Notes: generated from the letters alone by a model not told the origin. Numbered from the whole stretch's first letter, positions 1 to 63,938 are shown. The stretch is DNA of 63,938 bases, filler included, from Octopus bimaculoides (GCF_001194135.2; 6 parts of 5 records of this genome joined end to end with filler, not necessarily neighbours in it); one strand, 5' to 3'. Numbers and translations: made by a program.

Positions 1-25603: not shown

Positions 25604-25685
<82 letters not shown>

Positions 25686-28234
25686 CCTGGGGATAGCCAT
25701 TGTGTCTTTTCCTCTTTCTTTCTCCTGATGCAATAATAAAAGACTGGCCTCATGTGCTAAGAATATTAATTTGTATTAGGAATTCTCGTTTATGCCAAAG
25801 TAATATCTATACAAAATGTAACTAGATTAAAGCTTAACTTTAATTCCACCATTACTGGAAGTTCCAGACTTGTGTACACATATATTTCTTTTCCATTAAC
25901 CATTTCCAAAATGTAAAATTTAATTTGTGGTTCCATATATGAATTCTTAAATTAAGTTCCTTTTATTTGTGCCAATCAATGTAAACATTTGGGAGATTAA
26001 TTTGCCAATATCTTAGCGACATCATTAAAATTACGTGTAAATTCCTACACACTGGACATCTTTAGACAATTGAGATGCACTACCAGAAGAGATGGAATCG
26101 CATAAATTTAAATTTTTATTATGCGAGATAGTTACCTTTTGCCTTTTACTTGTTTCAGTCATTGGGTTGTTGTCATGCTGCAGCACTACCTTGAAGCAAT
26201 TGAGGCTAGCAATTGGACCCTGCTTCTTATCGATTATTTTTACTGAATGGCTGAGTTACAGGGACATAAATAAACCAACACTGGCTGTCAGGTGGTGGTA
26301 GTGATGGGGAACAAACAAAAACATGAAGACACACATGTACACACACAGACACGCATACATACATACGTTCATATTTTTTAATTCTTTTACCTTTCTCAGA
26401 TGAATCGACCCCAGTTTTAAAGCCTGGTACTTATTCTATTGGTCTCTAATGCTGAACTGCTAGGTTTCGGGGGACATCAACGCACCAACATCGGTTCTCA
26501 AGTGGTGATGGTAGTGCGGGAAACAAAGCACAAAGACACAGGCATATATATGACAGGCTTCTAGATCTACTCTCCAGGCTTTTGTTACCCCAAGGCTGTA
26601 GTAGAAGACACTTCCCCTAGATACCATGCAGTGGGATTGAACCTGGAACCATGCAGTTTGGAAGCTGGCTTCTTATATACATGGAAGGTAGCTTGTATAT
26701 ATATATATAAATANNNNNNNNNNNNNNNNNNNNNNNNNNNNNNNNNNNNNNNNNNNNNNNNNNNNNNNNNNNNNNNNNNNNNNNNNNNNNNNNNNNNNNN
26801 NNNNNNNNNNNNNCAGCCTTGTCACACTGTGTCACGCTGAATATCCCCGAGAACTATGTTAGGCGTACACGTGTCTGTGGAGTGCTCAGCCACTTGCCTG
26901 TTAATTTCACGGGCAGGCTGTTCCATTGATCGGATCAACTGGAATCCAACAAATATAAGGGTAAAAATTGATATAAATTAGATTAATATCAATTTAAACC
27001 AGTAGCCTAGCATTTAGTTCTGCAAATTATATTTTCTATGTCTTGCTCACTTTACGTTCTGGCATTTGTCAAATTTTCTTGAGAACAATTCTTTCTTAAT
27101 GGTCAGACCATATGGGGTCTACATTTAGCATATTAGGAATCCACCTAGTGGTCATTCCTCTTATATATATNNNNNNNNNNNNNNNNNNNNNNNNNNNNNN
27201 NNNNNNNNNNNNNNNNNNNNNNNNNNNNNNNNNNNNNNNNNNNNNNNNNNNNNNNNNNNNNNNNNNNNNNNNNNNNNNNNNNNNNNNNNNNNNNNNNNNN
27301 NNNNNNNNNNNNNNNNNNNNNNNNNNNNNNNNNNNNNNNNNNNNNNNNNNNNNNNNNNNNNNNNNNNNNNNNNNNNNNNNNNNNNNNNNNNNNNNNNNNN
27401 NNNNNNNNNNNNNNNNNNNNNNNNNNNNNNNNNNNNNNNNNNNNNNNNNNNNNNNNNNNNNNNNNNNNNNNNNNNNNNNNNNNNNNNNNNNNNNNNNNNN
27501 NNNNNNNNNNNNNNNNNNNNNNNNNNNNNNNNNNNNNNNNNNNNNNNNNNNNNNNNNNNNNNNNNNNNNNNNNNNNNNNNNNNNNNNNNNNNNNNNNNNN
27601 NNNNNNNNNNNNNNNNNNNNNNNNNNNNNNNNNNNNNNNNNNNNNNNNNNNNNNNNNNNNNNNNNNNNNNNNNNNNNNNNNNNNNNNNNNNNNNNNNNNN
27701 NNNNNNNNNNNNNNNNNNNNNNNNNNNNNNNNNNNNNNNNNNNNNNNNNNNNNNNNNNNNNNNNNNNNNNNNNNNNNNNNNNNNNNNNNNNNNNNNNNNN
27801 NNNNNNNNNNNNNNNNNNNNNNNNNNNNNNNNNNNNNNNNNNNNNNNNNNNNNNNNNNNNNNNNNNNNNNNNNNNNNNNNNNNNNNNNNNNNNNNNNNNN
27901 NNNNNNNNNNNNNNNNNNNNNNNNNNNNNATACTTGCTGCCTAGTTCAATTTCAATTTAATTAAAATTCAAATTCAATTTCTATTTATCGTATACAAATG
28001 CAAAATTATGTGAAAAATATCAGAATAGTTTGTCTACATTGACTTTCAGAGAAGCTACTGCACTAACCATAAATTGTTACGAGTTTTCACAGATGTCATT
28101 ATGTTTTGATCGAAATTCTCCCAGAAGTAATTCCACGTCACTGAAGAAGATAGTTTTTTGAGATAAAATATTAAAAAAAAAAAAAAACAGAATAGATGCA
28201 CAAACTATAATTATTTGTAACAAATGTAAAATTC

Positions 28235-28625
28235 TTTTATTCGTTTACTTGTTTTAGTCGTTTGACTGCGGCCATGCTGGAGCACTGCCTTTAGTCAAAC
28301 AAACCGAACCCAGGACTTATTTTTTCTAAGCCTAGTATTTATTCTATCGGTTTCTCGGTTTCTTTTGCTGAACTGCTAAGTTACAGCGATGTAAACACAC
28401 CAACATCGGTTGTTAAGCAATGGTGGGGGGCAACCACAGGTACACAAATACATACATATACGACGGGCTTCTTTCAGTTTCTATCTATCAAAGTCCACTC
28501 ACAAAGCTTTGGTCGGCCCAAGGCTATGGTAGAAGACACTCGCCTACTGTACTATGCAGTGGGACTGAACCCGGAATTATATGGCTGAGAAGCAAGCTTC
28601 TTACCACACAGCCATTCCTGTACCT
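28235..28625 (-). mobile_element. SINE family A copy
   Basis: Reverse-complement match. Further partial copies at about 5230-5335, 6200-6460, 7290-7580, 12580-12660, 26130-26690, 38185-38244, 50611-50790 and 57760-58050. Confidence 0.8.
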
Positions 28626-31600
28626 ATATATATATANNNNNNNNNNNNNNNNNNNNNNNNNNNNNNNNNNNNNNNNNNNNNNNNNNNNNNNNNNNNNNNN
28701 NNNNNNNNNNNNNNNNNNNNNNNNNNNNNNNNNNNNNNNNNNNNNNNNNNNNNNNNNNNNNNNNNNNNNNNNNNNNNNNNNNNNNNNNNNNNNNNNNNNN
28801 NNNNNNNNNNNNNNNNNNNNNNNNNNNNNNNNNNNNNNNNNNNNNNNNNNNNNNNNNNNNNNNNNNNNNNNNNNNNNNNNNNNNNNNNNNNNNNNNNNNN
28901 NNNNNNNNNNNNNNNNNNNNNNNNNNNNNNNNNNNNNNNNNNNNNNNNNNNNNNNNNNNNNNNNNNNNNNNNNNNNNNNNNNNNNNNNNNNNNNNNNNNN
29001 NNNNNNNNNNNNNNNNNNNNNNNNNNNNNNNNNNNNNNNNNNNNNNNNNNNNNNNNNNNNNNNNNNNNNNNNNNNNNNNNNNNNNNNNNNNNNNNNNNNN
29101 NNNNNNNNNNNNNNNNNNNNNNNNNNNNNNNNNNNNNNNNNNNNNNNNNNNNNNNNNNNNNNNNNNNNNNNNNNNNNNNNNNNNNNNNNNNNNNNNNNNN
29201 NNNNNNNNNNNNNNNNNNNNNNNNNNNNNNNNNNNNNNNNNNNNNNNNNNNNNNNNNNNNNNNNNNNNNNNNNNNNNNNNNNNNNNNNNNNNNNNNNNNN
29301 NNNNNNNNNNNNNNNNNNNNNNNNNNNNNNNNNNNNNNNNNNNNNNNNNNNNNNNNNNNNNNNNATATATAACCTTTTACTTGTTTTAGTTATTAAACTA
29401 TGGTCATGCTGGGCATCGCCTTTAAAAATTTTGTCAAATGAATCAACCACAATATTTTTTTTAAGGCTGGTGATTATTCTGCCAAACCAATAAGTTACTG
29501 GGACATAAACACACCAACCCCGGTTGCCAAGTGATGGATAAACACAGAGACAAAGACTCACTTATATGCCACAGTCATTTCATCATGTTCAACCGTTAAT
29601 TTCTACACATTTTTTTCATTCTGTCACCATTTTTCCTCCTCTCAGTTCTTTCTGTCAAAGAGCAGAGGCTCAAAATGCCAAGGGCTTTTCCATTCTTCCA
29701 AAGCATTAAACTAATACACCTGCTTGTTGTTCCTTTACCTGTCTTCGTTGTTTGTTTTCTGTAAATTTGAAATATATATTGGGCCTCACAGAGGCAATGA
29801 CCGACACCTTTGGCATTATGTCATGCTTGAGAAAAAGACCCATCAAGCCAAGCAAGGCTGCAGTCAAGGCAGATGCCAGTGTCGCACAAATGGCACCCAT
29901 GCCAGTGGTTTGTAAAAGCATCCATTATACTCTGAGTGTTTGGCGTTGGGAAGGGCATCCAGCTGTAGAAAACCATGCCAAATCAGATTGGAGTCTGGTG
30001 CGGCCTTCCAGCTTACCAGCCCTGGTCAAATTGTCCAACCCATGCCAGCATGGGCAACGGACATTAAAGGATGATGATTATGGTGATTCTGTTTTTTTTT
30101 TTTTTTCTTGATGGGAATATATAATCCAAGTGGATATCATATGTGCTTCTACCAATTGATAATGCTGGTTAGCATGTGTGAGATTATGCACTTTCATTTG
30201 GTTGGTTTAACTGTTCTTCGTACATTGTCATATCTGATAATCCAGTTGTCTCTACAAAAGGCTACGCTTTTTGCTAGAGAAGAAATAAAAAGTTGGATAT
30301 TCTCTATTGTCCTTAAACTGCTACATTTTTATNNNNNNNNNNNNNNNNNNNNNNNNNNNNNNNNNNNNNNNNNNNNNNNNNNNNNNNNNNNNNNNNNNNN
30401 NNNNNNNNNNNNNNNNNNNNNNNNNNNNNNNNNNNNNNNNNNNNNNNNNNNNNNNNNNNNNNNNNNNNNNNNNNNNNNNNNNNNNNNNNNNNNNNNNNNN
30501 NNNNNNNNNNNNNNNNNNNNNNNNNNNNNNNNNNNNNNNNNNNNNNNNNNNNNNNNNNNNNNNNNNNNNNNNNNNNNNNNNNNNNNNNNNNNNNNNNNNN
30601 NNNNNNNNNNNNNNNNNNNNNNNNNNNNNNNNNNNNNNNNNNNNNNNNNNNNNNNNNNNNNNNNNNNNNNNNNNNNNNNNNNNNNNNNNNNNNNNNNNNN
30701 NNNNNNNNNNNNNNNNNNNNNNNNNNNNNNNNNNNNNNNNNNNNNNNNNNNNNNTGTGAATATTTATGAAAAAAATTGTTATGCATCATAAAATTATATT
30801 AGTAAACAAAGATTAAAAATGTAGTTTGAGAATAAAAAAACAAAACAAACATTTTTATATGATGTGATGTTATTGTTTAAAATTACAAAATGACTTTCAA
30901 AAAATTGATGCCATTTAAGTTTGTAGAAACATTCAGTCATCGTAATTATTAATTTTTGATTTTTTTTTTTTTTTTTTACAATTCTACACAAGGTTTTATT
31001 TACATAAAGATTGAATCACAATTTAAATACAAAGAAAAAGAAAATAAGTGGAAGGTCGGAATTAAGTAGCAAGAGATGGTGGGAAGGGTGTACAGCCCGG
31101 AACAAATTGAGCGTTCATCTGTGCCCTGTGAACGTGACTGCAATGGCGTTGCCATGGAGAATGGTTAGCAATGCTAGCTACAGCAGCCACTTCACCTTTC
31201 AGAGCTCATAACGGTTTCCATATATATCCTTTCTACTGGAAGCACAAGTCCTCAAATTTGGGGGAAGAGATTAAGTCGATAACATCGACCCCAGTGCGTA
31301 ACTGGTACTAATTTTATCAACCCCGAAAGGATGAAAGACAAAATCAACCTTGGTGGAATTTAAACTCAGAACATAATGGCAGACGAAATACCACTAAGCA
31401 TTTTGCTGGGAGTGCTAACGAGTCTTCTAGCTCGCCACCTTAATGATAATTACATAAATATCATTGGTATAGATTGATACAATCGCTTGTGCCATGGAAG
31501 AATGCTTTGCATTAAATGGTCTCAGTCATCAAGGTCATCAAACAAAGTGTCATGTAATTGTCGGAGTAAATTTCATTGCCTATATCTCCCACCTGAAACT

Positions 31601-31659
31601 CTGCTGTTTTGTAATAGTGCCAAAAACCATTAATATTAAACAAGCTAACAGCACCTGCT

Positions 31660-31754
31660 GAGCGGGATCATCCGAGCAGGATCATCCGAGCAGGATCATC
31701 CGAGCAGGATCATCCGAGCAGGATCATCCGAGCAGGATCATCCGAGTGGGATCA
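31660..31754. repeat. 14-bp minisatellite GAGCAGGATCATCC, six units plus a partial
   Basis: Units read directly; five are identical. Confidence 0.95.
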
Positions 31755-31779
31755 CTGCCAGAGCAGCAGTCCTGCTTCC

Positions 31780-32137
31780 TTGCGGTGGCATGTAAAAAGC
31801 ACCATTTGAGCACGATAGTTTCCAGATTCGCCTTACTGGCACTCGTGCCGGTGGCATGTCAACAAAACATTGGACTGACTCCTGTGCAGGTGGCACGTAG
31901 AAAACACCATTTGAGCGTGGTCGTTGCCAGTACTGCCGGACTGGCCCTCATGCCGGTGGCACGTAAAAAGCACCCACTACAGTCTCAGAGTGGTTGGCGT
32001 TAGGAAGGGAATCCATCTGTAGAAACTCTGCCAGATCATATTGGAGTCTGGTGTTGCCATCTGGCTCACCAGTCCTCAGTCAAATCGTCCAACCCATGCT
32101 AGCATGGAAAACGGACGTTAAATGATGATGACGATGA
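31780..32137 (+). mobile_element. RTE-tail-like repeat family D with (GAT)n tail
   Basis: Modules GCCGGTGGCACGTAAAAAGCACC, then GTTAGGAAGGG.ATCCA...AACCCATGC.AGCATGGAAA..GGACGTTAAATGATGATG. Other copies at about 745-940, 2091-2400(-), 2690-2945(-), 5541-5745(-), 8369-8557, 25455-25597, 29760-30080, 33300-33512 and 35330-35612. Longer copies encode LGLTEAMTTDRDLWKCAVREKT, resembling an RTE C-terminus. Confidence 0.8.
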
Positions 32138-33213
32138 AGTTGTACCCATAGAAATTCCATGGTTATTTTGAAAATTGCAAGATAGAATTGTGAATATTTC
32201 TGAAGCATTTGATTCTTGAGGTGGTAAAGTCCACTAAGCTAGAAGTACTGGAGGTGCAATCTAAAGAAACAGTATCACTGGAAGCTATTTTCATATATCA
32301 GCTACTTTGTGAGTTGTTTTTTTCACTTTACATCAAGAAGTGAACAATCTTAACTATGGAACAAAATCAGACATTCTTCTGTTACTGTTTGCTGGAAACA
32401 TTCTAACAAATCTTAATGTGGTTATTCATAAAGTGTTGCCTATTAAAGCATTTTCTACAACTGCATTGTCTTCAGTAAGCATATACTCACTCACATTGTC
32501 TGTTTGTCTGTCTTCAACTAACTAAGTAAGCTATATAACAATAGCAGTCCCTTTCTCCTAGCTTTCACCACTAACATTCTTCTCTCTCTTTCTTTTAGCT
32601 GCCCCATTCAACTAACCATTTCACAGCATCACTCATTTGGCTCTGCTGGAACCAAACTTGGGAAGCAAACTTCTTACCCCACAGTTTCTTACTGTTTGAA
32701 AGTGACTATCAAAATTCCTTGCTAATTTATGTTGCAAACGTACTAACAATTCAGCGCTTGATTAATTCAATGATATATTGTTGAAGGTAATGCTCCAGCA
32801 TGACTTCAGTTTGACTAAAACAAGTAGAAGACAATAGATAATTTGATTCTAAACATATCTGCGTCTCATAATCCATTTGGTCAAATAATACCAGTGAAGA
32901 CATTTATCTCATTTCATCTATCGGTTTGACAGAGCCTCTTTCCCAGAATTCTGTAAGAAAAAAGCAAAACTAACGTTGGCAACCTAATGAAACAATCATG
33001 AATATTTTTATTGTGTTGCAGTTCCTTTCAGTAATGTGTGCTCCTATTCTGAGCTATCCATTTACAGTTAAATGAACCAAACTAATCCCTTTAGAATTAA
33101 ATATCTTAAGAATAACTACAAGACAGTACCAGTGACAAGATACAAAATGATAGCTTCTTAATTAATTCTCCAGCACTCCACCAGTTAATCCATTCTAAAA
33201 ACGGGTTTGTAAA

Positions 33214-33330
33214 AAGCACTGGTGATGGTGAAACATAAATGTACAGGTGATGGTACGATATTGAAAGCACTGGTGATGGTACCATATTGAAAGCATTGGT
33301 GATGGTACCATATTGAAAGCACTGGTGATG
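33214..33330. repeat. About 26-bp minisatellite AAAGCACTGGTGATGGTACCATATTG, 3-4 units
   Basis: Read directly at the 5' end of a family D copy. Confidence 0.85.
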
Positions 33331-35152
33331 GTACCACATAGAAACCACTCGGTACTCTGTAAAGTGGTTGTCATTCAGAAGGACATCCTGCAGTAGAAAC
33401 CATGCCAAAATACACTATGGAGTGGGTGGCAGCTCAGCTGCTTGCTAGCTCCTGCCAAACCATCAAACCCATGCCAGCATAGAAAAACAGACGTTAAATG
33501 ATGATGACGATTATTCTTTGGTAAAACACCCATTTGTACAAAACTGATACTTATCTCTATTTTATAATTTTTCTACTCTAGGCACAAGGCCCAAAATTTT
33601 GGGAGAGGGAGCCAGTCGATTAGATCGACCCCAGTGCTCAACTGGTACTTATTTTATCGACTCCGAATGGATGAAAGGCAAAATCAACCCTGGTGGAATT
33701 TGAATTCCTCAGAATGTACAGATGGACAAAATGCTGCTAAAGATTTTGTCCAGGGTGTTAACGATTCTGCCAGCTTGCTACCTTATCTATTTCTGTGTAA
33801 ATTTAATCCAATGCATGTTTCTTAAAGGCATAATGACCTTCCCAAGATGCCACAAAATTTGTTTTAGCACATCAAGAACATTGGAAACCAGATACAAAAA
33901 ATGAAATGCGCAAGAATTTATCAAAAAAAGTTATGAAATTTTCTAAAGAATAACATATCAGAGTTATGCAATTTTCTAAGAAAAGCAGAAAAGTTCTTTG
34001 ACAAAATTCCCATGAAGAATAATAAGGTGAATACTATTAATATTGATTAAATGCAGTGATGGTTAAAGAACTTGGAATTATACAGAAAGAAAAGAAAAAT
34101 CAGTTGGGTGTATTTTTTTTTTAAATCCTGGATCCGATATTGAAATAATTTGCATGTTCTGGTGCAATTTACCATAAACAGTGGAATTTGGTGAACCAAA
34201 AAGGAAGTCACTGTGTGATCACCCAAGCAGTTTGAAATTCAACAGAATCCTTCTTAAACCTCAGCCAACAGTCTTAAAGTGATAAGGACTCATTGGAAAA
34301 TATGTAGAAGGAGGGATTATGTCTGAATACAAAGTGAAAAAGCCATGGTTGGAACAATTTTGATCAAGGCTGAAACTTGCTAAACAACAGCAATAGAGGG
34401 AAGGACCATAGTTTGGCACCTTCATATAAAATAACTTCAATTTTTATTATTCTGGGGTTAATTAAAGTGGTGAGCTGGCCGAATTGTTAGCTTACAGGGC
34501 AAAATGCTTAGCGGTATTTCATCTGCCATTAGGTTCTGAGTTCAAATTCCACCACGGTTGACTTTGCTTTTCATCCTTTCGGGGTCAATTAAACAAGTAC
34601 CAGTTACATACTGGGGTTCAATGTAATCAACTTGATACCTTCTCCCAAATTTGAAGCCTTGTGCTTCCAGTGGAAAGGATTATTTTAGTATCAATTATTA
34701 AGTACCTGTGAAAAACCCCCAAAATTTCAGGCCTTGTGCTTATAGTAGAAAGGATTATTTTAGCGTCAGTTTAGGCAGTGCCTGGCAGAATTGATAACAG
34801 TATGGCTAAATACTTAGCGGCATTTGGTCAGCCTTTACATTTTGTGTTCAAATTCTGCAAGGGTCGATTCTGCCGATCATACTTCCAGGGTCAATAAAGT
34901 AAGTACTAGTTTTGAATAAAAAAAATAAAAAAAAAACAAACAAAAAAACAAAGTTACCAGGCTGCACCAGTCTGCAGTCATCAGAGCTATATAAAAAAAT
35001 TGTTAAAATATTTTATGTCTTGTAGATGTATAACTAATGTATCGCTCATAAACTTAAACCCCAAGATTCCGAGTCCGATTCCAGACAGTGACCTGAATAA
35101 TAATAACAAAAAATACCTTAAGAATGAGAACCCAGGTTCGAAATTTCCTCAA

Positions 35153-35198
35153 GACACCTGATGAAGGATGGTGGGTATATCAGCTGAAACATTGTGTT
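35153..35198 (+). ncRNA. Minimal type I hammerhead-ribozyme-like motif in a dispersed repeat (about 35040-35230)
   Basis: GACAC-CTGATGA-(aggatg..cagct)-GAAAC-ATT-GTGTT. Core and stem I are present; stems II and III carry mismatches. Confidence 0.6.
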
Positions 35199-37068
35199 AA
35201 CAAGAAACAAATGTAAATAAAGTAAATAATTTAACAAGAAAATCTTAGAAGGACCCTGGTTGAGAACCACTGGTCTACATTGTGTCATGTTTCCTTTTTA
35301 GTTTTTGAGTCATACTCCCCTGCAGAAATCTCCAGACTGATCCTTCTGGTTGTGTCCGTACAGTTCCTTGTAAAAGCACCTATGTGGCAACACATAAAAC
35401 TCCCGTGTGGTTCCTCATAAAAGTGTCCATGGAGTACCATGAAAAAGCACCCAGCACACTCTGCAACCACACTCTGGTTGGCATTAGGAAGGGCATCCAA
35501 CCATAGAAACCATTCCACAACAGACAAGAGCCTCGTGCAGCTCACCACCTCTGGTCACACTGTCCAAACCATGCCAGCATGGACAACGGACGTTAAATAA
35601 ATGAATGATGATGGCTAGGATTATGATTTGAAAGAATTTTGCTACTATTTCTAGCAAACTGAATAACCATACAGAAGCCTTCCAGGCAGGTTTGTATTAT
35701 AGCTTTTTAGCCACGCTCAGTCTATGTAGCTTTTTCTTACTGTGTCGTTCTTCTTGTTGTTGTTACTGTTTCTTTGTATTATTGAATTCTTACAGATAGG
35801 ACATGACATGTTCCTGAGAAAAAGAAGCATTTCTTTTGTTGCTTTCCTCTGTTTCATTTTGTTTTGTTTTGTCTTTTCCTCCCCCCCCCATTCTCTGCCT
35901 TCCGCCATCGCCTCGTCTCATTTACAATCATCTGCCTTCTAAACTCTTCCATGTTTCTTTACTGTTCAGCTGTCTCCCTCATATCAGCAACAACAAGCTT
36001 TGATTGGTTGTCAATTAGCCAATGAAGCAGGTATTTTCAACACATTCGTTTTCTTATAATGAAGTTCGTGGAAAGAATAAACGATCTGAGTTTTTTTTTT
36101 CATTTAGTTTTTTTTTTTTTGTTATTATTGTTTTTCTTTGTATCTTATTCGTGTGACAGAATCACTTCTAATTCCTCAGAGAACAGTTTTTTTGTTGTTG
36201 TTGGTCAAATGGCTGTGTGTGCGTGTATGTGTGTGCGTGTGTTAGTATGACTTGTATGGAACTATGTGTGAGGTTGTGTACATATATTCACATGCATTCA
36301 TGTATACGTACACATGCTTGTTTACACATATACACAACATTCATGCACATACTCACTTCTGCTCACACATACACGCACTTGTGCACATACTTAGGCTCAC
36401 ACACACACTTCTGCATGTTCACACACATACACACTTGTGCACACACACATATACAGTCATGCTATGCACACACATACTCACACGTGTACGCACACACTCA
36501 TGCACACGCGCACACTCATGCACACACATACACACACATGCATTCACACACATTAGTGCACACACATACACACACTCATGCACACACACATTCGTACACA
36601 CACACACACATTCATGCACACACAAACATTCATGCACACACACATGCATATACAAACACACACTCATGCACACACACACATCCATGCACATACACACATT
36701 CATTCATGCACAAACACACTCATGCGCACACACACTCATGCACACACACACACACACTCTCATGCACATACTCCCCACTATCAGAGACATCCAACACCCA
36801 CCCCACTCACACATATAAAAGAAAGCAAAATGTGTCATTAGTGTTCGATGTGATAGTGTACAGAGTTGTGTTCACGTGTTGAATTGCTAATTAGGAAAAC
36901 AAAACAAAAAAAAATCAATGCTAAAAAAAAAAGAAGAAACGAGCATCTTTGAAGATTTTGCAGCTCCATAAAGTAGCACCATTTCAACTTTGGTATATTT
37001 AGCTAATACAAACACATTGCAGACATGTGCATCATCTCCGACGAAAATACCGTTTACTTTGATTGTGT

Positions 37069-37447
37069 GGAGGCGCAATGGCCCAGTGGTTAGGGAAGCA
37101 TACTCGCAGTCATAGGATCACGGTTTCGATTCCCATACCGGCCGCTGTGAGTTTTTATTGAGCGAAAACACCTAAAGCTCCATGAAGCTCCGGCAAGGAG
37201 TGCTTGCGAACCCTGCTGTCTTCTTTCACCACCACTTTCTTTTGCTCTTACTTCCTGTTTCTGTTACACGTGTATTTCAGAGGGGCCAGCTTTGTCAACC
37301 TCTGTGTCATGCTGAATCTCCCCAAGAACTGCGTTAAGGGTACATGTGTCTGTGGAGTGCTCAGCCACTTGCACGTTAATTTCATGAGCAGGCTGTCCTG
37401 TTGATCGGATCAACTGGAACCCTTGTCATTGTAACCGACGGAGTGCC
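37069..37447 (+). mobile_element. SINE family C, full copy
   Basis: Aligns end to end with the 57028 copy; a 3' fragment also lies at 26813-26945. Confidence 0.88.
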
Positions 37448-38115
37448 ACGACTTTGTGTTAGTACATCGCCTGAAAGTGTTTGATTGACATAGTTACATT
37501 ATTTCTCCAGTGGTCTGCATCTTTTTGTTGTTTTTTTTTTATTGAATAGGTATGGTTTTCGTAAGTCTTGTCCTGGAGTTGGCAAAGGGATCAGTAATGT
37601 CTATTGTTTTTTTTTAAGGTGTCGAGAAGCACCTGAAATGATTTGGTGTAAAGTGACGAATGTATAGCACAAACTTGGTTTTATACCTGTCCCAGCTTAA
37701 AGGTAAGGTCATGCTGCAGCACCCGCAGCACTATAGGTTGTGTTTACATCTCTTGACTTTCTGTAGACATCCCCTGTCTAAGTAGTACTAGATGCAATAT
37801 TATGAAGAAGGCAGCGGTGAGCCGGCAGATACGTTAGCACGCTGGGTAAAATGCTTAGCGGTATTTCGTCTGTTTTTACATTCTGAGTTCAAATTCCACC
37901 GTGGTTGACTTTGTCTTTCATCCTTTGGGGATCGATAAATTAAGTACCAGTTGTGTACTAGGGATCGATCTAATCAACTGGTTGAAAAAAATGAAGCCAG
38001 TATGCTTTGCTGGATGTGCAACGTCAATGTGCATTTCAGTTCTATATTTAATAGATGAGGAATTATGTACATTATTTACATTTGACGGATATTTATCCTC
38101 ATCTTGCTTGTTGTT

Positions 38116-38161
38116 AGCACAACATTTCGGCTGATATACCCTCCAGTCTTCATCAGGTGTC
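38116..38161 (-). ncRNA. Second copy of the hammerhead-like motif
   Basis: Minus strand reads GACAC-CTGATGA-agactg..cagcc-GAAAT-GTT-GTGCT; flanks match the 35120-35215 copy. Confidence 0.6.
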
Positions 38162-38344
38162 TTGGGGAAATTTCGAACCTGTGTTCTCATTCCGTCCACC
38201 GAATCCACTCGCAAAGATTTGGTTGGTCCGAGGCCATAGTAGAANNNNNNNNNNNNNNNNNNNNNNNNNNNNNNNNNNNNNNNNNNNNTTAATTAATTAA
38301 NNNNNNNNNNNNNNNNNNNNNNNNNNNNNNNNNNNNNNNNNNNN

Positions 38345-38395
<51 letters not shown>

Positions 38396-38406
38396 CATAA
38401 TCATTC

Positions 38407-38473
<67 letters not shown>

Positions 38474-38490
38474 CAATAATAATAATAATA
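38345..38490. repeat. Abutting (TTA)n and (TAA)n tracts forming an inverted microsatellite
   Basis: Read directly. Confidence 0.9.
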
Positions 38491-41400
38491 ATATACCTGC
38501 ACACTAACTTGGAGTTGAAATGTATAAATAACATTCCGTCTGAGGAATAATCTTTCATCTTTAAATTAACTGAAGTTTTGATATAAACGAAGCTGTAATA
38601 TCATGTAGTATTTTGTAGCAACTAGTCGAAACTGTTTAAAGTTATTTCTGTTTCAAAACTATTACATGTTTTTCTCTTGATTTTATCTCATTTTCCATAA
38701 CAAACTTCCCCCATATCATCCATTTAACGTTTTTCAAAATATTTTACAGACGGAGTAAATTGTCTGAAAAATGCTAATAAACGACCACTAATTTTCATGC
38801 ATACAAACAGCTATATTAAGTCATTGACACTTCGCTTCAAATAGCTGTTCTTTCAAGTTTATTATAACCAACGTAATAATTTCTTCAGTAAATATACAGC
38901 ATTTTAACACATTTTAAAACATATTTTAGATGTTTATTTTCTGATATAATTTACTGTTTATATAAAGGAGCGTTAAGTTTAATAAGTCAGCTGGCCATTA
39001 ATTATTACACATACACATATAACACTAGTTGAAGAGTTTGATCTTTTTTGTTTAAAATGTTGATATTCTCGAACACGGGGAGCTTATGCTTTACATGTTC
39101 TTATTCCTTGGCGTTTTCTTCCACTATATAAGATGCGAATTTCTAATCTTTGCCATAACAAGAACGTACCGTACTGAGATAAATGCAATTACTGAGAGCT
39201 CTTCATGAAGAAATAGTTACACAACTTTTACAATTCAATATCTGTGGCGGATATGTCTCAATATTTCTCTTCATGATCTTGCCCAAATGATACCGGTAAC
39301 TGATGTGTCATTGTTATTAATACCTTTGAAAGAGCATTGCTGGTGCGATTTACTGAACAGATATCTAGAGACAAGCACCCCTATATCAATATGGCATAAT
39401 CTTTTCAACTCTCAGCACAAGGCCCAAAATTTTGGGGGAGACGGACCAGTTGATTAAATTGACCCTCAGTGCGCAGCTGATATTTAATTTTTTGACCCCG
39501 AAAGGATGAAAGGCAAAGTCGGCCGTGCCGGAATTTGAACTTGATTCGTAAGAACAGACGAAATGCCGCTAAACATTTCGGCCGGCATGCTAAGGAATCT
39601 GCCACCTCGGTGCCTTATCAATAAGGTATAATAGCTAGATAAAACATCTGGCATCATCCGTAGACCTTACAAGCAGGCTATTCCGAACACTATTTCCCTC
39701 CTGCCGACATCTTTCCCTTTAATTCCAAAAACAATCTCTAATTTGTAATGCAAAACCTACAACTCTTACATCTACCATCTCCTTCTCCCTAAGACTTAAC
39801 AAAGCAAAACAATCTTTTCTTTACATTGTTCCCGGTATGCAGTTACCAAACATTATTTATCTCTTCATAACTTTACGAACATATTCTTCCATGTCCTGCT
39901 GCTTTCTTGCAAAACATACACTTAAAGATGATGACTTTGCTTCAAATATTTGATCTCCTCTTTCGGAGTTTTGGAGCACATCATCACTGTGAGCACTAAA
40001 TTTCACGAAGTTCTTGTTTCACCACTAACTATGCTTGATATCTACATCTGTTGCAAACTTCAGTGTCCCTGAACATTTTCTCTTATTAAATACACTCCCC
40101 CTCTCCCTCCCTCTGTCCTTCGTTTTCTTTCTTATGTCGTAATTTATGCTGTTATTTGTGAAACAACAGTATCGAAAAGACTCCTTTTCCAAGATGGTTT
40201 TCAAATATAGTAATGTGTTAATAGAGCTAGTTTGTATAATTTCAGAGACGTATAGTCACTTTGAACACTGACTTCATGTCCATGATATGAGCTCGGCCAG
40301 CGTTGACTGTGTCGGTTCCACTTCATTCACCATTTATCGATTCAACATGTTTTATTCTCCATATGCAATTCGCATATTTTTTTCTCTAATAACACACTCC
40401 ACTCACTGATATTATTCTCACAATTCGCGCATCAGATATTTCCATCTCGTTTCCTAACCAATTAACAATCATCATTTTTCTCATTATGTTTTTCCTTGCC
40501 ATATATTCAGGTGGAATCAAGCTTTCCACTTATAATTCCAGCAATAGACTCGAGACGTAGAAAACACGAACCTTTATTATCATAGATGGTTACATCTAGT
40601 CTGTCCTTGGCGCTACGTTGTGCTGAAACCAAGCCAGACATAGCAAACAGGACGCATGCAGAAATCTCATGGAACGCATATATCTTCTACAGGAGTTATA
40701 CACGACACAAAAGCCTCTCCAGTAACATCCGCTGCTGCAACATTAGCTTTCTCGAAACTATTTCCATTTCCGTAAGCAGATAGCTCCACGTAACTCCGTT
40801 CCCCATCTTTTGAAAATCCTTAAACTTTCCGTGACCTTTTGGCCAATTGTTACATTTTTTTACGAACCTTATCGAATCACGAATGTTTCTTCCGTTGTCG
40901 ATACATTATATGTTACGTGATCACCGTTTCTCATTTCATCTAAAATTTAAGTCAGCTATATGCCTGATCTAATATTTCCATTGCCTTTCTTAAAGTTTAA
41001 CAACTAGCATAGTGTTCATCGTCTTAAATGATTTATCAATATTAGTAACGTGGTAAAATGCTGATTGACCGGTGCCTTGAACGGAGTACCCGCGGCATGA
41101 TTTTCATTTGCATGACTATTACAGTGATTCCTTAATTGTAGATAATTCTCTACTAAATCCTGAATATCTCAATCCAAACACTCATGTGAAAGTTTCTCAC
41201 CTACATAAGATCTGCTTGGTAGTGAGTAAACGTAGTTATTGAACATGAATGTATTTCCAACCACTGTCTCTCCAAGCAAATCTTATGAACGATTTCATAA
41301 TCTTTCCTTCGATACAGAATTTTAAAAATCTATACTGCTTAGACAGCTATGAATGTGCTTGAGTGAGTATATTTAATTATAATTTCGTATATGACTGCAT

Positions 41401-43036
41401 AAGAGTGATTGCGCTTAGATCTGTATACATTCACGTATGTACACGCCTGTGGTGACATAAGCGTGCAACTATGCAGTCATACCTATATGTAAATATGCCA
41501 ACTCATTATTTTGTTGTATTTGTTCAGAAGATCAAGCGAATCTGAATTCCCATCTCTATACCTCATAGTTTATGACTATACTTCTCTCAATATTTCATCG
41601 ACTACACCAGTTGATCTCTGGATTTTATATTCCCTAAGGAGGAAATTACATTATATATNNNNNNNNNNNNNNNNNNNNNNNNNNNNNNNNNNNNNNNNNN
41701 NNNNNNNNNNNNNNNNNNNNNNNNNNNNNNNNNNNNNNNNNNNNNNNNNNNNNNNNNNNNNNNNNNNNNNNNNNNNNNNNNNNNNNNNNNNNNNNNNNNN
41801 NNNNNNNNNNNNNNNNNNNNNNNNNNNNNNNNNNNNNNNNNNNNNNNNNNNNNNNNNNNNNNNNNNNNNNNNNNNNNNNNNNNNNNNNNNNNNNNNNNNN
41901 NNNNNNNNNNNNNNNNNNNNNNNNNNNNNNNNNNNNNNNNNNNNNNNNNNNNNNNNNNNNNNNNNNNNNNNNNNNNNNNNNNNNNNNNNNNNNNNNNNNN
42001 NNNNNNNNNNNNNNNNNNNNNNNNNNNNNNNNNNNNNNNNNNNNNNNNNNNNNNNNNNNNTGTATGTATGTATGTATGTATGTATGTATGTATGTATGTA
42101 TGTATGTATGTATATCAGATTTCCTCTTCACTCCCGCATACATTTTCAAATTTCATATTTCTGTTGAAGGTGGTGAACCGACAGATTCATTAAGACACTG
42201 AGTATGGTGCTTAACGGCATTTCATCCATCTTTAGGTTCGGAGTGCAAATCAGGCCGAGTACTACTTAGTTTTTCACCTTTTGGCGGTCGATAGCACATG
42301 TGACTGTTGTGTGCTAGTGTAATATAATCATCTTACACTTCTTTTAAATCCGTCGTCCTTATGTCAAACATTTGAAACCGACATATCTTCATTTACTATT
42401 TTTCCTCGACCAGGAGTGTATTCTTCCCCAAGACCAAAGATAAATATCCAAACTTTATCATAACTGAACAAAATATTTGTGATGAGAAACCTACGATAAA
42501 CCAATTACTGCCGATGTATATTAACTGTTTCTTCAGAGAAATGTCATTCTTCTAGTAATATATCTTCATTTTTAGTTCAGATATTACTGTTGCCTGGAAA
42601 ATGTCTGAAATCATACGTTGTGACGCCTCAATGCCTGACTCAGGATATTGTAATATTTAATTTAGATACATTTTATTACTGAATATAAAAGAATTCGATT
42701 CGGCTAATTTCTATTCACTAGATATTTTTAAAAAAATATTGAACTTGCAAATTAAATATCGAATTATTTAATGACAATGAAGACAATTGATTTCTTCATG
42801 TTTGTTCGACAAAGTACATAAATTTCAAATTGATTATAAATACCCAAATTCAAGTTTCAATCTAATATTTCAATGTGTATTACTTGTCATGATAGTAATA
42901 CCTGTGTTTAAATCGCGAAGAATATGTAATTCAGTCTAATGATTTCCCGGTTGCGATGTATTGGATTCATGTCTTCAGTGAAACCTGATGTTTTTGTCAA
43001 CGGTGCTGTCTATTCTGAATGGTTCAGTAAGTATAT

Positions 43037-43226
43037 GAGTTGCTGTGTGGTAAGTAGCTTGCTTACCAACCACATGGTTCTGGGTTCAGTCCCACTGCGT
43101 GGCACCTTGGGCAAGTGTCTTCTACTATAGCCTCGGGCCGACCAAGACCAAAGCCTTTTGAGTGGATTTGGTAGACGGAAACTGAAAGAAGCCCGTGCTA
43201 TATATGTATATATATATATGTGTGTG

Positions 43227-43263
<37 letters not shown>

Positions 43264-43495
43264 TGTGTGTGTGTATGCTTGTGTGTCTGTGTTTTATCTC
43301 CCACAACATTGCTTGACAATCGATACTCGTGTGTTTACGTCCCCGTAACTTAGCGGTTCGGCAAGATACCGATAGAATAAATACTAGGCTTACAAAGAAT
43401 AAATTCTGGAGTTGATTTGCACGACTAAAGGCGGTGCTCCAGCATTGCCACAGTCAAATGACTGAAACAAGTAAAAGAGTAATGAGTAAAAGAGA
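43037..43495 (+). mobile_element. SINE family A, near-full copy
   Basis: Same head, internal microsatellite and tail as 8587-8985. Confidence 0.85.
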
Positions 43496-43852
43496 GCGCT
43501 TTGAGGTTAGGCTAATATGGACCCCTCTTCCCAGAAGAAGATTTGGGTTTGCGGAGGAACATGAAGGTTATCTAGAAATAGAAGTAAAGCTACAAAGGTA
43601 TCAATGACGTGCGAACAGAAAAGCTTTTCTCTGATAAACTTATATAGACATGGAATGTAGGATGGAAGACAACCTAAAGAATAGGTGGAAATGGATACTG
43701 CCGTGGAGCTGAAAGGGCTGGCATCCATAAAGGGAAAAAGCAGAAGAGACAACTCAGAGGGAAGAATAAATAGAAAATTTCGTCGATGTCTTATGTTCCA
43801 CAATGAGGTAAGGTATTAATCTTTAAAATCGGTAATGATTTCAGTTACACAC

Positions 43853-43898
<46 letters not shown>

Positions 43899-44689
43899 AC
43901 ACACGCACACGCACGCACACACGCACACACACACACACACACATGCCGCATACACGGACAACACAAAGTACAAAATACACACATATGCGTACCGTTGTAC
44001 GTCGGTTATTAAACTTACAAGATAATATGGATGAGATTGGGAAAAAAAGCAAGAAACAAAACATATAATATGAATATTGTCTCGCACAAATAAATATTAT
44101 TTTACTTCTATTCAGAGCAAGAACACAACATTACCAATTTTTTTCATGAATGCAATTGAAAAATAATGTTATAGCAATTAATTCAGAGTGGCAATTTACA
44201 GTGATTCCAATTGTTTTAAGACGTAAATGAATATGTTTTAGCGATTTCTTAATCAATAAGTAATTATAGGCTTACGAAACTTGGCTTTATCTCGTATAAT
44301 CTATAGTAATGTGTCGATAGCATTCAGAACAGCCAAGGAATGGTTTTATAATGAATCTACGTAAAGAATAATTAGATATAACGATAATATGCGTTGTAGA
44401 GGGAATAAATGTCTGGAACAAGTTTTGGGAGAGCAAATTTCTACTAATATGCAACGCCTGACATAACCAATTCTGGAATAATCAAGTGTCGCAAGTTGCA
44501 TTTTTGCATACATTAATAACGAGACGTTTGTAAATTTAAAACATACGCATGCACACCATACATATTTATATACATGAGACATACATACAGAAACAGACCC
44601 ACACAGTCGCAATAAAATCCACTTATAAAGTGTTTGCATGTACTATGCTTACTTATACATTATATATATATTCGTTTTGTGCATACATC

Positions 44690-45256
44690 AATGTTTGATG
44701 CATCTGGACACAACTTCAGTGATGTGCCTGGTATCATCGGCTGTTTCGGGTCTTTCAACATCATACACCCTCTTCCTGGTGACCCTGCTAGGGTTGATCA
44801 GACCCCAGTTGTGTCCAGATTGCCAGATAGCTACACCATGGCTCTCCTCTTTTGATCTACAGACATCTTGGGGCCGTCTCTGCCGCATCGGTTGTACTGT
44901 GGATGGCCTTCCTCTTTCTCACTTACTCGATGCCAAAATTGCTGAAGGCTCTTGTCAGGGTTTCGGGATGCGAAACCCCTGCATCCAACCTCCACTGGGA
45001 GACACCTCACTTCAACCAGCCCGCTTGCAGTCACTGACCAGACCCGCATACTTGGAGAGCTGTCTCTCAAAAACGTCTTCAAGACGATATTCCCATGGGA
45101 CAGTCACCTCCAGCAGCACTACGTGCTTGCTGGATCCAGACATGAGGACAATATCTGGTCGCAGAGTGGTGACCTCAATGTGGCCAGGGAAATGCAGCCG
45201 ACGCTCTGGATCCACCAGTAGCTGCCAGTCTCTTGCAGTTGCTAGGATGCCCGCCG
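44690..45256 (-). mobile_element. HERO-clade non-LTR retrotransposon, 3' end (restriction-like endonuclease plus 3'UTR)
   Basis: DWQLLVDPERRLHFPGHIEVTTLRPDIVLMS...LLEVTVPWE...KY...RCLPVEVGCRGF, with stops and frameshifts. The 5' part runs into an N gap. Confidence 0.88.
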
Positions 45257-48038
45257 NNNNNNNNNNNNNNNNNNNNNNNNNNNNNNNNNNNNNNNNNNNN
45301 NNNNNNNNNNNNNNNNNNNNNNNNNNNNNNNNNNNNNNNNNNNNNNNNNNNNNNNNNNNNNNNNNNNNNNNNNNNNNNNNNNNNNNNNNNNNNNNNNNNN
45401 NNNNNNNNNNNNNNNNNNNNNNNNNNNNNNNNNNNNNNNNNNNNNNNNNNNNNNNNNNNNNNNNNNNNNNNNNNNNNNNNNNNNNNNNNNNNNNNNNNNN
45501 NNNNNNNNNNNNNNNNNNNNNNNNNNNNNNNNNNNNNNNNNNNNNNNNNNNNNNNNNNNNNNNNNNNNNNNNNNNNNNNNNNNNNNNNNNNNNNNNNNNN
45601 NNNNNNNNNNNNNNNNNNNNNNNNNNNNNNNNNNNNNNNNNNNNNNNNNNNNNNNNNNNNNNNNNNNNNNNNNNNNNNNNNNNNNNNNNNNNNNNNNNNN
45701 NNNNNNNNNNNNNNNNNNNNNNNGCTCAGGTTCCTTGCTATATATATATATATAGCAAGGAACCTGAGCAGCATCGCGTGTATATATATATATATATATA
45801 TACATGCACATACGTATCCATACATAGAAACGCATACGCATACACATATAATTACTCAAGATGGAAGGCATTTCGCATGTCACATCAATGGGTGTCTAGA
45901 ACATGCGGAATTGAGAGCTACTCAAACCAAAGAACTTTCCACCATATTTGTCATACGAAACGTAGTCGTATCGTAAGGCCTCGGTATTAAACCAGGCGAC
46001 GATTTGTGCTTGCCATCAAAGGGAAAATACACTTGACACTCTCACCTTATACACACATATTTTTGTTCGAACAAGTGGTTATTTTTGTAAGTATTTTATG
46101 TGTGCAAGACTGTGCTTGTGTTTATGCTGATGAATATCTATTCGCGAATTCATACGATTCGGGGTCCATCAGATTCCGAACAATTTTATATTACTCTCAT
46201 ATGTGCAATATAACATAGTAATGCTTTGCTTATTTATTCTTATTTATGCTGTGAATTGCATATAACCGAAAGAGTTTTCAAATTTCACATAATATTTCGT
46301 GTGTGCGTAGGGGCGTGCGTTTAGAGTGTATGTGTGTGTGTATCCGTTATGCATTCATGTGTTTAATATTGATAGATAGAATATTTTACTCGGGTAAAAT
46401 TTTACACAAATTCTTTTGCATATTCTTCAATAGTAGAAACTAAGTTTTGCTCTATATTTAATATCACATCTGAAATTCGGCAATATAATTCACATGGTTG
46501 TGCTATGAAGTTTTGATTGTCATTTTTAATATATAATGACGCCAGGAGGTGTATATTTTTCCTATGAATACCACAGAATGAATAGACTAAATTAGATTCA
46601 TACAGAATACATTAACCCCAATGCACTGCGTAGTATATTTGCTAATTACCACTTATATGTGTAATACAGGCAAACACCATGCTGAAATCACATAACCAAT
46701 CCTGTTGATTTTATATATAGTTAAACTTATACAACTAATTGCTTTCTAGGAAAAGAATCCTTACGACATCAATTCATTTAATGTGAAGCATCGATATCAC
46801 GACTCAGTAATGCTATACCATATAATTTCCAGCATGTAATGAATAGAGAAAATTGGATTTATTGATAAAATACTAATCGTAATGTATCACCCAATGTATT
46901 TTCGCATATATGTATATATATATATGTGCATGTGTGTGTGTGTGAGTGCGTGAGTATGTGTGTATGTGTATATGTATATGTATATAAATGATATATATAT
47001 ATATATATATATATATATNNNNNNNNNNNNNNNNNNNNNNNNNNNNNNNNNNNNNNNNNNNNNNNNNNNNNNNNNNNNNNNNNNNNNNNNNNNNNNNNNN
47101 NNNNNNNNNNNNNNNNNNNNNNNNNNNNNNNNNNNNNNNNNNNNNNNNNNNNNNNNNNNNNNNNNNNNNNNNNNNNNNNNNNNNNNNNNNNNNNNNNNNN
47201 NNNNNNNNNNNNNNNNNNNNNNNNNNNNNNNNNNNNNNNNNNNNNNNNNNNNNNNNNNNNNNNNNNNNNNNNNNNNNNNNNNNNNNNNNNNNNNNNNNNN
47301 NNNNNNNNNNNNNNNNNNNNNNNNNNNNNNNNNNNNNNNNNNNNNNNNNNNNNNNNNNNNNNNNNNNNNNNNNNNNNNNNNNNNNNNNNNNNNNNNNNNN
47401 NNNNNNNNNNNNNNNNNNNNNNNNNNNNNNNACAAAACTTGTGTATTTTTTAACTGAATATCTATTCCACGGATCATTGGAACTTTAATATAAAAAAAGT
47501 TAATTTATCCGTTCACTTACCATATATACGAAATATATTTAAATTATGAAATAAGATGTGATTTAGGACACGAGTGTTGGTGCTGCAATTATAATACTTT
47601 AAGTATCTCTTAAATGTTTCAAAAATTTGACAACTATTATTTTATTACAAAATTCGTGCAAGGCGCCAACTTTGAGGTCAAAACCACAATCAACGTGATG
47701 CATATACTATCTCGGTTAAGTGGATACACTTATTTCGTCTACATATGTATTTCCTTATGAAGAGAAAATTGTAAAATATTTATGCACATAAAATAGTAAC
47801 ACAATTCAAATAAGGCAAACACACCTACATATACTGCACTAACGTGTAGTTTGTTTTCCTTATTTATCGAAAGGAAACAAAATCCTTTGTGAGAAAGTCC
47901 TAGTAGATAACAAAATGAAAGCAACAAAACGTAACGAATTAAAAATATCCCTCAGAACATATAATTTTTATGAATAGGAGATAAACTTACACCTTGTTAC
48001 CAGGAAATATGTTTGCTGTAGAGGCATTCTTTATTATA

Positions 48039-48586
48039 GAGATTTAAAGCGTTTGCTATTCAGTACGCGATGACCTACCCAAAATAACAAAATATGTGTT
48101 ATTGATAAATTTGTGCTATTTCGCTTAGCTCCCATTTTATAGTCTTCCAAATTCTACTGAGCTTCGTGTTTCATACCATATTTCGGTCAAATGTAATTGT
48201 TTAGCTCCAGATGGTCATGGATATATGAACCAAGAATATCCCGAATGGTTACGTGTGAGCAGAGCACACAACAGCACAGTATTCACACTATCAAGAATCA
48301 ACATATAATTTGAAGAAGATTCGTCTTCTAAAATTAACAGGTCCATCGACGATGTAAGCACGTTACAACTTATATCTTATAAGCACAGGACAGTTTTATC
48401 AAGCAGTCTTTGATTAGTTCACACGCAATGACATATGACCGAAATAGGATATGAAACATGAAGCTCAGTAGAATTTGGAAGATTATAAAATGGGAGATAA
48501 TCGAAAGTGCACAAATTTGTGAATAACAAATATTTTGTTATTTTGGGTAGGTCATCGCGTAATGAATAGCAGACATTTTAAATCTG
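48039..48586. mobile_element. 548-bp MITE with about 160-bp TIRs and TA flanks (Tc1/mariner-type)
   Basis: 48039 to about 48199 is an imperfect reverse complement of about 48426-48586; TA at 48037-38 and 48587-88. Confidence 0.85.
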
Positions 48587-49076
48587 TATTATTTATTATT
48601 AGAAATGTATTGCTTAGTTTTATAAACATAAAAAGATTACACTTGCCGCTTTGTAGAAAATCTCCAATATGGCATAACATGACAATGGAGATAGAATAAA
48701 CTTAACATAAAATTCAATATGCATTCTTAAAGGAAAAAACCCTTTTGTTTCTTTTGCGTGGAAGGTATTAGCTAGTGGCAGGCATTAATATAATTTACAT
48801 CGGAACAGCCAATCACGTCTTTCAAGAATCACGCTTGATACCTGGTGATTGACATTTACAATGAAAAAGAGAAAATAAAATTACAGTTAAAAGGTTATAT
48901 AAGATTGACAAGCGACAGATCTGTTTCAAAGGTTTGTTGGTGATTGCAGATACATCTTTTGACCTTTAGAATATAAAAATATCTACGAATTAGTGAACAT
49001 GAAAATCATATCCATCTATGCACCACTTTTCAATTTATACACACACGCGAACAACTAAATACATGCTTATAGATAT

Positions 49077-49123
<47 letters not shown>

Positions 49124-49145
49124 TACATATACANNNNNNNNNNNN

Positions 49146-49180
<35 letters not shown>

Positions 49181-49826
49181 CACGCATACACACAGATATG
49201 CACACACAATAAAGTTTCGTTGAAAAGCTTTAAAATGTATTCATGAGATATATATATAAATAATATTTTTATGAAAATCTTGCACTTGATATCTAATATT
49301 TCTATACACTTTTCAGAAAGATGTGCCTAGTTTCAGGAATGGAAAGTAACTGGAATCATATCTGGTGAAAGAGGAGTTCATAAATGCAAAAGCAATTTTA
49401 AATCGTCTCTGGAAATAATTATTCATTCTTCATTATTAAGCAGGGAATTTTTTTTTTAAAGTGGACTCAAATGACATTAATATTAAAAGCTATCAAACTG
49501 GTGATTCCAATATGATATATTTCGGTTTAATTGTAGACATTCCCATAAACTGCATAAAAGTTATAGAAGGAAATATAACTTCGATATTGATACAATATTT
49601 ATATTGTTTTGTCGGGGCCGATGTAAATAATTTCATGTTTAAAATTTTACCTGATGATGATGGACTATATTCTATGATGTAGCTTTCTATCGAATCTATT
49701 GAAACTTCATTCGGAAAATGTCATATGCTTTTCCCTTCTTTAATTAGGCCACAGTATTTTCCAAATATTTGATGACTTCAATGTTATTTGTCTTACTCTG
49801 AGATCGTCGTCATCTTCATCATCATG

Positions 49827-49857
<31 letters not shown>

Positions 49858-51516
49858 CTACTTGAACCACCATCACTACCACCACCACCACCACCACCAC
49901 CACCACCACTACCACTACCATCATCCTCATCATAAGGTAATTACATGCCATTTATATTAAATCACCATTTTGATTTACACGGAAGTGACGCTCACTTCAC
50001 CAGCCCAATATTTCGCAAGGAACATACCCTATCATAACAAAGAAATCAATTAACCAATAATTCCCGTCTATTTCCTTGGTATGTCAACTAACAAATTATA
50101 CGATATACAACAGTGTAATCCATGTAAATATGTATATTATTCACATTTTAATGTTAGTATATTGAATTTGTAAACGTGTGTTAATGTACTAAACTCATAA
50201 TATATATTTACGACAAAAGAGAATATATTTCTAGGTACAAGTGTGTATTGTTTATGTACGTGACTGTACGTAATCGTGTGTTGTTGCTCTTTCCGTATGA
50301 ACACATATGTGATTATATGAAAAGATATTTTTTCAGCAACTGAATATAGAATCTCACGTTTTAGCAATAGCATTTTTAGACGCAGCTGTTGTTTTCGTCG
50401 CCTACTTCGTTTTATTATTTTATTTTATTTTTATTTTTAGGCCAGTAAATGGCACCAGTTTGTCTGGAATAAATTAATGTTGATGATGCTCATAATGACT
50501 ACACATTTCTNNNNNNNNNNNNNNNNNNNNNNNNNNNNNNNNNNNNNNNNNNNNNNNNNNNNNNNNNNNNNNNNNNNNNNNNNNNNNNNNNNNNNNNNNN
50601 NNNNNNNNNNGATGCTGGTGTGTTTACGTCCCCGTAACTTAGCGGTTCGGCAAAAGGGAGCGATAGAATAAGTACTGGGCTTACAAAGAATATGTACTGG
50701 GGTCGATTTGATCGACTAAAAGCGGTGGTCCAGCATGGCCACAGTCAAGTGACTAAAACAAATAAAAGGGAATAAAAGAGTAAAGAGTACATATAAACAC
50801 ACAATGCACAAAGTTTAGATGCATATGTCAGCTTAAACGTTCCTACTGTGAATGAAATGTTAACTATATTCACAACAACGCCTGTTTTGTTCATGCTGGT
50901 TAGAATTAAACAATAACCATTTCTCTTTTTATTTCACAACAAAAACAGCAAAAACAAATCAGAATTATTTGCGTCTTCATATATTCTCGTGATATATTTC
51001 ACTTAGGAAAAAATTTATAAAAATTAAACGAGAGATCTCTAAGCTCATACACACCCTCTGTGACATACATTCACGCGTGCACACATATGCCTATGTGTTG
51101 AGAATCGATGTATAAACAAAAAAAATAAATCCACACTACTTAAGAGCCTAATTAATAACAGGTCATTAAATTCCTACTCATCTTTTCATTGCAGTCACTC
51201 TAAGATGAATCAGGTTGCAAGAATATACTTGATCGGCGAAAACGATTCTTCAAAGAAACATGGTTAACATTAAAAATGAGATTCACAAATTTCGCATATG
51301 TATTATAATTTTATTTGCCTCAACGGCTGTTTCATCAAGCTAAACATTACTAAACGTATAGTTAAACACACAGAGACAAACGTACACGTCAGTGCACACA
51401 CATATATGGTAATGCATGTATAATGTATATGTTTATGCATATATAGATATATATATTTGTGTGCGTATCTATGTAGTACCTATAATTATATATGTATGTA
51501 TTTATATACATATATG

Positions 51517-51614
<98 letters not shown>

Positions 51615-54055
51615 NNNNNNNNNNNNNNNNNNNNNNNNNNNNNNNNNNNNNNNNNNNNNNNNNNNNNNNNNNNNNNNNNNNNNNNNNNNNNNNNNNNNNN
51701 NNNNNNNNNNNNNNNNNNNNNNNNNNNNNNNNNNNNNNNNNNNNNNNNNNNNNNNNNNNNNNNNNNNNNNNNNNNNNNNNNNNNNNNNNNNNNNNNNNNN
51801 NNNNNNNNNNNNNNNNNNNNNNNNNNNNNNNNNNNNNNNNNNNNNNNNNNNNNNNNNNNNNNNNNNNNNNNNNNNNNNNNNNNNNNNNNNNNNNNNATAT
51901 ATATATATATATATATACACATATATATATATGAGCATGTTGAGTATTTATATGTGTTTTAACTTGTTCTTGTGATTGGTTGTGCACATGTATTCCGTAT
52001 GTGTATGTCTGTATATGTTATTCACCAAAGAAGCTGAACTCGAGATTCCGTATCCTGAAATAGTTTACGTCATGTCTGCATTGTTTTATGTTGATTGCAT
52101 GTGGAAATGGCGAATCGGCAGATTTTGGTCTCTTTTCAAACACAATCTCATTTCAACATTTGAAAGCAAATCTATTAAGACGTATCCTAGAGCACATATG
52201 ATTACTGGAACAAATCTAAATTCATGGGATAGTTAAAAGAACTCTATGCTTCTAATCATTTCACCATAAATGTTATTTTTCGTAATTTTTGTAGAGACAT
52301 TCAAAGTTGCTGTGCAACTGATATCTCCAAGAAGATTTTCTTCCTTTTCTGTACTGTATAACAATATTTCGCCTGCAATGCTTAAACCGGGTTACTGCTT
52401 TTATTATTACGCCCCATAAATATTTTTCTCAGTCGTGGTTATTCTGGCTCTGGTATGCCTGTAGCAAGGCCGTTCGTCCAATCTTTATTGCATATGGCAT
52501 TAAAATCGCCATAGTCACAATGTCGTATCTCATAGGAAGGCAGTGACTTGCAGAAAGTTTTGACACTTACTGATGAAGGGAACACTCCCTTCCTCACTGG
52601 TATAGTAAAGTGGGCAGTGTGCCTCATTAGGTTTTAGGGGATTCCTTAACTACTTTAAGCATTTCTGTGGCATGTGTTGGCATAATTTGTATTTCTTTTC
52701 TAATTCTCTGTTTAAGTAGATCACTTCATCCAATATTTCTTCAATTAGAACAGCTATAAAGCTGTAGTACTTGTTCAAGCGTTCTTCGTCTATTTTCAGG
52801 ATGATGCTACCAACAGTGTTGATTATTCATTTGCATTAGTTTCATTCTTTTCTTCTTAGGACGTGCTTTTAAAGTGATTACATGGGACATTCAATGACTT
52901 TAGGGACAGATTTTATGACTCCTCATTCAACACTTACTTTCATTGTCATAGTTGGTGTGAAATATAAGTCATTGTTTATAACGTACTAGTCCTGAAGTCT
53001 AAGCTACACATATTTTCAGCTGATCAGTTGAGTATCCAAAAAGTCGTCTGGTACTGGCACTGAAAAGACGTTTAGGATATCGTTTTATTGGATGAAAACA
53101 AATATTAAAACATTCATTCTAAAGTTTGCTAAAGTATTTTTTATCACTCTTAATCATGCAACATCCTCTTCGTTTCGAATTATTCACAATAATCGTCGTA
53201 CTTCGTAGAGAAGCAAGCGGAACATTGATAAACAGTATTCTTACCTCGTCGACTTTCTTCATTCGTTTTACTATAAAATATGAACTTGTTACCAAAATCA
53301 AATCCTGTTTCCCGTGAAAATATTGTGACCAGTTCTGTTTTCTTGGTAAAATGACTGTTATGCAAGTACAAATTAAATCACCTGGAAATAAGGTGTGGAT
53401 GTAAATCATCTTTATTTCATCATCAGCACCTAGCGTTTGAATTTCCTTGAAATGGATGACTAGCAGTAAGCAGTTGAGTTTCCTTTACATTTGACTTAAC
53501 CTTCCGTGAACGACTGAAAGTTATAGAGAGAACAAAAAGCAATACACATGAGCTGTTACCGTATGATAATCCTGTTCGCAGATCAAATCAGTTAATGGTG
53601 ATCTTCCGTTCTTCTCTCAATGGACCATGCTGTTGTCAGCTTTATAATGGCTGATAGCAGGCGGAACTTTGTAAGACTTGTTGACTCAAATATTCATGAG
53701 TGGTGAACAATGTCAAGTGACTACTTTGAAAATATACTCAGCAAGTTTCGACTGCAGTGTTTCGTTTCATTCAAGAGAGCATGAAATGTAGTTGATCAGC
53801 ATAGTCAAAGTTATCTTCTTTCGTCTTGTCCTTCAGTTATAATACTGTATGCTTAACATAGAGGAAAGTTTTCAGGAAAATATATCTGTGTACACANNNN
53901 NNNNNNNNNNNNNNNNNNNNNNNNNNNNNNNNNNNNNNNNTTAATTAATTAANNNNNNNNNNNNNNNNNNNNNNNNNNNNNNNNNNNNNNNNNNNNCTCT
54001 ACATTGTAATTTGTCCATTTTCTGTATTTAGCCCTGTGTGGCTATAATAAAAAGA

Positions 54056-54122
<67 letters not shown>

Positions 54123-54359
54123 TCTATTTATAGACGGCCATGGCACGCGTCTAATTGAAGATTCGCGAAACTTCAATGTGTGCGTGTGCGCGTGTTCGTA
54201 AAATTATTCCTCCCTGCTTGTGAAAGGAAAAATTATTCCTCCCTGCTCGTGAAATTGCCGAGAATCAAATTAATATTAAAAATGTCATGCATAGATCTTT
54301 GAATGGATCTGATGCAATTCTGTGGGAAAAGTCTAACGTAACGTCCACATTTATCCCAT

Positions 54360-54416
<57 letters not shown>

Positions 54417-54609
54417 CAAGCCAGTCATTATTTCAGTAATGCTGTTTTCAAAGTTGTCATTATTATCTTTCATAGGAATCGGTGAAGACTTCATCCATTA
54501 GAAATTGAATGCCTTATTTTTCTTTGAGAGCTCTATTTCTAAGTTGAAGTAATAGAGATCTAAGAACGAATCAGTTAGGTAGAGAATTAATCAGGCATGG
54601 TATACTTAC

Positions 54610-54776
54610 AAGTTCCGTGCACTCTGAAATACAGTCTCCCGCTAGAATGAAGCTGTTTTGATGTGGAGGGATCGCCATCTTGTTTGTATATTCCAATCCA
54701 ATTTCCATGACTCCAGAATCGTACTTCCTTCGTGTTGGAGTAACATAGAACCTTATTCCTGAAGTGTCTTTAACTC
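54610..54776 (-). CDS. DBH: DBH/TBH exon (G)VKDTSGIRFYVTPTRRKYDSGVMEIGLEYTNKMAIPPHQNSFILAGDCISECTEL
   Basis: ttacAG / GTaagt; 167 bp, phase 1-0. D.SGIR, G.ME.GLEY..KMAIPP and C...C motifs; length equals the equivalent human DBH exon as I recall it. Confidence 0.95.
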
Positions 54777-54818
54777 CTGTAATTAACGACATTAATATAA
54801 TGATAATTAAATACGAGA

Positions 54819-54896
54819 CAATTTCCATGGCTCCTAAATCATACTTTCTTAGTGTTTGGGTTACACAGAACCATATTCTTTAGATGTCTTTAGTAC
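54819..54896 (-). pseudogene. Decayed partial duplicate of the 5' 78 bp of the DBH 54776 exon (GTKDI*RIWFCVTQTLRKYDLGAMEI)
   Basis: Hand alignment gives 60/78 identical bases to 54776-54699 at an offset of 120 bp. It has its own AAG acceptor and an in-frame TAA. Confidence 0.85.
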
Positions 54897-55059
54897 CTTT
54901 GAATAGGAACAATAATTTAATCCTATGTGTATTACGTAATAACGCCTAGGAGAAAGGGAATGTAGCAAAAGAAATATCTTAGTTGCTAGTAATCCTTTAT
55001 TAGGGTAACAAACGCTGCAGAAAAGCTGAAATTCCAGGCACCTATTGCCGAGAATCAAT

Positions 55060-55312
55060 CCACAAAGCTCATATTTTGGACATATAATGCGTCATGAGTC
55101 ATTGCCCAAAATCATCCTGACACGAAGTTTGATGAAGAGAGCAAGAGGCCATCAAATACACTTGTAGACTGACGACATTAAAGAATAGACTGGAATCAAG
55201 AGCCTGGTTGATTTAATGCATACTGCACAACATCACAAATGGAACGGGAGAGTCTTGGCAAACCGACTCGCGGACACAAGCAGGACACTTAGCTGATGAT
55301 GGCTGATGATTT
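55060..55312 (+). mobile_element. RTE-clade LINE, 3' relic
   Basis: SYFGHIMRHESLPKII...KRARGHQ..*TDDIKE*TG, followed by a GAT-rich tail; typical of the RTE RT C-terminus. Confidence 0.75.
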
Positions 55313-56477
55313 ACCGAGAAAATGAAATGACTATCCAGCCTGGTAGACTTGAAAATAAAAACAACACAATGACAAATCTGTGTTATCAACACGCTTGTCT
55401 TACAATAATATCTAGAAAGCAAGCACAAACCAAGAAAGATTTCATGGAAACAGATTTGTGATGGCTCATTCATTTTACGATAACTTGCATACTTATTCTT
55501 ATTTCGTACCACCAGATTCGAAAGAGAATATGTTAATCGTTGTTGTGTTTGTCACAGGAGAACAACTTATTTACGACGTACATCTTCACAAGATACTCAA
55601 TTCACTAGTACAAGGTATTCTGGAACAATATGACGAAATACCGGAGTTCTAGAATCCGTTATGCTGAAGAATCGAGTATGTTATGAATATATGTTCATCA
55701 TAAAGGAAATGGTGATGTCCTGCCCTGTGGCGAACACCTATTAGCATATACACGTTGGAATCTGCTGAGAAACAGCTATCAGCATATACACGTTTGAATC
55801 TGTTGGAACATATTAAGAATAAATATGCAGGTCATCGATCGTTTTGAATCTTATAGTTCATATTTCTGTGCAAGACATCATGAATGTGATTAGCAGGTGC
55901 CCCAAAATGTCATCCATGAATTACTTCACTATGCGATACGATGTTTTCGCTAATACAATATATAGAATGAGCAACCTAGCTCGTTAAGAAAATCTCTGTT
56001 AAAGACGAAAGCAGTATTTATACTGAAAAGTAATGTTTATCGCCATCTAAACGTGGGCGTTCTATAAGAACAGACACTACTGCTATTTTAACTTCAGGAG
56101 AACAGCTCCTTCAGGTGGTTATTCAGCGCACTTCGCACTCGATATATATTGCAAACTGGAAGAGAAGTCCCTACTATTCTAGCTAGGAGACCACCAGATC
56201 ACGTGATTTCGACGTCATTTTGGTCATCGTCAGTGATGGATACTCGTCAGCTAGACATAGCGGTAGTTCACCCCAGCTTTCAATATAGAGAAAAACATAA
56301 CACACATATTTGAAAAAGTTTGTAGTGGGATACATATAAAAAAGTATGACGAGACCAGACTTGGAAATCGGTAGAATTTAGAGACGTTACCGAAACAAAC
56401 AACAAAAAGATCATCTTGAGGAACCAAGTAAATGTGTCTGTGTGTATTTGTGTGTGCACTGATTTGTAGAAACGTAC

Positions 56478-56577
56478 CGTGTTTTATTTCTGGATTATTA
56501 TAATGGACTTCCAGTAATATGTTGCGGGAGATGTTGCCTCCAATTGCACAGCCTGCCTCTGCTGGTAAATGTAAGGC
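56478..56577 (-). CDS. DBH: DBH/TBH exon ALHLPAEAGCAIGGNISRNILLEVHYNNPEIKH(G) (third CuH His)
   Basis: ttgcAG / GTacgt; 100 bp, phase 0-1. P.EAG..GG and LEVHY.NP motifs. Confidence 0.93.
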
Positions 56578-57027
56578 CTGCAATTTTAAATGAAAACGGT
56601 TTATATGAAAATTATAGAGGTAGGATTAGTAGTATTTCAGAGCAAAGGTATGTAAGAATACGTCAGTTGTTTTCAACCACATGGAGACATACATATACAT
56701 CTACACATATATTTTAGAGAATTTGCGTAGATTCACAAAATATGCTATATATATATATTCAAAAGAACACATACGCTCGGATATTTGTACAGAATCTATA
56801 CACATACAACTACACAAAATCACTACCAACGCACATACACATAGCAACATACATATGCATGCACGCATACACCCTACATATAGAACATACGTGCATTTGG
56901 ACACATACCCACAAATATACTCACACTCATGAAGCAGTTATTATAAAAGAATGTCTGGGGAAAACAGCCAAGGACTCCTGTTGCATGAAAACTTATGAGT
57001 GAATTAGCTGCCGGCATAATTGATGTA

Positions 57028-57502
57028 GTGGAGGCGCAATAGCCCAGTAGTTAGGACAGCGGATTCGCGGTCATAGGATCTCAGCTTCGATTCCCAGACC
57101 AGGCGTTGTGAGTGTTTATTGAGCGAAGACACCTAAAAAAGCTTCATGAGGCTCCGGCAGGGGATGGTGGTGAACCCTGCTGTACTCTTCCACCACAACT
57201 TTCTCTCACTTTTTCTTCCTATTTCTGTTGTGCCTGTAGTTCAAAGGGTCAGCCTTGTCACACTGTGTCATGCTGAATATCCCCGAGAACTACGTTAAGG
57301 GTACACGTGTCTGTGGNNNNNNNNNNGTAGTTCAAAGGGTCAGCCTTGTCACACTGTGTCATGCTGAATATCCCCGAGAACTACGTTAAGGGTACACGTG
57401 TCTGTGGAGTGCTCAGCCACTTGCACGTTAATTTCACGAGCAGGCTGTTCCGTTGATCGGATTAACTGGAACCCTCGTCGTCGTAAGCGACAGAGTGCCA
57501 AC
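57028..57502 (+). mobile_element. tRNA-like SINE family C with a 10-bp TSD
   Basis: Head GGAGGCGCAATAGCCCAGTAGTTAGG...TTCGATTCCC; TSD AATTGATGTA at 57018-57027 and 57503-57512. An internal segment is duplicated across the 10-N gap (assembly artefact). Confidence 0.88.
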
Positions 57503-59604
57503 AATTGATGTAACAAGACAAGAACTCTTACTCAAATATAATTACATTTTCAGAATTGAGAACGATTATTGATGGAAATATGTCCGGATTAGATCAAACT
57601 GTCAAAGATCAGACTCTCTCATCATTATTGTATATAGTAGTTGGTTTTGATAAGTTAAATTTTCAAAGTTGTCTTTCCCTGCCGTTTCTGATCAGACGTA
57701 GTCCTTAGATAATGATTGTTCTCTTATAGCTTTACCTTTTACATTTTTCATTTGTTCCTGTCATTGGTCTGCAGGCATGCTGGGATATCTCATTAAAGGA
57801 CATAGTGGAACAAATCGACAGCTAAGTTAAGAAGCCAAGAACAGCTAAATACCGGGGCCAAGAACAGCTAAATTACGGGGCCGTAAATAAACCATCACTG
57901 GTTTTCTAGCGAATGTTGGGAGTACAAGCATAATACAAACGCAAAGACACAAAGACATGGATATATACATATCTATGTTTCCGTCTACAAAATCTACTCA
58001 CAAGGCTTTGGGCGGTCAGGGCTAAAGTAGAAGATACTTGCTCAAGGTACCAGCATCTACACAACCGGGCCTGCACCTCTCAGAACAAGTAAAGTTTCTG
58101 TTAATTAAAATATCTTGATGTACTATATCGAGCTTGCTAGCTTGAACTTTGTAACGCATATAACCTGGTTACATTAAGAAGCCTCTTCACATTAACTGGA
58201 CATGTTGAAAATAGCAGTCAAATATCTTACAGAGTTCACCCTACGTCTTAAAAGTAAAAGCATCTATGAATATAATGACCATATTATTTCTGAATATATA
58301 TGTCGGAAAAAAATGGTCGCAGATTGAAGCCAGTTGAACGATGAAAGTTTGGTACACAGCAAGGATCAAAGAGTGACGCGTTACAGCACTCTACGAAACA
58401 GAAATCTGAAAATAAAAAATCTGTACGAAACAAACTCAGGAACATCTGAAGAAGTATTTTCTAAAATACTCACAGAGACACAGTCAAGCAACTACAACTT
58501 CTTATAAGGCATGCTATTTCACAAACTATAATAGCAACATCGACAACAATGTTGTTGCTATTTTAGTTTGCAAATCAGATATACTGCTATAACCTCCATT
58601 ATCAATTCCGTAGATTCGCACAAAATACTGAAAAGATATTGACCTTTCATACGAATATAGTTATACAAAAATGTCAGGTACATCTAGAACATTTTTTATG
58701 ATTGGTTCATTTGATCAGAGAAAGAAAGGACTAAACAACAACAATGACAACAACGACGACGATGACAGCAACGACAAAAACAACAACAATGACGACGATG
58801 ATTACAACAGCAACAATAACAAAATCAACAGCAATAGCAGTGACAGAATGAACACATATAGATCCAAATATATAGATTTACATTCTAACTACCACGTATC
58901 ATATTATGCGTAAATCGTGCACTGAAACTGGTTGAATTACTTCATTGAGACCCAAAGTACCAGTTACACACTAGGATCGATGTAATCGACTTAATCCCTT
59001 TTTCTGTCCTTGTTTGTCCCCTCTATGTTTAGCCCTCTGTGGGCAATAAAGAAATAAATATTATCAGGCGATGTAGGCGGCGAGCTGGCAGAATCGTTAG
59101 CACATCGGACAAAATGCTTAACGGTATTTCGCCCGTCGCTACGTTCTGAGTTCAAATTCCGCCGAGGTCGACTTGGTCTTTCATCTGTTCGGGGTCGGTA
59201 AATTAAGTACCAGTTGAACACTGGGGGTGACTTACCTATTCCCCGAAATTGCTGGCCTTGTGCCAAAATTTGAAACCAATATTATCACGCGAAGGTACAT
59301 GACTAGGGTGAGACACTTATTATCGTATGATTGTGGTTTTCATTCTGGAACCAAGTGGTACAGTGTGTTCATTTCACGTTACTCCAGGCCATTCAGCTGT
59401 TAAAGAGCAACCCCGAAACAGTCCTAGGTGAATGGTCTGATTTTAGTCATATACACCATGAAAACCGAATAAGCGATCTGATTAGTCTTAGGGCTCAAAA
59501 CAAAACATACCAAATATTTTATTACTATTTATTAATTTCTCAGGTCTGCTTGTGCCTGTAAATAAAAGGAAACTGAGCTGCAATAGATATGAAAAGCTAC
59601 TTAC

Positions 59605-59784
59605 AGAGGCACCCATAGCCCATGCTCCTATGACATGTCGACAAACACTAAGTTCCTTAGGTTTCTCCCCTACCAAACTTGGTCCGTTAAAGTAGGGTAT
59701 TTTCATTCCGTGTTTCCACTCACAGAGGAACACTTCGATGTGATGAACGAAATTCTCATTACCTTTTGTTATGGCGCTTTCAAA
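59605..59784 (-). CDS. DBH: DBH/TBH exon FESAITKGNENFVHHIEVFLC...CRHVIGAWAMGAS (CuH His-His)
   Basis: tttcAG / GTaagt; 180 bp, phase 0-0. VHHIEVF and CRHVIGAWAMGA match DBH VHHMEVF / CRHVLAAWALGA rather than MOXD1 HHILLY. Confidence 0.95.
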
Positions 59785-60240
59785 CTGAAAATATATAAAA
59801 GAGTCGCATCTATAGGTTTGAACACTCATATATATGTTGTATATATGTAAAATATATAATATTTATACTATGAGAATATATAATATAACATAATATAATG
59901 TGTATATGTTTACATATATTATTTATAATGCAATATAGTATAATATAATATAAGACAATATATATNNNNNNNNNNNNNNNNNNNNNNNNNNNNNNNNNNN
60001 NNNNNNNNNNNNNNNNNNNNNNNNNNNNNNNNNNNNNNNNNNNNNNNNNNNNNNNNNNNNNNNNNNNNNNNNNNNNNNNNNNNNNNNNNNNNNNNNNNNN
60101 NNNNNNNNNNNNNNNNNNNNNNNNNNNNNNNNNNNNNNNNNNNNNNNNNNNNNNNNNNNNNNNNNNNNNNNNNCTTGTTTGTCCCCTCTCTGTTTAGCTC
60201 CTTGTGGGCAATAAAGAAATAAATAAGAAATATATATGTA

Positions 60241-60493
60241 TGGCGGCGAGCTGGCAGAAACGTTAGCACGCTGGGCGAAAAGCTTAGCTGTATTTCGTCT
60301 GCCGTTACGTTCTGAGTTCAAATTCCGCCGTGGTCGACTTTTCCTTTCATCCTTTCGGGGTCGATAAATTAAGTACCAGTTACGCACTGGGGTCGATGTA
60401 ATCGACTTAATCCGTTTGTTTGTCCTTGTTTGTCCCCTCTCTGTTTAGCTCCTTGTGGGCAATAAAGAAATAAATAAGAAATATATATGTATG
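60241..60493 (+). mobile_element. tRNA-like SINE family B (GGCGGCGAGCTGGCAGAA head)
   Basis: B-box-like GAGTTCAAATTCC; body GGGGTCGATAAATTAAGTACCAG. Other copies at about 13300-13500, 15500-15820, 31235-31440(-), 33575-33780(-), 34465-34680, 37814-37980, 39410-39612(-) and 59078-59280. Confidence 0.85.
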
Positions 60494-61630
60494 GTTACAT
60501 ACGTGCGTGTATATTTATGCGTGTGTGTGTGTGTGTGTGTGTGTGCGTGTATAAAATGATCATATGAAAGCACCATAGATCAGTAGATAACTAGTACAAC
60601 GTAAGTTTGGTTAAAGACTAGGTCTCTATTATCGTTTGGAAAACTTTTCATTTCCCTTGTGTTGCTAATAAATTCTCTTTAAAAAATCTTTAGTGCTGTA
60701 ACGTTTACTTTACTCACCAATAAATGCTAGCAGCTGTTTTAAACATTCCTATGAAGTTAGAGAGAAATCATGTTAATGTTTCCTCCTGGGAAATATACTA
60801 TCTGTCAAAAATATAAGCTATATCAATGTGTTGAGCTTTATAGACCTATGAACCATGACAGAATCAGAGAAAAGTAATATGGATAAATTAAGGTCGTTTG
60901 AAGCTCAGAGAGAAAGAGAAAGAAAGAAACATAGAGAAGGAGAGGGAGAGAGAGAGAGAGAGCAATTGATGACAGGTGTCAATACAGTTCACTCTTAAAA
61001 CTTTTTGACAATGGAAAGTGAAATGGAACACTATCATGTTATTGAGAATGAAAAAATCTTTTGAAAGCGGTTGATTTTGAAGATATGAAAATATTATCAT
61101 ATCGTATCATAAATTTCTGAGTAGAATTATATCATTTATTCTCAAGGAACCATTGTTTCATTCAAATATGCTCCCCAAATTCCAATTAATCTAACACCTG
61201 AGTTGCTCTAACTTAGCCTTATGCGAAGTTATTTTCTGTAACTACAAGAAACTTTATTTGCCATATTTCTTCAAATATCTGTAAAAAATAGGTTTAATTT
61301 CAATCACCTGGGAAAAGGAATTTATAAGATCAAAACTAGGCGCACAATTTTACGAAGTCTCTAACTTATGGAAAAGAACTAAAGGCGACATTTGACGCTT
61401 GCACACATTTCAGTGACATAAGAAATTCTTGTTAAGCTGGCCTACAAGGGAAAAGAAACTATCAAACGATGTTTGTCGTACACTGTGCAATAATCACTTA
61501 ATACGCCAGAATCAATAAATTATTTCATAGGCACTTTTATATATGAATTAGAAATATTTTATGGAATGCTGATCAGAAGTTTAAGAAGGTGGCATTTAAA
61601 GAGAAAGCAACTTTAAAGAGAAAGCAATAC

Positions 61631-61714
61631 CTGAATTATATGCTGTCGCTCGGGAAGAGCTGGAAGTTTTGTTGTGTACCACCAGTATGTCGTTTCTTTT
61701 GCTGGTATTGTAAC
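61631..61714 (-). CDS. DBH: Dopamine/tyramine beta-hydroxylase (copper type II monooxygenase), internal exon VTIPAKETTYWWYTTKLPALPERQHIIQ
   Basis: Acceptor tttgccAG and donor GTattg; 84 bp, phase 0-0. Matches the DBH motif ETTYWC...HHII and splices in frame to the 59784 exon. Confidence 0.85.
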
Positions 61715-61939
61715 CTGGCAAATAAAAAAAAAATCGACCTATCAAAGATTGCCGTTGAAATATACACTTAATTTAAAACATTATAGAGGTATATAAATAC
61801 AAAGTGCTTTCCAGAGGTTTTGAGAATTTTCAGGAGATACATTTATTAAATTTAAAGAGGTAAAAATCTCTAAACACTTTCAAAGTAGGATCCTCTGACT
61901 TCAACTCACTTCTAGCGCTGCAGCCACTTATGAAAGCCT

Positions 61940-62095
61940 TCTGTGAGTGGAACAGTAAAAATATGCAGGACTTTTCTCAAGTTCCAAATGTGAATTTGTC
62001 TATGTTAACTACATCCCAAAGATGGAACCTTGTATCTTTGTTGGAAACCGGCTCCCTCAGTGGAAGATTTATAATAATTAAAAAATAGAAGACAT
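61940..62095 (+). mobile_element. Short 5'-truncated second copy of the same R4-like element
   Basis: SVSGTVKICRTFLKFQM* plus a 3'UTR that aligns by eye with about 19855-20015. Confidence 0.8.
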
Positions 62096-62827
62096 ACATG
62101 CATATATAGTGTAATGTCCTAAGTGAGATTTTAAGCTGCATCTCTTAATGGGGTCCTGGTTCGGAAGAGACAGGTTTTTGAGGAATGTAGAACAACAATC
62201 TGCCCAGGAATAGTAGCAACTTTTGGCATACCAATTAGGGGTTGATTGGTATGTCCCGGAATTGCTTCTGGAAGAAGGTTACTCGTTGACACTCAACGGG
62301 CTCGGGAGTGTTAAAGCCCTTCAGCTTGTGAAAGGGAAGATATGTCGGAAACTAAGGGCTCATGGCACATGTTGCAGTAGACGAAAGCAAGTTTGAAGAA
62401 CGAGAAAGTGGGACTGGGTCTGCATAAACCTTGTCCGCTGTAGTATTAATCCTGCAAGTTTTACAACAAACTGGAACATCAGCGCCAATACCAACACTGT
62501 CAAATTTTCTTCATAAGTTAGTAGTGATAGGTAAAGAGGTACGGAACAGGTAGAGAACGCTACTGGACGTCTTCAGTTTTGATCCTACATACGAGCTGTC
62601 TTATGTTGACGACTATGTCTAGTTGTGTCTTGATGAACAAACATTTACTGAAGCAACAAGGGTGTCCACCACCTGCAAGTTCTTCTTTTGTTCTTTTACT
62701 TGTTTATTCGTTTATTTGTTATATATANNNNNNNNNNNNNNNNNNNNNNNNNNNNNNNNNNNNNNNNNNNNTTAATTAATTAANNNNNNNNNNNNNNNNN
62801 NNNNNNNNNNNNNNNNNNNNNNNNNNN

Positions 62828-62876
<49 letters not shown>

Positions 62877-63039
62877 TATATACATATAGATACACAAACA
62901 TATATATAGATATATACAAACATATACACATACATATATATCTATATATACATACACACATATATATATATACATATAATAATGTATATATGTATATACA
63001 TATATACACACACATTTATATAAATATATATATTTTTTT

Positions 63040-63291
63040 TATATCTAGTTTCAGCTCACGAGTTGTGGCCATGCTGGGGCACCGCCATTTGGTGCATGAG
63101 GGAGTTTGATGCAGCTGCTCTCATCTGCACCTCCTGCCGCGAAGTTGGTTCATCTGGGACACTTAACAGTAAGAGGTCTAGCTTTATTTTGAAGACACCT
63201 ACATCCACCGCATGCAGGTCTCTCAGGTCCTTCTGGAGGATATTGAAGAGCTGTGGACCTTTGAAGCCCAGACTATTGCAGTATCTTGTCC
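63040..63291 (-). mobile_element. CR1-group LINE ORF2 C-terminus and 3' end
   Basis: NSLGFKGPQLFNIL.KDLR...FKIKLD.LL..VPDEP...[11 protein letters not shown], then a stop and an A-rich tail. Confidence 0.7.
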
Positions 63292-63938
63292 NNNNNNNNN
63301 NGACACAAGACGGAATAAAAGACAAGAAAATGAGAAAGTAAAAGAAAATATTCAGCAAAAAAGACAAGAGTAAATACAACTGAAAAAGTTGGGGGTGTAC
63401 AAAATAACACAAGACTGCGGTAAAAAGTGGAGAAATGAAAATTTCAGGAATTTACAATATAGATTCTACACTAACATACGGAAAGGTAAAACAAGGAATG
63501 GACAGCCATGATTCATGAGCTTTGGACAAAAAACAACCAATGACAAAAGAAAAGGAGACAAGAATTACACCGAATGAAAAAATCATCATTGGAAAGGAAT
63601 GAGTGGTACAAAAATGCTACATATGAAAATAAAATGTGCTACTACTGTTCACAACTAAGTGGGATCTTTTTTTTTTTTTTTTGTAGAAATGAAAATAGGA
63701 AAGAACAAAATAAGGAGGGAGAAAAAAAATGCAAAAATATGTACATATGTCTGGATTTGTTTATAGTTTTTCAGTTGAAATTTACTTACATTTAATGTTT
63801 TTGGATTTGTGTGTGTGTATATGTCTGTTTTGTAAGAAAATTTCATTTTTCAATTATTTTGTACAGAACAGAGCAACAAACCTTTTGACATAGATGCCTA
63901 TATCTACTGAATTATTTGTTACCTAACAGGTGGTGCTA

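What the first reader, a model, noticed from the sequence alone, without database searches (positions are those of the whole stretch)
59605..61714. DBH/TBH has lost both cysteines of one conserved disulfide
Seen: ETTYWW (TGG) where DBH and TBH have ETTYWC, and FNGPSL (AGT) where human DBH has FSGPCD. Each codon is one base from a Cys codon. Known: these positions form the Cys232-Cys283 bond in human DBH, beside active-site Tyr230. Equivalents of Cys269/295, Cys390/394, the CuH histidines and Glu265 are retained. Inference: a paired loss under selection rather than decay, possibly altering substrate preference (dopamine versus tyramine, the octopamine precursor).
Basis: partly seen in the sequence, partly recalled or inferred. 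Interest (0 to 1): 0.7.

Follow-up and report, generated by a model that had tools for sequence, protein, structure and literature searches.

The report
Mollusc DBH lacks one disulfide
The gene really does lack both cysteines of one conserved disulfide, but oysters, clams, sea slugs and limpets lack them too, so this is an old trait of mollusc dopamine/tyramine beta-hydroxylase and not a novelty of this animal.

Summary
Four minus-strand exons of a DBH/TBH-type copper monooxygenase lie in the piece. Aligned to human DBH (PDB 4ZEL), Cys232 is Trp (TGG, 61679-61681) and Cys283 is Ser (AGT, 59677-59679). The equivalents of Cys269, Cys295, Cys390, Cys394, His262, His263, His333, Glu265 and His297 are kept. 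The N gap (59966-60173) lies inside the intron between exons A and B, and no coding residues are missing.

The closest relatives are the DBH-like proteins of Ostrea, Ruditapes, Elysia, Aplysia and Patella. These five carry Trp at the first site, with Gly (Patella: Lys) at the second. Fragments from Mya, Batillaria and Elysia marginata, where only the second site is visible, also show Gly. The loss therefore predates the split of bivalves, gastropods and this lineage.

Across 133 family domains the two cysteines are present together or absent together (120 versus 11; none has only the first). The pair was lost independently at least four times in the DBH/TBH clade: molluscs, one copy of a centipede tandem duplicate, a tunicate and a horsehair worm.

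The Ser most likely arose from the mollusc Gly (GGT to AGT), not directly from Cys. Nothing here supports a change in substrate preference. The gene is an ordinary, intact orthologue, and the interest is modest.

The parts
61631..61714 (-). Exon A (28 codons, phase 0): VTIPAKETTYWWYTTKLPALPERQHIIQ. It forms strand beta2 of the CuH domain.
   Evidence: Translation, tblastn, AG/GT borders read. Locus L002 has the same borders.
61679..61681 (-). TGG codon, Trp at the position of human DBH Cys232.
   Evidence: Alignment to 4zel_A and sequence. Five named mollusc DBH-like proteins and loci L002 and L003 also have Trp here.
59785..61630 (-). Intron A/B. It holds the assembly gap 59966-60173 and SINE-like repeat copies.
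   Evidence: Exons A and B abut with no missing residues against human and mollusc proteins. Repeats.
59605..59784 (-). Exon B (60 codons). It carries the CuH ligands HH (His262/263 equivalents), Glu265, Cys269, Cys295 and His297 equivalents, and the FNGPSL site.
59677..59679 (-). AGT codon, Ser at the position of human DBH Cys283. Mollusc relatives have Gly here, with codon GGT in L002.
56478..56577 (-). Exon C (33 codons plus 1 nt): ALHLPAEAGCAIGGNISRNILLEVHYNNPEIKH. It holds the His333 equivalent and an extra lineage-specific Cys (TGT 56548-56550).
54610..54776 (-). Exon D (completes 56 codons): GVKDTSGIRFYV...GDCISECTEL. It covers the end of the CuH domain and the start of the CuM domain, with Cys390/Cys394 equivalents.
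   Evidence: Orthologous exon in L001.

Best explanation
The piece carries four exons of the animal's orthologue of dopamine/tyramine beta-hydroxylase, the copper- and ascorbate-dependent enzyme that makes noradrenaline and octopamine. Like the other mollusc orthologues examined, it lacks the structural disulfide that ties strands beta2 and beta5 of the CuH domain (human Cys232-Cys283).

The pair was lost once, before bivalves, gastropods and this lineage diverged. The first cysteine became Trp. The second became Gly, which later changed to Ser in this lineage (GGT to AGT).

The two cysteines are always lost together, because an unpaired cysteine in a secreted, oxidatively folded protein is selected against.

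My inference for the mechanism is that the covalent link is replaced by packing: a bulky indole sits against a small partner residue (Gly or Ser). The beta-sandwich fold and the copper site would then be kept and the enzyme would still work as the beta-hydroxylase.

Shown: residue identities, exon structure, distribution across taxa, coupling of the two sites, independent recurrences, and a confident predicted fold.

Inferred: the packing mechanism, that the enzyme is active, and that this gene is the one used as the tbh/DBH marker in cephalopod brain studies.
For: Family and residues.
- Pfam Cu2_monooxygen scores 120 bits against a cutoff of 30, and the start of Cu2_monoox_C is also hit.
- The best solved relative is human DBH 4ZEL, E 1e-53, with all checked catalytic residues and other cysteines aligned.
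- C232-C283 links beta2 and beta5 of the CuH domain (PMC4846438).

Distribution.
- The top hits of the exhaustive search are about 60% identical and carry TTYWW plus NGPG.
- Their source names are Ostrea edulis, Ruditapes philippinarum, Elysia chlorotica and Aplysia californica (Trp/Gly), Patella vulgata (Trp/Lys) and Mya arenaria (first site not visible, Gly).
- Batillaria, Elysia marginata and about ten unnamed exon-B fragments also have GPG.
- Genomic loci L002 and L003 have Trp/Gly (L002 shares the window's exon borders).
- Both cysteines are present in Priapulus, sea urchin, a trematode, rotifers, nematodes, an insect, spiders and sequences that look vertebrate.

Coupling of the two sites: 120 domains have both cysteines, 11 have neither and 0 have only the first (Fisher p 2e-14).

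Tree with the two focal columns masked.
- The window groups with the molluscs (bootstrap 80%).
- Strigamia copy 1 (Trp/Gly) groups with its own tandem copy 2 (Cys/Cys) (100%).
- The two Styela paralogues group together (99%).
- A grouping of molluscs with Strigamia copy 1 has 0% support.

Fold and constraint.
- The AlphaFold2 model has mean pLDDT 88. W12 lies in strand 8-16 and S64 in strand 61-64, and the best PDB match is 4zel_A with TM 0.73.
- Exon D is 92% identical to a related species against 82-87% for its introns, with pN/pS 0.43.

Literature: one DBH per bivalve genome, a single TBH/DBH gene in Lymnaea, and DBH and TBH reported as one orthogroup.
Against: - Only four exons are in the piece. 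The CuM ligands, the DOMON domain, the partners of Cys390 and Cys394, and the reading frame of the rest of the gene could not be checked.
- No reads or transcripts of this animal were available.
- No other named cephalopod, and no annelid, brachiopod or chiton, could be identified. "All molluscs" therefore means three bivalves and five gastropod species plus the window.
- Bootstrap support for the mollusc grouping is 80%, on 175 columns with a simple distance method.
- The Trp-packing mechanism is inferred. The tool gives no coordinates, so no residue contact was measured.
- The selection estimate rests on 56 codons.
- The extra Cys in exon C is unexplained.
Confidence: 0.8

Rival explanations
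1. One reading: a recent, lineage-specific paired loss in this animal, selected because it shifts substrate preference between dopamine and tyramine.
For: Both sites differ from human DBH and arthropod TBH. Ser at the second site is specific to the window among the molluscs seen.
Against: Trp at site 1 and a non-Cys residue at site 2 occur in the named bivalves and gastropods wherever those sites are visible. Those lineages are reported to have one DBH/TBH gene. The same paired loss recurs in a centipede duplicate, a tunicate and a nematomorph, with no known link to substrate. No substrate data exist.
Confidence: 0.06
2. An ancient duplication produced a Trp-type and a Cys-type DBH in early protostomes or bilaterians. 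Molluscs kept the Trp-type, and the centipede and tunicate Trp copies are the same old paralogue.
For: The same residues (Trp/Gly or Trp/Ser) appear in molluscs, Strigamia copy 1 and Styela.
Against: With the focal columns masked, Strigamia copy 1 groups with its own Cys/Cys tandem neighbour in 100% of bootstraps. The Styela pair groups together in 99%. Molluscs plus Strigamia copy 1, and molluscs plus Styela, each group in 0%. The DOMON regions of the two Strigamia copies are nearly identical. Cys to Trp and Cys to Gly are single-base changes, so recurrence is easy.
Confidence: 0.05
3. Decaying pseudogene or untranscribed copy; a canonical paralogue elsewhere in the genome does the work.
For: Only part of the gene is visible and no transcripts were available. 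A degenerate partial copy of exon D sits in the adjacent intron.
Against: All four exons are open with canonical splice sites. All checked copper ligands and other cysteines are kept. Exon D is more conserved than its introns against a related species. The Trp/small-residue state is the normal state of mollusc orthologues.
Confidence: 0.04
4. Assembly or base-calling error at one or both codons.
For: The assembly is of draft quality here: two N gaps, and one is flanked by an exact 81-nt duplication.
Against: Two separate codons in two exons are both changed. Trp at site 1 matches the mollusc relatives in which that site is visible, and a non-Cys residue at site 2 matches them too. Neither codon is near a gap.
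Confidence: 0.02

Closest known systems
Mollusc 'dopamine beta-hydroxylase-like' proteins: Ostrea edulis XP_056011248.1, Ruditapes philippinarum XP_060594958.1, Aplysia californica XP_035825847.1, Elysia chlorotica RUS80448.1, Patella vulgata XP_050394406.1
   Same: They are 52-62% identical over the 177 residues. They share the TTYWW motif with Trp in place of Cys232 and have no cysteine at the Cys283 position. The other cysteines and the CuH ligands match. They group with the window in the tree at 80% bootstrap.
   Different: The window has Ser (AGT) where they have Gly (Patella: Lys). The window has an extra Cys in AEAGCAIGG, and Asp instead of Tyr before the Cys390 equivalent.
Human dopamine beta-hydroxylase (PDB 4ZEL)
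   Same: Same fold (TM 0.73 to the model). Identity is 50% over the structural alignment to 4zel_A. The His262/His263/His333 copper site, Glu265, His297, the Cys269-Cys295 pair, and Cys390 and Cys394 all have equivalents.
   Different: Human DBH has the Cys232-Cys283 disulfide between beta2 and beta5. The window has Trp and Ser there.
Ecdysozoan TBH and other invertebrate DBH/TBH-clade proteins with both cysteines (Timema TBH, spider TBH, Priapulus, rotifer, nematode, trematode and sea urchin proteins)
   Same: Same orthogroup. DBH and TBH are reported as 1:1 orthologues (PMC10244343). They are 45-58% identical to the window.
   Different: All retain both cysteines.
Independent disulfide-less members: Strigamia maritima T1IHN5 copy 1 (Trp/Gly), Styela clava XP_039267528.1 (Trp/Ser) and XP_077972661.1 (Ser/Ser), Gordionus XP_065314626.1 (Lys/Ser)
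   Same: The same pair of cysteines is lost together, and Trp often takes the first site.
   Different: They are not specially related to the mollusc genes. Each groups with Cys/Cys relatives of its own lineage.
Peptidylglycine alpha-hydroxylating monooxygenase (PHM)
   Same: Same two-domain copper monooxygenase fold (E 3e-5 by sequence, TM about 0.5). The aligned PHM sequence has a cysteine at the Cys232 column.
   Different: A distant paralogue with a peptide substrate and no DOMON domain. It is not the family of this gene.

Membership tests
Copper type II ascorbate-dependent monooxygenase, DBH/TBH clade | Cu2_monooxygen (PF01082) N-terminal catalytic domain | tested here: met
   120.2 bits against a cutoff of 30, covering profile positions 8-128 of 130.
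Copper type II ascorbate-dependent monooxygenase, DBH/TBH clade | Three CuH histidines (human His262, His263, His333) | tested here: met
   H42, H43 and H113 align to them in 4zel_A.
Copper type II ascorbate-dependent monooxygenase, DBH/TBH clade | CuM ligands (two His and one Met) in the C-terminal domain | not testable with these tools
   The piece ends 37 positions into PF03712. The exons that carry these ligands lie outside the piece.
Copper type II ascorbate-dependent monooxygenase, DBH/TBH clade | N-terminal DOMON domain | not testable with these tools
   No DOMON-coding exon was found in 61715-62727. It lies upstream of the piece.
Copper type II ascorbate-dependent monooxygenase, DBH/TBH clade | Groups with DBH/TBH and not with MOXD-like proteins | tested here: met
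   The nearest neighbours are DBH/TBH-named proteins. MOXD-like and tandem two-domain proteins are 33-37% identical and fall in a separate part of the tree.
Copper type II ascorbate-dependent monooxygenase, DBH/TBH clade | Conserved CuH-domain disulfide Cys232-Cys283 | tested here: not met
   Trp and Ser occupy these positions. This is typical of the family but not defining: 11 of 133 family domains lack the pair, including the named mollusc orthologues in which both sites are visible.
Copper type II ascorbate-dependent monooxygenase, DBH/TBH clade | Second CuH-domain disulfide Cys269-Cys295 | tested here: met
   C49 and C76 align to them. Bond formation itself was not tested.
Copper type II ascorbate-dependent monooxygenase, DBH/TBH clade | Beta-hydroxylation of tyramine or dopamine | not testable with these tools
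   This needs an enzyme assay.
Mollusc DBH orthogroup (Trp-type, without the disulfide) | TTYWW motif, no cysteine between the Cys269 and Cys295 equivalents, and a shared exon structure | tested here: met
   The exon A and exon B borders are identical to those of locus L002.
Mollusc DBH orthogroup (Trp-type, without the disulfide) | Gly at the Cys283 position (GPG motif) | tested here: not met
   The window has GPS (AGT). Patella also deviates, with Lys. This is a one-step change from the GGT seen in L002.

The most novel reading that the evidence does not exclude
The repeated, independent replacement of this disulfide by Trp plus a small residue (in molluscs, a centipede duplicate and a tunicate) might be more than a neutral swap. 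It could be a convergent adaptive switch that changes how the CuH domain behaves, for example its flexibility relative to CuM, its substrate preference, or its tolerance of the reducing, ascorbate-rich vesicle lumen. The window's further Gly-to-Ser change and its new Cys in exon C could be a lineage-specific refinement of that switch.
Probability: 0.1. Interest if true: 0.5.

Novelty: new member of a known kind. Interest (0 to 1): 0.3.

Why it matters
The finding corrects a tempting story. The missing disulfide is not an innovation tied to this animal's neurochemistry. It is the normal state of mollusc DBH.

The broader pattern is a small but clean case study. A disulfide that most of the family shares, and whose first cysteine also aligns in PHM, is dispensable. 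It is always lost as a pair, and it has been replaced several times independently by the same Trp-plus-small-residue solution.

That could guide engineering of DBH or PHM variants that fold without this bond. It also cautions against reading function into cysteine differences seen when only human and insect sequences are compared.

The search terms I tried found no paper that describes this.

Tried and rejected
- The word-indexed protein search with the single 177-residue query gave only 2 hits. With a mollusc profile it gave 81 hits, all 311 residues or shorter. It did not return the full-length mollusc proteins, not even the ones the query alignment was built from. It could therefore not be used to look for cephalopod or annelid full-length proteins. 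The third search was not spent.\n- An exact look-up of the exon-B ORF of the window found nothing on record. No independent contigs of the same species were obtained.\n- The first attempt to tabulate the two columns used the wrong match columns and was redone with the RF line.\n- The alignment of all 150 sequences was too large to be copied out, so it was redone in batches.\n- Literature searches for a description of missing cysteines in invertebrate TBH/DBH, and for the sample accessions SRR11869391, ERZ21867824 and ERZ25084522, returned nothing. A search for recombinant oyster DBH returned nothing useful.\n- ARAGORN found no tRNA in the SINE-like repeats.\n- Structure prediction returns no coordinates, so the Trp-Ser contact could not be measured.\n- Considered and rejected: a mutually exclusive second exon A carrying Cys. 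tblastn finds only one exon A in the piece.

Full report
**What is in the piece.**
The region 53997-62727 carries four exons of one gene on the minus strand.
- Exon A, 61714..61631: VTIPAKETTYWWYTTKLPALPERQHIIQ.
- Exon B, 59784..59605: FESAITKGNENFVHHIEVFLCEWKHGMKIPYFNGPSLVGEKPKELSVCRHVIGAWAMGAS.
- Exon C, 56577..56478: ALHLPAEAGCAIGGNISRNILLEVHYNNPEIKH, plus one base.
- Exon D, 54776..54610: GVKDTSGIRFYV...GDCISECTEL.

All four have AG acceptors and GT donors. tblastn with full-length mollusc and Priapulus proteins finds no other exon in the piece. The joined 177 residues hit Pfam Cu2_monooxygen at 120 bits (cutoff 30) and the first 37 positions of Cu2_monoox_C. The best solved relative is human dopamine beta-hydroxylase 4ZEL (E 1e-53), with PHM far behind (E 3e-5).

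**The assembly gap.**
The N run 59966-60173 lies in the intron between exons A and B. Exon A ends ...RQHIIQ and exon B begins FESAITKGNE. These align without a missing residue to human ...HHIIK|YEPIVTKGNE and to mollusc proteins. An independent genomic locus (L002) has the same exon borders. The gap therefore hides no coding sequence. It sits among SINE-like repeats. The 70 bases right after it are identical to a copy 251 bases further on, so its stated length is unreliable but does not matter here.

**The observation.**
In the 4zel_A alignment the chain index plus 39 gives the residue number.
- W12 (TGG, 61681-61679) falls on Cys232.
- S64 (AGT, 59679-59677) falls on Cys283.
- The same offset places C49 on Cys269, C76 on Cys295, C170 on Cys390, C174 on Cys394, H42/H43 on His262/263, H113 on His333, E45 on Glu265 and H78 on His297.

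The 4ZEL paper states that C232-C283 holds strands beta2 and beta5 of the CuH domain together. It also gives C269-C295, C390-C503 and C394-C565 (PMC4846438; also PMC3197665). The only slip is that Cys390 and Cys394 are not partners of each other. Their partners lie outside the piece.

**Relatives.**
The exhaustive HMMER search of 1.84 billion cluster representatives gave 2260 hits. The closest full-length proteins are about 60% identical, and all carry TTYWW and NGPG. That is Trp for the first cysteine and Gly for the second. Their sources name them as follows.

| Source | Accession | Site 1 / site 2 |
|---|---|---|
| Ostrea edulis | XP_056011248.1 | Trp / Gly |
| Ruditapes philippinarum | XP_060594958.1 | Trp / Gly |
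| Elysia chlorotica | RUS80448.1 | Trp / Gly |
| Aplysia californica | XP_035825847.1 | Trp / Gly |
| Patella vulgata | XP_050394406.1 | Trp / Lys |
| Mya arenaria | WAR30866.1 | not visible / Gly |

A profile search added more exon-B fragments with GPG: Batillaria attramentaria, Elysia marginata and about ten unnamed ones.

Two unnamed ENA genome contigs were fetched.
- L002 encodes VTIPSKETTYWWYTTKLPPMSDKHHIIQ and ...YYNGPGLAEGKP. It is the closest relative of the window's exons A and B (75% and 67%). Its borders match the window's, and its Gly codon is GGT.
- L003 is also Trp/Gly.

Both cysteines are present in Priapulus, Strongylocentrotus, a trematode, rotifers, nematodes, an insect TBH, spiders and sequences that look vertebrate.

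**Coupling of the two sites.**
I scored 133 aligned family domains for Cys at the first site and for any Cys between the Cys269 and Cys295 equivalents. Of these, 120 have both, 11 have neither and none has only the first. Two apparent cases with only the second cysteine are alignment artefacts: one has a truncated N-terminus and one has its first cysteine shifted by a residue. Fisher's test gives p 2e-14. This is what a disulfide pair should show.

**How many times the pair was lost.**
I built a neighbour-joining tree with the two focal columns masked.
- The window groups with the mollusc proteins (80% of 200 bootstraps).
- The Trp/Gly copy of the Strigamia maritima tandem fusion T1IHN5 groups with its own Cys/Cys neighbour (100%).
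- The two Styela clava paralogues (Trp/Ser and Ser/Ser) group together (99%).
- Molluscs never group with Strigamia copy 1 or with Styela (0%).
- With Gordionus (Lys/Ser), that makes at least four independent paired losses in the DBH/TBH clade.
- Three more cases appear among MOXD-like proteins (P0083, P0108, P0131).
- Trp at the first site arose at least three times. Cys to Trp and Cys to Gly are single-base changes.

**Timing and the Ser codon.**
Bivalves, several gastropod lineages and the window share Trp at site 1 and a non-Cys residue at site 2. The loss therefore predates their divergence. Gly is the common mollusc state and L002 uses GGT. The window's AGT is thus most simply a later Gly-to-Ser step and not a direct change from Cys, although AGT is also one step from TGT. 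I could not name any other cephalopod, chiton, annelid or brachiopod sequence. I therefore cannot say whether the loss is older than molluscs, or where within the window's lineage the Ser arose.

**Is the gene alive?**
- The exons are open and the catalytic residues are kept.
- A 1584-bp Logan contig from a related species (L001, SRR11869391) aligns across exon D and its introns. Identity is 92% in the exon against 82% upstream and 87% downstream, with pN/pS about 0.43 over 56 codons.
- AlphaFold2 with a 50-sequence alignment gives mean pLDDT 88. Blocks covering residues 1-140 score 84-97. W12 lies in strand 8-16 and S64 in strand 61-64, and the best PDB match is 4zel_A at TM 0.73.
- Published work reports one DBH per bivalve genome plus several MOXD1-like genes (bioRxiv 10.64898/2026.08.17.745212). 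It reports a single TBH/DBH gene in Lymnaea whose mRNA co-labels octopamine cells (PMC13281674).
- It also reports tbh/DBH expression in octopus optic-lobe and peduncle neurons.
- DBH and TBH are reported as 1:1 orthologues (PMC10244343).
- I could not verify that the window gene is the marker gene of those octopus studies. No tool named the window's organism.

**Mechanism.**
- Shown: the covalent beta2-beta5 link cannot form, while the rest of the CuH domain is intact and is predicted to fold as in DBH.
- Inferred: a large indole packing against a small residue (Gly or Ser) replaces the bond. The recurrence of the same Trp-plus-small-residue pair in unrelated lineages fits a structural compensation that is also mutationally easy.
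- Nothing links the change to substrate choice.

**Verdict.**
This is an ordinary member of the mollusc DBH orthogroup. The family-wide pattern of coupled, convergent loss of the disulfide is a modest point of interest.

Noticed in passing
window 54819-54892 (minus strand): A 74-nt copy of the first 74 nt of exon D (about 78% identical) lies 43 nt upstream of the real acceptor. It has an in-frame stop and no AG, so it is a dead partial exon duplication. The related-species contig L001 has it too, at intron-like identity (80%), so it predates that split.
   Followed up: partly
window 56548-56550 (minus strand, exon C): An extra cysteine (TGT) occurs in AEAGCAIGG, at the position of human DBH Leu317. 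The aligned mollusc orthologues have Thr, Val, Phe or Ser there (L003: Ile). Whether it is free or has a partner in the unseen exons is unknown.
   Followed up: no
window 57236-57407: A 10-N gap (57317-57326) is flanked by two 100% identical 81-nt copies. This looks like an assembly artefact: the same sequence placed on both sides of a gap.
   Followed up: partly
window 58955-59226 and 60174-60494: Two copies of a SINE-like interspersed repeat lie in intron A/B. The 70 nt immediately after the large N gap are identical to 60425-60494. ARAGORN calls no tRNA in them. A third tRNA-like stretch lies around 57035-57110.
   Followed up: partly
window 54057-54120, 54360-54405, 58733-58850: Simple repeats: (ATCT)n, (CA)n followed by (TA)n, and a 9-nt-period AAC/GAC-rich array that reads as an Asn/Asp-rich ORF (58671-58913, plus strand). 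That ORF is probably not a gene.
   Followed up: no
P0003 (Strigamia maritima T1IHN5, 1139 aa): This gene model fuses two tandem DBH copies. Copy 1 has lost the disulfide (Trp/Gly) and copy 2 keeps it. It is a recent natural experiment for the same substitution pair.
   Followed up: partly
window 54631-54633 (minus strand, exon D): Asp replaces the Tyr that precedes the Cys390 equivalent (GDCISECT against GYC in nearly all relatives). The related-species contig L001 shares the Asp, and Priapulus also has GDC.
   Followed up: no
Homologous-protein output: The word-indexed search returned only proteins of 311 residues or fewer. It missed full-length proteins that the cluster look-up shows are in the collection, including sequences used to build the query profile. 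This matters when interpreting 'no hit' from that tool.
   Followed up: no
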